A stretch of 64,000 nt of DNA from Candidatus Eiseniibacteriota bacterium (GTDB lineage Bacteria > Eisenbacteria > RBG-16-71-46 > JABDJR01). Below the pieces are notes generated by a model. That model searched no databases, had not been told where the DNA came from, and saw nothing but the letters and a program-made list of their open reading frames with translations. Of the stretch, positions 1 to 64,000 are shown piece after piece. The position numbers were made by a program, and so were the translations under genes. The number at the start of each line of letters is the position of its first letter. Within the stretch, counting starts at the first letter, position 1. The stretch lies in assembly GCA_963783375.1 (NCBI GenBank), contig CAWANH010000028.1, positions 1,856,001 through 1,920,000 on the forward strand, in the 5' to 3' direction.

Positions 1-154
1 CCAGGTCCGGCTGGGAGAGGTTCAGGGCGTCGAAGCACTGGGAGAACGGGATTCCCGCCTGGTACAGCATCGTCCCCATGGCCCCGTCGAAGACGACGAC
101 CCGGGATTGGAGAAGCTCGGAGAAATGGGAGCGCGAACGGGAGGTTTCAGGCAT
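1..154 (-). CDS. Homocysteine S-methyltransferase family protein (possibly bifunctional with MTHFR), N-terminal part; runs off the window start
   Basis: Manual translation of the minus strand from ATG at 154 gives MPETSRSRSHFSELLQSRVVVFDGAMGTMLYQAGIPFSQCFDALNLSQPDL. DGAMGTML and 'LNL..PDL' are hallmark S-methyl_trans N-terminal motifs. Not in the ORF track. Confidence 0.85.
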   Translation of the reverse strand, partial: MPETSRSRSHFSELLQSRVVVFDGAMGTMLYQAGIPFSQCFDALNLSQPDL

Positions 155-358
155 TCGACCGACAAGTATAGCAGGGGGGAGGGGCGCGGCGGCATCTCCG
201 GGCGCCGGCGAAACCGAGGCCACGGCGGGCGCTCACCGCCGTGGCCGGATCGGGGCCGGAGTGATAAGATTCCCGGCCCGACGGGTCCCCGGACGGGGCG
301 CGCGGCCGCGGGGGCCGGGCGGACCGTCGACCGCCCACGAGACCGGCGAACCAACCCC

Positions 359-976
359 ATGATCGAAGTCCAGCTTACCGACATCGACCGCTCCTTCGCC
401 GACCGCCGGGTATTGCGGGGGATCAACGTCACCCTGCGGGGGGGGGACCGCCTCCTGGTCCGTGGCCCCAACGGGAGCGGAAAGAGCACCCTCCTCAAGA
501 TCTTCGCCCAGCTCCTCACCCCCACCGGGGGGACGGTCCGTGTCACCGAGGACGGGGCCGAGCGGGATGAGGCCTGGCGGCGGCGGGCCACCGGCTACCT
601 CGCCCCCGACCTGGTCCTCTACGAGGAGTTCTCGCCCCTCGAGAACCTGGACTTCTTCGGTCGGCTCAGGGGGATCGGCCGTGATCACGCCCGGGACGGT
701 GCCCTGCTCGACCGGCTGGGGCTGGGAAAGCGCCTCCACGACCCGGTGGGGACCCTCTCCACCGGCATGCGCCAGCGGGCCAAGCTGGCCTTCGCTCTGC
801 AGGCCGGGCCGCGGCTCCTTCTCCTGGACGAGCCCGGATCCAACCTGGACGCTCCGGGGCGCGAATTGGTGACCAAAGCGGTGGACGATTATGCGGGGGG
901 TGGGGGTATAGTGGTCGTGGCCAGCAACGACCCGGCGGAGTTCGGGTTGGGGACGAGCACCCTTGAGCTGGCTTAG
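359..976 (+). CDS. ccmA: Heme ABC exporter ATP-binding subunit CcmA
   Basis: Walker A GPNGSGKST, signature LSTGMRQR, Walker B LLLLDEP; first gene of the ccm operon. Start trimmed to MIEVQL. Confidence 0.9.
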   Translation: MIEVQLTDIDRSFADRRVLRGINVTLRGGDRLLVRGPNGSGKSTLLKIFAQLLTPTGGTVRVTEDGAERDEAWRRRATGYLAPDLVLYEEFSPLENLDFFGRLRGIGRDHARDGALLDRLGLGKRLHDPVGTLSTGMRQRAKLAFALQAGPRLLLLDEPGSNLDAPGRELVTKAVDDYAGGGGIVVVASNDPAEFGLGTSTLELA

Positions 977-1631
977 GGGCGCCCTGGCCATTCTGGCCAA
1001 GGACGTGCGTTCGGAGGTGCGGACCCGGTCTGCCCTGAACGCGGTGGTGCTGTTCGCGGTGGTCACCCTGACCGTGGTCAGTTACTCGTTGGGGGGCTTC
1101 GGGTTATCGCCGGAGGTGCACTCATCCCTTCTCTGGATAATCTTGTTCTTTGCTGCGATGGCGGGCCTATCCCGTACGTTTGTGGTCGAAGCGGAGAGAG
1201 GGACGGAGCGGGCGCTGAGGCTGTCGGCCTCGGGCCCTCAGATCTACCTGGGAAAGCTGCTTTTCAATCTCGCGCTTTTGGGTCTACTTGACCTGATTCT
1301 GATCCCGCTCTTCCAGGTGCTGTTGCCGATCCGGGAGGCGAACTGGGGACTTCTCTTCACGGGGTTGGCCCTGGGGAGCGTGGCCCTGGCCGCGTCCACC
1401 ACGCTGGTGGCGGCCATCGTCTCCCAGGCGGGGGTGAAAGGAGCGCTCTTCACGGTGCTCTCCTTTCCCATCCTGATCCCGGTCCTGGTGGCCGGGGTGG
1501 GATCGACCCGGAAAGCGATGATGGGAAACGGGTTCGCCGACGCCGGAACCGAGATCCAGCTTCTGGTGTCATACGCCGGGGTGATGATCACCCTGGCCTT
1601 CCTGCTCATCGACTTCGTGTGGCAGGAATAG
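963..1631 (+). CDS. ccmB: Heme exporter permease CcmB
   Basis: AILAKDVRSEVR N-terminus, six hydrophobic segments, LSFPILIPVL motif; overlaps ccmA. Confidence 0.9.
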   Translation: MSWLRGALAILAKDVRSEVRTRSALNAVVLFAVVTLTVVSYSLGGFGLSPEVHSSLLWIILFFAAMAGLSRTFVVEAERGTERALRLSASGPQIYLGKLLFNLALLGLLDLILIPLFQVLLPIREANWGLLFTGLALGSVALAASTTLVAAIVSQAGVKGALFTVLSFPILIPVLVAGVGSTRKAMMGNGFADAGTEIQLLVSYAGVMITLAFLLIDFVWQE

Positions 1632-1642
1632 GAGGAACCGGA

Positions 1643-2347
1643 ATGGGCAAGCTGGCCAAGTGGGTCCTGGGCATCTGGATGGTGGCGGCCATCGTCCTGT
1701 CCTTCACCTATGCCCCCGAGGCCACCCGTCCCAACTTCGGACACCTCGACCCGGTGACCGGCCAGCCGCTGATGCAGCCGTGGCCCGCCTTCCGCATCTT
1801 CTTCTTCCACGTCCCCGCGGCCTGGATCGCCGTCCTCGCCTTCGCGGTGGCCATGATCGTGAGCATCATGGTGCTCCGCCGGCCCCGGGAGCGGCTGGAC
1901 GACATCGCCCTGGCCAGCTCCGAGCTGGGATTCCTCTTCTCGGCCCTGGCCCTGGTGAGCGGGATGATCTGGGCGCGGCTGGAGTGGGGAGCGTTCTGGA
2001 ACTGGGACCCCCGCCAGAACACCATTCTCATCCTCCTCCTCATCTACGCCGGGTATTTCACCCTGCGCTCGGCGGTCCCGGATCCCCTCAAGCGGACGCG
2101 ACTTGCCGCGGTGTACTCGATTCTGGCCTTCGTCACGGTGCCGTTCCTGGTCTTCCTGGTGCCGCGGATCATGGACAGCCTCCATCCCTCGCCGATCATC
2201 AAGACCGGCCCGCGGAGCGGGTCCATGAATCCCCGTATGCTCCAGGTATTCTTCATGTTCCTCGTAGGGTATACCGGGCTCTACGTTTGGATCCTGGCTC
2301 TCAAGGTGCGGAGCCTGGGGCTCTCCCGGTGGGTGCGTGCGCAATGA
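1643..2347 (+). CDS. ccmC: Heme exporter / cytochrome c biogenesis protein CcmC
   Basis: FFFHVPAAW, WWD motif WGAFWNWDPR, SLHP; RBS GGAGG upstream. Confidence 0.92.
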   Translation: MGKLAKWVLGIWMVAAIVLSFTYAPEATRPNFGHLDPVTGQPLMQPWPAFRIFFFHVPAAWIAVLAFAVAMIVSIMVLRRPRERLDDIALASSELGFLFSALALVSGMIWARLEWGAFWNWDPRQNTILILLLIYAGYFTLRSAVPDPLKRTRLAAVYSILAFVTVPFLVFLVPRIMDSLHPSPIIKTGPRSGSMNPRMLQVFFMFLVGYTGLYVWILALKVRSLGLSRWVRAQ

Positions 2348-2469
2348 ACCCGACCTACGCTATCCTGATTGCCATCATGGTCATCTGGGTGGGGGTGTTC
2401 CTGTATCTGGTCGCCCTCGACCGCAAGCTCGACCGGATCTCCAGGGAGATGAAACGTCATGAAAGGTAA
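2344..2469 (+). CDS. ccmD: CcmD family small membrane protein
   Basis: 41 aa MNPTYAILIAIMVIWVGVFLYLVALDRKLDRISREMKRHER: one TM helix plus a charged tail, between ccmC and ccmE, with ATGA overlap. Confidence 0.8.
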   Translation: MNPTYAILIAIMVIWVGVFLYLVALDRKLDRISREMKRHER

Positions 2470-2926
2470 ACGGAGACTCATCATCGGGCTGATCGTGCTG
2501 GGAGTGTTCGGCGCCCTGGCCGCCAAGAACATGAACCGCACCATCACCCCCTACGTTTCCTTCAACGATGCCAAGGCGAGCGAACGCCCGGTCCAGGTGG
2601 CCGGTTTCCCGGACCACCCCAAGGCCTATTTCGATCCGTCGAGCGGGCTGTTTCGCTTCACCATGACCGACGAGGACGGCGAAACGATGCCGGTCTCCTA
2701 CGAGGGGGCGCGCCCGGGAAATTTCGACCAGGCCCAGAGCGTGGTGGTGGTGGGCCGCTACCATCAGGGGACGCTTCAGGCCAGCCAGATCCTGGTGAAA
2801 TGCCCCTCCAAGTACCAGGCCGAGGAAGAGGCGGGGATGGAACATCCCGGCGAACCCGGCTCCTCACCTGATACCGGAACCGATTCCGGGGCGAAGACCG
2901 CGGCCACCGCGGCGGAAACGGATTGA
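2459..2926 (+). CDS. ccmE: Cytochrome c maturation heme chaperone CcmE (CxxxY variant)
   Basis: N-terminal TM, 'YEGARPGNF', and 'ILVKCPSKY' in place of the canonical KHDENY. Confidence 0.9.
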   Translation: MKGKRRLIIGLIVLGVFGALAAKNMNRTITPYVSFNDAKASERPVQVAGFPDHPKAYFDPSSGLFRFTMTDEDGETMPVSYEGARPGNFDQAQSVVVVGRYHQGTLQASQILVKCPSKYQAEEEAGMEHPGEPGSSPDTGTDSGAKTAATAAETD

Positions 2927-2930
2927 TCCG

Positions 2931-5495
2931 ATGATCACGTTCGGTTATGGGCTACTCATCTTCGCGGCGGTGTCGACCGGGGTGGCCATGCTCGGGTACC
3001 TGCCCGGACTCCGCAAGGACTCGGGTTCGGCCAACCTGAAGCTGGCCCGCCCGGCGGTCTACGTGAGCACCCTGGCCGTGGTGGCCACCGCGGCATGGCT
3101 CTGGCACCTGATCCTCAGCCACCAGTTCCAGTACAGCTACGTTTTCCGGTACTCGAACCTCGAGATGCCGTTCAAGTACGTGGTGGCGTCGTTCTGGGGC
3201 GGCCAGGAGGGGACGTTCCTGCTCTGGGCCACCTACGGCTCGCTGCTGGCGCTCTTCCTGAGGTTCAAGGCCCGCCAGTACGAGGCTCCGGTTCTCTTTT
3301 TCTACCTGGGCATCAACCTCTTCCTGATGCTGATGCTGCTGAAGGCCAACCCCTTCGCGCTCATGGCCCAGGTCCCGGCGGACGGGAACGGCCTGAACCC
3401 GCTGCTTCAGGACCCGTGGATGACCATTCATCCGCCGATCATGTTCTTCGGGTTCGCCTCCCTGGGCATTCCCGCGGCCTACGCCATGGCCGCGCTGGTC
3501 AAGGAGGACTGGGACAACTGGGTGCGCCGCGCGATCCCCTTCACCACCTTCGGGGTGATGGCCCTGGGAACGGGGCTCCTCCTGGGCGGATACTGGGCCT
3601 ACAGCATCCTCGGCTGGGGCGGCTTCTGGGGCTGGGACCCGGTCGAGAACTCGTCCCTGGTCCCGTGGCTGGTGGCGGTGGCGCTCCTCCACAACCAGGT
3701 GATCCAGAACAAGAAGGGGATCTTCCGCCGGATCAACATCTTCCTGGCCATGCTCCCCTTCGTGCTCCTCACCTACTCCACCTTCCTCACCCGGAGCGGG
3801 GTGCTTGCCGACTTCTCGGTGCACTCGTTCACCGATCTCGGGATCAACCAGTTCCTGGTCGCGTTCATGGTGGTGTTCCTGGGCGGCGGGCTGGCGCTGT
3901 TCGCGTTCAAGTTCCGCCGGATCCCGGTGGACAAGATCCAGGCTCCGCTCTTCAGCCGGGAGTACTTCATCTTCCTGGGTTCGCTGGCCTTCGGTCTCTT
4001 CGCGTTGTTCGTTCTTCTGGGCACCTCCTCGCCCCTCCTCTCCAGGCTCTGGGGCCATCCCGCGAACGTGCAGCCCGAGTTCTACAACCGGACCGGCCTT
4101 CCCTTCGCCATCCTGATCGGCGTTCTCATGGGGGTCTCGCCTTTCCTCTTCTGGAGCCGGAACGACTTCCGGGCGGTCCTGCCCAGGCTCATGTGGCCGG
4201 TCGGGGCCTCGGTGATCGCGCTCCCGATCCTCTACGTTGCGGGGGTCAAGAACCTGGAATACCTGGCCATGCTGGACGCCGGGATCTTCGCCGCCCTGGG
4301 CAACGCCACGGTGATGGTGCTGGTGATGCGGCAGAACTGGAGCGGGATCGGCGGCTACCTGGCCCACATCGGAATCGGGCTGGCCATGATCGGCATCCTC
4401 ACCTCCACCGGTTTCGGCGAGAAGAAGACCGTGGTCCTTCCCCGGGGCGAGGAAGTCCGCGCGGTGGGCTACGGATTCAAGTTCATGGGGGTCCGTCCGA
4501 TCGAGGACGGGAAGAAGAACGCCTACGACGTGGCGCTCCGCACCGCGGGCGGCGCCTACCTCGTTTCCCCCACCATGTTCTTCAGCGACTTCAACGGCGG
4601 CATGATGAAGAAGCCGGCCATCCAGCCCTTCTTCGTCCGTGACGTCTACCTCTCGCCCATCGGGTACGCCCAGGATCGCTTGAGCGACCGCATCGAGACC
4701 CCGCTCATGCTCATGCCGGACAAGCCGCAGACCCTGAACGGCATGACCTTCACCCTGAAGGACATCCAGACCACCGCCATGGCCGACGACGGGCACGGAC
4801 ACGACTCCCAGGGCCAGGACGTGACCGCCACCATCCTGGCCGAGGCGGGGGGGGAGAGCGTCACGATCAAGCCGGTGCTCAAGACCTTCGCCGACGGCCA
4901 CACCGAGGTGGCTCCGGCCATGGTGCCCGCCACCGGCTCCCAGGTCACCCTGGAAGCGGCCGGGGCGATGGTGAGCGCGGCCAAGATCGGGGTGGGGCGG
5001 CCTCCCCTGGTGCTCAGCCAGGGTGAGTCCGGGACCCAGGGGGAGTACACGATCACCCTCCAGGGATTCGACGTGGAGCAGGCGACCCGGCCCGGGGGCA
5101 GCGTGAAGGTCTACGCCCACTCCACGGTCTCGGTCGGCGGGCAGGAGTACCACCTGCAGCCCGGCCTGATCAGCCGTCCCGGGCAGGACGAGCTCGAGTC
5201 CATCGAGGCCCCGATCGGGCGGACCGGGATGAACCTGGTCCTGGCCGACCTCGAGGCCACGACCGGCAAGGCCCACTTCCAGGTGGCTCCCACCCCCCAG
5301 GAGTATCTCTACGCCGAGGCCAGCACCAAGCCCTTCATCGTGCTCCTGTGGATCGGGACCGCGGTGGTCCTGATCGGGCTGGTCATGTCCACCCTGAACC
5401 GGGGCCGGATGGCGGGGCGCCTCTCCGCCCAGGTCGCGGGGAGCAACAAGAAGGTCGCGGTGCTCAAGAAGAACGGGAAGCGGCACGCGGCGTAG
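2931..5495 (+). CDS. ccmF: Heme lyase CcmF with extended periplasmic C-terminal region
   Basis: [52 protein letters not shown], and [10 protein letters not shown] near the C-terminus. Confidence 0.93.
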
Positions 5496-5536
5496 TCGCG
5501 GGCGGTTCGGCGGGCTCTGTTCGGCGGAAGACAATT

Positions 5537-5567
5537 CGAGGCCCCGGGTGGTTCACCCGGGGCCTCG
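5537..5567. terminator. Hairpin between convergent ccmF and lysC (possible bidirectional terminator)
   Basis: 14-bp perfect stem CGAGGCCCCGGGTG / CACCCGGGGCCTCG with a GTT loop. Confidence 0.6.
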
Positions 5568-5612
5568 GTACTTCGAGGCGCGACGCGCCGCTCCGCGCGG
5601 GGGCGACCCGGA

Positions 5613-6827
5613 TCAGGAGCGGTCGCCGGGCTCCAGGAACTCCCGGTGGAGCGCCCGCTGGGCGGCCTCACGGCTCCCGCGGAACCAGGAAGGTGAGGCT
5701 CAGGTTCCCGGTGTCGAAGGCCGAAGGCACGATCCCCGCCGCGGCAAACGCGCGCTGGGCCCGGGCGGCCACCGCGGGGGCGTCCAGGACCCCGGTTCCC
5801 ACCACCGAGACCGAGGCGTGCTCCCGGCCGACGGTCATCCGGCCGCCGTGTCGCACGGTAAGCTCCTGGAGCTTTGCCAGCAGGTCCTCCAGCTCCGGCC
5901 GGACCGGCATGTGGAAGGCCAGGTGGGTGCGCGCGGCGTCCCCGTACTGGTGGAGCGCCACCGCCTCGTCCAGAAGCGTCGTCCAGAGCCTCGAAGAAGG
6001 CGATGCGGGAGTCTCCGGAGAATTCCAGGTCCTCCATGCGCACCTCGGCCACCCGGTCCCGCCCGGTCACCGCCGCCACCTCGGGTCCCGATTCGATCGG
6101 TTGTCCTTCCACCAGGGTTCCCGCCCCCTTTCTGAACGTCGAGCGCACCTGGAAGGGGAGCCGCCGTCGCCGGGCCAGCTCCACCGCCCGCGCGTGCATG
6201 ACCCCCGCCCCGTGGCAGGCCAGCTCCAGCATGGTATCCCAGCTCACCCGGCGAAGGAGCCGCCCCGCGGGAACCGTTCGCGGATCCGCGGTCATCACCC
6301 CCGCCACGTCGGTGTAGATCTCGCAGAGATCGGCGCCGAGGCCCACCGCCAGGGCCACCGCGCTGGTGTCGCTTCCACCCCGGCCCAGGGTCGTCACCTC
6401 CTTCTCGCGGCTCACCCCCTGGAAGCCGGCCACGATCACCACCCGGCCGCGGTCCAGCTCGGGGCCGATCCGGATGGGGCGGATCTCGAGGATGCGCGCC
6501 CGGGTATGGGCGGTGTCGGTGATGATGCCGCTCTGGCTCCCGGTGAAGGAGATCGCCGCCACCCCCCGGGTCTCGAGAGCCATGGAGAGAAGGGCCATGG
6601 AGATGCGCTCGCCGGCGGTGAGGAGCATGTCCATCTCGCGGCGGCTCGGCCGCTCGGTGACCCGGGCGGCCAGGGTGAGGAGCCGGTCGGTGGTGTGCCC
6701 CATGGCCGAGACGACCACGACGACGCGGTCCGCCGGCCCGGTGGCGGGCGGCGATGCGGTCGGCCACCCGCTGGATCCGCCTGGGGGTGCCGACCGAGGT
6801 GCCGCCGTATTTCTGGACCACCAGCAC
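5613..6827 (-). pseudogene. lysC: Aspartate kinase with three frameshifts (pseudogene or assembly errors)
   Basis: GTG start after GGAGG gives [13 protein letters not shown]; another frame continues [11 protein letters not shown]...[12 protein letters not shown]...[13 protein letters not shown]; an ACT-like tail (VSVVGTGV...ALHREF) lies in further frames. Breaks near 6731, 5975 and 5670. Confidence 0.85.
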
Positions 6828-6924
6828 GCGCGCCTCCCTACGACCGATTCGGCCGCCCCGTTTGGCGGGGGCCTGGAACACCCGACGGAGTATAGGGTTG
6901 GACGGCCCGGAGGTCAAAATTCCG

Positions 6925-6953
6925 TTGACGGGCGCGCCACCGGGCTATAGTCT
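6925..6953 (+). promoter_or_regulatory. Sigma70-type promoter of tRNA-Gly
   Basis: TTGACG-N17-TAGTCT about 30 bp upstream of the tRNA. Confidence 0.6.
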
Positions 6954-6984
6954 TTTCGCTCCCCTGCTGGGGGTCGGATTTCGA

Positions 6985-7060
6985 GCGGAAGTAGCTCAGC
7001 TGGTAGAGCTCCACCTTGCCAAGGTGGTTGTCGCGGGTTCGAGTCCCGTCTTCCGCTCCA
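6985..7060 (+). tRNA. tRNA-Gly(GCC)
   Basis: 76 nt GCGGAAGTAGCTCAGCTGGTAGAGC...CTTGCCAAG...GGTTCGAGTCC...TTCCGCTCCA; acceptor stem, T-loop and encoded CCA are intact. Confidence 0.97.
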
Positions 7061-7153
7061 TTTCTTCCTCCCGAGCGCCGCTCGGTCTCCAAACACGAGA
7101 GGGTGCCCACCCTATGGTGATCGCCCTTGTGAAACGTGGTTCCCAGGTACTCG

Positions 7154-10100
7154 CTACCGGATGACGACTATTCTCCGGGTCGCTTCGAACGTCCCAGCCC
7201 GAAGCCGGTAGAGATAAACGCCGGCGGCGGCTGGTTGCCCCGAGCTGTCCGCTCCGTCCCAGGCGATCTCGTGCCTGCCCACGGGCAGGACCTCCCGGGC
7301 CAGGGTGCGCACCAGCCTCCCGGTGACGTCGAACACCTCCAGTGAGACCGCTGCCTCTGCCGGCAGGTCGAAGGCGATGCGGGAACCCGCTCGTAGCGGA
7401 TTGGGCATGGCTCCTCGCAGGGCGAATACGGTGGGAGTTACCGATCCTTCGCCCACTGCGGTGACCGACCCGGAGGATGCCGGGTCACTCTCGTTGCCTG
7501 CGTAGTCCAGGGCGGTGATCTTGTAGAAGACCGATCCCGGATCGGCGGGGGAGTCCTGCCAGGAGGTCGTAGCGGTCTCGTGAACCAGGGTTTCCGGGCC
7601 GGGTAGGAATCCGGGGTCGGTGGAGCGGTAGACCCGGAAGTATTGAAAGTCGGGTTCGGGAGCAGGATCCCAGGACAGGCCCACGGCACCCACGCTGAAG
7701 ATGGCAGCGAGCCCCTGGGGCACGCCGGGAGCGAGGTTGTCCACAGAATACCCGCTGTCGGGATGGGAATCAAAGAAGACCCCGGGTGTCGCCGTGAGTG
7801 CACTCACCATGAAGGTGGTCACGTAGAGGCCCGAGGCAATGGTGGAGTCCGCGAGGGTAGGAACGATCACGGCGTAGTCGTCCTCGACCCGGACCGGCAC
7901 CGTGGTGAGGAAATCCCATCCTGCGGCCTGCATCGTCGCGGCGTGCTGTGCGGTGGCATGGGAGAGGCCCGAGTACGAGGAAGGCACGAGCGTGGGGGAG
8001 GGACCGGACAGGCCCGGGTCGATCTTCCGGTAGACGGCGTACTCCACGATCTGCTCGGGATCGCCGATGAAGTCGTGAGCGCTACGACGCCACTCCACGC
8101 GGACCTGTCGGCCCTGGTCGTTGGGGACGTCGCCGACCGCGGTGATCTCACCGAAGTCGTTGAGCCACTCGGCGGTGACACCCGTGACCTTCGGGCTTTG
8201 CCCGACATACTCCAGGCTCGAGCGCCAGATCAAGTCGGTCCCGGACGCGCCGAACGTCGCCCATTCACCCGCAACGACGCTCTGGAAATTGAGACCGTCG
8301 TCGGCACTGAGCTCCCAAGAGATCCCCGGCGTTTCGGAAGGCACTACGCGGCCCTTCAGGATTACATCGTCGGCGCCGTCCACGGCCACGGACCGTGCAC
8401 TGTTGTTGGCCAGATCCGACTCATCCTGGAGAAATTGAACGATCTGGATGTCGTTATTGGAATTGGTCCCCACGAATGCGTGGTGGCCGGACACAGCGAT
8501 GCGGCGCGCTGTGGACCCCGGCAGATCCAGCACGCCGATCTCTCCGGGGTCTAGTGGGTCTGAGATGTCCAGAACATAAAGTAGAGACGTGCCAGAAGTG
8601 CCAAGAATAGCAACATCCCCGGTGACATCGACACCGGCGATATTCGCTCCAGGGTCAAATACCGACGTGCTTGACAGGGCCGCAGGATTGGTCGCGTCCA
8701 TGAGAACGAGACCGTAGCCGCCAACGAAGACATTGTCTCCGGCGACGGCGATTTGCCCGGCGCTGCATAGACACACGGAAATGTCGTCCAGCAAGACGAG
8801 CCCCGAGGGATTGGTGATATCAATGCTGTAGAGCGAAGTGCCGCTGGTAAAGAAGGCCGTGGCGCCGTCGATCTCAATGTCGCCGGGGAATCCGTTCAGG
8901 ATGATCAGAGAATCCAAGAGAACCGGTGCACCCGGGTTTGAGATGTCCAGCGCACCGAATCCGGTCCACTCTGCCCCGAAGTACGCGACCCCGCCGGCAA
9001 TGTTCACCGTTCGGGTAGTCCCCACAGTGGGATGCGTGGACAGTGGGACCGGGGAGGAGGTGTCGGATATGTCCACAAGGATGACTCCCGCTGTGTCCGC
9101 GGCGAGGGCGGCCAGATCTCCGCTCACAGACACGTCCCACACCTTGGGCGCGCCGGGCGGCACATAGTTGCCCACCTCCATCGGCGCGGCGGGATCAGTT
9201 ACGTCGAGAATGCGCAACCCACCGGTGGAGCTGGCCGAGTAGAGGAGATTCCCGGAGACTTCGACTCCGTCGGCTCTTCCGGTGAGGGAGAGCCCGGCCA
9301 CTGAAACCGGCGGAAAGGCGTCGGCCACGCGAATGATCCTGAGCCCCTCACCGCTGTCGGCCACGAAGGCGTGCTTTCCGGCGGTCTCGATGCCCGCCGC
9401 GGTTCCCGGGGTGTCCAGGGTCTGAACAATCGTGGGAGCGGCGGGATTGCTCACGTCCACGACCTGGAGGCCGTCGCTCCCGTCGGCGACAAGAACGCGG
9501 TCACCGTCGGCAACCACCTTGGAGGCGGAACCGGGAGTGTCTACGGTGCCCACGAGCGAGGGGCTCGTGGGATCGGTAACGTCGATGATCTGAAGCCCGG
9601 CGCTTCCGTCGGCCACATAAGCGTAGTTTCCATCCACAAAGACGCCGAAAGCGCTCCCGGGAGTATCGTAGGCTCCTTCCAGGGTCGGCACCGAGGGGTT
9701 GCTGATGTCGATGATCTGCAGTCCGGAATTGAAGTCGGCCACGAAGACAAGACTGCCCTCGACGAACAGGTCCGCCACCAGGTGCGCCGTATTGAAGGAT
9801 CCGAGCAGGGTGGGGCTGGTCGGATTGGAGAGATCAAGCACTTCGATGCCGGAGAGACCTACGCCGATGACGGCCAGGTTACCTAGGACGGCAACCTTGT
9901 CGGGAGTGGTTGCGGGGTTGTAGAACCCGACCAGGGTCGGTGTGGTCGGGTCGGCAATATCAACCACGAGGAGGCCCGGGGTCCCATCGGCAAGATAGGC
10001 ATAATCGCCGTACAGGGCCACATCCTGGACGTTGTTTGCCGGTCCGTAGGTTCCGGCGATGCCAGGAGCCGTGAGGTCGGAGACGTCGATTACCTGAAGA

Positions 10101-10360
10101 CCCGAGGAAGCATCAGTCACGAACGCGTAATCCCCGGCTACCGCGAGAGCGCGTGCGTTTCCCGGAGTGTCCACGGAACCCACTGTAGCGGGGGAGAACG
10201 GGAAGAGTCCTAGTTCGCCATCCCCGGTGTTCCAGTCGGCGGTGGTGTTCAGACTGTCCTTGAATACGGTGGTCGTGAAGTCCTCCGTGTAGGTACCCGC
10301 GAAGGCAGGGAAGGGGGCGATGCAAAGGAGCAGCGCAAGAAGTCTGATGCGATCGGCCAA
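7154..10360 (-). CDS. Secreted LVIVD-repeat beta-propeller protein with FN3-like and C-terminal FlgD-Ig/T9SS-like domain
   Basis: Signal peptide; many 'G.YAYVAD...GLQIIDV.DP..P.LVG..DTPG' repeats; 'VDNLAPGVP' FN3-like segment; C-terminus 'MPNP...IAFDLP...VFDVTGRLVRTL...WDG.D..G...AGVY.YRL'. Confidence 0.88.
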   Translation of the reverse strand: MADRIRLLALLLCIAPFPAFAGTYTEDFTTTVFKDSLNTTADWNTGDGELGLFPFSPATVGSVDTPGNARALAVAGDYAFVTDASSGLQVIDVSDLTAPGIAGTYGPANNVQDVALYGDYAYLADGTPGLLVVDIADPTTPTLVGFYNPATTPDKVAVLGNLAVIGVGLSGIEVLDLSNPTSPTLLGSFNTAHLVADLFVEGSLVFVADFNSGLQIIDISNPSVPTLEGAYDTPGSAFGVFVDGNYAYVADGSAGLQIIDVTDPTSPSLVGTVDTPGSASKVVADGDRVLVADGSDGLQVVDVSNPAAPTIVQTLDTPGTAAGIETAGKHAFVADSGEGLRIIRVADAFPPVSVAGLSLTGRADGVEVSGNLLYSASSTGGLRILDVTDPAAPMEVGNYVPPGAPKVWDVSVSGDLAALAADTAGVILVDISDTSSPVPLSTHPTVGTTRTVNIAGGVAYFGAEWTGFGALDISNPGAPVLLDSLIILNGFPGDIEIDGATAFFTSGTSLYSIDITNPSGLVLLDDISVCLCSAGQIAVAGDNVFVGGYGLVLMDATNPAALSSTSVFDPGANIAGVDVTGDVAILGTSGTSLLYVLDISDPLDPGEIGVLDLPGSTARRIAVSGHHAFVGTNSNNDIQIVQFLQDESDLANNSARSVAVDGADDVILKGRVVPSETPGISWELSADDGLNFQSVVAGEWATFGASGTDLIWRSSLEYVGQSPKVTGVTAEWLNDFGEITAVGDVPNDQGRQVRVEWRRSAHDFIGDPEQIVEYAVYRKIDPGLSGPSPTLVPSSYSGLSHATAQHAATMQAAGWDFLTTVPVRVEDDYAVIVPTLADSTIASGLYVTTFMVSALTATPGVFFDSHPDSGYSVDNLAPGVPQGLAAIFSVGAVGLSWDPAPEPDFQYFRVYRSTDPGFLPGPETLVHETATTSWQDSPADPGSVFYKITALDYAGNESDPASSGSVTAVGEGSVTPTVFALRGAMPNPLRAGSRIAFDLPAEAAVSLEVFDVTGRLVRTLAREVLPVGRHEIAWDGADSSGQPAAAGVYLYRLRAGTFEATRRIVVIR

Positions 10361-10652
10361 GGATGACCCTCCAATCGATTGCCGGGATGTGAAGAGAGCG
10401 AGGTTCAGCGAGGTCCCTGAACGCGAGCAAAAAGCAGATAATTACTATAGCAAATTAGAGGTCTCAGGCAAAAGCGCCTCGCGACTCCGGTTTTCTTTGC
10501 TCGCCTATTCGGCCCTCATTCAGTCTGAGGGTCACGGTCTGTTACTCTCTGTCACACCTCGGGCCTGGAGCGGGCCACCCTTACGCATCCACTGCCTTTG
10601 CAATACATTGTCCCACAGCAATATACGGAGCTGGGCTGAATCAGGCGCTCTT

Positions 10653-10699
10653 CCTTGCCAAGGTGGTTGTCGCGGGTTCGAGTCCCGTCTTCCGCTCCA
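10653..10699 (+). repeat. attR-like duplicate of the tRNA-Gly 3' half
   Basis: CCTTGCCAAGGTGGTTGTCGCGGGTTCGAGTCCCGTCTTCCGCTCCA is identical to 7014-7060; the 5' half of the tRNA is absent here. Confidence 0.93.
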
Positions 10700-10705
10700 C
10701 TTCTT

Positions 10706-10734
10706 CGGGCGGCCGCCGGGCCGCCCGCTTTCTT
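10706..10734 (+). terminator. Rho-independent terminator-like hairpin after the displaced tRNA 3' end
   Basis: CGGGCGGCC-GCCG-GGCCGCCCG followed by CTTTCTT. Confidence 0.55.
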
Positions 10735-10774
10735 GGGCGGCCGGTGCCGTGTTTCCCCCCCTCGACCAGGACTG

Positions 10775-10916
10775 TCTCCGAAGGCCTCTCTTGAACTCCT
10801 CGAATTTCCCGGCATGCCCTTCCCGCTCGCACCAGGAACGGACGGCCTCCAGATCCACCGCCCGGTCTCGCCACGGCAACGGCCTGACTCAAGACCGATC
10901 GGTCGTTCCAGTGGAG
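10775..10916 (-). pseudogene. Frameshifted C-terminal remnant of a hypothetical protein
   Basis: Two adjacent frames read HWNDRSVLSQAVAVAR / DRAVDLEAVRSWCEREGHAGKFEEFKRGL, which is protein-like; no plausible start. Confidence 0.35.
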
Positions 10917-11140
10917 GCCGCCGACGCCCGCCCGGCATTTCTCCTCCCGCCCTCCAAATCCGAGGCCCGGACGGTGCAGCCTGAAGGCGGATGGTGTAGC
11001 CTCGCCGCGATCGAATCGGGAAGGCCCGGTTCCCCCCGCCGCGCGGGGGCCGGGCCGCGGGGAGTCGTGGCGAGGGTTGCGCTCCGGCGCCCCGCATCCC
11101 GCCGGACCATGCACGGAGACCTTCGGGTCGGGGAGGGTCC

Positions 11141-12304
11141 ATGCCCAGGAACGCCTTCAGGACGGCGGTGGTGACGGCGGTCCTCGCCGCCTCGGCGCTC
11201 ATCGCGCGAAACGCCTACACCATACCGCGCTATTCCGCCCGCTACGGCCAGGAGTGCAGCCTCTGCCACATGAACCCCACCGGGGGGGGCGAGCGCTCGC
11301 TCTACGCCAGCCAGTACCTCGTCCCCAAGGAGATGGCGGTGGTGAAGCTGGACGAGGAGGCCCGGAAGAAGATCGACCCCCAGCTCAGCCGCACCATCAC
11401 CGCCGGGGTGGACCTCCGCACGTTCTTCTTCCGGTCGAACAGCGAAACGCCGAACCTGGCCTTCGACACCCAGGACTTCATGCAGATGGAGGGAAACCTC
11501 TACCTCCACCTCCAGCTCGACGACCGGTTCTCCGCCTACATGTCCCGCGGGATGTCGGGGGAGTACGAGGTCTTCGGCATGGGCTACATCCTGCCCCTGA
11601 ACGGCTACGTCAAGGTGGGGCGGTTCATGCCCGCCTACGGCTGGCGGTTCGCCGACCACACCTCCTTCGTCCGGGAGCTCATGGGCTTCTTCCCTCCCAC
11701 CCACACCGACGTGGGGATGGAGGTGGGGGTTCATCCCGGGCGGGGAGCGGTGAGCCTGGCCCTTCTGAACGGCGCCCGGGGTTCCATTCAGGACGGCGAC
11801 AAGAACCTGGCCGTGGTGGGCCGGGCCTCCTACCGGTGGACGATGGGGACGGCCCAGGCCGCGCTGGGGGGCTCGTTCTACCGCAACCGGAAGGATTTCC
11901 TGAACACCCGGTACCAGTTGGGGGTGGGCGGCACCGACCGGACCGCGGGAGGGGGGTTCGGGTACCTGAGCGCCGGACCCGTCACCTGGGTGGGGGAGGC
12001 GGACGTGTCCCGGAACACCTTCCCGGGCCCGGCCGACAGCACGCGCACCTACTGGTTCACCACCCACGAGCTGACCTGGGACTTCATCCAGGGGGCGGAT
12101 CTCCGGGGGACCTTCGACTACCTGGACCCCGACACCGACCAGGACCTCCCCACCTACTCGCGGTACGGAATCGGGGCCGAGGTGATGCCGTATCCCTTCG
12201 TGAAGGTGACCGGGATGGTGAACTTCTGGCGGAGCAAGCCGGCGGCGGGGATGGCCAAGAACGACTACACCCAGGGGGAGCTGCAGGTCCATTTCTTCTA
12301 TTGA
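11141..12304 (+). CDS. Monoheme cytochrome c-porin fusion (Cyc2-like outer-membrane beta-barrel)
   Basis: Signal peptide, then IPRYSARYGQECSLCH; alternating amphipathic beta-strands; C-terminal QVHFFY beta-signal. Confidence 0.7.
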   Translation: MPRNAFRTAVVTAVLAASALIARNAYTIPRYSARYGQECSLCHMNPTGGGERSLYASQYLVPKEMAVVKLDEEARKKIDPQLSRTITAGVDLRTFFFRSNSETPNLAFDTQDFMQMEGNLYLHLQLDDRFSAYMSRGMSGEYEVFGMGYILPLNGYVKVGRFMPAYGWRFADHTSFVRELMGFFPPTHTDVGMEVGVHPGRGAVSLALLNGARGSIQDGDKNLAVVGRASYRWTMGTAQAALGGSFYRNRKDFLNTRYQLGVGGTDRTAGGGFGYLSAGPVTWVGEADVSRNTFPGPADSTRTYWFTTHELTWDFIQGADLRGTFDYLDPDTDQDLPTYSRYGIGAEVMPYPFVKVTGMVNFWRSKPAAGMAKNDYTQGELQVHFFY

Positions 12305-12379
12305 GCCGGCGCCGACCCGGTCCGCCCGCCCCGCGGAACCGGCCGGGTGGGCGACCGGGGGCCGAGAAAGGAACCCACG

Positions 12380-12982
12380 ATGAAAGCCGTGACCCTGGTG
12401 GCGCCGATCCTGGCCGCCGCCGTTCTCGGAGCGGGAAGCGCTTCCGCCGCCCGGTATCGGATCGCTCCCGGCGGGAAGAACCGGGTGACCTTCGTCTCCA
12501 AGGCCACCATGGAGACCTTCGACGGGCACACCGACCAGGTCACGGGGACGGTGGAGTTCGATCCGGCCGCCCTCGCCGACAGCGCCCGGGTCCACGTGGA
12601 GGTGGACCTGGCCAGCCTCGACACCGGGATCGAGCTTCGGAACCGCCACATGCGGCAAAACCACCTCGAGACCGACACGTACCCCAAGGCGGTATTCGAC
12701 GGGGGACGGATCCTCGAGCCCTCGGCGGGAGCCCTCGGCGCCGGGGCGGCGGTGACCTTCGCCCTGGCCGGGAGCCTCACCGTGCACGGGGTCACCCGCC
12801 CGGCCGAGGTTCCGGTCCGGGTCTCCCGGGACACGGTGGACGGGAAGGATGTCCTTCACATAACGACCTCGTTTCCCCTTTCCCTCGCCGACTACGGCAT
12901 CGACCGGCCCCGGTTCCTGGTCCTGAAGCTCAGCGACCGGCAGGAGATCCGCCTCGATCTCACCGCCGTGTCCGTCCCCTGA
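12380..12982 (+). CDS. YceI family periplasmic polyisoprenoid-binding protein
   Basis: Signal peptide; SLDTGIELRNRHMR, 'YPKAVF', GSLTVHGVTR, 'DYGI'. Confidence 0.88.
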   Translation: MKAVTLVAPILAAAVLGAGSASAARYRIAPGGKNRVTFVSKATMETFDGHTDQVTGTVEFDPAALADSARVHVEVDLASLDTGIELRNRHMRQNHLETDTYPKAVFDGGRILEPSAGALGAGAAVTFALAGSLTVHGVTRPAEVPVRVSRDTVDGKDVLHITTSFPLSLADYGIDRPRFLVLKLSDRQEIRLDLTAVSVP

Positions 12983-13083
12983 CCCCGGACCCCCGCGCGC
13001 CCTCGGCGGAGGGAATCCGGGCCGGCAATGGTGTATCCTCCCCCGGGGATAGGAATTCAGGAGGGTGGGACGCGGTGGGCGCC

Positions 13084-13878
13084 ATGACACATCTTCAAAG
13101 ACCGGAGTTCAAGGTACGGGCGCTCCTCATCGGGGAGCACATCGATCTCCGCGCGCTCGAAGCCACCGAGCGGCTGTCCGCATCGCCCCTCACCGTGGCG
13201 GTGAGCGGGGGCGGGGTGGCCGTCCTCTTCCGCTACGGCGTCATTTCGTTTTTCGACGTCGCCCCCATGGAGGAGGCCGCATTCCTGACCGGGCTCAAGC
13301 CCCTGGTGGGCGGGGCCCTGGACCGTCCGGAAACCGAATCCCTGGAGATCCGGATCGACCCTTCGGCGGTGGAGGGGATCAAGGGGAACGCCGTCGCGCT
13401 CCTGGACGCCGAGGTGCCCCGGCTCCAGGTGGTGGCCGACGTCCTGGGCAAGAGCGTGATCCTCGCCTACTACGAGACCAAGGTCAGCCGCTCCTTCGAT
13501 CGCATCGAGCCCTTCGCCCAGAGCCTGGAGCGCAAGGGGAGCGGCACCCGCCAGGGGAAGGCCCTGCTCCGGATGCTGGGCGGGGCGCTCTTGAGCGAGG
13601 AGAGGATGGTGGGACGGGTGGAGGTGGGCGACAAGCCGGAGATCCTCTGGTCCCGGCCCGACCTGGAGAGTCTCTATGTGCGGTTGGAGAAGGAGTTCGA
13701 GATCCGCGAGCGGCACCAGGTCCTGGTCCGGAAACTCGAGCTCATCTCCCGCACCGCCCAGACCGTCCTCGAACTGCTCCAGAACAACCGTACGCTCCGG
13801 GTGGAGTGGTACATCGTGATCCTCATCGTGGTGGAGATCCTGGTGAGCCTCTACGGGATGTTCTTCCACGGCGGTTGA
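13084..13878 (+). CDS. RMD1/DUF155 (YagE-like) protein
   Basis: VLFRYGVISF, DKPEILW, EFEIRER, RVEWYIVILIVVEI C-terminal TM. Start trimmed from the spurious 933-aa ORF. Confidence 0.85.
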   Translation: MTHLQRPEFKVRALLIGEHIDLRALEATERLSASPLTVAVSGGGVAVLFRYGVISFFDVAPMEEAAFLTGLKPLVGGALDRPETESLEIRIDPSAVEGIKGNAVALLDAEVPRLQVVADVLGKSVILAYYETKVSRSFDRIEPFAQSLERKGSGTRQGKALLRMLGGALLSEERMVGRVEVGDKPEILWSRPDLESLYVRLEKEFEIRERHQVLVRKLELISRTAQTVLELLQNNRTLRVEWYIVILIVVEILVSLYGMFFHGG

Positions 13879-13912
13879 TCGGACGCATTGCGCGTCCGTC
13901 GGGAGGCGAGTC

Positions 13913-14785
13913 ATGAAACGGATCCTGGCGGCCGGTATCCTCGTCCTGGCGCTGGCGGGTTGCCGGAAGGAGAACCCCATGGCCGACAACGTCCAGAGCC
14001 TGGTCGACGCCGAGCGGGGGTTCGCCCGGAACGCGATCGCCCTCGGCATGCAGACCGCGTTCATGAATGCCCTGGCCGACGACGGGGTGGTCTTCCGGCC
14101 CTACGCGGTGAACGGGAAGGAGTTCTACCGGGACCGCGAGGATCCCGAGGGTGACTTGATCTGGGCCCCGGAACGGGCCGAGGTCTCGACCGCCGGCGAT
14201 CTCGGCTACACCACCGGCCCCTGGGAGTTCCGCCGCGGCGGAACCGAGGGCGAGGTGCTGGCCACCGGCCGCTACATCTCGGTGTGGACCCGCGGGAAGG
14301 ACGGGGTCTGGCGCCTGGCCGCGGACATCGGCACCTCGGGTCCGGCGGGCGGGGCGATGCCGGACAGCGTGGACGTGACCGGGCCATCCCGCCGCGCTTC
14401 GGTCCCCTCATCCGAGGCCTCGCTGGAAGCCCTCCACGCCCTGGACCGGCAGATCTCCTCCGCCGCCTACAGCCGGGGGACCGCGGCCGCCCTGGAACCC
14501 CTGGGGGCCGCCGATCTCCAGGTCTACCGGAACGATCGCGACCCCGCCCTCGGCCGGGGAGACGCGTTGATCGCCCTCACCGCTCTCGACGAGAAGATCG
14601 GTTACGACCCGGAGGGCGGCGGGATCGCCGCGTCCGGTGATTTCGGCTTCACCTACGGGCGCACCACCCGGGCTCCGAGCGCCCCGGGGGAGGCGGGTCC
14701 GGAGGGAAGCTATCTCCGGATCTTCAGGGCCGACTCCGATCACCGGTGGACGGTGGCCCTGGACGTGGCGGTTCCGGGGGACTGA
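13913..14785 (+). CDS. Lipoprotein with tandem NTF2/DUF4440-like domains
   Basis: Lipobox LAGC; duplicated 'S.aGDlGYT.G...G.Y..vW......W....D' modules. Confidence 0.75.
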   Translation: MKRILAAGILVLALAGCRKENPMADNVQSLVDAERGFARNAIALGMQTAFMNALADDGVVFRPYAVNGKEFYRDREDPEGDLIWAPERAEVSTAGDLGYTTGPWEFRRGGTEGEVLATGRYISVWTRGKDGVWRLAADIGTSGPAGGAMPDSVDVTGPSRRASVPSSEASLEALHALDRQISSAAYSRGTAAALEPLGAADLQVYRNDRDPALGRGDALIALTALDEKIGYDPEGGGIAASGDFGFTYGRTTRAPSAPGEAGPEGSYLRIFRADSDHRWTVALDVAVPGD

Positions 14786-15053
14786 TCGCTTCCGGGCGCC
14801 GCGGGAGCGGGATGCGGCGACCCCGCGCAGGCCCCGGCTGGCGGGTTTTCGGTCGTGGCGTTAAGGTTGGAGGACTGAACCGGGGGCCCCGACGGTAGTC
14901 ACCAGCGTGGCGGGGCGGAGCCCGGCATTCCTTATCCGATCGCATTTTGTCCGGGATACCGGCGGCCGACCCGGCGGTTCCGCGCCACACCTGAAACAAT
15001 CGGCTCCGCGGAACGGACCGGCTGCGATCGCGGGGTCTCCAAGGCGGTAAACC

Positions 15054-15821
15054 ATGGCACGTTTATTTTCCATCAAATCGTGGGCCTTTATACTGGTTTC
15101 GGCGCTCCTGGCCGGCGGAACGGCTCCGGCCCGGGCCGACGACAAGCCCCCCTCCGACCGCGAGCTCGCCACCGCCGTCCGGCGACAGCTCCTGAAGCAC
15201 GGAATCGAGGCCGGCGACAACGTCACCGTGACGGTGGCGGACTCGGTGATCACCCTGGAGGGCGCCGTTTCCACCCTGGCCGAACGGATGCAGGCGGTGC
15301 GGGACGCCCGCGAAGCCGAGGAGCGCTACCGGGTGGTGGACCGCCTTGCGGTGGCCCCGTCCGGTCTCAGCGACGTCCAGATGGAGCAGCGGATCACCGA
15401 CCGGATCCAGAGCTTCGTCTTCTACAACATCTTCGATTGGGTGGCGCCCGAGGTGAAGTCGGGGACGGCGACCCTCACCGGTTGGGTGGTGGAACCCTGG
15501 CACCAGGGCCAGTACGTGAAGCTGGCGGCCCGGGTTCCGGGGGTCACGGCGATCAAGAACGAGATCCGGGTCCTCCCGGTCTCGGTGTACGACGACCAGA
15601 TCCGGCGCGAGGCGGCGCGCGAGATCTACGACGACCCCCTCCTCCAGGGCTATGCCTACGACATCAGCAAACCGGTCCACATCATCGTGGACAGCGGACG
15701 GGTGACCCTCCTGGGGTGGGTGGGTTCGGAGGCGGAGAAAGCCTGGGCGGCGAGCCTGGTCGAGTTCCACACCGACGCGGTGGACGTGGTCAACGATCTG
15801 GTGGTGAAATCGAAGTCGTAG
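15054..15821 (+). CDS. Periplasmic BON-domain protein (three BON domains)
   Basis: Signal peptide; repeated 'V.V..g.vTL.G.V' and 'GV..I.NEI.V / V.VVNDL.V'. Confidence 0.85.
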   Translation: MARLFSIKSWAFILVSALLAGGTAPARADDKPPSDRELATAVRRQLLKHGIEAGDNVTVTVADSVITLEGAVSTLAERMQAVRDAREAEERYRVVDRLAVAPSGLSDVQMEQRITDRIQSFVFYNIFDWVAPEVKSGTATLTGWVVEPWHQGQYVKLAARVPGVTAIKNEIRVLPVSVYDDQIRREAAREIYDDPLLQGYAYDISKPVHIIVDSGRVTLLGWVGSEAEKAWAASLVEFHTDAVDVVNDLVVKSKS

Positions 15822-15894
15822 ATCGTTCCTGGATTCCCCCGGCGCGGGAATCGGAATCGGCGCCCGTGACGGTATTCCAAAAGGAGACCAAGCG

Positions 15895-17310
15895 ATGGCG
15901 GAAGCCAAACAACACATCGGGATGATCGGGCTGGGGGTCATGGGGAGGAACTTCCTCCTGAACCTGGCCGACCACGGCTTCTCCGCCGCCGGTTACGACA
16001 AGGACGCGGAGAAGGTGAAGGCGCTCCGGGAGGAAGGGAAGGAGAAGGCGGTGAAAGGGGCGGATGGCGTGGAGGAGTTCCTGGGGCTCCTCGAGCGGCC
16101 CCGGGCGGTCATGCTCCTGGTGCCGGCGGGAAAGATCGTGGACTCGGTCATCGACGAACTGGTGCCGCACCTGGATGACGGTGATCTCATCATCGACGGC
16201 GGGAACTCCCGCTTCACCGACACCGACCGGCGCGCGGAGGCCCTCGCCGCGAAGAAACTGGGCTTTCTGGGGGTGGGAATCTCCGGCGGGGAGAAGGGAG
16301 CGCGCTTCGGTCCCAGCATGATGCCGGGCGGGCCCCCGGAGGTCTACGAGCGCGTGCGGGAGATGTTCGAGGCCGCCTCGGCCACGGTCGATGGCCAGCC
16401 CTGCGTGACCTGGCTCGGCCCGGGTTCCGCCGGGCACTACGTGAAGATGGTTCACAACGGGATCGAGTACGGCCTCATCCAGCTCCTGGCCGAATCCTAC
16501 GATCTCATGAAGCGGGGCCTGGGGCTCGACAACGACGAGCTTCACGACGTCTACGCCGACTGGAACGAGGGCGAACTGGCCGGATTCCTGATGGAGATCA
16601 CCGCGGACATCTTCCTGAAGCCGGACGACCGGGCCGACGGGCGCCTGATCGACGCGATCAAGGACCAGGCCAAGCAGAAGGGGACGGGGAAGTGGACCTC
16701 CCAGGACGCCATGGACCTTCAGGCGCCGGTCCCCACCATCGACGCCGCGGTGGCCTGGCGCGACCTCTCGGCGTTCAAGGAGGAGCGGGTCCAGGCCGGG
16801 GAGACCATGCGGGGTCCCGCCGCCGAATTCGACGGCGATCGAAAGGCGTTCCTGGCCCGTCTCCGCGAGGCGATGTACGCGGCCATGGTCGCCACCTACG
16901 CCCAGGGGCTGGCCCAGCTCCGGGTGGCCTCGAAGGCCTACGGGTACGACCTCGACCTGGAAGCGGTGGCCCGGATCTGGCGCGGCGGCTGCATCATCCG
17001 GGCCGCTCTCCTGGAGGACGTCCGAAGCGCCATGAAGGGTCGACCCGACCTTCCCAACCTGCTCCTCGATCCCGGATTTCAGGAAAGGCTGGCCGGGCGA
17101 ACCCCCGGGCTCAGGGAAGTGGTGCGGACCGCGGCGGACATCGGGCTTCCCGTGCCCGCCCTCATGGCGTCCCTGGCCTACATGGACGGATACCGGAGCG
17201 CCTGGAGCCCGGCCAACCTGATCCAGGCCCAGCGGGACTACTTCGGCTCCCACAGCTACGAGCGCGTCGACGCCGAAGGCGTCTTCCATACGCGGTGGCA
17301 GGAAGGCTGA
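15895..17310 (+). CDS. gndA: NADP-dependent 6-phosphogluconate dehydrogenase (decarboxylating)
   Basis: [57 protein letters not shown]. Confidence 0.96.
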
Positions 17311-17365
17311 ACGCGGCCGGGGCCATCCGCGGCGCCTCGAGCGTCCGCGCCCAGGAGGATTCATC

Positions 17366-18907
17366 ATGGACGACCCGGTCGAGTTCGGCCCCACCATCCT
17401 GACCATTTTCGGGGCCGCGGGAGACCTCACCTGGCGGAAGCTGGTGCCCGCCCTCTACAACCTGTTCCTGGATCGCCGCCTCCCCGGGCGGTTCGCGATG
17501 ATCGGCGTGGACGGGCGATCCATGAAGGACGGCGAGCTGAGCCGGCGCCTGAAGGAGGGCGTGAACCGCTTCTCGCGCCGGGGAAAGGTGGAGACGGAGA
17601 GGTGGGAGGAGTTTTCGAAGTCCCTCACCCAGCTGGTCATCGGCGACTTCGAAGGTGAGGACCTCTATGCGAACCTGGTCGAGGCCATCGCCGGCATTGA
17701 AGCCGGGTGGGGAAAGCCCGCCGACCACGTGTTCTACCTCGCCACCCCGCCGGCCATGGTGGAGACGATCGTCGAACATCTCGGAGCGGCGGGATTGGCC
17801 CGGCGCCGGGAGCGGTCCCGGGTGGTGGTGGAGAAGCCGTTCGGTCACGACCTTCAGAGCGCGCGCGACCTGAACCGCCGGATCAACCAGGTCTTCCACG
17901 AGCCCCAGATCTTCCGCATCGATCACTACCTGGGGAAGGAGACCGTCCAGAACATCCTGGCCTTCCGGTTCGCCAACGCGCTCTTCGAGCCGCTCTGGGA
18001 CCGCCGGAGCATCGACCACGTGCAGATCACCGTGGCCGAGGAGGTGGGGGTCGAGCATCGGGGGAGCTATTACGACCGGGCGGGGGCGCTCCGGGACATG
18101 GTCCAGAATCACCTGTTCCAGGTCCTCTGCCTGGTGGCGATGGAGGCCCCGGTCTCCTTCTCCGCCGACGAGATCCGCGCCAAGAAGGTGGACGTGCTCC
18201 ATGCGGTGCGCCGCATCCGGCCCGAGGAGGTTCACGAGCTGGCGATACGGGGGCAGTACGGATCGGGTTGGATCCGCGGACGGAAGGTCCCCGGCTACCG
18301 CGCCGAGGACGGCGTGGATCCGGACTCGGTCACCGAGAGCTTCGTCGCGCTCAAGATCATGGTCGACAACTGGCGCTGGCAGGGGGTGCCCTTCTACCTC
18401 CGCACCGGGAAGCGGCTCCCCGCCAAGGTGTCCGAGGTTTCGGTGCAGTTCCGGCCGGTCCCCCACCAGGCGTTTCCCGCCTCCTCCCTCGAGGACTGGC
18501 AGCCCAACCGCCTGGTCATCCGGATCCAGCCCGACGAGGGGATCCTGCTCCGGATCCAGGCCAAGCGCCCGGGGCTGGACCTCCGGCTGAGCCCGGTGGA
18601 CATGCACTTCAAGTACAAGGAGGCGTTCCGGGCCTCGCCCCCCGAAGCCTACGAGACCCTGCTCCAGGACGTGATGCAGGGCGACGCCACCCTCTTCATG
18701 CGCGCGGACCAGGTCGAGGCGGCGTGGGCGGCGATCGCCCCGGTGCTCGAGGTGTGGGAAGCGGCCCCCCCGGTGGAGTTCCCGGACTACGCGGCGGGAC
18801 GCTGGGGCCCCGAGGCGGCGGAGGAACTGGTGGCGAGGGACGGGCGGAGCTGGATCCTGCCCACGGTGATCGAGGAGCGGAAAGAAGAGAAGCTCCGCGA
18901 GGGTTGA
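17366..18907 (+). CDS. zwf: Glucose-6-phosphate 1-dehydrogenase
   Basis: [48 protein letters not shown]. Confidence 0.97.
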
Positions 18908-19077
18908 GCCGGCCCGCGGCCGAAAATCCGACTCTCCATATCCGGTTTCAATGATTGGAAAACACTTATCGATCCTGATGTCGGGTAGTCCCTCCGGCAT
19001 AAGAGGACTATTCTGCTCGCCAAACTTCGGAAACGTCCCCGTGGCGGTCTTGGGTCATGCAGGGAAAGGGGTGGGCC

Positions 19078-21315
19078 ATGACGAGTTTGGTCCGGTTGGA
19101 CGCTTCGAATGAATCGCTCCTGAAGACGCTCCCCGGTGACGAGATCCGCCAGATCCTGTGGCGTTTTGCCGACCGGTTCGACCTCCAGATGATGGTCCAG
19201 TCCTCCCGCACCGTGGCCCGCGGACCGGTGGCGCGGCTGGTGGCGGCGGGGGGGCGGAACTCCCACGAGTGGACCCCCGGCAAGGCCGAGCTCCTCACCG
19301 CCTATGACGCCGCCGGCATCACGTCGGTCTTCATCGATCCGGAGTACGGCGGGTTCCTGGAGGGGCCGAAGAACCTGGCCATGGCGCTCACCGCCTTCGA
19401 GCTGGCCTGGGTGGACGGGGGAGCGGCCACCGGCAGCATGGCCGGGCACCTCGCGCTGGCCCCCATTCACGAACGCGGCACTCCCGAGCAGAAGGCCACC
19501 TACATGGGCCGCGCCGTACCCCCCGGTCCCGACGGAGAGGGCCCGTGGCGGGGCGCCTTCTGCCTGACCGAGCCGCTCCCCTTCGTGGGGGTGGACACCG
19601 GGGTGCTCTCGGGCCGGGTCCGGGTGGCGGCGTGGAAGGACGGCGAGGAGCCGCTCCTGACCGTGGAGAAACGCGGGCGGTTCATCACCAACATGGGCTT
19701 TGCCGACTTCGTGACCGCGGCGGTGGACTCGGGGGATCCCCGGATCAAGGGAAGCTGCATGGTCATCCTGGAGAAATCCGACCCCGGCACCTTCGACCGC
19801 GGCGCCCCCACCCGGAAACTCGTCCATCAGCTCTCCTCGACCCGGGACCCCATCCTGAACCTCACCGTCCCGGCAAGCCGCATCATCGGGGGCTACCGGA
19901 TCGAGGACGGGGTGATCGTCCCCAACTTCTCCCACGGGGAGGTCATCGAGTCGGTCTTCCGCCGGACCCGGGTCACCGTGGGGCTCATGACTTCGGCCAA
20001 GCTCCTCTCCGCGGTGGAGCCGGTCATTCGCTACCAGCGGGGCCGTTTCCGGGGCGGGGCGGCCGAGGTTCCCGGCACGCCGCGCCACGATCTGGGCCTC
20101 CAGATGAAGGAGGACGCGCTCAATCGCCTGGTGGACGTCTGGGCGGCGGGAGAGGCCGGGGCCTCCCTCGGCTTCGCCACCGCGCGCTTCTTCGACGACT
20201 TCGATCCCCTGGACCGGGGCCGCGAGGAGATCTTCACCGAGGCCGGACTTCCGGCCGGCCGCGCCCGCATCCGCGCCCTGGCCGCGCGCGAGGCCTCGGT
20301 GGTGGAGTACGTGCGCCTCTCGTCACGCCCCGGCGCGGATCCCGCCGCCTACCGGACGCTTCACGAGGACCGGCTGGTGCGGTTCCTGGCCGCGGACGCG
20401 GTGGCCAACGTCCTCTGCCCCGCGGTGAAGCTCTGGAACACCGGCCAGGGGGCCACCATGATGCGCGAAGCGGTGAGCCTCATGGGGGGCTACGGGATCA
20501 CCGAGGATTGCCCCGGCTTCCTCGGCCAGAAGTGGATGGACGCCCAGCTCGAGGCCACCTACGAGGGACCGGAAGCCGTCCAGCGCCGCCAGCTCTCGGT
20601 CACCATGACCCACCCCGCCTTCCTGGCCTGGTTCGAGGTGTGGATCCGCGAGATGCGGGAGGTGGCCTCCGTCCGGCCCGGGACCGGAGCCTGCGCCCTG
20701 GCCTCGGCCATGGAGCTCTGGCGGTGGACGCTTCGCCACCTGATCGATTCGACCGACGCCGAGGGACGTCCCCTCTATCGCGACCAGCGCCAGGGAGTGA
20801 CCTTTCCCATGGCCGACGCCCTGGCCTGGCTCCTGGCCTCCCGCGCCCAGATCCTCGACGTGATGGAGCTCGCCGGAGGCGGGCCGAACGGCCCGGATTC
20901 GGTGGAGGGGCTGGCCGGCTCCGTCGCGTTCCTCACCGATCTTTGCCACGTTCAGGCCGCCCGGGCGGCGGGGGAGGCGGCGCGGATAGCCACCGAACTC
21001 ATCCACGGCTACAACCGCCATCCGGTCTGGGACGAGACCGCGTGTGATTGCTATCTCGCCGGCGACCTCGACGCCCTGGAATCGGTGATGAGCGGAATCG
21101 CCGCTTGCGCCCGGGGTCTCGCCGACGTGATCGAGGACGACGGAAGCCATCCCGCCAAGGCCGGACCCTGCGTCCGTCCGCGGGGTCTCGAGCCCTTCGA
21201 GCGGCGGCGGGCCAAGCTCGACGGCTGCCTGACCGGGGCCCGGCTGGCCAGGGACCGGGCCGCCCGCGCGCTCACCTCGGTCATGATCCCCGAAGCGCTG
21301 GACTACCCGGCGTGA
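19078..21315 (+). CDS. Large acyl-CoA dehydrogenase family protein
   Basis: AFCLTEP, 'KRGRFITN', 'MGGYGITED', 'TYEGPEAVQ'; C-terminal extension. Confidence 0.8.
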   Translation: MTSLVRLDASNESLLKTLPGDEIRQILWRFADRFDLQMMVQSSRTVARGPVARLVAAGGRNSHEWTPGKAELLTAYDAAGITSVFIDPEYGGFLEGPKNLAMALTAFELAWVDGGAATGSMAGHLALAPIHERGTPEQKATYMGRAVPPGPDGEGPWRGAFCLTEPLPFVGVDTGVLSGRVRVAAWKDGEEPLLTVEKRGRFITNMGFADFVTAAVDSGDPRIKGSCMVILEKSDPGTFDRGAPTRKLVHQLSSTRDPILNLTVPASRIIGGYRIEDGVIVPNFSHGEVIESVFRRTRVTVGLMTSAKLLSAVEPVIRYQRGRFRGGAAEVPGTPRHDLGLQMKEDALNRLVDVWAAGEAGASLGFATARFFDDFDPLDRGREEIFTEAGLPAGRARIRALAAREASVVEYVRLSSRPGADPAAYRTLHEDRLVRFLAADAVANVLCPAVKLWNTGQGATMMREAVSLMGGYGITEDCPGFLGQKWMDAQLEATYEGPEAVQRRQLSVTMTHPAFLAWFEVWIREMREVASVRPGTGACALASAMELWRWTLRHLIDSTDAEGRPLYRDQRQGVTFPMADALAWLLASRAQILDVMELAGGGPNGPDSVEGLAGSVAFLTDLCHVQAARAAGEAARIATELIHGYNRHPVWDETACDCYLAGDLDALESVMSGIAACARGLADVIEDDGSHPAKAGPCVRPRGLEPFERRRAKLDGCLTGARLARDRAARALTSVMIPEALDYPA

Positions 21316-21347
21316 GCCCCGATCCGACGGGCGTGGGCGAAGGCGGC

Positions 21348-23195
21348 ATGGATCCCGGGACCCCGGCCTCGCGCCAGGGCATGGACGTGGACGTGGTCTG
21401 CGTGGGCTTCGGCCCCGCCACCGGCGGGTTTCTCACCACCCTGACCCGGGCCATGGCCGATCCCGGGAACGCAAGCGCGCTTCAGAGCCGCGTCATGCCC
21501 GGGATGCCGCTCCAGGTTCTCTGCTACGAGCGGGCCGACGATCTGGGCTTCGGGGTCTCGGGGGTGGTGACCCGGGCGCGCGGGATTCGCGCGTCGTTCC
21601 CCGATCTCGTCCCCGCCGACATTCCCATGGCCCACCCGGTGACCGGGGAGAAGGTCGTCTACCTGATGGATCCGGTGGGAGCGAGCCGTCGATCGCGGAC
21701 GCTCAGGACCGTGGACGCCGCGCTCCGTCCCTTCCGGGGCGCCGACCACGCCCTGGAGCTGCCCGTCATCCCCGAGTTCCTGCGGAAGGACGAGGGGATG
21801 CTGCTCTCCATCGGGCAGTTCAACCAGTGGGTGGCGTCGAACCTCATGGCGTCGGGTCTGGTGCAGCTCTGGCCGGGGATGCCGGTGGCCGAGCCCCTCA
21901 TCGAAGACGAGAAGGTGATCGGGGTGCGACTGGCCGACCAGGGGACCGATCGGCGCGGCCGGCCCGAGGCCGGGTACCTGCCGGGCATGGATATCCGGGC
22001 CGGACTCACCGTGGTGGGGGACGGTCCGGTGGGGCCGGTGGGGCAGAAGCTCGAGGCGCACTTCGGAATGCCCGAGGGGAAGCACCACCGCGACTGGGCG
22101 GTGGGGATGAAGATGGTGCTGGAGCTTCCCCCGGGATCCCCGCTCGCGCCGGGGACGGTGATCCACACCCTGGGCTTTCCCGAGCCGGAGATCTTCGGCT
22201 TCCTCTACGTCTACCCGGGGGGGATGGCGTCGGCGGGGATCTTCGTTCCCTCCTGGCTCCGGAGTCCGGTTCGCACCGCCTACCGCACCCTCCAGCACTG
22301 GATGCGCCACCCGTACCTGTGGCAGCGGCTGGAGGGGGGCGCCATGCGCTCCTGGGGAGCCAAGACGCTGGCCGAATCCGGACGGCGGGGGGAGCCGCGC
22401 CTGGCCGGAGACGGCTACGCCCGGATCGGCGAGGGCTCCGGGAGCACCAACGTGCTCACCGGTTCCGGGGTGGACGAGGCGTGGACCACCGGGGTTCAGC
22501 TCGCCGAGGGGGTGATCGAACTCCTCGCCGCCGGGAAGCCGTTCACCCGGGAGAACCTGGAAGCGACCTACGTGCGCCGGCGGCGGGACAGCTGGGTGGA
22601 GGCGGAGGCCCGGACCGCGGAACGAGCCCGGGACGGGTTTCAGCGCGGAGTGGTCCAGGGACTCATGGGCATGGGGCTCACCGGCGTCACCGGTGGCCGG
22701 CTCGCCATCGGCTCCACGCCGAAGCGTCCTCACGAGCATGTCCCCCGGCTCGAGGAGTACGTCCGGGAGTGGATCCCCGCCGGGAAGCTGGAGCGGATCC
22801 GAGCGGAGAGCGCGGCCTCGGGAACGCCGCTTCGCGATTCGGTGATGGCCGCGGCGGGCTGGCCGGAAGTCCCCCTGGACGGAAAGCTGCTGGTCACCCA
22901 CCAGGATGCGCTCCTCATGGGGGGAAAGGTCCAGGCCGCTCCCGGCTACGCCGACCACGTGACCTTTGCCGACCCCGGCCTGTGCGAGTCCTGCGGGGAG
23001 AAGCTCTGCATCGAGATGTGCTCGGGCCAGGCGCTCACTCCCGGGGAGCATGGGGTGCCCCGCTTCGACCGCGAGAAGTGCGTCCACTGCGGCGCGTGCC
23101 TCTGGAACTGCTCGAAGCCCCGGCCCGGGGACCCCGAACGGGGGAACATCGAGTTCGGGGCGGGCGCCGGCGGCCTGCACTCCGCCGAGAACTGA
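21348..23195 (+). CDS. ETF:quinone oxidoreductase-like FixC-FixX fusion (FAD + 4Fe-4S)
   Basis: DVVCVGFGPA FAD loop, 'WGAKTL.E.G', and C-terminal ferredoxin CESC..KLCIEMC / CVHCGACLWNC. Confidence 0.8.
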   Translation: MDPGTPASRQGMDVDVVCVGFGPATGGFLTTLTRAMADPGNASALQSRVMPGMPLQVLCYERADDLGFGVSGVVTRARGIRASFPDLVPADIPMAHPVTGEKVVYLMDPVGASRRSRTLRTVDAALRPFRGADHALELPVIPEFLRKDEGMLLSIGQFNQWVASNLMASGLVQLWPGMPVAEPLIEDEKVIGVRLADQGTDRRGRPEAGYLPGMDIRAGLTVVGDGPVGPVGQKLEAHFGMPEGKHHRDWAVGMKMVLELPPGSPLAPGTVIHTLGFPEPEIFGFLYVYPGGMASAGIFVPSWLRSPVRTAYRTLQHWMRHPYLWQRLEGGAMRSWGAKTLAESGRRGEPRLAGDGYARIGEGSGSTNVLTGSGVDEAWTTGVQLAEGVIELLAAGKPFTRENLEATYVRRRRDSWVEAEARTAERARDGFQRGVVQGLMGMGLTGVTGGRLAIGSTPKRPHEHVPRLEEYVREWIPAGKLERIRAESAASGTPLRDSVMAAAGWPEVPLDGKLLVTHQDALLMGGKVQAAPGYADHVTFADPGLCESCGEKLCIEMCSGQALTPGEHGVPRFDREKCVHCGACLWNCSKPRPGDPERGNIEFGAGAGGLHSAEN

Positions 23196-23262
23196 ACCGG
23201 AGCGGAAGCCGGGCCGATCGCGCCCCGCGCCGTCCGACACCGTCGAGGGAGACCCAAGACCC

Positions 23263-24072
23263 ATGAACGAACCCTTTCACATCGTGGTGTGCGGGAGCCT
23301 GGTGCCCGACCCGCTCCAGACCCTGGAGCCGGTCATGGGGCCCCAGGGGCCCGGCCTGAAGAACGAGATGATGCTCCCCTCGGTGCTCGACCCCTGGGCC
23401 GGTCACGCCCTCTACGAGGCCGCGCACCTGGCCGCCAAGCACCCCGGAAGCCGGGTGTGGCTGGTGAGTCTCGGCCCCAGGGCCAAGCTCCAGCAGCTCA
23501 TGATGAGCGTGGCCCAGAAGGTCCCCTTCGAGCTGGTGGCCCTGGACGGACCCGCCGGGGGATTCACCGACGCCCACCAGACCGCCGCCGCCCTGGCCGG
23601 GGCCATCGGCGACATCGCGGGGCTCGACCGCGAGCGAATGCTCCTCTTCGGAGGCTGCGCCTCCGCGTCCCGCGACGCCGGGGTCACCCTGTCGATGGTG
23701 GGGGAGCGGTTGGGGATCACCGACCAGTTCCTGGCCGTGGACGAGCTCACGGTGGAGCCCGCGGGTTCGCTTCGGGTGAAGGAGCGGATCGAGGGGGGGC
23801 GCTACCTGGCCTCGGAGTGCGCGGGACCGCCCGCGGTGCTGGCCTGGGCCACCGGGTCGCTCCCCGAGCCGGCCAACAATCCCCAGGTCGGGATGCAGAA
23901 CATGCGCCTCCTCATGCCCGCGCTCCAGAAGGCGACGCCGGTGGCGCCGGCGCCGGGCGGGGCGACGTTCCTGGAGGTGGAGCTTCCCCGGGGGAAGCGG
24001 GAGACGCGGGTGGTGAGCGACCTTCCGGTCGAGGAGATCGCCCGGGAAATCGTGGACTGGATCCAGAGCTGA
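23263..24072 (+). CDS. etfB: Electron transfer flavoprotein beta subunit (divergent)
   Basis: IVVCGSLVPDP, LDPW...ALYEA, 'SRDAG...MVGERLG', 'ERIEGG'. Confidence 0.75.
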   Translation: MNEPFHIVVCGSLVPDPLQTLEPVMGPQGPGLKNEMMLPSVLDPWAGHALYEAAHLAAKHPGSRVWLVSLGPRAKLQQLMMSVAQKVPFELVALDGPAGGFTDAHQTAAALAGAIGDIAGLDRERMLLFGGCASASRDAGVTLSMVGERLGITDQFLAVDELTVEPAGSLRVKERIEGGRYLASECAGPPAVLAWATGSLPEPANNPQVGMQNMRLLMPALQKATPVAPAPGGATFLEVELPRGKRETRVVSDLPVEEIAREIVDWIQS

Positions 24073-24082
24073 GGAGAACGCG

Positions 24083-25120
24083 ATGTCGAACGAGAAGATC
24101 CTGATCCTGGTCCACACCGATTCCGACGGGACCCTGCCGCGAATCGCGCGGGAAGCGGTCGGCGGGGGGCGGGAGCTGGCGGGCGCCCTGGGGGCCGGCT
24201 TCGTTCTGGGGGTGATCGGGGCGCGGGTCCGCGAAGCGGCGGACGAGTTGGCGGGGGCGGGCGCCGCGGAGATCCTGGCGGTCACCGGGCCCGATTTCGA
24301 GGCCTCGAGGTATGCGAGCGACGCGGCCGCGGTCGAGGCGCTGGCCCGGGAGGCGGAGGCGACGATCGTCCTCGCCCCGGCCACCGCGCGGTTCTCCCGG
24401 GCGCTTCCCGGAGCGGCGGAGCGGCTCGGCGGGCGGATCGACACCCGGGTGGCGGCGATCGCCGCGGTCGAGGGCCAGGTGCGAATCCAGCGCTGGTTCT
24501 ACCGGCAGCGGATGCTCGGCACGCTGACCCGTTCCGAGCGGCCCTGGTTGCTGGCGGTGGACGGAGGCGGATTCGCGCCCTTCGAGGGCGAGCCGGGCCG
24601 GGCCGCGCTCCGCGAGATCCCGGTGGCGCTCCCGGAAGGCGCGCGGCGCACCGCGGTGACCGGAGAGGTGGCCGCGGGTTCCGGGGCCTCCACCATCCGC
24701 CCCGACGCCCCGCTCCTCTTCGTGGCCGGCGCGGGATGGATGAAGCGGCAGGCCGACGGAGCCGCCCACGTCAAGGACGCCGAGGGGCTGATCCGGAGCT
24801 TCCTGGACCGGAGCCAGGCGTCCTTGGGGAGCAGCAAGTCCCTGGTGGACCAGACCGGCGACGGGGGGGAGGTCATCTCCTTCATGAGCCACCTGAACCA
24901 GGTGGGGCAGACCGGTTCGAGTCCGCGCCATCCCAAGGGTCTCGCCACCTGCTGCCACGGCGAGGAGCCGCACGTCGTCGGCTGGCGGTTCGTGCGGGAG
25001 CGCCGGGCGGTGAACCTCGACCCGGGCTGCGGTTGGGCGCGGGGAAAGGCCGACGTGGTCTACGTGGCCGACGCCTTCCAGGTCATGGCGAAGGTGAACG
25101 AGCTCCTCGCCGAAAGCTGA
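24083..25120 (+). CDS. etfA: Electron transfer flavoprotein alpha subunit (divergent)
   Basis: ILILVH, 'LFVAGAG', 'LGSSKSLVD', NQVGQTG, 'AVNLDP', 'KADVVYVADAF'. Confidence 0.8.
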   Translation: MSNEKILILVHTDSDGTLPRIAREAVGGGRELAGALGAGFVLGVIGARVREAADELAGAGAAEILAVTGPDFEASRYASDAAAVEALAREAEATIVLAPATARFSRALPGAAERLGGRIDTRVAAIAAVEGQVRIQRWFYRQRMLGTLTRSERPWLLAVDGGGFAPFEGEPGRAALREIPVALPEGARRTAVTGEVAAGSGASTIRPDAPLLFVAGAGWMKRQADGAAHVKDAEGLIRSFLDRSQASLGSSKSLVDQTGDGGEVISFMSHLNQVGQTGSSPRHPKGLATCCHGEEPHVVGWRFVRERRAVNLDPGCGWARGKADVVYVADAFQVMAKVNELLAES

Positions 25121-25191
25121 CCGCCTCGCTCACGAAGCGGCTGGAGAAGCTACCGGCCCGGTGCGCGCCCGCGGAGGCTCCGGCGCGGGAG

Positions 25192-25656
25192 CTACCACCG
25201 ATGGTAGGCGGGATGGCCGGGCTTCACCGCCACGAACACTCCGCGGCAGGTGTCGCACACCTTGCCGCCGGCCTCCAGCGACGCCTCCACCACCGCGCGA
25301 TCCCCCGAGGACTCGACCACCCGGGCCCTGAGGGTCAGCGGTCCGTCCGAGGGCGTGGGGCGGAGCAGCTTCACCGCGAACTCCGCGGTCACCGTGCAGG
25401 GAGGGGCGTCGTCCCCTGCCTTCTCCATCAGATGGATGGCCGCGCACCAGTTGGAGTGGCAGTCGAGCAGCGTCCCGATGATCCCGCCGCTCACCACGTT
25501 CTCGAAGGCCTCGTGGTGCTTCTCCGCCCGGAAGATCGCGGTGAGCGCATCCCCGTCCCGGAAGCTCCGGATGCGAAGTCCCTTGGGATTGGCGGGGCCG
25601 CAGCCGAAACAGGCGTTCTGGGGGGCGTAGCGTTCCTGGACGCTCTGCTCAGTCAT
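25192..25656 (-). CDS. PaaI/hotdog-fold thioesterase
   Basis: CFGCGPANPKGL, 'SGGIIGTLLDCH', 'VTAEFAVKLLRPTP'. Confidence 0.88.
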   Translation of the reverse strand: MTEQSVQERYAPQNACFGCGPANPKGLRIRSFRDGDALTAIFRAEKHHEAFENVVSGGIIGTLLDCHSNWCAAIHLMEKAGDDAPPCTVTAEFAVKLLRPTPSDGPLTLRARVVESSGDRAVVEASLEAGGKVCDTCRGVFVAVKPGHPAYHRW

Positions 25657-25879
25657 GGTGGAACTCCTCTCGGGCCGTCAAGGGTATCGGTCCATGGGGA
25701 AGAGTGTACCAGCGGCGGCGAAACGGCCTCCACCGCCGAGTCCGCCGGCCCGGTTTCGCCGCCGGTACGGGCCCTCGCGGCACGGTATGAACTTCACTTC
25801 CAGAAGTCCGACCTGTTCGTGAACCGGGACCGCACCGGCCGCGTGAGTTCCCTCCCGCCTTGAGGTAGGATGTCGAGCC

Positions 25880-28825
25880 ATGCGCAGGGGGATCCTCATC
25901 GCCGCACTTCTCTCCTTCGTCCTTGCACCGAGTCCGGCCCCGGCCGCGGACCTGCACGTCATCCTCCCCCGGAGTCCCGACGACTGGAAGGTCGTGAGCA
26001 ATCAGGGGGACGTGAACTACCGGATCCGCATGGAGACCGTGAGGGGCTACCCGGATTCGGTATGGGCTTTCGAGACGGAGACCGACCCCCAGTGGGGTCA
26101 CGAGATCAGTTTCCGCTACGATTTCGCGGAACACGGGATCCCGGTCCAGGCGATTGCCGACGCCGAGTTCTGGCGATGGTACTGGTACGTCCGGAACCGG
26201 GCCACGGCCGACTTCGTCAGCATCACGCTATACGATCACGAGGGACACGGGGTGTCTCTCGCCACAACGCCTGCCCAGTACGATTACCGTGCGCTGACCC
26301 TGGTCTTTCCCGATCGCTACCGGGAAGCCCACATGACCCTCCGGGAGACCTACGAATTCAGGCTCCGCACCCACGCCCTCTTTGACTCGCTCCTCGACGT
26401 GGCCGGAATCGATCTCGGGCTCCACGAGCCGGTCGACCAGACGGTGCTCCTGGGTCCGATCTCCTTTGGGCCCGCCCCGGCCGGGCCGATTCCCCCCTCT
26501 CCCCGCGCGCTCCTGCACCGCACCGAGGAGAGCAAGTTCCTGTGCGCCGATCTGGACCGGGACGGCGTGGTCGAGGTCCTGACCCCGTGGACGGCGGGAG
26601 GGAAGCTCTGGCGCTACGACGCGGGGAGCCGCCGGTTCCGCCAGGAGGAGCGAGAGGATCCGTTGAACCGGCCGGAGCCCTTTCACCTGATGGCGGCGGG
26701 GGACCTGGACGGCGACGGGGATCTGGATCTGGTGACGGTGGATCCCGACGACGTCACCCTGCGCGTGCTCCATCGCCGCCGCTTCGGATGGTCCCAGGAT
26801 ACCTTGCACGTGCCGCTCCCCGAGCCGGCGGCGATCCTGACCTGCATGGCCCTGGCCGACGACGACGGGGACGGGCGGCTGGACCTCTTCCTCGGCTATC
26901 ACCTCATCGGTTCCACGGTCACGGGGCGGGTGTTCCGTCTCGGCGGCGGCAAGGGGGGAGGGTTCGGACGGCCCCGGGACATCCCCGCCACGGCCGGCGC
27001 CACCGGCTGGGGGGTCTACGAGATCGAGCTGGCCGACATGGACGGAGACGGCGCCCTGGACCTGATCGGCGGGTCCGGCGGGAAAGGAGCCTACGTCTAC
27101 CCCGGCGACGGATCGGGCGGGTACGGGGAAGGGCACCTCCTGGACCGGCTCTACGGTTCGGGCTTCCTCCGCGGGTTTCATCTGGCCGACGTGAACGGGG
27201 ACGGCCTCCTCGACGTCTTCGTCGGCCTGTACAACAACTCGGGGCGGGCCGGGGAGACCGGCGAGAACCGGCTCTGGCTGAACGAGGGGGGATTCCGGTT
27301 CCGGAACGTCGCAGGCGAGGCGGGGGTGACCGGTATCCGCTGGACCGATGACGCCGCCTTCGCCGATATCGACGGCCACCCCGGACCGGAGCTGGTGGTG
27401 CTGGATGACGAGGAGATCACCGCCTACGACCTCACGCCCCTGGCCGGGTACGACGCATCGGGGGACGAGCCGGCCCCCAGGGTGCGGCACCGGGTTCTCT
27501 ACGACAACTCCGAGGTCACGGCCTCGTCCCGGTACATCGCCTGCCAGGATCTCGACGGAGACGGCCGGGTGGAGCTCATCCTGTCCCGGGACAACGGCCC
27601 TCTGGTGGTGCCGCTCCCGGACTCCGGTCCGGTGCGGAGCGTGGAGGTGGCCGGACTGGGACCGGGGGGAAACGGTTTCGGGGACGTGATCCGGGGGGAC
27701 GGGGCCCGCCCGTGGGCCCTCCCCGTCCTCTCCACCCAGCGGCTGGGACCGGTTCCGTTCCTGGTGGCGGCGGACGAGCCGGTGTCGCTGAGCCCGGGGC
27801 CGGCGCGGAGGTCTCCCGCGCGCCTGCTCCGGGCCGGATCCCGAGAGGTGCTGCGCCCCGCCGGCCGGACCGGTTGGCGCGCCCGGTTGCGCTGGCAGAC
27901 GCCCACGCTGTGGGAGTACCCGGTTCTGGCCTCCCGGCGCCCGGGGGTCCGGGCGGCGTTCGCCGTCATCCTGATCGGGGCTCTGGGAGTCCTGGCCGTG
28001 CACCTCCGGCGTCGGCTGGGGCCGAGCAGGGAGGAGCGTTGGCGGGTTCTCCTCGCCCGGGTCGGGTTCTCGAGCCACGCGGCCTGGCGCACCGGGCTCA
28101 ACCACTTCGTGCGGGCCGCGAACCAGATCCAGGAGGAGAACGACGGAGACGGTCCCCTCCCGGAGGACCAGCAGGCCCGTTTGCGGGAGCTGCTTCCCCC
28201 CGAGTTGCTCCGGACCCTCGGGGAGGCGGTGGAGACCGCCGCCTCCCTCGATGTGGAGGGGGCGCGCTCGGCCGGGCGGGCGCTCGACGAGCTGGATCGG
28301 ATCCATCGCGGCCCCGTCTCCGCCCCCGACCGGCTGGCGGAGGCCGGGCGCACGCTCGTCTCCTCCTTCGGCCTCATGCAGCGGACCCTGGCCGGACGGT
28401 TCTCCTGCGAACCGCAGCCGGTGCTCGATCGGGTGCGGCGTTTCCGTTTCCAGGATGGCGAGGCCCCGCGCATCGAGTGGGGAGGAGGCCCCCCGGACCT
28501 CATCCGCCGCTTTCCGATCGGAGCCGAGGACCTGTTCGCCTGCCTGGACGAGCTGATCCGGAACGCCGGCAAGAAGGTCCCGGTTCCCACCCGAATCGGG
28601 GTGACGGTCCGCGCCCGGGGAGACAAGGTGGCGGTTCTGGAGGTGCACGACGACGGCGGGAGCCTGGAGTCGGAGCGTCGCCGCAGCGACCGGCAGGGGA
28701 CCCGGACCGGCGTCCAGCGGATCGACGATCTTCTCCGCCCCTACGGCGGACGTCTGGAACTCGAGGACGCCGAGGGGGGAGGAGTCCTGGCCCGGGTCCT
28801 CGTGCCGCGGTTCGACCTGGATTGA
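25880..28825 (+). CDS. Membrane sensor: FG-GAP/VCBS propeller + TM + HATPase_c-like domain
   Basis: Signal peptide; seven DxDxDG-type motifs; TM AAFAVILIGALGVLAV; C-terminal ELIRNA, VHDDGG, GGRLELEDAEGGGVLARV. Confidence 0.7.
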   Translation: MRRGILIAALLSFVLAPSPAPAADLHVILPRSPDDWKVVSNQGDVNYRIRMETVRGYPDSVWAFETETDPQWGHEISFRYDFAEHGIPVQAIADAEFWRWYWYVRNRATADFVSITLYDHEGHGVSLATTPAQYDYRALTLVFPDRYREAHMTLRETYEFRLRTHALFDSLLDVAGIDLGLHEPVDQTVLLGPISFGPAPAGPIPPSPRALLHRTEESKFLCADLDRDGVVEVLTPWTAGGKLWRYDAGSRRFRQEEREDPLNRPEPFHLMAAGDLDGDGDLDLVTVDPDDVTLRVLHRRRFGWSQDTLHVPLPEPAAILTCMALADDDGDGRLDLFLGYHLIGSTVTGRVFRLGGGKGGGFGRPRDIPATAGATGWGVYEIELADMDGDGALDLIGGSGGKGAYVYPGDGSGGYGEGHLLDRLYGSGFLRGFHLADVNGDGLLDVFVGLYNNSGRAGETGENRLWLNEGGFRFRNVAGEAGVTGIRWTDDAAFADIDGHPGPELVVLDDEEITAYDLTPLAGYDASGDEPAPRVRHRVLYDNSEVTASSRYIACQDLDGDGRVELILSRDNGPLVVPLPDSGPVRSVEVAGLGPGGNGFGDVIRGDGARPWALPVLSTQRLGPVPFLVAADEPVSLSPGPARRSPARLLRAGSREVLRPAGRTGWRARLRWQTPTLWEYPVLASRRPGVRAAFAVILIGALGVLAVHLRRRLGPSREERWRVLLARVGFSSHAAWRTGLNHFVRAANQIQEENDGDGPLPEDQQARLRELLPPELLRTLGEAVETAASLDVEGARSAGRALDELDRIHRGPVSAPDRLAEAGRTLVSSFGLMQRTLAGRFSCEPQPVLDRVRRFRFQDGEAPRIEWGGGPPDLIRRFPIGAEDLFACLDELIRNAGKKVPVPTRIGVTVRARGDKVAVLEVHDDGGSLESERRRSDRQGTRTGVQRIDDLLRPYGGRLELEDAEGGGVLARVLVPRFDLD

Positions 28826-28861
28826 GCCGGGGCGGGCGGTAGCACACGCCCGCCGGAAGGC

Positions 28862-30046
28862 CTACGAGGGGACCTCGCGTTCCTCCTCTTCCAGGTGGGC
28901 GAAGGTGGGAAGCACCTTCTCGAACACCAGGAGCAGGATGAAGGGGATGACGAGGATCACCACCGCCGCCCCGATACCCTCCTTGTCGAAGAGCCCGGGC
29001 ACGTAGGTCTCCCGGAATCCCCGCATGCTCTTGGAGAACATCTGGCCCCCGATCACCACGTTCCAGCGCATGGCCAGCACCTGCATGAGCAGGAGGAGCG
29101 AGGCCACCATGGTGAGGGTGTTCCGGATGCGCTCGTGCATGTAGCGGTCCAGCAGCACCACGATCATCAGGAGGATGAAGGGGATGAGACCCCCCAGCAC
29201 CATCTGGATGGAGATGAAGGAGATGGAGAGCTGGTGGGTGAGGAGGTGGCTGATGACCTCCCACTCCTCGGCCTTCTCGTAGGCCAGAGTCATGATCTCC
29301 AGGATCTCCAGGGTCAGGGTCATGATGAGGAAGAGCCAGAGCCAGCGGGCCATGGTGGAAATGGCCGGCTGATCCACCGCCCAGCCCTTGAGCTTCATGG
29401 CCACCTGGTAGAGCACGATGAGGAGGGCGATCCCCGACACCATGGCCGAGAAGAGGAAGACCACCGGCATGAGCGGGGTGGACCACCATGGGTTGGCCTT
29501 GAGCGCCCCGAAGAGAAAACCCACGTAACCGTGAAGGAGGCAGGCCATGGGGATGCCCACTGCGGCCAGGACGCGGATGATCTTGTGATCGAACTGCAGC
29601 GCTTCGTCGGAGAGGTCGTAGACCCCCAGGGCGAGGGTCGCGTAGAACCCCCGCTTGAACCCGGTGTTGGCGGCCGCCCTCCGGATGATGTCGGGCCGGA
29701 ACACGAACCATACCTCGAGGAGCAGGATCAGGAAGTAGCTCGCGTAGAGAATGCCGAAGCCGGCCATGGCCGAGGTGAAGTGCGGGGTGACCACGATGTT
29801 GAGGGCCCGTTCCGGATGCCCCAGGTGGTTCAGGAGCGGAAACGTGGCCACCACCAGGAAGCACAGCGCGGTGGCCAGGGCGAATCGCCCCAGCGGCCTC
29901 AACTCCTTCTTGCCGAACACGTGGTACAGCGACGAGACCAGGAAGGCCCCCGCCACCAGCCCGGTGATGTAGGGGTACATCACGATCATCAGGCTCCAGG
30001 CGATGTGGATGTCGTTGGGGAAGAGATAGCCGGTGAGTTCGGGCAT
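28862..30046 (-). CDS. nrfD: NrfD/PsrC family quinol-interacting membrane subunit
   Basis: WSLMIVMYPYITGLVAGAF, HLGHPER, HGYVGFLF, WSTPLMP, RWNVVIGGQ. Start trimmed to MPELTG. Confidence 0.88.
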   Translation of the reverse strand: MPELTGYLFPNDIHIAWSLMIVMYPYITGLVAGAFLVSSLYHVFGKKELRPLGRFALATALCFLVVATFPLLNHLGHPERALNIVVTPHFTSAMAGFGILYASYFLILLLEVWFVFRPDIIRRAAANTGFKRGFYATLALGVYDLSDEALQFDHKIIRVLAAVGIPMACLLHGYVGFLFGALKANPWWSTPLMPVVFLFSAMVSGIALLIVLYQVAMKLKGWAVDQPAISTMARWLWLFLIMTLTLEILEIMTLAYEKAEEWEVISHLLTHQLSISFISIQMVLGGLIPFILLMIVVLLDRYMHERIRNTLTMVASLLLLMQVLAMRWNVVIGGQMFSKSMRGFRETYVPGLFDKEGIGAAVVILVIPFILLLVFEKVLPTFAHLEEEEREVPS

Positions 30047-30048
30047 GA

Positions 30049-30849
30049 CTACCGGACCTCCATGTCCAGCCCCAGGTAGAAGCACTGCGGCTTGGTCAAG
30101 AGTTCGGGCTGAAGGACCAACACGCGCTGGGTGGCCAGGATCTGGTTGATCGGGTCGTCGGAGTTCTTGCGGTCCCCGAAGATGCGCGCCCCCACCGGGC
30201 AAACGGTGACGCAGGCCGGTTTCAGGCCCTTGGTGATCCGGTGGTAGCACCAGGTGCATTTGTCCGCGGTGTGGGTGCGGGGGTCGATGAACCGGCTTCC
30301 GTAGGGGCAGGCCTGGACGCAGTATCCGCATCCGATGCAGCGCTTCTTGTCCACCAGCACCACCCCGTCGCGGGTGGCGTAGGAGGCGCCCACCGGGCAA
30401 ACCTGGGTGCACGGGGTGGCGTCGCAGTGGTTGCAGAGCTTGGGCACGAAGAAGGCCTTGCGGATGATCTTCTCCTGGGTCTCGGACTCGAAACCCTCGG
30501 CTCCACCGTCCGGCGAATCGACGTAGGCCCGGCCCTCGGTGGGGATCTCGTAGCGCTCCACCCAGGTGCGGTACATCCCCTCGGCGACGTCGTTCTCCGC
30601 CCGGCAGGCCCGGACACAGGCCCCACAGCCGATGCACTTGGTGGCGTCCACCAGGTACACCCAGCGGTGCTTGTCCCAGTCGTAGTCCGGGGTCGCCAGG
30701 GCCCGGGCGGATTCGGGAAGGAGAATCCCCAGCACGGTGGAGGCGGCGAGAGCGCCCCCCGCGGCCACCGCCTTCTTCAGGAACTCCCGGCGGGTGGGAT
30801 CGGCCTTGTCCAATCGATCTAGGGTCGCGGCTTTCGGTTCAATGGTCAT
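30049..30849 (-). CDS. nrfC: NrfC/PsrB-type 4x[4Fe-4S] protein with Tat signal
   Basis: TRREFLK; CIGCGACVRAC, CNHCDATPCTQVCP, CIGCGYCVQACP, KCTWC...PACVTVCP. Confidence 0.9.
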   Translation of the reverse strand: MTIEPKAATLDRLDKADPTRREFLKKAVAAGGALAASTVLGILLPESARALATPDYDWDKHRWVYLVDATKCIGCGACVRACRAENDVAEGMYRTWVERYEIPTEGRAYVDSPDGGAEGFESETQEKIIRKAFFVPKLCNHCDATPCTQVCPVGASYATRDGVVLVDKKRCIGCGYCVQACPYGSRFIDPRTHTADKCTWCYHRITKGLKPACVTVCPVGARIFGDRKNSDDPINQILATQRVLVLQPELLTKPQCFYLGLDMEVR

Positions 30850-30880
30850 GGAGCGCTCTCCCTGGGTTCGCCGGTCGGGT

Positions 30881-31369
30881 TCACAGAGGCGAGTGGGGGT
30901 CATGGCAGTCGAAACAGGCCCGGGGGCCCGGCTCCCCTCCCATATCCTCGACGTGTTGCCGGGGCTGGATCTGGGGAAAGCCCTCGGGACGCGCGTTCAG
31001 TTGCTGGTGGCACCGGAGGCAGAAGTCGCTGGACTGGGGCACCGACATTTCGGCCACGACGTCCCCGTCCTTGATGTGCGTGGCCAGGGGGGCGTGACAG
31101 ATCTCGCAGTTCACCTTCTCGTGAACTCCCTGGTCGTGGGCCGAGACCTTGTCGTCGTGGCACTCAACGCACGAGGCGGAGCCGTCCCCATGCCGGACGG
31201 GCAGGGCCCGGTACTCCCCGACGCTGGCCGCGCGATAGGGCCCGTACTTCCCCCAGGTCGGGGGAGTGGCCAGGGAGCGAAGGATGATCAGGGCGACGAC
31301 GCCGAGCAGGAACAGGAACCCCACCCGGAAGACGTGCTTGGAGTGGGCGAGGGGGCTACGAGGATCCAT
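30881..31369 (-). CDS. Membrane-anchored tetraheme cytochrome c
   Basis: N-terminal TM; CVECH, CEICH, CLRCH, CFDCHDPH. Confidence 0.88.
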   Translation of the reverse strand: MDPRSPLAHSKHVFRVGFLFLLGVVALIILRSLATPPTWGKYGPYRAASVGEYRALPVRHGDGSASCVECHDDKVSAHDQGVHEKVNCEICHAPLATHIKDGDVVAEMSVPQSSDFCLRCHQQLNARPEGFPQIQPRQHVEDMGGEPGPRACFDCHDPHSPL

Positions 31370-31823
31370 CGATGTTCTCCCTGCGTTCGGGTGAGGCGGT
31401 GAATGCAGTGGGGAGCGATTCGGGGCGGAACAGCCAGGTCAGGAACCCGGGATGGCCCGGGGACTGGGAGGCCGGTTCGACATTCCAGGGGCCCGGCTCC
31501 GGGGCGAACAGCCAGGCCCAGAATCCCCGGCGGGCGACGGGCTCCGGACCCGTCCCGGCGTTTCGGGGGCACAATTCCGGGGCGAAGAGCCAGGACCAGA
31601 ACCCGGGATCGCCGGCGGCCTTCGAACCCGGTTCATCGACCTGGGGAGGCGGTTCCGGGGACAAGAGCCAGGCGACAAGGCCGGGAGCCCGGGGTGAGGA
31701 GCCCGGGGACGGGGGCGCGGGCAGAGCTTCGGAAGCGGACACCCAGCCCAGGAACTCCTGAATCCGCCGGAAGGAGGACTCCCTTCCCGACGACCGGGGA
31801 TCGCTCGAAGGTGTGTTCCTCAA
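31356..31823 (-). CDS. Pro-rich protein with 4-5 copies of a G-F/L-x-x-W-L-F/L-x-P-E motif
   Basis: PGLVAWLLSPE, PGFWSWLFAPE, RGFWAWLFAPE, PGFLTWLFRPE and degenerate QEFLGWVSASE; overlaps the cytochrome start by 14 nt; TTG start is uncertain. Confidence 0.6.
   Translation of the reverse strand: MRNTPSSDPRSSGRESSFRRIQEFLGWVSASEALPAPPSPGSSPRAPGLVAWLLSPEPPPQVDEPGSKAAGDPGFWSWLFAPELCPRNAGTGPEPVARRGFWAWLFAPEPGPWNVEPASQSPGHPGFLTWLFRPESLPTAFTASPERRENIDGSS
31419..31760. repeat. Degenerate 78-bp period tandem repeat (coding)
   Basis: Trp codons (CCA on +) at 31434, 31512, 31590 and 31668 are exactly 78 bp apart; a fifth is at 31743. Confidence 0.75.
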
Positions 31824-32193
31824 TGCCGGCTCACCTCTCCGAAAACGGGTTCGACTATCGGGACAGCGAACGAACGACCGAACGAACTTCCGGGCAAAGC
31901 AAACCAGGAGTTCCAGATCCGGAATGACACCTTGGTTTCTAGCGGACCGGGGCGGTCGGGAAAAGCATACAATTTGGATATCTCAATACCCTTTTTTGCA
32001 CATGATAAAAACGATCTAATTTCTATTGTTGAACCCGAAACCCGGGGATGCCGCGGGAGCATCCGGAAAGTACCCGCCTTCAGGACCCAAAACGTCAGAT
32101 TCTGGTGGATCGTCTTTCGGGCAGTTGGTATGGGTAGTGACGATGAGTCCGCCGGGAATTCCGGCTGCATGGGTTCGTTGAACGGAGGTCGCA

Positions 32194-33966
32194 GTGAGCG
32201 ACGAGTTGGACCGGCTGTCCAGCGAGCTGGAGCGCCTGGGTCGCGCGATGCGGGATGTCGAGAACCGGTTGGCGGTCCTGGAAGCGCGGGGCTCTTCCCG
32301 CCCGTCTACCGACGCTCCTCCCCGGGAGCGGGAAGCGGGGATCGCCGGCGATCAGGTTTCCCCTGCGGATCCCGGACCGGGGATCCTCACCTCCGTGCTC
32401 ACTCTCTCCGGCCGGATGCTTCTGATCCTGGGGGGAGGTCTACTCCTTCGGGCTCTGACCGACGCCGGTCTCCTCAGCCAACCGATCGGCGTCGTCCTCG
32501 GACTGCTCTATGCGCTCACCTGGCTCGTATTCGCCGACCGGGCCGGGGCCCGCGGGTTCCCCCTGAGCGCCGCCTTCCATGCCCTCTCCACGGTGTTCAT
32601 CGCGTATCCGCTCCTCTGGGAGGCGACCACCAAGCTCGGGTACCTTTCCCCCCATCAGGCGGTGGGGCTCACGACCGCGTTCACCGGGGCGGGCCTCCTC
32701 GAGGCGTGGCGGCGTCGTCTGCGGAGCGTCGCCTGGGCGTTCACCCTGGCCTCGCTCTTTCTGGTCTTCGCGCTGATTCCCGCCACCCGCGCCCTGGCTC
32801 CGCTTACCGTGTTCACCCTGGCTCTGGGGCTGGCGACGGTATGGCTGGCCTACGAGCGCGACTGGAAGCTTGCCCGCTGGCCGGTCGCCCTGGCCGGCGA
32901 CGGCCTGGTTCTTCTGGCGGTGATGTGGGCCTCCCAGCCCGGCGGTCCCCCCGCCGCCTACCGTCCGCTCACGGCCGGAACCGCCCAGGCGCTGGCCCTG
33001 AGCCTCCCGGTCATCTTCCTGGGGAGCGCGGCGTTGCGTACTCTGGCCCGGAGGCGCGAGGTCAGCCTCTTCGAAGCGGTCCAGGGAGCGACCTCGCTCT
33101 TCCTGGGCTTCGGGGGCACGGTGCGGGTGGCCCGCGCCACCGGCGGGGATGAGACGGTGATCGCGCTCATCGCCATGGGCGCGGCGGCGGTCTGCTACAT
33201 CCTGGCCTTCACCTTCGTGGACCGGGCTTCCGCCACCCGGCGGAATTTCTATTTCTACGGATGGCTCGCCCTGTCTCTGGTCCTGCTCGGAAGCGGTGCC
33301 ATGGCCCGGGGCATCTTGCTGCCCGTCCTCTGGGGCGGATTGGCCGTCGCCGCCGCGACGGTGGGAACCCGGTACGACCGGTTCACCCTCCGGGTTCACA
33401 GTGCGGTCTATGCCATCATGGCGGCCATTCAGGGCGGTCTTCTCAAGGGCGCGGTGGGGGCCTTCGCCGTCCCCGCCGTCAAGGGTTGGAGCGTCCTCCC
33501 TCCCTCTGCGTTCATCGTCCTGGGAGCGGCGGCGGTGTCCTTCACGGTCCTGGCATCGAACCAGCACGCCGCGGATCTCCACTGGCATCGGCGCCTGCCG
33601 CGCTTCGTGGTGGGGACGGTTCTGGTCGTGGGTCTGGGCACCCTGGTGGTGACGGGCGCGGTGTCGGTGGCCCTCGGGGGATCGCCCGCCTCCGACCCCG
33701 CCGTCCTGGCGGTGATCCGGACCGCGGTGCTGGCCCTGGCCGCGGTGGCCCTGGCCTTCGGCGTGCCCCGCATCCGCCTGTTCGAGATGACCTGGCTCGT
33801 GCTCCCCCTCATCGTTCTGGGGGGAATCAAGTTTCTGGTCGAGGATCTCCCTCACGGTCGCCCGGTCACCTTGTTCCTCGGCCTGGCCTGCTACGGCACC
33901 GCGCTCATCGGGGCCTCGCGGGTGCTCCGGACCCGGCGCCTTCCCCGGGCGGCCCCGCCTCTCTGA
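32194..33966 (+). CDS. Polytopic membrane protein (DUF2339-like)
   Basis: N-terminal coiled coil (ENRLAVLE), many TM segments, 'LGGIKFLVEDL' near the end. Confidence 0.65.
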   Translation: MSDELDRLSSELERLGRAMRDVENRLAVLEARGSSRPSTDAPPREREAGIAGDQVSPADPGPGILTSVLTLSGRMLLILGGGLLLRALTDAGLLSQPIGVVLGLLYALTWLVFADRAGARGFPLSAAFHALSTVFIAYPLLWEATTKLGYLSPHQAVGLTTAFTGAGLLEAWRRRLRSVAWAFTLASLFLVFALIPATRALAPLTVFTLALGLATVWLAYERDWKLARWPVALAGDGLVLLAVMWASQPGGPPAAYRPLTAGTAQALALSLPVIFLGSAALRTLARRREVSLFEAVQGATSLFLGFGGTVRVARATGGDETVIALIAMGAAAVCYILAFTFVDRASATRRNFYFYGWLALSLVLLGSGAMARGILLPVLWGGLAVAAATVGTRYDRFTLRVHSAVYAIMAAIQGGLLKGAVGAFAVPAVKGWSVLPPSAFIVLGAAAVSFTVLASNQHAADLHWHRRLPRFVVGTVLVVGLGTLVVTGAVSVALGGSPASDPAVLAVIRTAVLALAAVALAFGVPRIRLFEMTWLVLPLIVLGGIKFLVEDLPHGRPVTLFLGLACYGTALIGASRVLRTRRLPRAAPPL

Positions 33967-34195
33967 GCGCCCGGCCCGACCGCCGGCCGGAGCCTCGGGT
34001 TTCCCCGCGTTGCGAATCCCGGTGTCATCCCGCACAATCTCTCCCCGAGCGGGGCCGGCCGTCTCGTCACGACCTCACCGATCGGGCCCCAGGACAACTT
34101 GATATTCATATTCGCGGGAGGAGTTCGAAGCGGTGCCGGATCGCCAAGGTCGCTCGCTGGCCGAGGGGTGGAGGGGTATCCACCCGATCCACTCG

Positions 34196-34867
34196 ATGGA
34201 ATACGTGAGGGCGCTGGAACGATGGTCGGGGATCGCGCCCCGGCCGGACCGCGAGAACCGGGAGCGCCGCGAGGGAATCCCCATCTTCCAGAGCCCCTGG
34301 TTGGACCTGGCCCTGACCAAGGCCCATCCGACGCTCCCCTGGGTGTGGTCGGTTCCCATCGTCGCTCTCGGACTGTACCGGGGGCTCTTCGTGGCGGACA
34401 CCGGTATCGAGGGGACCCTGGGGCTCTTCCTTGGCGGCATTGCCCTGTGGACCCTGATCGAGTATCTCCTGCATCGCTTTCTCTTTCATTTCCAGCCCCC
34501 GGGAAAGCGGTTCCGGTCCTTCTTCTTCCTGGCCCACGGCTACCACCACGAGTTCCCCAACGACCACCTGCGGCTGGTGGCCCCGCCCCTCATGTTCTGG
34601 ACCCTGGCCCTCGCCTTCGGCCTCCTCTATTACCTGGTGTTCGGGGGGAGGGTCTGGGCCCAGATCTTCTCGGGGACCGTCGCCGGCTACCTCGCCTACG
34701 ACTGCATCCACTACTACTCCCACCATGCCGCCCCACGCAACGGATTGGGTAAGTGGTTGCGCCGCTATCACTTGTTGCACCATTTCCAGGGCACCGGGGA
34801 TCGATTCGGGATCTCGAGCCCGCTCTGGGACCTGGTCTTCCGGACCTACCGGGCCCCCGAGAAGTGA
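34196..34867 (+). CDS. Fatty acid hydroxylase / sterol desaturase family (FA2H-like)
   Basis: His boxes EYLLHRFLFH, HGYHH, HYYSHH, YHLLHH; 'FGISSPLWDLVFRT'. Confidence 0.88.
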   Translation: MEYVRALERWSGIAPRPDRENRERREGIPIFQSPWLDLALTKAHPTLPWVWSVPIVALGLYRGLFVADTGIEGTLGLFLGGIALWTLIEYLLHRFLFHFQPPGKRFRSFFFLAHGYHHEFPNDHLRLVAPPLMFWTLALAFGLLYYLVFGGRVWAQIFSGTVAGYLAYDCIHYYSHHAAPRNGLGKWLRRYHLLHHFQGTGDRFGISSPLWDLVFRTYRAPEK

Positions 34868-35085
34868 GCCTGCGGCCCCGTCGCCGGCCGGTCTTCACCG
34901 TATCCAACCTGTTGGAAGCTCGATAGTTGGAAGAAAAAGTATAGTTTTTGTTGCTTTTACATGATTCCAGTCTAAACTCTCTTCACTTCGATCCTTCCCA
35001 GGTCTTGGCCTAGAGAGCAACCATCATCTGCCCTTCGCGTCGGTTTCTCCCACCGATCGGGTTGGCGCCCCAGGAGACTCCGACC

Positions 35086-35700
35086 ATGCGCATCTATCGA
35101 ATCCTCTCCGTCCTGGTTCTTGGGCTCCTCTGGCTGGGGACGCATCCTTCGGTTTCCCCCGCCGCGCCCCCCCAGCCCACCTTCGGCACCGCGGTGGTCG
35201 ACGGGGATCCGGGGGAGTGGAACCTCGCCACCGACTTCTTCGCCGACATGCACCGAGCCGGAAAGCCGGGCAAGCCGCTGGAGTCGAAGCTCTACCTCCG
35301 CTACGACTGTTACACGGGGACCCTGTTCGCGCTCATCCTCACCGAGCAGGGGGTGGTGGGCTACATCGACACCTCCGCGGTGACCGGCTGGATCGCCATC
35401 GACAGCCAGAACAACAAGGTGGTGAACGAGGTGGCGGGGAACGACGGCACCCCCCCCGATTTCGCGTGGATCGACCAGGGCTTCGACGCCGACTCGACCC
35501 ACGTCCACGGGTACGAGGCCTCGTTCCACCTGGCCGAGGGCACCTACGTGATCATCGGCCACGTCGACGTCTACGACGGCGGGGCACAGACCTCGGCCAC
35601 CGATGGGTTTCCCGGGAGCGGCGCGGACCTGGTGCTGGATTGCGGAAACGTGCCCACCGAGCCCACGACATGGTCGCGGATGAAGCAGCTCTATCGCTGA
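35086..35700 (+). CDS. Secreted hypothetical protein with C-terminal VPTEPTTWSRMKQLYR tail
   Basis: Signal peptide, 'VDGDPGEW' DOMON/CBM9-like start, RBS AGGAG. Confidence 0.75.
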   Translation: MRIYRILSVLVLGLLWLGTHPSVSPAAPPQPTFGTAVVDGDPGEWNLATDFFADMHRAGKPGKPLESKLYLRYDCYTGTLFALILTEQGVVGYIDTSAVTGWIAIDSQNNKVVNEVAGNDGTPPDFAWIDQGFDADSTHVHGYEASFHLAEGTYVIIGHVDVYDGGAQTSATDGFPGSGADLVLDCGNVPTEPTTWSRMKQLYR

Positions 35701-36058
35701 ACCGGATCGCTGAGCCGCGGCTCGCGCGGTTCGGTCCCCGATTGTTTTCGGGAGGGCCCGGAGTCTCTGTGCTCCGGGCCCTTTCCGTATCCGGCGGATC
35801 CGGCCGGACCCCGGGGGGGAAGACGGTCCGGGCGCGCCCCGAATCCGACTGAATCGATCGGGTTTACGCGATCCCCGGGGCGACTCGGACCTTCCTCGCC
35901 CGTGTTCCGCCGACTTGTGCGAAAATACCCCGTCACTCGACCAGCGCTCGCCCACGACCGGGCTCGGCCAGAACCGGTTCCCCGGGCGGGCGACACGACT
36001 TCGAACGGCCGGACCCGGGCGGTCCGGCTTCCACGGCGCGGCGGGCGCGGGAGAAACC

Positions 36059-37222
36059 ATGATCAACGAACTCTATACGAAGGAGCAGGTGGAACTCAGG
36101 GAACGGGCCCGGCATCTGGCCGAGACGGTGATGCGACCGGTGGCGGCCAAACACGACGTCGAGCAGACCTATCCCTGGGAGGTGCAAAAGGAGATCGCGG
36201 CGGCCGGTTTTTCCGGCACCTGGATTCCCAAGGAGTTCGGCGGCGCTGGGGGTGGGGTGCTCGATCTCTGCCTCGTGGTGGAGGAATTCTCCCGGGCCTG
36301 CGGCGGCATGGGCGTGGGCTACGCGGTGAACGCCCTCGGTTCCTTCCCCATCCTGGTCGGAGGGACCGAGGAACAGAAGAAGCGTTGGCTGCCGGGGATC
36401 GCCGCGGGCGAGAAGCTCATCGCCTTCGGACTCTCGGAAAAGGAATCGGGGTCCGACGCGGGCTCGATGAAGACCACCGCGGTTCGCGAGGGCGATGAGT
36501 TCGTCCTGAACGGCGAGAAGAAGTGGAACACCGGCGGAGCGGTGGCTTCCTACAACACGGTCTTCGCGGTGACCCAGCCGGGGCGTGGCGCGCGGGGGAT
36601 CTCCGCGCTGGTGGTGGGGGCGGACACCCCCGGCTACCGGGTGGGGAAGCACGAGGACAAGATGGGGATCCGCTGCGTTCCGGTGAACGAGATCCACTTC
36701 GAGGACTGCCGGGTGCCGGCGGAGAACCTCCTGGGCGGGGTCGAGGGACAGGGGTTCAAGCAGGCGATGAAGACCCTGGACCGGGCGCGGCCGGGAGTGG
36801 CCGCCCAGGCCGTGGGTCTGGCCCAGGGGGCGTTGGACCTGGCCATCGAGTACACCGGGAAGCGCCAGCAGTTCGGCCAGTCCGTCAGCTCCTTCCAGGG
36901 CATCCAGTGGATGCTCTCGGACATGGCCACCCAGATCGAGGCCGCACGCATGCTGGTCCACACCGCGGCCCGGACCATCGACTCGGGCAGCGCGAACATC
37001 ACCAGGATCTCGGCCATGTGCAAGCTCATGGCCACCGACACCGCGATGAAGGTGACCACCGACGCGGTCCAGCTCTTCGGCGGGTACGGCTACTGCAAGG
37101 ACTACCCGATCGAGAAGTACATGCGCGACGCCAAGATCACCCAGATCTACGAGGGCACGAACCAGATCCAGCGGTTGGTGATCGCGCGGAGCCTGCTCCG
37201 GGAGGCGGCGGCGGCCCACTAG
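36059..37222 (+). CDS. Short-chain acyl-CoA (butyryl-CoA-like) dehydrogenase
   Basis: FGLSEKESGSD, LNGEKKW, KMGIR, RQQFGQ, GGYGYCKDYPIEKYMRDAKITQIYEGTNQIQR. Confidence 0.93.
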   Translation: MINELYTKEQVELRERARHLAETVMRPVAAKHDVEQTYPWEVQKEIAAAGFSGTWIPKEFGGAGGGVLDLCLVVEEFSRACGGMGVGYAVNALGSFPILVGGTEEQKKRWLPGIAAGEKLIAFGLSEKESGSDAGSMKTTAVREGDEFVLNGEKKWNTGGAVASYNTVFAVTQPGRGARGISALVVGADTPGYRVGKHEDKMGIRCVPVNEIHFEDCRVPAENLLGGVEGQGFKQAMKTLDRARPGVAAQAVGLAQGALDLAIEYTGKRQQFGQSVSSFQGIQWMLSDMATQIEAARMLVHTAARTIDSGSANITRISAMCKLMATDTAMKVTTDAVQLFGGYGYCKDYPIEKYMRDAKITQIYEGTNQIQRLVIARSLLREAAAAH

Positions 37223-37443
37223 CCCGCCCACGGGGGAATCATCCGGAACGGTGGTTTTCCGATCCCCGGGCCGGTCGGATGTTCGATCCGCATTTTCGAG
37301 GAGGGGCGGCGCTCGCCGCCGCCCCTCCCACTCGATTATGCTGGTGAGGTCCCCTCCGTCGCGCCGAAGCACCGGGCCCGGCCAGATCCGGTTTTTCGAC
37401 CGGCGGCCAGTCGTTCGTACCCCGAACCGGATCGAGAGTCGCC

Positions 37444-40400
37444 ATGCAGCCCGGCACCCGTCAGGGTTCCTACACCGTTCTCGGCAAGCTCGGCGAGGGG
37501 GGGATGGGGGAGGTCTACCTTGCCCGGGATGATCGCCTGGGCCGCGAGGTCGCCCTCAAGCTCCTCCCCCGCGAGTTCGTGCGGGATCCTCATCGCCTCG
37601 CCCTCTTCCGCCGCGAGGCCCTCACCCTGGCCGCCCTCAATCACCCCCAGATCGCGGTGATCCACGGCCTGGAAGAGCCGGAGCCGGGGACCCTCTTCCT
37701 CGTCCTGGAGCGGGTGGAGGGGGAGTCGCTCGCCCAGCGCCTGGCCCGCGGCGCCCTGCCGCCGGCCGAGGCCCTGGCGGTGGCGGCCAAGGTGGCCGAG
37801 GCCCTCGAGGCCGCCCATGAGCGGGGGGTGATTCACCGCGACCTGAAGCCGGGGAACATCATGCTGGGCCCCCGGGGGGTGGTGAAGGTGCTGGACTTCG
37901 GCCTGGCCCGCCCGGTGGACCCCCGGGCGCGGGCGGGTGGGGACGCGGTCGGCGCCGGTCGGTCATCGCCGGACACCGCCGGAGGCGGCCCCGCGCTCGA
38001 TCCCGACGCGCCCACCCTGGTTCCCGGCGAGCCCGCGTCGAGCCCGGACGCGCCCACCCTGGTTCCCGGCGAGCCCGCGTCGAGCCCGGACGCGCCCACC
38101 CTGGCGGGGGGTGGCGCGGGGGCCGGCCCCGACGCCCTCACCTTGCCCGGCCCTCCCGCACCGGATGCCGAGGCCCCCGCTTCCGCCGGCGGGGAGGCTC
38201 CGGCGGGCGATGCGGTCACCCTGCCGTCCTCCGGGGGTGAGGGAGCGTCGACGCCCCCGTCCTCCGTCCCTTCCAGCCTGGAGGAATTTGCCTCCAACCC
38301 GCTCGACGACGACCAGGTGGTGGGGACGCCGGGGTACATGAGCCCGGAGCAGATCCGCGCCGAGCCCCAGGACGAACGGACCGACGTCTTCGCCTTCGGA
38401 TGCGTGCTCTACGAGTGCCTGACCGGCAAGCGCCCGTTCCCCGGGCGGAGCCTCGGGGAGGTGTTCACCGCCACCCTGGAGCGGACGCCGGACGCCTCAC
38501 TCCTCCCCGCCGCCGTCCCGCCCCGCGTCCGGAAACTGGTGGAGCACTGCCTCGAGAAGCGCACGGCCGATCGACCGGCGGCGATCCGGGAAGCGCGGCT
38601 GGTTCTCGAGGACGTTCTGGGAATCCGGCGGGCATCGGCGCTCCGGAGCGGCGAGGCGCAGGCCGAGGTCCCGAACAACCTTCCCGGAACGGGGTCGAGC
38701 TTCGTGGGGCGGGAGCGGGAGCTCGCCGCGTGCCGGGAGATGATCGGGGCCACCCGGCTTCTCACCCTCACCGGGGTGCCGGGGAGCGGAAAGACCCGGG
38801 TCGCGCTGCAGCTGGCCTCGCTCTCTCTCGCCGAGTACCCGGACGGGGTGTGGTTCGTCGATCTGGGCCCGGTCACCGAACCCGAACGGGCGATCCTGAC
38901 CCTGGGCCTGGCCATGGGGCTCCGCGAGGAGTCCGGGAAGTCCCTCTCCGAGAGCCTCACCCAGCAGCTCGCCGGGCGCCGGGTGCTGGTGGTGCTCGAC
39001 ACCTGCGAGCACCTGCTCGCCGCCGCCGCCGACCTTGCCGGCCGGATCATCGCCGCGTCCCCGGAGACGCGGGTGATCGCCACCAGCCGCGAGGTTCTGG
39101 GAGTGCCCGGGGAGAGGCCCTTCGTGGTTCCCACCCTGGCCGTCCCCCCCGCCTCGCCGACGGACAGCGCGGCCGGGGTGGGCGGGTTCGAGGCGGTGCG
39201 GCTCTTCGTGGAGCGGGCGGAGCTGGTCCGCCCCGGGTTCGTACTCGACGACGCAAACGCCCACCCGGTGGCCGAGATCTGTCGCCGTCTGGACGGGATT
39301 CCCCTGGCCATCGAACTCGCCGCCGCCCGGGTCCGGGTGCTGGGGGTGGAGGACATCCAGGCACGACTCGACGACCGGTTCCGTCTCCTCACCGGCGGCG
39401 GGCGCGGGGCGGCGGCGCGGCAGCAGACCCTCCGCGCGGCCATCCAGTGGAGCTACGACCAGCTCGCTCCCCTCGAGCAGCAGTTCTTCCGGGCGATGTC
39501 GGTCTTTTCGGGGGGTTGGAACCTGGAAGCGGCCACCGCGACGTGGGAGGAGAACGCCGACGAGTTCGAGGTGCTGGACCTCATGACCCGTCTGGTGGAG
39601 AAGTCCCTGGCCGGGGTCGAGAAGGGGGCGGACGGAGCCAACCGCTTCCGCTACCTGGAGACCGTGCGCCAGTACGCGGCGGAGATCCTCGCCCCGACGG
39701 AGGAGAACGCCCCGGTCCGAAACCGCCACCTCGACCACTACCTGGCCCTCGCCGAAACCGGGGAGAAGGAGCTGGTGGGGAAGAACCAGAAGACCTGGTT
39801 CACCCGCCTCGACCCCGAGCACCTGAATTTCCTGGCCGCCCTGGCCTGGGCGGAGGGCGAGGGGAGCGAGCCGGTCCGGGCGCTCCGACTCGCCGGGGCG
39901 GCCGCCCGGTTCTGGTCGGCGCGCGGCCAGTACGAGCTGGGCCGGCGCGCCCTGGCCGACGCCCTGGCCGGCGAGGGCACCGCCGGGCCGATTCCGGAAC
40001 GCGCGAAGGCGCTGGTGAGGTTGGGCGGCATGGCGCTCTATCGCGGGGATTATGAGGGCGCGACCGAACCGATTCGGGAGAGCCTGGAGGTGTACCGGGC
40101 GCTCGGCGACGTGAACGGAGCCACCCGGGCTCTGAGCGGGCTGGCCACCGTGGCCACCTATCAGGGGGACTACGCCGCCGCGCGGGGCCACAACCAGGAA
40201 GCGCTGGCCGCCTACCGCGCCCAGGGAAACGATCGCGGCGCGGCGGTGACCCTGCACAACCTGGGCTTTCTCTCCCTGTGCGAGGGGGACCCCGCCTCCG
40301 CCGTCGACTTCTACACCCAGGCGCTCGCCCTGCTTCGAACGACCGGAGATCTGAAGCAGGTGGCCCTCACCCTGGCCGACCTCGCCGTGGCCTCGGTCCG

Positions 40401-40755
40401 CCTGGAACAGGACGAGACCGCCGCCGCCCAGGCTCTGGCCAGCCTGGCCATCGTCCAGGAACTGGCCTCGGCGCGGGAAGGCGCCTACGCCCTGGAAGGG
40501 ACCGCGGAGCTGGCGGTGATGAGGGGGGATGCGGTTCGGGGGGCGCGGTTTCTGGGAGCGGCGCGGCGACTGCGGGAGGAGACCGGCGCCGCCCTCTCCC
40601 CGGCGGAGGAACGCCAGCAATCCGTTCTCCTGGAGCGAATGAGGGGCATTTCCGGGGAGGCGGGCCTCGATGCCGGATTGGCCGAGGGGGCGGCCCTGAG
40701 GCTCGACGCCGCGGTGGCCGAGGCTACGGACTTTCTGCAGGCTTCCGGGGGCTGA
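37444..40755 (+). CDS. Ser/Thr protein kinase - STAND/NB-ARC ATPase - TPR protein (PknK-like)
   Basis: GEGGMGEVY, VALK, HRDLKPGN, DFG, GTPGYMSPE; SFVGRERE, GVPGSGKT, LDTCEH, LDGIPLAIELAAAR; TPR-like helices. Confidence 0.9.
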   Translation: MQPGTRQGSYTVLGKLGEGGMGEVYLARDDRLGREVALKLLPREFVRDPHRLALFRREALTLAALNHPQIAVIHGLEEPEPGTLFLVLERVEGESLAQRLARGALPPAEALAVAAKVAEALEAAHERGVIHRDLKPGNIMLGPRGVVKVLDFGLARPVDPRARAGGDAVGAGRSSPDTAGGGPALDPDAPTLVPGEPASSPDAPTLVPGEPASSPDAPTLAGGGAGAGPDALTLPGPPAPDAEAPASAGGEAPAGDAVTLPSSGGEGASTPPSSVPSSLEEFASNPLDDDQVVGTPGYMSPEQIRAEPQDERTDVFAFGCVLYECLTGKRPFPGRSLGEVFTATLERTPDASLLPAAVPPRVRKLVEHCLEKRTADRPAAIREARLVLEDVLGIRRASALRSGEAQAEVPNNLPGTGSSFVGRERELAACREMIGATRLLTLTGVPGSGKTRVALQLASLSLAEYPDGVWFVDLGPVTEPERAILTLGLAMGLREESGKSLSESLTQQLAGRRVLVVLDTCEHLLAAAADLAGRIIAASPETRVIATSREVLGVPGERPFVVPTLAVPPASPTDSAAGVGGFEAVRLFVERAELVRPGFVLDDANAHPVAEICRRLDGIPLAIELAAARVRVLGVEDIQARLDDRFRLLTGGGRGAAARQQTLRAAIQWSYDQLAPLEQQFFRAMSVFSGGWNLEAATATWEENADEFEVLDLMTRLVEKSLAGVEKGADGANRFRYLETVRQYAAEILAPTEENAPVRNRHLDHYLALAETGEKELVGKNQKTWFTRLDPEHLNFLAALAWAEGEGSEPVRALRLAGAAARFWSARGQYELGRRALADALAGEGTAGPIPERAKALVRLGGMALYRGDYEGATEPIRESLEVYRALGDVNGATRALSGLATVATYQGDYAAARGHNQEALAAYRAQGNDRGAAVTLHNLGFLSLCEGDPASAVDFYTQALALLRTTGDLKQVALTLADLAVASVRLEQDETAAAQALASLAIVQELASAREGAYALEGTAELAVMRGDAVRGARFLGAARRLREETGAALSPAEERQQSVLLERMRGISGEAGLDAGLAEGAALRLDAAVAEATDFLQASGG
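38002..38104 (+). repeat. 42-bp tandem repeat (about 2.5 copies) inside the kinase activation loop
   Basis: CC(C/G)GACGCGCCCACCCTGGTTCCCGGCGAGCCCGCGTCGAGC encodes PDAPTLVPGEPASS twice, then PDAPTL. Confidence 0.9.
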
Positions 40756-41066
40756 CCCGGACATTCACCCCCGCCGCTTCCGGAAGACAGGTCCCCGACC
40801 CCGGGAACTCAAGTTTGGATGCAATCAGCTGAGATTCAGGGGTTGCATTCCACGCCTTCCAAGCGTACAATTTAAATCTCAATTCCCCCGCATTCCAGGA
40901 GCTCGGAAAGCGGTTCGTACAAGACGCTGAAGAACCTGCGTGATCGACTCCCCCCCGATCCCGTCGAGCTTTCCGTGTGTACACAGCACAGAGATCTTCC
41001 AGAATCGCCCGGCAAGAGGGTTGTCGGCGATGGGCGGAAGCACGCATCACGATGATGAGGAACTCC

Positions 41067-41753
41067 ATGAGAAAAACCGCGATTGTCTTCGGCTTGCTGG
41101 TCTTTCTGCTCGGGGTGGGGGGCGCGTGCGTGGCGGACGCGGCAACCCTCCTGGTGGACTACGTGGGATATGACTACGAGTCCCCCGATCCCGACTCCAC
41201 GCTCTTCGGTGAAGCGGGAAGCGGGTACAAGGAAGTGGGGAACGTGCCCAACCTCTTTGCTCCCCTTGCGCCCGACACCGCGAACTACGAGTACACCTAC
41301 TACATCAGCGGTCTCACGCAATCGAATCGCACGGTGGTCGGCGGCTACGTGATCGTCGACTACTCGGGTCCCGGCACCTTCGAGGTGTTCGAGGACTCGA
41401 AGACCACCGGAACCGATCCCGTCTTCGGGGTCTATCCGCCCAACGGGACCGCCCCGAGCAGCTTCACCGACGGGACGTTGTTCCTGGAGGGCGCGATCAG
41501 CTCCTTCCAGGTCGTGTTCAGCACCACCTCCAACTCGGGAAGCTACAACGCCCAGTTCGACGTGACGGGGGGCTCCCAATATGGGAACATCCCGGCCAAC
41601 CAGCGTATGGGGTGGTCGTTCGCTGGCATCACCGGAAACGAGCTGAACAAGCCCGCCGGGTATGAGCACCAGGTTGACGGACAGATCTTCCTGAATGAAC
41701 CGGTCCCGACCCAGAAGACGTCGTGGGGCAAAATCAAGAGCATCTATCGCTGA
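41067..41753 (+). CDS. Secreted surface protein with C-terminal PVPTQKTSWGKIKSIYR tail
   Basis: Signal peptide; Tyr/Thr/Gly-rich beta domain; paralogous to the next gene (PPNGTAPSSFTDGT vs PPNANVPSTFTDGT). Confidence 0.8.
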   Translation: MRKTAIVFGLLVFLLGVGGACVADAATLLVDYVGYDYESPDPDSTLFGEAGSGYKEVGNVPNLFAPLAPDTANYEYTYYISGLTQSNRTVVGGYVIVDYSGPGTFEVFEDSKTTGTDPVFGVYPPNGTAPSSFTDGTLFLEGAISSFQVVFSTTSNSGSYNAQFDVTGGSQYGNIPANQRMGWSFAGITGNELNKPAGYEHQVDGQIFLNEPVPTQKTSWGKIKSIYR

Positions 41754-41794
41754 GGCAGGCGCCGACCATGATCGTCGAGCGCACGGGGGTTAGC

Positions 41795-42496
41795 ATGAGA
41801 ATCTTCTACATCGCGCTTCTGGTATCCCTGGTGGTCGTGGCCCTGCCGGCCACGGTTCTGGCGGGTGCCGCCATCGACTGGGATCCGATCTACACCTGGG
41901 AAGCGGGGGCTACCGCCACCAACTCCCCTCTCGGCGGGGAGCTCAAGGGAGTGGGGGTCATCAGCAGCTTCGACGTGCCCTTCCAGGACCTGAACGCCGC
42001 CGATCCCGATACCGAGTACACCATCTACATCTACGGTTTGATCTCCCAGGGTACGGTCACCTCCGGAATTCCCGCCTACACCTTCTACACCACGACCTAC
42101 ACCGGGGGGACGATCGAGATCTACCAGGGGACGCCGCGGAACTCCGTCTTCGACCCCAATCCGCCGAACGCGAACGTGCCGTCCACCTTTACCGACGGCA
42201 CGCCGATCCTCGTGGGGAGCTTCACCTCCTTCTACACCCAGACCAACAACTTCACCCAGTTCATGACCGGGAACATGGAGGGGAACATCCTCTGGACCGG
42301 GGGCACCCTGTTCAACCGCACCTACAACACCGGCGGCGAGCCCTGCCCGGGGCTCTTCACCGGAGGGGTGACCTGGAATCCCGCCGTCCTCATCCCCGGC
42401 TACATCTTCCGGCACGACGGGAAGATCGATCTCAACTGCCCGACCCCGGCCGAACGCAGCACCTGGGGCGAAATCAAGACCCACTACGACAACTGA
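41795..42496 (+). CDS. Secreted surface protein with C-terminal PTPAERSTWGEIKTHYDN tail
   Basis: Signal peptide; paralog of the upstream gene (EYT.YI.GL, H.DG.I). Confidence 0.8.
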   Translation: MRIFYIALLVSLVVVALPATVLAGAAIDWDPIYTWEAGATATNSPLGGELKGVGVISSFDVPFQDLNAADPDTEYTIYIYGLISQGTVTSGIPAYTFYTTTYTGGTIEIYQGTPRNSVFDPNPPNANVPSTFTDGTPILVGSFTSFYTQTNNFTQFMTGNMEGNILWTGGTLFNRTYNTGGEPCPGLFTGGVTWNPAVLIPGYIFRHDGKIDLNCPTPAERSTWGEIKTHYDN

Positions 42497-42523
42497 CCCC
42501 CTCCCGAGCGGCGGGATGATCTT

Positions 42524-42555
42524 CCGGGGCGGCGCAGGCCGCCCCGGTTATTTTT
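42524..42555 (+). terminator. Rho-independent terminator
   Basis: CCGGGGCGGC-GCAG-GCCGCCCCGG followed by TTATTTTT. Confidence 0.8.
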
Positions 42556-42730
42556 GCCCTCCGGGGGCGCTTCCGCCCCGGCACGTCGTCCACTCCGGTC
42601 CGATTGTCCTCCCCCCCGCCGGCGTGCTACCTTCGCCGCCCCCCTCTCCCGCCGAACGACCGGATCCGGCCGTGTTCGGAGCGCCGGGCGGCGCCTTCCC
42701 GACCGGCCTCCAACCAGCGAGGATTCGAAC

Positions 42731-44110
42731 GTGCATGGCTCAACTTCCACTCGGGCGCGTCGCGCGCTCGTCGGCTCCGTGCTCGTCGGGGCGGCGCTCC
42801 TGCTCCGGCCCGGAGCCCCCTCCGCCGGCATGGACGCCGGCGCCGTCACCGAACACACCCTGGCCAACGGAATGAAGGTGCTCCTGTGGGAGGATCACAC
42901 CATCCCCAACCTGGCCGTGTACACGTTCTGGAAGGTGGGCAGCCGGAACGAGGCCCCTGGGATAACCGGCCTGGCCCACTTCTTCGAGCACATGATGTTC
43001 AACGGCTCGAAGCACTATCCCCCCGGGGAGTTCGATCGCACCATGGAAGCGGCGGGAGGGGCGAACAACGCCTATACCTCCAACGACGTCACCGTGTACC
43101 AGGATTGGGTTCCCGCCTCCGCCCTGGAACTCACCCTGGGTCTCGAGCAGGACCGGATCGGCTGGCTCGCCGTGGACCCCGGCGTGGTGGAGAGCGAGCG
43201 GGGAGTGGTCCTGAGCGAACGGAACCGCTCGGTCGAGGACGACAACCAGGCGCTGATGTGGGAACAGCTGGGCGCGGCGGCGTTCATGGCTCATCCCTAT
43301 TCGTGGCCGGTGATCGGTTGGCGGAGCGACATCGAGAACTGGCGCCAGGGAGACGTGGAAACGTTCTTCCACACCTGGTACACGCCCAACAACGCGGTCA
43401 TGGTGATCTGCGGCGCCTTCGACACCCCCCGGCTCCTGGAGATGCTCGACCGGACGGTGGGAAGCGTCCCCGCCCGGGAGATCCCCCGCGGAGTGGTGAC
43501 GGTGGAGCCCCCCCAGACCGGAGAACGGCGGGTGGAATTGCGGAAGGATGCCTCGGCGGCGAGTGTCCTGGCCGGATGGCACGTCCCCGCCACCTCCGAT
43601 TCCGACAGCCGGGTCCTGGAGTTGATCGACCTGATGCTGACCTCCGGTGAATCGAGCCGGCTCTACCGGAGGCTGGTGGACCGGGAACCCCTCGCCCTCG
43701 GCGTGTGGTCGGGAACCGACGACAACTTCGACCCCGGGCTGTTCCAGATCCTGGTCCAGAACCGGGACGGGATCGCCGGGCCCCAGGTGGAAGGTCCCCT
43801 GTACGAGGAGCTGGAGCGTTTGAAGACCGAGCCGGTGGGGGATGAGGAGCTTCAGAAAGCCAAGAACATGCTCCTGGCCGGCTTCTACCGGAGCATGGCC
43901 ACCCTGAGCGGGCGGGCCCAGGCGCTCGGCACCTACGCCCTCTTCCACGGCGACTGGAACAAGCTCTTCACCGCGGTGAACGAATACGAGGCGATCACCC
44001 CCGCGGACGTCATGCGGGTGGCGGACAGGTACTTCACGCCGGAGAACCGGACCGTGGTGACCCTGATCCCCGAGGCCGCAGCGGGAGAGGAGGCGAACGA
44101 TGCGCGCTGA
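42731..44110 (+). CDS. M16B zinc peptidase, catalytic subunit
   Basis: GLAHFFEHMMFNGS (HxxEH), NAYT, 'ERGVVLSER', HPY.WPVIGW. Confidence 0.9.
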   Translation: MHGSTSTRARRALVGSVLVGAALLLRPGAPSAGMDAGAVTEHTLANGMKVLLWEDHTIPNLAVYTFWKVGSRNEAPGITGLAHFFEHMMFNGSKHYPPGEFDRTMEAAGGANNAYTSNDVTVYQDWVPASALELTLGLEQDRIGWLAVDPGVVESERGVVLSERNRSVEDDNQALMWEQLGAAAFMAHPYSWPVIGWRSDIENWRQGDVETFFHTWYTPNNAVMVICGAFDTPRLLEMLDRTVGSVPAREIPRGVVTVEPPQTGERRVELRKDASAASVLAGWHVPATSDSDSRVLELIDLMLTSGESSRLYRRLVDREPLALGVWSGTDDNFDPGLFQILVQNRDGIAGPQVEGPLYEELERLKTEPVGDEELQKAKNMLLAGFYRSMATLSGRAQALGTYALFHGDWNKLFTAVNEYEAITPADVMRVADRYFTPENRTVVTLIPEAAAGEEANDAR

Positions 44111-45530
44111 CCGTGGACGGCATTCGCAGTTCCAGACGGCGGCCCGGCTCTCGGCGGTGGTGGTCGCAGCCGCGATCCTGGGCGGGGCGCCATCCGTCCG
44201 CGCGGGTGAGGATCTCCGGCTTCCCGACTACCGGGTCGTGAAGCTGGACAACGGCCTTTCCCTCCAGGTGGTGCGCCAGGCCGCCGTCCCCCTCGTCACC
44301 TTCGAGGTCTGGATCCGGGCCGGAGCCGCCGCCGACCCGGCCGGAAAGGAAGGGCTGGCCGAGCTCACCGCCGAGAGCCTGCGGAAGGGCTCGGGAGATC
44401 TCGACGCCGCCGCCTTCGCCGGGGCGGTGGACTTTCTGGGAGCGGACTTCGGGACCTCGGTCGACCACGACCGGACCCGGGTGCGGCTGAGCCTGTTGGC
44501 CAAGGATTTCGACCGGGGACTCGAGCTCCTGGCCGACGCCCTGCTTCGTCCCGCCCTGGACTCCGGAGAGATCGAGAAGCTCTCCGGGCAGCTCGCCGAC
44601 GGCGTGGGCCAGGCCAAGGACAACCCGCGCTACGTGTTGGGCGACTACTTCGACGCCTTCCTATACGGCGACCATCCCTACGGGAACCCGGTGGGGGGCA
44701 CCGAGACCTCGCTCCGCGCGCTCGGCCCCGACGACGTGCGCGCCTTCTACCGGGGCAACTACGGAGCGAACCGCGCCCTGATCACGGTGTGCGGAGATCT
44801 GGACCCCGCCGCCGCCGAGGCCGCGGTGCGGAAGGCCTTCGCGTCCATGCCGCGGGCGACGGGACCGGCGCCGGTGATCCCCGACCCGACGCCGCCGGCG
44901 GCGAACCGGGTGCTCCTGGTCAACAAGGCCGACACCCCCCAGACCTGGTTCCAGATCGGATCCCTGGGGCCCGCCTACGACGATCCCGACTACGCCGCCG
45001 CCGAGCTGGTGCGGACGATCTTCGGCGGGAGGTTCACGAGCTGGCTCAACACCAAGCTCCGCATCGAGTCGGGGCTCACCTACGGGGCACGGTATCGTCT
45101 GGACCGCCGGGCCGAGGCCGGGACCGCCTACATGATGAGCTTCACCGCCACCGAGCACACCAAGGAGGCGCTGGATCTGGCTCTCGCCCAGCTCGACCGG
45201 CTCCACGAGGAGGGGATCGGGGAGACGGACCTGAGCTCGGCCAAGGCCTACGTCAAGGGGCAGACCCCCTACGGCTACGAGACCGCGGCAAGCGTGGCCT
45301 ACGCGGTGAGCGAGCTCACCTTCTACGGGGTGGACCGGTCGAGGGTGGACGACCTCTTCCGCCGGATCGACGGGGTGACCCCCGAGGACTGCCGGCGGGT
45401 CATCGACGCCTACTTCCGGCGCGACCATCTGGTCTTCGCCGCGGTGGGAGTCCGGGACTCGGTGGCCGGGGTGCTCGAATCCTACGGCGAGCTCAAGGTG
45501 CGGGAGAACTCCGACCCCGGGTTCCGATGA
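44100..45530 (+). CDS. M16B peptidase partner subunit (no HxxEH)
   Basis: LDNGL, 'GKEGLAELTA', HPYG, 'SWLNTKLRIESGLTYG' R/Y motif. Confidence 0.88.
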   Translation: MRADRGRHSQFQTAARLSAVVVAAAILGGAPSVRAGEDLRLPDYRVVKLDNGLSLQVVRQAAVPLVTFEVWIRAGAAADPAGKEGLAELTAESLRKGSGDLDAAAFAGAVDFLGADFGTSVDHDRTRVRLSLLAKDFDRGLELLADALLRPALDSGEIEKLSGQLADGVGQAKDNPRYVLGDYFDAFLYGDHPYGNPVGGTETSLRALGPDDVRAFYRGNYGANRALITVCGDLDPAAAEAAVRKAFASMPRATGPAPVIPDPTPPAANRVLLVNKADTPQTWFQIGSLGPAYDDPDYAAAELVRTIFGGRFTSWLNTKLRIESGLTYGARYRLDRRAEAGTAYMMSFTATEHTKEALDLALAQLDRLHEEGIGETDLSSAKAYVKGQTPYGYETAASVAYAVSELTFYGVDRSRVDDLFRRIDGVTPEDCRRVIDAYFRRDHLVFAAVGVRDSVAGVLESYGELKVRENSDPGFR

Positions 45531-45711
45531 GGCACGGTCCGGGCGGACCGCCGGGCGGCCGGGCGCAGGAAAGTGACGGGGAGAGGACCGAAGTCCCCTC
45601 CCCGTCTTCTCCCCAATGACCGCCGTCGAGCACGCCGGGAGCGCGATTGGCCCGGGGCTCAGGGCGGCGGCGCGAGGAATCCCTGCGGCCGGGCCCGTCG
45701 ATCGACGGGCG

Positions 45712-46197
45712 TTACGGGTGGAAGGTCCAGCCCGTGGTGACCATGAAATCGGGCTCGTCGAAGAAGCCCACCTTCCCTTCGATGAAGAAGCGGCTGCCGC
45801 TGGTGAGCCCCTTCTCGATCCCTCCCAGGACGTCGAGTCCGGTGCCCTGTTCGGTATCGCCGGTGAGGCCGTTGTCCTCGGAACCGGCCATCACGAATCC
45901 GGCTCCGCCGCCCAGGTAGGGGGTCCAGCTCTCCCAGCGGGAGCTGAAGCGATAGGCGCCGTCCAGGTTGAGGGTCAGGAGGGTCAGGTTGTCGCCCAGA
46001 CCCAGCTCCAGGTTCGGCTGCAGCCGGAGGTGGCTGTCCATGGACCCGAAGTCGGTGTGGGCTCCGAAGTGGAACTGATCGGGGTTCATGGTGACCCCGA
46101 CCCTCGGGCCCCAACCCTGGAAGGAAAGTCCGTCGGCCTGGGCCGCTCCCGGCGCGGCCACCAGGGCCGCGGCCAGGATCATCAATAGTCTTCGCAT
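45712..46197 (-). CDS. Small outer-membrane beta-barrel protein (OmpA/OmpW-like)
   Basis: Signal peptide, 'WTPYLGGGAG', 'FFIEGK', C-terminal GWTFHP. Confidence 0.75.
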   Translation of the reverse strand: MRRLLMILAAALVAAPGAAQADGLSFQGWGPRVGVTMNPDQFHFGAHTDFGSMDSHLRLQPNLELGLGDNLTLLTLNLDGAYRFSSRWESWTPYLGGGAGFVMAGSEDNGLTGDTEQGTGLDVLGGIEKGLTSGSRFFIEGKVGFFDEPDFMVTTGWTFHP

Positions 46198-46325
46198 GGA
46201 GGTCCTCCTCTCATCGGCCCGGGAGCACATCGCTCATGCATGCCTACGCCTGATTGTCTCCAGATGGTCCAACGGATGCACCCCGAGCGGTTCATTGCTT
46301 CTTCCACCTCACGTCGGGCGGGTGA

Positions 46326-47012
46326 TTACGGGGTCGCCGCGGCGGTCAGGGGAAGCTCGACCGGCTCGCGCAGGGCGAAGCGGAGCTTCTGGCCTGCGGG
46401 AAGCTCGATCTGATCGTCCTTGGTGGCGATGGCCACGATGGTGCCGGCGCCGGCGCCGACCGCGGCTCCGATGGCCGCGCCCTTCTTGCCGCCGATCACC
46501 CCGCCGATCACGCCGCCGCCGACCGCGCCCGCGGCCACCTTCTCCAGGCTCTTCTCGGTGGACGACGAGTCCACCAGCTCGAGCGGAGCGGTCCGGACGT
46601 CGTGCGACTCCCCGGCGGGATAGCCGACCTCGGTCACCTCCAGGGTCAGCTTGGCGCCGCCGTCCGCTCCGCCGTCACGGACCTCGGTGAGCTTCCCGGT
46701 CACCGTGGCCCCGGTTGGAAGCACCGTCCCCGAGGGCACCGCCACCGGCTCGGTCAGGGTCGCGTGGAAGGTGTCGCCGGCGTGGTTCCGTTCGGTGCTG
46801 AGCGGCGCGCGGAGCGAGGCCACGAGATCGGTCCCCGCGGGGACGGTGACCTTCTGGGCCTCGGGCGCGCTCGAGCCGCCTTCCTGGTTCATGGCGGTGT
46901 TGCCGCTCCCCTGGCTGCCCGCGTCCCGCCCGCAGGCGGCGAGCGAGCCGGCGGCGAGAGCGCCGGCGATCGTGAGTCCCAAGACCCATCGCAAGGTGTT
47001 CGTGCGGATCAT
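46326..47012 (-). CDS. Lipoprotein with TrbI/VirB10-like beta domain and glycine zipper
   Basis: Lipobox LAAC; 'VTVPAGT.L...L..PLST.....GDTF.A.L..PV'; GAVGGGVIGGVIGGKKGAAIGAAVGAGAG. Confidence 0.75.
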   Translation of the reverse strand: MIRTNTLRWVLGLTIAGALAAGSLAACGRDAGSQGSGNTAMNQEGGSSAPEAQKVTVPAGTDLVASLRAPLSTERNHAGDTFHATLTEPVAVPSGTVLPTGATVTGKLTEVRDGGADGGAKLTLEVTEVGYPAGESHDVRTAPLELVDSSSTEKSLEKVAAGAVGGGVIGGVIGGKKGAAIGAAVGAGAGTIVAIATKDDQIELPAGQKLRFALREPVELPLTAAATP

Positions 47013-47166
47013 GGTTTCCTCCTTTCCCGGGTCACGCACCCGGGAATGAGCGGCCGAAGGCACCCCCCGGTGCTCCGGCAATTTCTTGGCGGGCGGAAGT
47101 GCGAAGGCGAGAATCGATCAGGGGCCCGCCGGTCGAAGTTGATCGCTCGCTACGCCCCTCGTTCAT

Positions 47167-47182
47167 TGCAAGGGGGTTGCCA
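47167..47182 (-). promoter_or_regulatory. Sigma54 (-24/-12) promoter
   Basis: Minus strand reads TGGCAA-CCCCC-TTGCA, matching TGGCAC-N5-TTGCW, about 155 bp upstream of the lipoprotein gene. Confidence 0.7.
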
Positions 47183-47256
47183 GTCGGGAGCCATCACGCT
47201 AACTGGCTGGTGCGTAGTGGTATATGGAGTCGGAGAGACCGCCGGCGGGCACGGAT

Positions 47257-47296
47257 TGTGTAGCAATGGACACATCGTTGTGTCCGGCTTCACACG
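47257..47296. promoter_or_regulatory. Tandem palindromic enhancer (bEBP UAS) sites
   Basis: TGTGT-N8-ACACA (47257-47274) and TGTGT-N8-ACACG (47279-47296), 22 bp apart, 75-115 bp upstream of the sigma54 site. Confidence 0.6.
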
Positions 47297-47407
47297 AGGA
47301 TTTCCGCCGGTTCGCGGCAACCTGGGGGCCTCGGTTCCGGCGTGGGCGGGCGGCGGCCGGGTCGGCTAAGATCCAATGCGGCTCCCGAACCCAGGATGAG
47401 GAACCCC

Positions 47408-48586
47408 ATGCCGTCCGACGTGATCACCGGCCTCGACAGGATCCAGCGCGACCGTTTTTCCGTTCTCGGGGGGGAGCGGGTCGGCCTGCTCGTTCATCCC
47501 GCCTCGGTGGATCGGCGCCTGGTCCACGCCGGGCGCATCTTCCACGAGGCCCCGGAGGTCGATCTCCGGGCGCTCTTCGGACCCCAGCACGGGATCCTGG
47601 GGCAGACCCAGGACAACATGGTGGAGTGGGAGGGGTTCACGGACCCGGTCACCGGCGTTCCCGTGCACTCCCTCTACGGGGACAACCGCTCTCCCACGCC
47701 GGAGATGCTCGGAGAGATCGACGTCCTGGTGGTGGATCTTCAGGACGTCGGGGCCCGGTACTACACGTTCATCTGGACCCTTCTCCTGGTCATGGAGGCC
47801 TGCGCCGCCGCCGGCAAGCGGGTGGTGGTCCTGGATCGTCCGAACCCGCTCGGCGGCCTCGACCGCGAGGGAACGGTGCTCGATCCCGCCTATCGATCCT
47901 TCGTGGGGCTCGCCCCCATTCCCATGCGCCACGGCCTGACCGTGGGGGAGCTGGCGGCCTGGTTCCGGGATCGCTTCGCCCCCGCGCTCGACCTCGGGGT
48001 GGTCTGGATGGAGGGATGGCGGCGCTCGATGTGGTTCCCGGAGACCGGTCTCCCCTGGGTCATGCCGTCCCCCAACATGCCCACCGTGGACACCGCCGTG
48101 GTCTATCCCGGCTTCTGCCTTCTGGAGGGCACCACGCTCTCCGAGGGGCGCGGCACCACCCGGCCCTTCGAGATCTTCGGGGCGCCGTTCATCGATCCCG
48201 AACCGCTGGTCCGCCGGCTGGCCGCGTTCGACCTTCCCGGGGCGATCTTCCGTCCGGTGTCCTTCGAGCCCACCTTCCAGAAGCATGCGGGCCGGCTCTG
48301 CGGCGGAGCGCAACTCCACGTGACCGACCGGACGGTCTTTCGCTCGGTCCTCACCGCGACCGCGGTCCTGGCCGCGATCCGCGAGCTCTGGCCCGCCGGC
48401 TTCCGCTGGAAGCAACCCCCCTACGAATACGAACACCAGAAGCTCCCCATCGACATCCTGACCGGGGGCGCCGGCTTCCGGACCGACCTGGAGGCGGGGC
48501 GATCCCCGCGGGAGATGGCCGAGACCTGGCGCCCGGCCCTCGACACCTTCGATCGGGAGATCGCGGGGTTTCTCCACTATGACTGA
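47408..48586 (+). CDS. namZ: Exo-beta-N-acetylmuramidase NamZ (DUF1343)
   Basis: LFGPQHG, SLYG, DLQDVGARYYT, LDRPNPLGG, RHGLTVGELA, PSPNMP, SEGRGTTRPFE. Confidence 0.88.
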   Translation: MPSDVITGLDRIQRDRFSVLGGERVGLLVHPASVDRRLVHAGRIFHEAPEVDLRALFGPQHGILGQTQDNMVEWEGFTDPVTGVPVHSLYGDNRSPTPEMLGEIDVLVVDLQDVGARYYTFIWTLLLVMEACAAAGKRVVVLDRPNPLGGLDREGTVLDPAYRSFVGLAPIPMRHGLTVGELAAWFRDRFAPALDLGVVWMEGWRRSMWFPETGLPWVMPSPNMPTVDTAVVYPGFCLLEGTTLSEGRGTTRPFEIFGAPFIDPEPLVRRLAAFDLPGAIFRPVSFEPTFQKHAGRLCGGAQLHVTDRTVFRSVLTATAVLAAIRELWPAGFRWKQPPYEYEHQKLPIDILTGGAGFRTDLEAGRSPREMAETWRPALDTFDREIAGFLHYD

Positions 48587-50573
48587 GAGCGCGGACGTGG
48601 AACGGGCCATGGTGCTGGCGGCGGGGCTCGGCACCCGGCTCCGCCCCCTGACCGATCACCTGGCCAAACCGCTCCTTCCCATCCTGGGGCGGCCGCTCCT
48701 GGGGGTCATCCTCGACCGGTTGGCCGCGGCGGGGGCGGGAGCGATCGCGGTCAACACCCATCATCGCGCCGGGGACGTCCGCGATTTCGTGGCCGGCTCG
48801 GAGCACGCTTCCCGGGCCACCCTCTTTCACGAGCCGGAGATCCTGGGGACGGGGGGAGGGCCGGCCAACGTCCGGACGTTCCTGGCCGAGACGGATCGCT
48901 TCCTCCTCCACAACGGCGACGTCTACTCCGATGCGGACCTGGGCGCGTTGATCACCGCGCACCGGGCGAGCGGGGCGACGGCGACCCTGCTCCTTACCGA
49001 CTGGCCCGAGGTGAACACCGTGGTCACCGATCCCGGGGGCACGGTGCTCCGGATCGGGCGCGGGGGCCCCCCTCCGGCGATCGAGGTTCGGCGCCTCACC
49101 TACACCGGGATCGCGGTCTTCGAGCGGAGTTTCCTGGATTACCTCCCCGAGGGGCCATCGTCCCTGGTCGACGCCCTCCGGCGGGTCATGGCCGAGAACC
49201 CGGGCTCGGTGCGCGGCCACGCTCCCGGCGGGTTTCTCTGGAGCGACCTCGGCACCCTCACCCGCTATCTGGACGTCCATCGGGGACTCATGGGGGGGCG
49301 GCGAAGCGGCGAGACCGGCAGTCCCCGGACCCACCTGGCCGAGGCGGCGACCATCGACCCGGGGGCGCGGGTGGAGGGGTTCGCGGTGCTGGGACGGGAG
49401 GCGAAGATCGAGGCCGGAGCGCGGGTCCGGGACGTGGTGCTCCTGGACGGGGCGACGGTGCCCCGCGATGCCGTGGCGGTCCGCGCGGTGATCGGCCGCG
49501 ACTGGTCGGCGAGCGAGGAGGAGAACGAGCGCGAACGGCTGGTGCTCGCCGCCGAGCACGTGTTGGCCGAGCGGCGGCACTCCGAACAGGTGCTGGCCGA
49601 GGCCGGCCGCACCGAGCGCATCACCGGGCACGGCTCCGACCGCGCCTTTCGCCGCATCGAGGATGGGCGGGTCTCCGCGGTGCTCATGACCGCGCCTCCC
49701 GAGGACCCGGAGTTCCACCGGTTCGTGGCGGTGGGCCGCTTCCTGGGGGAACACGGTTTCGGCGGGCCCCGGATTCTCGCCGCCGACCCCGAGCGCCGGT
49801 TCGTGCTCATGGAGGACCTGGGGCGCGATACCCTGCACGAGGCGGTGACCCACGGCACGGCCGCCGACGATCCCGGCGCGCGGCGCGATCTCTACCGACG
49901 GGTGATCGACCGTCTGGTGGATCTCCAGGTCCGCGGCACGCGCGTGGTGGCCGGAGGGGCGTGTGCCGAAGCCGGCGACCGCCTTTTCGATCACGACACC
50001 TTGCGGTGGGAGACCGACTACTTCCGCCTGCGCTTTCTGCAGGATCTGGTGAAGGCTCCCGCCGAAGCGATCGCCGGCCTGGACGCGGAGTTCGAGCGGC
50101 TGGCCGCCGAGGTCCTCGATCAGCCGGTGGTGCTCATGCACCGCGATTTCCAGTCCCAGAACATCCTCTTTCGCGCCGACGAGGTGCGCCTGGTGGACTT
50201 CCAGGGGATGCGCCGGGGACCGCTTCTCTACGACGTCATGTCCCTGCTTCGCGATGCCTACGTGGATCTGGGCCCGGCGCTTCGCGGCGAGCTGCTCGAG
50301 CACTACCGCGAAACGTTGGCCGCGGGGGGAGGGCCGGCGTTGGACCCGCCCGCGCTCCGGCGGATGGCCGCGGCGGCCGGGTTGCAGCGGAACATGCAGG
50401 CCCTGGGCGCCTTCGGTTTTCTATCCCTGGTGAAGGGGAAAACGCGCTTCCGGGAGCACGTGCCCCTGGGGCTCAAGCATCTGAGGGAAGGCCTGGTCGA
50501 GGCCTCGGCGGGCGGGCTCGAGCTACCCGGGCTGGCCGCGCTGGTGCCGGGGCTTTCTGCAACCCCCGACTAG
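48579..50573 (+). CDS. murU: Fused MurU-like nucleotidyltransferase + AmgK-like anomeric sugar kinase (APH fold)
   Basis: N-terminal AMVLAAGLGTRLRPLT..AKPL, LGTGGG, NGDV, WSDLGT; C-terminal GSDRAFRR, MEDLG, HRDFQSQNI, VDFQG, QALGAFGFL. Confidence 0.8.
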   Translation: MTESADVERAMVLAAGLGTRLRPLTDHLAKPLLPILGRPLLGVILDRLAAAGAGAIAVNTHHRAGDVRDFVAGSEHASRATLFHEPEILGTGGGPANVRTFLAETDRFLLHNGDVYSDADLGALITAHRASGATATLLLTDWPEVNTVVTDPGGTVLRIGRGGPPPAIEVRRLTYTGIAVFERSFLDYLPEGPSSLVDALRRVMAENPGSVRGHAPGGFLWSDLGTLTRYLDVHRGLMGGRRSGETGSPRTHLAEAATIDPGARVEGFAVLGREAKIEAGARVRDVVLLDGATVPRDAVAVRAVIGRDWSASEEENERERLVLAAEHVLAERRHSEQVLAEAGRTERITGHGSDRAFRRIEDGRVSAVLMTAPPEDPEFHRFVAVGRFLGEHGFGGPRILAADPERRFVLMEDLGRDTLHEAVTHGTAADDPGARRDLYRRVIDRLVDLQVRGTRVVAGGACAEAGDRLFDHDTLRWETDYFRLRFLQDLVKAPAEAIAGLDAEFERLAAEVLDQPVVLMHRDFQSQNILFRADEVRLVDFQGMRRGPLLYDVMSLLRDAYVDLGPALRGELLEHYRETLAAGGGPALDPPALRRMAAAAGLQRNMQALGAFGFLSLVKGKTRFREHVPLGLKHLREGLVEASAGGLELPGLAALVPGLSATPD

Positions 50574-52750
50574 AGCCCGGCCAGATTTCCCCCCAGAAGC
50601 GCCCGCATCCGCGCCGGGCTGTAGCTTCCCGCCTTCCGGAGCGCTTCCACGAATCCCCAGAGATCGCTTTCGGGGGCGCGGGCGGCCCAGGGAACCAGGT
50701 CCAGGTGTACCCGGTCCGCACCCAACCGATCGATCACCGAGGCCAAAGTGTCGGCCTCCACCGGCCCGTCGAGGTCGGCCACGAAGACCGTGGTCTTCCG
50801 GGGCCAGGCTTCGGGGTGGGCCACCGCGCCGCCGTGTCCGGGGCGGAAGCGGACCGCGGCCTTGACCCCGGCCGGGAGCGCGGCCGACCACGCGCTGTCG
50901 GCGGGAATCACCAGCACCCGGCCGTTCCCGCCCAGCTCCTTCACGTAGCCGGTGTCCGCCGCTCCCGGCGCCCGGCCGCTCCATCGCACGAAGGCGACCC
51001 GGAGGTCGTCCATGAGCGCGAGGTTGGCGGGCTCGATCCGGGAGCGGACTCCGGTTTCCACCCCCAGGGCGAGCGCCCGCGCTCCCGCCTTCGACGCGCC
51101 GCGGATCCCGCCCAGGGACGCGGCCAGGGCGAAGCCGTCGTCGTCGGCCGCGCGCTTCTCGAAGCTTCCGAGCGCGGAGACGAAGGCGGGCTGGGGAAAC
51201 TCCCGGGCCCCGTACCAGCGCGCGCGGCCCCGGATCCAGCTCGGAGCATCGTCCGCGGTCACCCCGTCCAGGTCCACCTGGTCCGCGCCGTAGAGAAGCG
51301 TGCGGCCGTCGCGGTGCTCCACCGCCAGGGGATGGGGCCAGTCGGCCAGGGTTCGGATCCAGCGTTCGCTCATCCGACCCACCGAGCCCAGCACCTCCGG
51401 GGTGATCCAGGCCGCGTCGTCGTCCACCGAATGGTAGAACGGGTGGTCTCCCTCGCTCCACACCGTGAAGGCGGGGATGCCCAGGTTCCGGAACGAGGAA
51501 TGGTCGCTGGAGTCGCCCCCCCAGGCCCGGGCCGCCACCAGGCTCTCGGCGGTGGCGGGGGAGAGGGACGCCCGGAAGCCCTTCCAGATCCCGGGGAAGT
51601 ACTCCCCGCCTCCCAGCCCCACCTTGCCGTTCCCGTTGCCCTCCATGTCGAGGTTCACCATGGCCACCGCCCGGTCGAGGTCCACGGTGGGGTCGGCGGC
51701 AAAGGCCCTGGACCCCAGGAGCCCCTGCTCCTCTCCCGCGAAGGTGATGAAGACCAGGGTGCGGGCGGGGGGAGGACCGGCGGCGAACGAGCGGGCCAGC
51801 TCCATCACCACCGAGGCCCCGGAGCCGTTGTCGTCGGCGCCGTTGTAGACCACCCCGTTCCCGTTCGGCCCGAGGTGGTCCATGTGGCCGCCGATCACGA
51901 TCAGCTCGTCGGCGCGCGCGGGATCGGAGCCGCGGACGGCCCCGATCACGTTTCGCGCCGTGCCCTCGGTCCCCGCGGTCACCTCGGCCCGGAAGCGCAA
52001 TCGCTTTCCGGTGTCGAGCGGAAGCGGATGCTCTCCGAGCGCGATCTTGTAGGTCTTGGCATTGTAGCCGGAGTTCACCAGGAGCCGGTCGAGGAGCCGG
52101 GGTCCCACCATCGCCATGGGCACCGTCGGGTGATAGACCTCCCGGTGGATGGCCGCCCCGTTCACCGGATGGTCTCCCTGGAGAAAGAGCACCGCGACCG
52201 CGCCGCGGCGGACCGCCTCGGTGAGGGTGGAGTCGCGGGATCCCGCCTCGCTCCAGTCGTACCCGTTCCCGGGGGTGCCCCGAAGGATGAAGGCGATCTT
52301 CCCCCGGAGATCGACGTCCCCGTAGTCGTCCCACTTCCGGCCGGGGTCGCACAGTCCATGTCCTGCCAGGATCACGTCTGCGGTCACGTCTCCGCTCCCG
52401 GAGTTGGTGACCAGGTCGAAGTCGGCGCCGTAGACCATGGGCACCGGACCCATCGGATCGTCGAGGAGGGTCATCTCCGCGCCGCGTTCTTGCGTGACCA
52501 GAAGCGGCAGGGTCTGAAACCACGCGCCGTCTTTCCCCCCGGGCGCAAGACCCCATGCGGCGAACCGGCCGGCCACGAAGTCCTCGGTCATCCGGCCGCC
52601 CGCCGTGCCGCTCTTCCGGCCCTGGTAGCGGTCGGAGGCGAGGGTGTCCACCAGGGCCTTGGCCCGGGCGCCGTCGAAGGCGAGGGCGGGCCGGAGGCCG
52701 GAGAGGGAAAAACCCACGAGGAGGAGGAAGACGATGCGTCGCTCAGCCAT
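50570..52750 (-). CDS. Secreted M28 family peptidase with PA domain and extra C-terminal domain
   Basis: LASDRYQGR, GGHMDHLG, NGADDNGSG, GEEQGLLGS, NLDM, SDH, YHSVDD. Confidence 0.88.
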   Translation of the reverse strand: MAERRIVFLLLVGFSLSGLRPALAFDGARAKALVDTLASDRYQGRKSGTAGGRMTEDFVAGRFAAWGLAPGGKDGAWFQTLPLLVTQERGAEMTLLDDPMGPVPMVYGADFDLVTNSGSGDVTADVILAGHGLCDPGRKWDDYGDVDLRGKIAFILRGTPGNGYDWSEAGSRDSTLTEAVRRGAVAVLFLQGDHPVNGAAIHREVYHPTVPMAMVGPRLLDRLLVNSGYNAKTYKIALGEHPLPLDTGKRLRFRAEVTAGTEGTARNVIGAVRGSDPARADELIVIGGHMDHLGPNGNGVVYNGADDNGSGASVVMELARSFAAGPPPARTLVFITFAGEEQGLLGSRAFAADPTVDLDRAVAMVNLDMEGNGNGKVGLGGGEYFPGIWKGFRASLSPATAESLVAARAWGGDSSDHSSFRNLGIPAFTVWSEGDHPFYHSVDDDAAWITPEVLGSVGRMSERWIRTLADWPHPLAVEHRDGRTLLYGADQVDLDGVTADDAPSWIRGRARWYGAREFPQPAFVSALGSFEKRAADDDGFALAASLGGIRGASKAGARALALGVETGVRSRIEPANLALMDDLRVAFVRWSGRAPGAADTGYVKELGGNGRVLVIPADSAWSAALPAGVKAAVRFRPGHGGAVAHPEAWPRKTTVFVADLDGPVEADTLASVIDRLGADRVHLDLVPWAARAPESDLWGFVEALRKAGSYSPARMRALLGGNLAGL

Positions 52751-52894
52751 GGAACGCTCCTTCGATCGGTGACGGGGGCGCGGGTGAGGCCAATATAGTC
52801 AACGCCGCCCGAGCGGAACAGGCGTATTCAAGGGGCGGCCCGGGCCCGAAGCACGGAGCGTCGACGCATCCGGCCGGGACATCCCGATTGGCGG

Positions 52895-54961
52895 CTACGG
52901 GGAGCCCGGTTTGTCGGCCATGCCGCCCCCCGCGGCCAGACGATCGAGGGCCCGGCGGGCCTTCCGGTTCCCCGGCTCGACGGCGAGCGCTTGCCGGTAC
53001 GCCGACGCCGCGTCCCCGGGCCGGCCGCTGGCCTCCAGGACCAGCCCGAGGTTCGTGTAGGCGCGCACGTAGCCCGGTTCCTCGGCGATCAGCTCGCGGA
53101 AGACCGACTCCGCCGTCCCCAGGTCCCCGAGCTTGTAGCGGCAGAGGCCGATGTTGTTGGTCATGCTCACCGCCTGGGCCCGGTTCCCCTCGGCCTGGTA
53201 GCGGATGCGCAGGGACTCGAAGGCGGTCAGGGCTTCGGCGTAGCGACGGTCGAAGTAGAGCCGCTCCGCGGCGATCCGGTCCCGGTCGGCTCCGGACATC
53301 GGCGCCGGCGGCCTGGATTCCCGGCCCCCCCGGGCGAAGCTCCGGCCCAGCTCGGCGAGACGGCGGGCTTCGGCGTCGTTTCCGCGGGTCGCTTCGATCG
53401 CGGCCAGGGCCTCGTAGGCCGGGGGAAACCGGGGGTCGATGTCCAGGGATCTCCGGAGCATGGCCTCTGCCGCCCGGTCGTCGCCGCGTTCCTTGTAGAG
53501 CACGCCGAAGTTGTAGTAGTCGACCCGCTTCACCGACTGCAGGGTCATGAGCCGGTCCCGGGTGTTGCAGAAGACCAGGAGTCCGGCGAGCAGCAGGCCG
53601 GCCACCGCGGCCTCGCCCCCGCTGATCCCGGCCGGACGCGGCCCGCGCCCCCCGCCCAGGCGCACCCCGGGGCGCCGCCGGGCCCGGAAATCCCGCGCCA
53701 CCGCGGCGGGGATCGACGCCGCGAACACCAGGAGCACCGGCAGCACCGGCAGGCGGTACTCGGCCGAGACGTAGAAGAGGAGCGCGGTCAGGAGATACAC
53801 CGAGCCGTAGAGATAGAGGATCAGGTGCTCCCGCCATCGTCGCCTCGAAAGATACATCCCGACCAGTCCCAACGGCGCCACCGTCCCGAACCCCAGGACC
53901 AGGAAGCGGAGGAGTCCGGAGTAGTCCCGGGCGAAGTAGAAGTTCAGGTTGGTGGGGGATTCGGTGCGGTTCCAGAAGTAGTAGAACTTCCGCGCGGTGA
54001 GGCGAAGCTCCCGTCCCGGGTGGTCGACCGCCCAGCTCACGCCCTTCCGGAACAGAACCGCCGAGGCCTCGGCCAGGGTGACCGGGCGCCCCAGTTCGGC
54101 GGAGACCGCCTTCACCGCCCCCGTCACCTCCCCTTCGTAGGCGGCGGTGGCCGCGAAGTCGGGAAGGGCGTAGAGGCCGGTGGCCCGGTCGTTGTGCCCG
54201 ATGTAGAACGCGGCGTAGTTCGCGGAGAGGGGGACGAAGCGCCCCTCCACCAGGGCGTTCCGGACGGTCATGGCCGCGGGGAGGAGGAGGGCGGCGGCGG
54301 TGAAGAGCGCCCACCGCGCGACCGCCCTTCGTCGGGACCCGGAAACCGTGGCGAAGAACCAGAGGCTCAAGGGAACCAGGAGGAGGCTGTTCCCGCGTCC
54401 GAGCGAGGCCAGGCCCAGGGCCAGACCGGCGGGGACGAGAAGCCGCGCGCTTCGAAGGTCGCGGTAGAGGATCAGGAGGAGGAGCGCGGCGGTGGAGAGG
54501 AGGTTGATGAGAACCGGGGTGAGAAGCGCTCCGGTATAGAAGACCGAGGGAGCGTAGACCGCGGCGGCCAGCCCCGCGGTCCAGGCGGCGATCCGGCCGA
54601 ACACCCGGCCGGCGAGGAGAAAGACGAGGGCCGCGGTGAGCGATCCCAGGACCGCCTGCGCCGCCAGCACCGGGCCGTTCCCGCCGCCGGTGAGCTTCAG
54701 GACCGCGGCCAGGAAGTAGGGATAGAGGAGGTTCATCGAGTAGACCTCCTCTCCGTGGAACGTTCCGGAGAGGATGAGCCCGGCGAAGCGATGGTAGGTG
54801 TCGGAGTCGATGAGGAGGAGATCGGTGAGCGGGGTGCCGTGGATCTGAAAGAGGTAGACCGCCCGCACCGCCAGCGCGGCGAGAAACACGGTGAGGGCGC
54901 CGCGGGTCGCCCGGATCCGGGCGCTTCCGGCGCCCGAGGGCGCGGGTGGTGGCGTGGGCAT
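52895..54961 (-). CDS. GT-C fold (ArnT/PMT-like) membrane glycosyltransferase with C-terminal TPRs
   Basis: 'DSDTYH.FA', 'LYPYFLA', multiple TM segments, 'NFYIGHN'-like AAFYIGHN, 'EYRLP'; TPR repeats (YYNFG, NNIG, YTNLG). Confidence 0.8.
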   Translation of the reverse strand: MPTPPPAPSGAGSARIRATRGALTVFLAALAVRAVYLFQIHGTPLTDLLLIDSDTYHRFAGLILSGTFHGEEVYSMNLLYPYFLAAVLKLTGGGNGPVLAAQAVLGSLTAALVFLLAGRVFGRIAAWTAGLAAAVYAPSVFYTGALLTPVLINLLSTAALLLLILYRDLRSARLLVPAGLALGLASLGRGNSLLLVPLSLWFFATVSGSRRRAVARWALFTAAALLLPAAMTVRNALVEGRFVPLSANYAAFYIGHNDRATGLYALPDFAATAAYEGEVTGAVKAVSAELGRPVTLAEASAVLFRKGVSWAVDHPGRELRLTARKFYYFWNRTESPTNLNFYFARDYSGLLRFLVLGFGTVAPLGLVGMYLSRRRWREHLILYLYGSVYLLTALLFYVSAEYRLPVLPVLLVFAASIPAAVARDFRARRRPGVRLGGGRGPRPAGISGGEAAVAGLLLAGLLVFCNTRDRLMTLQSVKRVDYYNFGVLYKERGDDRAAEAMLRRSLDIDPRFPPAYEALAAIEATRGNDAEARRLAELGRSFARGGRESRPPAPMSGADRDRIAAERLYFDRRYAEALTAFESLRIRYQAEGNRAQAVSMTNNIGLCRYKLGDLGTAESVFRELIAEEPGYVRAYTNLGLVLEASGRPGDAASAYRQALAVEPGNRKARRALDRLAAGGGMADKPGSP

Positions 54962-55032
54962 GCTCCTCCGGAGGATGACGGACCGGTGCGGGACGGGCCC
55001 GCGTGGTGCGGGCGATTCCAGACCATATGAAG

Positions 55033-55116
55033 TGACCGGTCTCGCAATCCGTAGAATCGCGGGCTATCAGGCGGTGGCCGTCTGAATACCGCATACGGAT
55101 GAAAGGAGACCGGTCA
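55033..55116 (+). ncRNA. Structured non-coding element at the IS110 left end (candidate bridge-RNA segment)
   Basis: Nested stems TGACCGGTCTC/GAGACCGGTCA, ATCCGTA/TACGGAT and TCAGGCGG/CCGTCTGA with internal loops, directly upstream of the transposase ATG. Confidence 0.45.
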
Positions 55117-55313
55117 TGGCGAAGCGTATCACGTAGGTGGGGATGGATGATTCCAAGAAGGATCTGGCGGTGGCGGTGGTGCGTGGGGAGCGGGCGAGGG
55201 AGGTGGCGGAGCGGACGATCCCGAACGAGGACAAGGCGTTGCGGCGGTGGGCACGGCGGCTGGAACGGGAGTCGGGTGGGGGTCGGATCCGGATGTGCTA
55301 CGAGGCGGGCCCG
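55116..55313 (+). pseudogene. IS110-family transposase fragment (DEDD N-terminus, nonsense mutation, truncated)
   Basis: RBS AAGGAG, then MAKRIT*VGMDDSKKDLAVAVV...TIPN...CYEAGP; TAG at 55134 where Tyr is expected; similarity ends after YEAGP. Confidence 0.8.
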
Positions 55314-55479
55314 GTGGCGGGTCCGCCCCGCTCTTCGGGCTCCGCCCGGCGATCCGGAACGCGCGTGCCCGCCCCGCCGGGAAGGAGTATCCTTTCCCGC
55401 CGGGCTCACCGGAGCGGGGGCCGGGCGCGCAACCGGCCGAGCGACCCGCGGCGGGGCATCGGGGAAAGGGGTGTGGATC

Positions 55480-56679
55480 ATGACGGCGACCAAGGGCACC
55501 ATCGGCATTCTCACCGGAGGCGGCGACGTTCCCGGGCTGAACCCGGCCATCCGCGCGGTCACCCTCCGGGCCCTCCACGAGGGATACCGGGTTCTCGGCC
55601 TCCAGCGGGGCTGGGCCGGGCTCACCGAGCTGGTTCCCCATTCCGGCGCGGACAACCGGGAACACGTGATCGAGCTCACCGAGGACATCGTGAACCGGGT
55701 GGGCCGGACCGGGGGGACCTTCCTCCACACCTCGCGTACCCGGCCGAGCCACCTCCCGCGCCTCGCCCTGCCCGAGCACCTCCGGGACCGCTACCCCGGA
55801 GAGATCAGCGACATCACCCCCGATGTGCTCCGGAACCTCGAGTTCCTCGGGGTGGACGTGCTCATCCCCATCGGCGGCGACGACACCCTGAGCTACGCCC
55901 ATCGCCTCCATACCGAGGGCATGAAGGTGGTGGCCATCCCCAAGACCATGGACAACGACGTCCCCGGCACCGACTACTGCGTGGGGTTCAGCACCTGCAT
56001 CACCCGGACCATCGAGCTCACCCACCGGCTCCGCACCACCGCAGGCTCCCACGAGCGCTTCCTGGTCATCGAGGTGTTCGGGCGCTACGCGGGATACACC
56101 GTGCTGCTCCCCACCCTGGCCGGGGCCGCGGACCGGTGCGTGATTCCGGAGTGCCCCTTCGAGGCGGAGCGCCTGGCCGAGATCCTGAGCGCGGACCGCC
56201 GGCGGAATCCGAGCCGCTACGCGGTGGTCCTGGTCTCCGAGGGCGCGCGGATGGCCGGGGAAGGGGACATGGTGTACGAGAGCGAGGAGACCGACCAGTA
56301 CGGCCACAAACGGCTGGGGGGGATCGGCGACCACGTGGCGGTGCGCCTGAAGGAGCTTTCCCCGAAGTACAACGCCGGCCAGCGGGTGAGCGTGGTGAGC
56401 CAGCGGCTGGGCTACCTGGTCCGCTGCGGCGACCCCGACGCCCTGGACTCCGTGGTCCCCATGGCCTTCGGAAACCTCGCCCTGGATCTGGTCCTGGCCG
56501 GGGAGACCGGACGGTTGGTGAGCGTGCGGAAGGGAGTCTTCGACGCGGTTCCCCTGGACGTGGTCTCGGGTCCCAAGAAGTTCGTGGACGTTGAGCGATC
56601 CTACGAACCGGACCGGCTCCGTCCGAAATACGCGCGCTTCCAGGGCCGCCCTCTCCTGATGATGTCCGGCGAGGCGTGA
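55480..56679 (+). CDS. pfkA: 6-phosphofructokinase, likely PPi-dependent
   Basis: ILTGGGDVPGLN, GGTFLHTSR, GGDDT, PKTMDND, EVFGR, SEGA. Confidence 0.9.
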   Translation: MTATKGTIGILTGGGDVPGLNPAIRAVTLRALHEGYRVLGLQRGWAGLTELVPHSGADNREHVIELTEDIVNRVGRTGGTFLHTSRTRPSHLPRLALPEHLRDRYPGEISDITPDVLRNLEFLGVDVLIPIGGDDTLSYAHRLHTEGMKVVAIPKTMDNDVPGTDYCVGFSTCITRTIELTHRLRTTAGSHERFLVIEVFGRYAGYTVLLPTLAGAADRCVIPECPFEAERLAEILSADRRRNPSRYAVVLVSEGARMAGEGDMVYESEETDQYGHKRLGGIGDHVAVRLKELSPKYNAGQRVSVVSQRLGYLVRCGDPDALDSVVPMAFGNLALDLVLAGETGRLVSVRKGVFDAVPLDVVSGPKKFVDVERSYEPDRLRPKYARFQGRPLLMMSGEA

Positions 56680-56749
56680 CCGAAGCGCCCAACCGGCGCG
56701 CTCCCAACTCCTTGTCCGCCTGACCCGGGCGTCCCCGCCGTTTTCCGGG

Positions 56750-56776
56750 TAAGGATGTCCGGCCCCCTGCCGATAA
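56750..56776 (+). promoter_or_regulatory. Sigma28 (FliA) promoter
   Basis: TAAG-N15-GCCGATAA, near-consensus to TAAA-N15-GCCGATAA, 55 bp upstream of the HAD gene. Confidence 0.8.
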
Positions 56777-56830
56777 CCGTGCAAAACGCAATCCCGGGGA
56801 CCGTCCCGGACCACGGCAAGGGGGGGAACA

Positions 56831-59287
56831 TTGGCCGACCGCCGCATCCGCGACATCGAACGCCTCATCGAATCGGGGCGCTACGCGCTCCTGAGCCTGG
56901 ACCTCTTCGACACCGTCATCTGGCGGATGGTGCCCGAACCGCGCGACGCCTTCTTCCTGGTGGCCCGCCGCCTCCTGGAGCGCGGTTGGATGCGCCCCTC
57001 CTCCTCCCCCGAGAGCTTCCTCAAGGAACGCGTCGGGGCCGAGGAGCGGGCCCGGCTGAACGTGGCCTCGCGGGAGGTGACCCTGGCCGAGATCTACGCC
57101 GCCTTTCCCCGGGGCTACCTCCACGGCGCCGCCCCGGCCGACGTGGCCGATCTGGAGTTCGAGGTGGAGCGGGAACTGGTGCGGGTGAACCCCGACATGC
57201 GGGCCCTGATCGCCCGGGCCCGGGATCGGGGTCTCGAGGTGGCCTTCGTCTCCGACAGCTATTTCACCGCCGACCAGATCCGGGTCCTGGCGGGGATCGA
57301 ACCGGATCACCTGCTCGTCTCCTCCGCCGAACGGATCTCCAAGTACCAGGGCCTCCACCGCCTCCTGATCGAGCGGGCGGGGGTCGAGCCTTCGCGCGTG
57401 CTCCACGTGGGAAACGACTACCACGCCGACGTCGAGGGACCGGCCGCGTTCGGCCTCGACCGCTACTGGTTCCGGGTCTGGCCCGAGGCCTACGAGGATC
57501 TGCCGAAGCGCGAGCTTCCCTCCACCCTGAGCGAGCGGGCGGCGGCGCTCACCGGCCACGACGCGGGCCTCACCACGCTCCGGAGCCGGACCATGGCCGC
57601 GTGCTCCGACGAGTACGAGCGCTGGGGGGCGGGGATTCTCGGGCCGGTGGTGGCGGGTTTCGCGGACTGGGCGGCCGGCCGCTGCCGCGAGCTGGGCATC
57701 GACACCGTGCTCTGCCTCATGCGGGAAGGCCGGGTGCTGAAGGCGGTGCTGGACGACCTCGATTCGGGGCTGGCCGCCCGGGAACTCTACATCTCCCGCT
57801 ACGCCGCCCGGAAAGCGGCCATCCTGGACGGGACCGAGGATGAGCTCCTGCGCTTCGCCTTCCGTCCCTCCCCGGAGGCCCGCGGGGTGATCCTGGAGCA
57901 GCTCGGCCTGGATCCGGAGGACCTGGACTCCGCGGACCCCGGGGAGCGCCTGGACCCCAAGGCCTCCCGCGCCCTCATTCGACGGGTCGCCGCGGACCGC
58001 GCGCTCCGGGAGAAGGTTCTCCGGGACGCCGCGCGGGTCCGGGCCGGGCTCCTGGCCCACCTCCACCGGGTCCTCGGCGAAACGCGCGCCGAGCGAATCG
58101 CGGTGATGGACCTCGGCTACAAGGGCACCATCCAGGAGTGCCTGCAACGCATCCTGGAGCGCGAGAACCCCAAGCTCACCACCCACGGGTTCTACCTGGT
58201 GACCGGGGGAGAGGTCCACGAGACCCAGGCCACCGGCGCGGTGGTGGAGGGGTGGCTGGCCGAGAACGGACAGCCGATCGCGGTGGCCCACACCTTCATG
58301 CGCTCCCCCGAGATCGTGGAGCAGAGCCTCATGGCCCCCTGCGGAAGCACCGTGGGCTACGCCGCGGACGGCGAGCCGGTGCTGGGGGAGAACCCGATCG
58401 GACCCGAGCAGGGGGGCCGGATCGAGGCGGTCCAGCAGGGGATCCGCCGCTGGGCCCGGGCCTGGCGGGAGCACAAGGACACCCACCGCGTCACCGACCC
58501 GGGCGGGCTCAAGGAGTTCTACCGGAACATCTGCATCGCCTCGGTGGCCCGGCCGCTCCCGGTGGAGCTGGAGCTGTTCGGGGACTGGCGGCACGACGAG
58601 AACTTCGGCTCCCGCCGCACCCGCGGACTGGCCGAGGCGGAGGGACTCTCCGCCTGGGAGCTGGATCATCTTTCGCCCCACCAGCTGGCCAGCCTCCCCA
58701 TGTCCCGCCTCCACTGGCCCTTCGGCCTGGCCCGCCGGATGGGCCCGGTGATGGGGGAGGCGGTGACCCACATCTTTCTCCGCACCGCCGAGCCCTCGGT
58801 CTTCGATTCCGGCCATCCCGATCAGGTGATGGCGGTCTACTGGGACACCGGGGCCGGCTTCAACCGCGATCAGTCCAAGGTAATCCCCTACCGGTTGAAC
58901 CACCGGGGGCGGGTCTGGCAGCGGGTCACCCTCCGGCGGGACGGCCAGGGGCGCACCGCCTCGCGCCTGGCCTTCAGCATCGGGATCCCGGGGCAGGTCG
59001 TCCAGTTCACCGGGGTCGCTCTCGCCGAGGCCTCGGGGGAGCGGGCCGGAGAGCCGCGTCGGCTGACCCATGAGGGGATCGAACGGCACGGCTACCGGCC
59101 CCTCCACGGGAACCTCTACCTGGTGGAAGAGGACCCGGCGGTGTTCGTGGTGCCGGTGGAGGAACGCGACCCCGGGGCGGAGCGGATCGAGGTGGACATC
59201 TTTTTCGGCCTGGTGATGGCCGCGGAACCCGCGGCGGAGGTCGTGGCGCCCGCCCCGGCCGAGCCCGCGGTTCTCCAGGAGGGTTGA
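56831..59287 (+). CDS. HAD-like hydrolase multidomain protein of glycan-biosynthesis type
   Basis: LSLDLFDT motif I, VSDSY, HVGND..ADV; later 'CLMREG', 'ISRY', 'DLGYKGTIQ' segments typical of polysaccharide-locus HAD proteins. Confidence 0.7.
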   Translation: MADRRIRDIERLIESGRYALLSLDLFDTVIWRMVPEPRDAFFLVARRLLERGWMRPSSSPESFLKERVGAEERARLNVASREVTLAEIYAAFPRGYLHGAAPADVADLEFEVERELVRVNPDMRALIARARDRGLEVAFVSDSYFTADQIRVLAGIEPDHLLVSSAERISKYQGLHRLLIERAGVEPSRVLHVGNDYHADVEGPAAFGLDRYWFRVWPEAYEDLPKRELPSTLSERAAALTGHDAGLTTLRSRTMAACSDEYERWGAGILGPVVAGFADWAAGRCRELGIDTVLCLMREGRVLKAVLDDLDSGLAARELYISRYAARKAAILDGTEDELLRFAFRPSPEARGVILEQLGLDPEDLDSADPGERLDPKASRALIRRVAADRALREKVLRDAARVRAGLLAHLHRVLGETRAERIAVMDLGYKGTIQECLQRILERENPKLTTHGFYLVTGGEVHETQATGAVVEGWLAENGQPIAVAHTFMRSPEIVEQSLMAPCGSTVGYAADGEPVLGENPIGPEQGGRIEAVQQGIRRWARAWREHKDTHRVTDPGGLKEFYRNICIASVARPLPVELELFGDWRHDENFGSRRTRGLAEAEGLSAWELDHLSPHQLASLPMSRLHWPFGLARRMGPVMGEAVTHIFLRTAEPSVFDSGHPDQVMAVYWDTGAGFNRDQSKVIPYRLNHRGRVWQRVTLRRDGQGRTASRLAFSIGIPGQVVQFTGVALAEASGERAGEPRRLTHEGIERHGYRPLHGNLYLVEEDPAVFVVPVEERDPGAERIEVDIFFGLVMAAEPAAEVVAPAPAEPAVLQEG

Positions 59288-59288
59288 G

Positions 59289-60101
59289 ATGGCGGAGCTG
59301 TTGCTTCATTCGCTGGCCGAGTTCGGCGAGATCGTGCTCGGCGTGTTGCAGTTGTCCGGGGCGCGAAGCGTGGTGGAGGTAGGCTCGGAGTACGGGACCA
59401 TGACCCGGCTCCTGGCCGCCCACGCCGCGGAGCGGGAAGGATCGCTGGTGGCGGTGGACCCCGCGCCCTCGGCGGGAGCGCGGCGGCTCTTCGACGAAAC
59501 CCCCGCCGCCGAGCTGATCGAAAAGCCGAGCCTGGAAGCGCTCGGCGACCTCGCCGCCGACGCCTACGTGGTGGACGGGGACCACAATTATTTCACCGTG
59601 ATCGAGGAATCACGTTTGATATGGGAGACCACCCGGCGGGCGGGGAAGCCGTTCCTGGTCTTCTACCACGACGTGGCCTGGCCCTGGGGCCGGCGCGACC
59701 TCTACTACGATCCCGGGCGGATTCCCGCCGGGCACCGGCATCCCTTCACCTGGGACCACGGGGTGGTTCCGGGGGAACCGGGAGTGGTGGAGGGCGGATT
59801 CCGCGGCGAAGGGGGATGGGCCTGCGCGCTCCGCGAGGGGGGACCCCAGAACGGGGTGCTCACCGCCATCGAGGACTTCGTCCCGGGAAAGGAGGAAGAA
59901 CTCCTGTGGGCGGCGATCCCGGCGGTGTTCGGTCTCGGGGTGCTGTTCGAACGGAACGCGCCGTGGTCCGAGGCGGTGCAGGGTTTCCTGCTCCCCTATC
60001 ACGAGAACCCGCTCCTGGCCCGCCTGGAGCAGAACCGGCTCGAGTGCTACCTCCGGGTGATCGAGTGGCAGGACCGGAACCATGCCGAACACGCTGCGTG
60101 A
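59289..60101 (+). CDS. Class I SAM-dependent methyltransferase (Methyltransf_24-like)
   Basis: VVEVGSEYG, AVDP, VDGDHNY, YHDV.WP.GRRD.YY, NGVLTAIEDF. Confidence 0.82.
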   Translation: MAELLLHSLAEFGEIVLGVLQLSGARSVVEVGSEYGTMTRLLAAHAAEREGSLVAVDPAPSAGARRLFDETPAAELIEKPSLEALGDLAADAYVVDGDHNYFTVIEESRLIWETTRRAGKPFLVFYHDVAWPWGRRDLYYDPGRIPAGHRHPFTWDHGVVPGEPGVVEGGFRGEGGWACALREGGPQNGVLTAIEDFVPGKEEELLWAAIPAVFGLGVLFERNAPWSEAVQGFLLPYHENPLLARLEQNRLECYLRVIEWQDRNHAEHAA

Positions 60102-61593
60102 GGCCATCGAGCACCATCGGCGCGGGGAACTCGGCCGCGCGGAAACGATCTACCGGAAGCTCCTGAAGGCCCGTCCCGACCACGCCGACGCCCTCCACCT
60201 GCTGGGGTGCGTGGAGCTGGCTCGGGGGAAGGGCGAGCCGGCGGTCCGGCTCATGCGGAAGGCGGTGGATCTCGCGCCGGCCACCGCCCTCTACCATCAG
60301 AACCTGGCCGAGGCCTACCATCGCACCGGATGCCCCGAGCTCGCCGAGGCGGAGTGCCGGCTGGCCCTTCGCTTTGATCCGGAACGGCCCGAGGCCCTGA
60401 ACCGGCTGGGAGTCCTGGCCATGGAGGGGGGAAACCTCGAGGCGGCCCGGGACCGTCTCTCCGCCGCGCTCGCCGCCCGGCCCCTCTACGTCGAGGCCCT
60501 GGTGAACCTCACCGCGGTCCTCACCCGCCTCGGGGACTTCGACCTGGCCGTCCGCTCCGCGGAGCTGGCCCTGGGGATCGAACCCGAGCACCCGCTCGCC
60601 TGGAACAACCTGGGCCTGGCCCACCGCGGCGCCGGGCGCCGGGCCGAAGCCGCCGCCGCTTTCAACCGTGCCGGCGCCCATCCCATGGCGCGCTTCAACC
60701 TGGGCCATCTCCGGCTCCTGGAGGACGATCTCGCCCAGGGACTTCCGCTCCTGGAGGCGCGGAAGGAGCTGGTCAACCCGGGACGGAACCTCAGAAAGCC
60801 CGAGTGGGACGGCCGTCCCGTTCCCCGGAAGCGTCTCCTGGTCCTTCACGAGCAGGGGATGGGGGACACCCTTCTCATGGCCCGGTTCCTCCCCGTGCTC
60901 CCGGACCGCTTCGCCGCGGTGACGGTGGTGGTGCAGGAGCCGCTCCGGAGGCTACTGGCCGGGCTCGACCCGCGTCTGAACGTGGTCTCGAGCGTGCCTG
61001 CGCGGGGCTACGACCTCTGGTGCCTCACCATGAGCCTCCCCCATCTTCTGGGGATCGACGGGATCAACCGGGTCCCCACCGAGCCGTGGCTGGCCCCGGA
61101 GGCGCCGGGCACGTCGCGGACCCGGTTCCGGGCCGGGATCAACTGGGCCGGGAACCCGTCCTTCCAGTACGACCGCATCCGCTCCACCTCCCTCGACACG
61201 GTCTCCGATCTCCTCGCGATCGAGGGAGTGGAGTGGGTGTCGCTCCACCGGGGAGCCCGCGAATCCGAGGCCGAGGCCCACGGACTTCCCCAGCCCCTGG
61301 CCGGGGCCTCGGATTTCCTGGACACCGCCGCGGTGGTCGCGGGGCTGGACCTCGTGGTATCCACCGAGACCGCCATCCCCAATCTCTCCGCCGCCATGGG
61401 CGTTCCCACGATCCTTCTCGCCGCGGTGGACGTCGACTGGCGCTGGCGGTCCTGGTACCGCGGGCTCACGATCTGCTCCCAGGAGACTGCGGGGGACTGG
61501 AGCGGCGCGGTGGCCAAGGCGCGGCGGGCGGTGGTGGAGCGGGTGGCGGCGTGGTCGCGAGGGTGGCCGGAAACCGGGGCTCAGGCCGCCTGA
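60082..61593 (+). CDS. TPR-repeat protein with GT-B (GT9-like) glycosyltransferase domain
   Basis: N-terminal TPRs (ADALHLLG, WNNLG); WDG, EQGMGDT, GINWAGNP, DFLDTAAVVAGLDLVVS, DWRW. Confidence 0.82.
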   Translation: MPNTLREAIEHHRRGELGRAETIYRKLLKARPDHADALHLLGCVELARGKGEPAVRLMRKAVDLAPATALYHQNLAEAYHRTGCPELAEAECRLALRFDPERPEALNRLGVLAMEGGNLEAARDRLSAALAARPLYVEALVNLTAVLTRLGDFDLAVRSAELALGIEPEHPLAWNNLGLAHRGAGRRAEAAAAFNRAGAHPMARFNLGHLRLLEDDLAQGLPLLEARKELVNPGRNLRKPEWDGRPVPRKRLLVLHEQGMGDTLLMARFLPVLPDRFAAVTVVVQEPLRRLLAGLDPRLNVVSSVPARGYDLWCLTMSLPHLLGIDGINRVPTEPWLAPEAPGTSRTRFRAGINWAGNPSFQYDRIRSTSLDTVSDLLAIEGVEWVSLHRGARESEAEAHGLPQPLAGASDFLDTAAVVAGLDLVVSTETAIPNLSAAMGVPTILLAAVDVDWRWRSWYRGLTICSQETAGDWSGAVAKARRAVVERVAAWSRGWPETGAQAA

Positions 61594-62146
61594 CGCGCTT
61601 CGGGCTCGTCGTCCGAAGCGGACTTGTCTTCGGTGGCCGAACCGGCGTCGGCGCCGGGGTTCCCGGGGGCGATGTCGGTGGCCAAAGCGTCGGGCGTCTC
61701 CGCGGTCTCGGGTTCCTCGTCCGATGCCGCATCTCCGGACGCGGGGCCGGCCGGAGTCTCCACCTCGGTGCGTAGCGGCCCCAGGATGGCCTCGATCTTC
61801 ACTCCCAGCGCCTCCGGTTCGATGGGCTTCAGGAGGTAGCCGCTCACTCCGGCCTCCGCCGCCCGAACCACGTCCTCACGGGCGCAGCGGGTGGTGAGAA
61901 GCAGGAGGGGGGGACCGTCCGGTCGCCTTCCCGTCGCAGTCCTCGGGCCAGGTCGAGCCCGCTTTCCCCGGGGAGATCCCAGTCGGAGAGGATCAGCTCC
62001 ACGCCCCGCCCATCCTCGCTCTCCAGGATGCGGCGAGCCTCGGTGGCGGAGTCGGTGGTGAGCACATCGTCGACCCCCGCATCCCTGAGTACCCTGACCA
62101 GGGTTCTCCGCGCCGTCGGCGAGGGATCGACGACGAGGCACTTCAT
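61581..62146 (-). pseudogene. CheY-like response regulator with acidic tail, frameshifted at a G7 tract
   Basis: MKCLVVDPS...LILSDWDLP.ESG in one frame; LLLLTT...AAEAGVSGYLLKP in the next; junction at homopolymer 61907-61913. Confidence 0.75.
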
Positions 62147-62154
62147 GACTTGGC

Positions 62155-62481
62155 TCAGTCGGAGGGTGCGAGGCCGAGACCGGCGGCGAGACGGTCCAGC
62201 ACCTCGGTTCGGACCTCAGGGAGGTCGTAGTGGCCGCTGGCGATCCGGCCCAGGATGTCGCGGGCCCGCCCGGGGTCCAGCGCGCGCGGTGCCGAGGCCT
62301 CCTCGGACGCGCCCAGGAGTTCACGGGCGGTGTCGGAGATGGTGACCTCATCCCGGCGGGCCCCGGATCCCCGGGACCGGGAGGTCCCGGCGTCCTCGGG
62401 ACGGTCGGCGGGAGTCGCTCCCGTCGTCCGCCGGGTGCCGGCGCCGGTGGTCTTTCCCGCTCCAGCCGGATCGATGTGCAT
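62155..62481 (-). CDS. flgM: Anti-sigma28 factor FlgM
   Basis: DEVTISDTAREL...RARDILGRIASGHY; flagellar context; upstream sigma28 site. Confidence 0.78.
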   Translation of the reverse strand: MHIDPAGAGKTTGAGTRRTTGATPADRPEDAGTSRSRGSGARRDEVTISDTARELLGASEEASAPRALDPGRARDILGRIASGHYDLPEVRTEVLDRLAAGLGLAPSD

Positions 62482-62551
62482 GGTACTCCTCCTGACTCGA
62501 ATCGCGGGGCGGTCCCCGTCTCCCCCTGAACCGTTCGCCGCCCGATCGGAG

Positions 62552-62579
62552 TTATCGGTCGGTGGCAGCGGCGGCTTGA
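62552..62579 (-). promoter_or_regulatory. Sigma28 promoter of flgM
   Basis: Minus strand TCAAG-N15-ACCGATAA. Confidence 0.6.
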
Positions 62580-62595
62580 GCGGACTCAAGATGCC

Positions 62596-62973
62596 TCACG
62601 CTGGATTTCCCGCCAGACCCGTAGCCACGTGGCGGTTGATGTCGATCAAGGCGGTCAGCTTCTCCCGGCTCGGGGAGGCGAGGAGATCGAAGGTCCGCCG
62701 GTCCACGAAGGCGCTCAGCCTCAAGAGATCGATCCGGAGATCGACCGGGAGCGCGTGGTCCGGACGGGTCAGCTCGGTCTGGAAGAAGGTCCAGAGCTTC
62801 TGATTGAGGGACAGCGCCTCCCGGAGGCGCGGACCCCGCTCGGGATCGCTCCAGGCCTTGAGGCAGTTTTCCATGAGCCGCGCCGTCTTGTAGAGGGCGG
62901 CGGCCTCCAGGCTCCGGTTGGAATCGGTGGACTTGTTGCCTTGCTCGTAGGCGGCCAGCGGATCATGCAACAT
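62596..62973 (-). CDS. flaF: Flagellar biosynthesis regulator FlaF
   Basis: 'AY......R.LEA.AL', ALSLNQKLWT, 'LP..LR..L..LS.FV', LIDINR..A.GL. Confidence 0.88.
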   Translation of the reverse strand: MLHDPLAAYEQGNKSTDSNRSLEAAALYKTARLMENCLKAWSDPERGPRLREALSLNQKLWTFFQTELTRPDHALPVDLRIDLLRLSAFVDRRTFDLLASPSREKLTALIDINRHVATGLAGNPA

Positions 62974-63352
62974 GGTCGGTCAGCTCTTTCTCGTGTTGGA
63001 TGAGGCGTTTCGCGCTCTTCAGGGCCTGGTAGAGCCGGCCGGAGTCGGCCAGCCCGGAGATTTCATCGAGCTCGGGAGCCAGGAGCGGCACGGCCTGGCG
63101 AAGGTGGTCGACGAGGACCCGAAACGTGTCCCGATGCTCTTTGGTTCCTTCCGGATCGACGTAGGCGAGCTGGAGCGCCAAGTACACCCATTCGCACGCG
63201 GTGTGGACGGTCCGAGGACTCAGGATGTCCACTTCCCGAAGCACCGGCACCTCGTTCTCGATCAGGATCTCGGAGCGGGCGTCACCATTTCGGATCACCG
63301 CTCCGCCGAGGATCAAGCGTTCGCCGGGTTTCAGGCTCATTCGAAGGGGCAT
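62963..63352 (-). CDS. flbT: Flagellar regulator FlbT
   Basis: MPLRMSLKPGERLILGGAVIRNGD, 'LRE.DIL', 'Y.ALK..K.LI..E'. Confidence 0.9.
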   Translation of the reverse strand: MPLRMSLKPGERLILGGAVIRNGDARSEILIENEVPVLREVDILSPRTVHTACEWVYLALQLAYVDPEGTKEHRDTFRVLVDHLRQAVPLLAPELDEISGLADSGRLYQALKSAKRLIQHEKELTDHVA

Positions 63353-63426
63353 CTTGGCGCTCCTAACTCTCGGTCATTGGGACGTTTGCGGACCCGGCCG
63401 GCGGCGGCCGGGGTTGGCCGGAGGGT

Positions 63427-63455
63427 GGGACCGGCGGTTCGGAACCGCCGGTCCC
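63427..63455 (-). terminator. Strong hairpin downstream of flagellin
   Basis: 13-bp stem GGGACCGGCGGTT / AACCGCCGGTCCC. Confidence 0.55.
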
Positions 63456-63543
63456 CGTCCGGTCGCGGCCTTGCGACTCAGGCGCCGGGAGTGTCCCCGA
63501 CCCTCCGTATCTGCGCGGAGAGCCGGTGGACGCTTCCCCGGAG

Positions 63544-64000
63544 CTAAAAGAGACGCAGGACGCTCTGCTGGGCCTGGTTCGAGAGGCTCAGGGCCACGAT
63601 TCCCAGCTGCTGCCTGGTCTGCAGGGCCAACATGTTGGCTCCCTCTTCGTTCGGATCGGCGAGGGTCAGGTTGTCCGCGCCGGTGGTGAGGGAGTTGATC
63701 ATGTTCTTGGTGAACTCCTGACGGGTGTTCACCACGCCGAGGCCCGAGGACAGGGTCTGGGACTTGGACCGGAGCGTGGTCAGAGCCGCGTCCAGGTCGG
63801 TCTCCGCCGCGGTGATATCGGTGTCGCCGGCGAAGCTGTTCGCCGCGGCATCGATGCTCAGCCCGGTGGTGCTGCCGTCGAACCCGGAGATCGTGATGTT
63901 GCTCGATCCGTCCTCGTTGAAGTTCACGACGAGGTCGCTGGAGTCCAGGAGGTTCGTCCCGTTGTACGAGGCGTCGCTCGCGAGCTGGTCGATCTGGGTC
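63544..64000 (-). CDS. fliC: Flagellin, C-terminal part (start lies beyond the window end)
   Basis: QIDQLASDASYNGTNLL...LTLADPNEEGANMLALQTRQQLG..ALSLSNQAQQSVLRLF. Confidence 0.93.
   Translation of the reverse strand, partial: TQIDQLASDASYNGTNLLDSSDLVVNFNEDGSSNITISGFDGSTTGLSIDAAANSFAGDTDITAAETDLDAALTTLRSKSQTLSSGLGVVNTRQEFTKNMINSLTTGADNLTLADPNEEGANMLALQTRQQLGIVALSLSNQAQQSVLRLF

Follow-up and report, generated by a model that had tools for sequence, protein, structure and literature searches.

A 16-residue C-terminal tail shared by three signal-peptide proteins in the window analysed here (the whole 64,000-nucleotide stretch from a Candidatus Eiseniibacteriota genome) is very probably a sorting or addressing signal of some kind, and at about even odds (probability roughly 0.5) it is a mini-signal, distinct from the CTD, that is read by a T9SS-like system. 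The tail likely replaces the usual folded CTD of 80 residues on small Sec-exported proteins of Eisenbacteria, Poribacteria and neighbouring uncultured phyla. Taken more broadly, we incline to the view that it represents either a second, helical 16-residue signal class of a motor-less T9SS-like system in at least four uncultured phyla or a new peptide-receptor surface-display system.

The tail and its carriers

The sequence-only reading had placed one and the same tail on three proteins ending at 35700, 41753 and 42496, and translation of the open reading frames recovered both the frames and the tails at these places:

35086..35700, + strand: protein 1, of 204 aa, with the tail behind a signal peptide and an unnamed domain of 'choice-of-anchor' type (ORF; 113 homologues with varied C-terminal tags)
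35650..35697, + strand: tail copy 1, VPTEPTTWSRMKQLYR (35.3 bits, tail HMM)
41067..41753, + strand: protein 2, of 228 aa, with the tail behind a signal peptide and a soluble beta-barrel predicted to have 8 strands (AF2 pLDDT 93)
41703..41750, + strand: tail copy 2, VPTQKTSWGKIKSIYR (translation; in the AF2 model an extended linker, then a helix at model residues 195-201)
41768 or 41795..42496, + strand: protein 3, signal peptide, domain and tail, a paralogue of protein 2 (ORF)
42443..42493, + strand: tail copy 3, TPAERSTWGEIKTHYDN (translation)
42524..42547, + strand: terminator-like hairpin behind the genes of proteins 2 and 3, which form a two-gene unit (T run; 10 G-C pairs)

The hairpin is a consensus match only, 3 such sites being found versus 4.5 in shuffled sequence, and the RNA listing for 40900-42600 gave no RNA holder. 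Each of the three proteins starts with a basic/hydrophobic segment resembling a signal peptide and, as had been claimed, none has a TM helix at its C-terminus, nor any other TM stretch. In single-linkage clustering proteins 2 and 3 formed one family and protein 1 was a singleton, which agrees with the earlier view that protein 1 is unrelated to the other two and the tail modular. Protein 1 matched no Pfam or NCBIfam model. The fold search with protein 2 (best Z 8.5; about 8 to AOC/dirigent-type barrels) returned a common barrel that is not distinctive and offers no functional lead, and its family is distantly like the PEP-CTERM protein PepA (a paralogue, L056, matched NF033554 floc_PepA at 4e-07, below cut-off). 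The ESM Atlas returned only clusters of hypothetical proteins. Among 120 homologues of protein 2 the tail was kept in 116 (regex) and present as a variant in the other 4.

In this genome the tail follows the consensus [VT]-P-[VT]-E-x-T-[TS]-W-[GS]-x-[ILV]-K-x-x-Y-x-stop, with near-invariant Trp (67/69), Gly/Ser (68/69) and Lys (68/69). It has two parts, first a proximal X-[PAGS]-[VT]-[ED] element and then a predicted two-turn helix on which the near-invariant Lys shares a face with W, I/L and Y. Its mean hydrophobic moment was 0.34 at 100 degrees versus 0.44 at 170 degrees. Thus, of the amphipathic helix first proposed, the helix is retained as an AF2 prediction, but its amphipathic character is not well supported, given the weak moment and a Lys on the apolar face. 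The description of the signal as new held against the Pfam and NCBIfam models, which matched 0/60 tails at E<=10, and the searched literature, largely openly accessible main texts, gave no description of the motif.

The tail HMM, applied within 15 aa of protein ends, found the tail on 69 called genes (about 65 distinct) of about 3,820, falling into 44 single-linkage families, so that confinement to one protein family does not apply. The pattern [TS]W[GS]x[IVLM]K occurs 90 times in the six-frame translation of the genome, 72 times at less than 20 residues from a stop; together with the 69 genes found by HMM this argues that the tail is not a chance occurrence. A metagenome pattern scan in which no stop was required gave 121/123 matches with a stop 8-18 residues past the Trp, the remaining two having it at 27 and 33 residues. 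A single lenient rule assigned signal peptides to 63/69 tail genes versus 36.8% of a background sample of 1,000 genes, confirming the expected co-occurrence; the six without one were fragments that are short, frameshifted or cut by a contig end. Simple in-house heuristics, rather than Prodigal or SignalP, underlie the gene calls and the assignment of signal peptides and TM segments. The carriers include lipoproteins (C28:946861-948916) and are small, with a median of 220 aa versus 718 aa for CTD proteins.

Beyond this genome, the tail was found in 143/151 genomes of the phylum and in Krumholzibacteria- and Latescibacteria-titled genomes, and several related uncultured groups reach up to about 135 tails per genome. 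A longer variant occurs in 119-135 copies in each of three Poribacteria; it was counted with a separate pattern, the Eisenbacteria profile giving 0 matches to it at 3e-5. The tail is thus spread far beyond the window. The tail addresses 1-2% of the proteome, nearly all of it hypothetical proteins, which are thereby marked as surface or secreted, and the phyla concerned include several abundant uncultured ones of soil, sediment and, for Poribacteria, sponges.

Exchange with known sorting signals

The 113 homologues of protein 1 ended in the tail (29), a variant with L/F for W (25), VPEx+TM of PEP/PEF-CTERM type (11), LPPT[DS]+TM (20), a T9SS CTD (2), another C-terminal TM (7) or an Ig-like end (6), the other 13 having none or being fragments. 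Since PEP/PEF-CTERM, LPPT[DS]-TM or T9SS CTD signals replace it on homologues, the tail behaves as a sorting signal; like C-terminal sorting signals in general it is multi-copy, C-terminal, carried by unrelated exported proteins and exchangeable with other anchors. The passengers included the NCBIfam choice-of-anchor E, V, W and X domains above cut-off, with F just below, and among 59 tail proteins scanned none was an ordinary periplasmic housekeeping protein. In this genome the bodies of 5 tail proteins are paralogous to those of CTD proteins, and no gene carries both signals (0; 69 tail genes versus 88 CTD genes). Tail genes adjoined CTD genes in 10/69 cases versus a background of about 4% at a distance of 1 gene; at 5 genes there was no excess over background.

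Described tripartite signals consist of a motif, a TM helix and a basic cluster, and include PEP-CTERM/exosortase, LPXTG/sortase, PGF/PEF-CTERM, GlyGly-CTERM, MYXO-CTERM and the orphan WGxxGxxG-CTERM (NF038039) (bioRxiv 10.1101/2023.06.07.544157). The tail is likewise short, portable, C-terminal, present many times per genome and exchangeable on choice-of-anchor domains, with a V-P start resembling VPEP and a basic end, but it lacks the hydrophobic TM segment and any NCBIfam match.

A possible T9SS-like reader

This genome encodes SprA (above cut-off), a PorV-family barrel and a PorU-like C25 peptidase, the latter two as a porU-porV gene pair with the His/Cys dyad present; the porU-adjacent barrel scored 116.8 bits on the PorV equivalog model, below its cut-off of 250. 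The genome counts 13 PorV-like barrels and six C25 peptidases, the PorU-like C25 gene lying at C29:136743-140996. The gene pair recurs in relatives and in two Poribacteria. SprA was present in 28/29 and 11/12 panel genomes (divergent in Poribacteria; no match in G164, a 2.2 Mb genome with 5 tails), the PorV family in 10/10 and C25 peptidases in 6/6. The GldM and GldN models, the only two of GldK/L/M/N searched, found nothing in 5 genomes and gave no positive control signal.

The sequence-only reading had invoked an unidentified outer-membrane export or anchoring machine and had proposed a search for co-distributed translocon or protease genes. The sorting role is supported, and the machine now has a leading, though unproven, candidate in a T9SS-like set of SprA, PorV and PorU. 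The genes are indeed present, but their co-occurrence with the tail is one-way and weak: T9SS-like genes are near-universal in these lineages, and genomes of one family (f9) have 0-5 tails yet retain SprA, PorV and 15-54 CTDs, which makes that family uninformative on the reader as a contrast group. The phylum of G163, with 2 genomes, is useless as a negative control, and the tail counts took in no SprA-bearing outgroup phylum (Bacteroidota, KSB1, Zixibacteria). It also counts against a T9SS-like reader that no machinery gene is conserved beside tail genes: the neighbours at 128 foreign tail loci (mostly 0.6-3 kb) were passenger families only. No tail gene adjoined any of 30 PorV loci, and a PorV tree of the best 30 of about 110 panel matches plus 9 paralogues from this genome had no tail-specific clade. 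Complex prediction pairing the tail (A1) with the PorV encoded next to porU (alignment A3) scored 0.01, which is evidence in neither direction.

The T9SS type A CTD (TIGR04183/PF18962; FlgD_ig-type PF13860 in these phyla), with PorV as shuttle and PorU as sortase, is similar in several respects. Both signals lack a TM segment and sit at the C-terminus of Sec-exported proteins, serve many unrelated cargoes with the same passenger domains, have a small-residue/Val linker motif in the same register and a conserved Lys plus terminal basic residue near the end, and share genomes with the machinery genes. They differ in size, the tail having 16-21 aa versus about 80, as had been noted at the outset, and no TIGR04183/PF18962 match. 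T9SS CTDs, with 40-80+ aa and the motifs B, D and E, fold as an Ig-like beta-sandwich or a sheet of three strands, whereas AF2 gave the tail a linker and helix, without beta-sandwich or motif B (PNP); that all characterised T9SS signals are beta-stranded counts against the reading. The tail also often has Pro after the putative cut, occasionally lies N-terminally, internally or in tandem, and its cargo is three times smaller. Prevotella intermedia T9SS signals, as described in PMC11969387, shrink to 40-55 aa and are still cleaved and glycosylated; these minimised signals keep the three-stranded sheet and motifs B, D and E, which the tail lacks.

The proximal element resembles PorU cleavage sites, measured as X/(GSA)(VLI), e.g. 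T/ATE, T/SIA and N/GVE (PMC4560394), and is in register with a linker motif before the T9SS CTDs of this genome. In the pair C28:590966/591728 the tail's V-P-V-E aligns, past a common domain, with the CTD linker T-G-V-G. A [TV][GAP][VI] motif precedes 49/88 CTDs, 42 of these having it 17-21 aa before PNP, and [TV][AGP]V occurs in 43/96 CTD linkers versus 8-9% of random windows. The Poribacteria variant retains T/L-A-V-[ED]-P although it stands five residues further from the Trp, indicating that this element is conserved independently of the helix. The residue after the putative scissile bond is Pro in 56/69 tails here and 56/120 pattern matches, and Ala in 16/26 Poribacteria-type matches; the Pro is at odds with the GSA rule and with the CTD linkers, 41/49 of which have Gly/Ala there.

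Beyond the observed portability, C-terminal position, signal peptides, swapping and machinery genes, we infer a mechanism in three steps. Cargo would be exported by Sec to the periplasm, where a PorV-family carrier at the SprA translocon would bind the predicted W-G-x-Phi-K-x-x-Y helix, the conserved residues of which lie on one face; a PorU-like C25 peptidase would then cut at the proximal X/[PAGS]-[VT]-[ED] site, releasing the cargo or joining it to a surface glycan. Where the bond is followed by Pro, the cut may be slow or may not occur at all, and cargo may then remain with its carrier.

The short C-terminal sorting signals described in the searched literature all use a TM helix with an intramembrane sortase, and T9SS signals all use beta-strands; as the tail has neither, any reader of it would extend the grammar of protein sorting. 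How T9SS-like SprA/PorV/PorU sets work outside Bacteroidota becomes testable, including in Poribacteria, for which CTDs but no structural genes were reported in 2014. Were the tail a new T9SS-like class or a new display system, no shorter tag dedicated to outer-membrane export or surface docking would be known from diderm bacteria, and it would be a candidate surface-display tool; as a T9SS-like class it would also rank among the commonest secretion tags in Poribacteria and in Eisenbacteria.

Other readings and non-terminal copies

Position was mostly strictly C-terminal, as predicted, except for rare N-terminal, internal and tandem copies. All 149 true matches among the best 150 representatives had a terminal copy; the second match of that search, P0122, was dropped as a false positive due to Pro/Thr/Glu repeats. 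One protein of this genome has an N-terminal copy only, and in one NTF2-like family well-conserved N-terminal (10/22 proteins, regex) and internal (3/22) copies occur, the latter in two-domain members, together with 2-4 tandem copies at the C-terminus; the N-terminal copy occupies the site of the lipoprotein Cys of relatives. Such copies, like the lipoprotein carriers, are needless for a cleaved terminal export signal and so count against a T9SS-like reader. They favour the main, though less probable, alternative, in which the uncleaved tail is a docking peptide that binds an abundant envelope receptor non-covalently (a surface scaffold, outer-membrane barrel or periplasmic protein), small modules being plugged onto the envelope and export perhaps following another route. 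The single face formed by W, Phi, K and Y, the Pro after the putative cut site and the small cargo fit this too. However, non-terminal copies are rare (0/123 metagenome matches more than 33 aa from the stop) and explicable as leftovers of domain-plus-tail duplication, docking does not explain why the proximal element is conserved separately and keeps the register of CTD linkers, and no receptor gene was found in the neighbourhoods of tail genes. Type B CTDs with their PorP-SprF carriers offer a model of such a retained surface tether, but involve a folded domain of 70-200+ aa and a neighbouring cognate gene, whereas the tail is a linear motif with no conserved neighbour. Dockerin-cohesin pairing is also retained non-covalent tethering, there again by a folded domain.

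It is unlikely that the tail acts as an in-plane anchor in the membrane, in effect a degenerate PEP-CTERM with neither membrane-spanning segment nor protein reader, whose short, basic and aromatic helix would bind lipid or LPS directly. A net charge of +1 to +4 from Trp to the end in 64/68 tails, the likeness of VP[TV]E to VPEP and the replacement of TM anchors on homologues suit this idea, but the weak moment, the Lys amid the apolar face and the mere two helical turns do not, and the near-invariant W, G/S and K at fixed spacing favour sequence-specific recognition. That the tail marks periplasmic proteins for quality control or degradation, by a protease or chaperone specific to it, is very improbable: the tail is short, terminal and without membrane anchor on Sec substrates including lipoproteins, but its passengers are typical surface modules whose homologues have surface anchors, and the 59 tail proteins scanned included no ordinary periplasmic housekeeping protein. 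Least probable is that exosortase, or some other sorting protease of the inner membrane, acts on the tail in a PEP-CTERM-like system. An exosortase is encoded in an EPS locus of this genome, the proximal motif resembles VPEP and one tail gene adjoins a PEP-CTERM gene; the enzyme, however, already has four canonical PEP-CTERM targets of its own, and the tail offers an intramembrane protease no TM segment. Strict co-occurrence is also lacking, TIGR04178 being unmatched in 6/22 panel genomes, all tail-rich, including G014 (99% complete, 87 tails), G021 (87 tails) and all three Poribacteria, which largely refutes this reading for exosortase.

In AF2 models of the NTF2-like lipoprotein family, a family that might conceivably itself be a tail receptor, the C-terminal tail helix was confident (pLDDT 83-88) and the N-terminal copy was not (46).

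The tail and its carriers in the source genome

The three window ORFs and their tails lie exactly where the sequence-only reading placed them (protein 1, 35086-35700; protein 2, 41067-41753; protein 3, 41768/41795-42496), and the body of protein 1 is, as it claimed, unrelated to those of proteins 2 and 3. The latter are paralogues that form a two-gene unit with a terminator-like hairpin at its end; acyl-CoA dehydrogenase and kinase-STAND-TPR genes, unrelated to the tail proteins, separate them from protein 1. None of the three proteins matched Pfam or NCBIfam. The tail is under selection, since its regex matched 116 of 120 protein 2 homologues and the other four carried close variants.

When all six frames of the source genome (4.73 Mb, 69% GC, 97% complete) were scanned for [TS]W[GS]x[IVLM]K, 72 of 90 matches fell fewer than 20 residues from a stop. 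A simple gene caller gave about 3,820 genes, of which 69 had the tail no more than 15 aa from the C-terminal end by HMM search; this count is slightly inflated because small contigs (C9, C11, C14 and C24) repeat parts of C1 and C28, and four of the 69 are such duplicates (C11 duplicates protein 2). Several genes are frameshifted in a pattern typical of long-read assembly. The consensus of the 69 tails is [PS]-[VT]-P-[VT]-E-x-T-[TS]-W-[GS]-x-[ILV]-K-x-x-Y-x-stop; 67 have W, 68 K and 64 Y/F, and the stop is most commonly nine residues past W. The bodies fall into 44 families, which bears out the proposal of a modular tail, and signal peptides accompany it as expected (63/69; the same rule gave 36.8% for background genes). 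Tail proteins are short (median 220 aa vs 718 for proteins with a T9SS C-terminal domain, CTD). Among 59 passengers scanned, choice-of-anchor E, F, V, W and X, PepA-like, cupredoxin, lamin-tail, X25, Big_5 and beta-helix domains were found, and most were assigned no family. Pfam and NCBIfam models covered none of 60 tails, and the main texts of the literature searched held no account of the motif.

Strict C-terminal position, which the sequence-only reading put forward for testing, held for nearly all copies but not for an NTF2/SnoaL-like family and one further protein. In the former the motif occurs on lipoproteins, with 2-4 tandem C-terminal copies, a copy between duplicated domains in 3/22, and a copy directly after the signal peptide in 10/22 (regex), nearly all of which also have a C-terminal copy.

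Source-genome loci of the two exceptions
C28:945405-948916, tandem array of NTF2/SnoaL-like lipoproteins (family members among representative cluster-search proteins: P0121, P0135, P0164, P0169, P0271-P0290)
C28:1279421-1280092, minus strand, N-terminal-only tail protein (locus L060): signal peptide, then tail motif

The C-terminal third of L060 is Cys-rich and hydrophobic; the protein had no NCBIfam match, and we take it to resemble a bacteriocin-type precursor.

Distribution across lineages

The tail is a real, uncatalogued, portable C-terminal tag common to several uncultured diderm phyla. It was found in 59 of 61 relatives and, across the phylum, in 143 of 151 genomes (counts scored up to 54); all eight blanks belong to one tail-poor family, f9, with 0-5 copies. 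The tail protein most often kept in f9 is one conserved, presumably lamin-tail-like family (L185-L187, L189, L069, L124), whose source-genome gene (C3:207433-208362) seems frameshifted ahead of the tail. A small separate phylum had the tail in 9/9 genomes. A pattern scan of species genomes gave at least 120 stretches, and every match listed was in frame at a C-terminus; genome titles among the matches listed were mostly Eisenbacteria, with Krumholzibacteria, Latescibacteria, Poribacteria (3) and single others. In three Poribacteria genomes the tail takes a longer form, [TL]-[AP]-V-[ED]-P-x-[GD]-K-L-[AT]-T-T-W-[GA]-x-[LIV]-K-x(2-4)-stop, with 135, 119 and 120 copies (reversed pattern: 0, 0 and 3). 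In metagenomes, 121 of 123 matches to a pattern without the stop nonetheless end 8-18 residues from W. At E 0.001, 1,134 clusters (50% identity) pass for the tail; 149 of the best 150 were true, each with a terminal copy.

Anatomy and exchange with other sorting signals

In an AF2 model of protein 2 (58 sequences, pLDDT 93) the body is a beta-barrel, followed by an extended linker and then a helix of seven residues spanning the W..Y segment. The amphipathic helix proposed earlier stood as a predicted helix, but its helical hydrophobic moment is only modest. Because W0, Phi3, K4 and Y7 (numbered from the tail Trp) share one face of the predicted helix and the moment is modest, the helix fits a binding epitope better than it does a membrane-seeking role. 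A proximal element, X-[PAGS]-[VT]-[ED], lies ahead of it at W-7 in Eisenbacteria and W-12 in Poribacteria, and is conserved regardless of spacing to W. The element resembles a motif at fixed distance ahead of source-genome CTDs, and in a tail/CTD paralogue pair the two are in register. It is also similar to measured sites of the C25 sortase PorU, X/(GSA)(VLI), as given in the available part of PMC4560394, but unlike these most Eisenbacteria tails have Pro at +1.

Among 113 homologues of the protein 1 domain, 54 end in the tail itself or a variant with L or F in place of W, 20 in LPPT[DS] plus a TM segment, 11 in VPEx plus TM (PEP/PEF-CTERM type, by title from Chloroflexi or Bathyarchaeota in some cases), seven in another TM, two in a T9SS CTD and six in an Ig-like end; 13 have no recognisable ending. 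Bodies of five source-genome tail proteins also occur on CTD proteins, and no gene of that genome bears both signals. Since homologous bodies end in the tail or in other sorting signals, the tail behaves like a sorting signal.

Secretion machinery and readings of the tail

The source genome encodes the translocon SprA, 96 TIGR04183 and 103 FlgD_ig matches, 13 PorV-family carrier matches (six above cut-off) and six C25 peptidases, one of which, with its His/Cys dyad, immediately precedes the barrel most like PorV in an operon conserved in relatives. SprA-like ORFs occurred in 28/29 and 11/12 panel genomes, PorV in 10/10 and C25 peptidases in 6/6, Poribacteria included. The Poribacteria G160-G162 (L258-L261) have divergent SprA-like ORFs of 2,100-2,260 aa (split in G160), 2-3 C25 peptidases and, in two of the genomes, porU-porV adjacency, with 16-18 PorV-family genes in G160 and G162. 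These genes are contrary to the accessible text of PMC3909097, which reports TIGR04183 domains in Poribacteria and no Por secretion structural genes. G162 has two of its tail genes close upstream of sprA.

That the tail functions like a T9SS signal is the most likely reading, at roughly even odds (about 0.5). Against it, tail-poor f9 likewise encodes SprA, PorV and C25 machinery, SprA had no match in G164 (2.2 Mb, five tails), and GldM/GldN were not found in five genomes in a search run without a positive control. No machinery gene conserved next to tail genes was found. The next reading, a docking peptide that stays on the protein, seems rather unlikely; N-terminal, internal and tandem copies keep it alive, although these may stem from domain-plus-tail duplications. 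Reading by an exosortase is opposed by its absence from 6 of 22 genomes, all six tail-rich, and by the four PEP-CTERM targets that the source-genome enzyme has of its own; three C-terminal sorting systems therefore coexist there. That exosortase sits in an exopolysaccharide locus (C29:319499-344975), which we take to include an EpsI-like gene and a PrsK/PrsR-like pair; the four canonical PEP-CTERM proteins are encoded elsewhere.

Membership of the T9SS CTD family and of the tripartite signals was rejected by the defining features of each class. The sections available of PMC12398890 describe CTD types A-C, PorV and PorU roles and a conserved Lys touching PorV, those of PMC11969387 short CTDs of 40-55 aa that retain beta structure, and those of bioRxiv 10.1101/2023.06.07.544157 tripartite signals and the orphan WGxxGxxG-CTERM, with Eisenbacteria and Poribacteria unmentioned there.

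Several source-genome PorV paralogues adjoin single large CTD cargoes, which suggests that they are dedicated carriers; at C28:162231-177401 (minus strand), a 5,056-aa CTD protein precedes a PorV-like barrel whose C-terminal extension is long. Within the window, the protein 2/3 unit and its terminator are followed directly by a pair of secreted M16 family peptidase subunits (42779-45530), and no link of this pair to the tail was found. A choice-of-anchor B-like protein (7154-10021, minus strand) bears a T9SS type A CTD, and 37444-40755 encodes a 1,103-aa Ser/Thr kinase, AAA/STAND ATPase and TPR protein with a short Pro-rich repeat inside its kinase insert. At 62596-64000 lie what are presumably a flagellin-like gene and two small genes resembling flagellar regulators.
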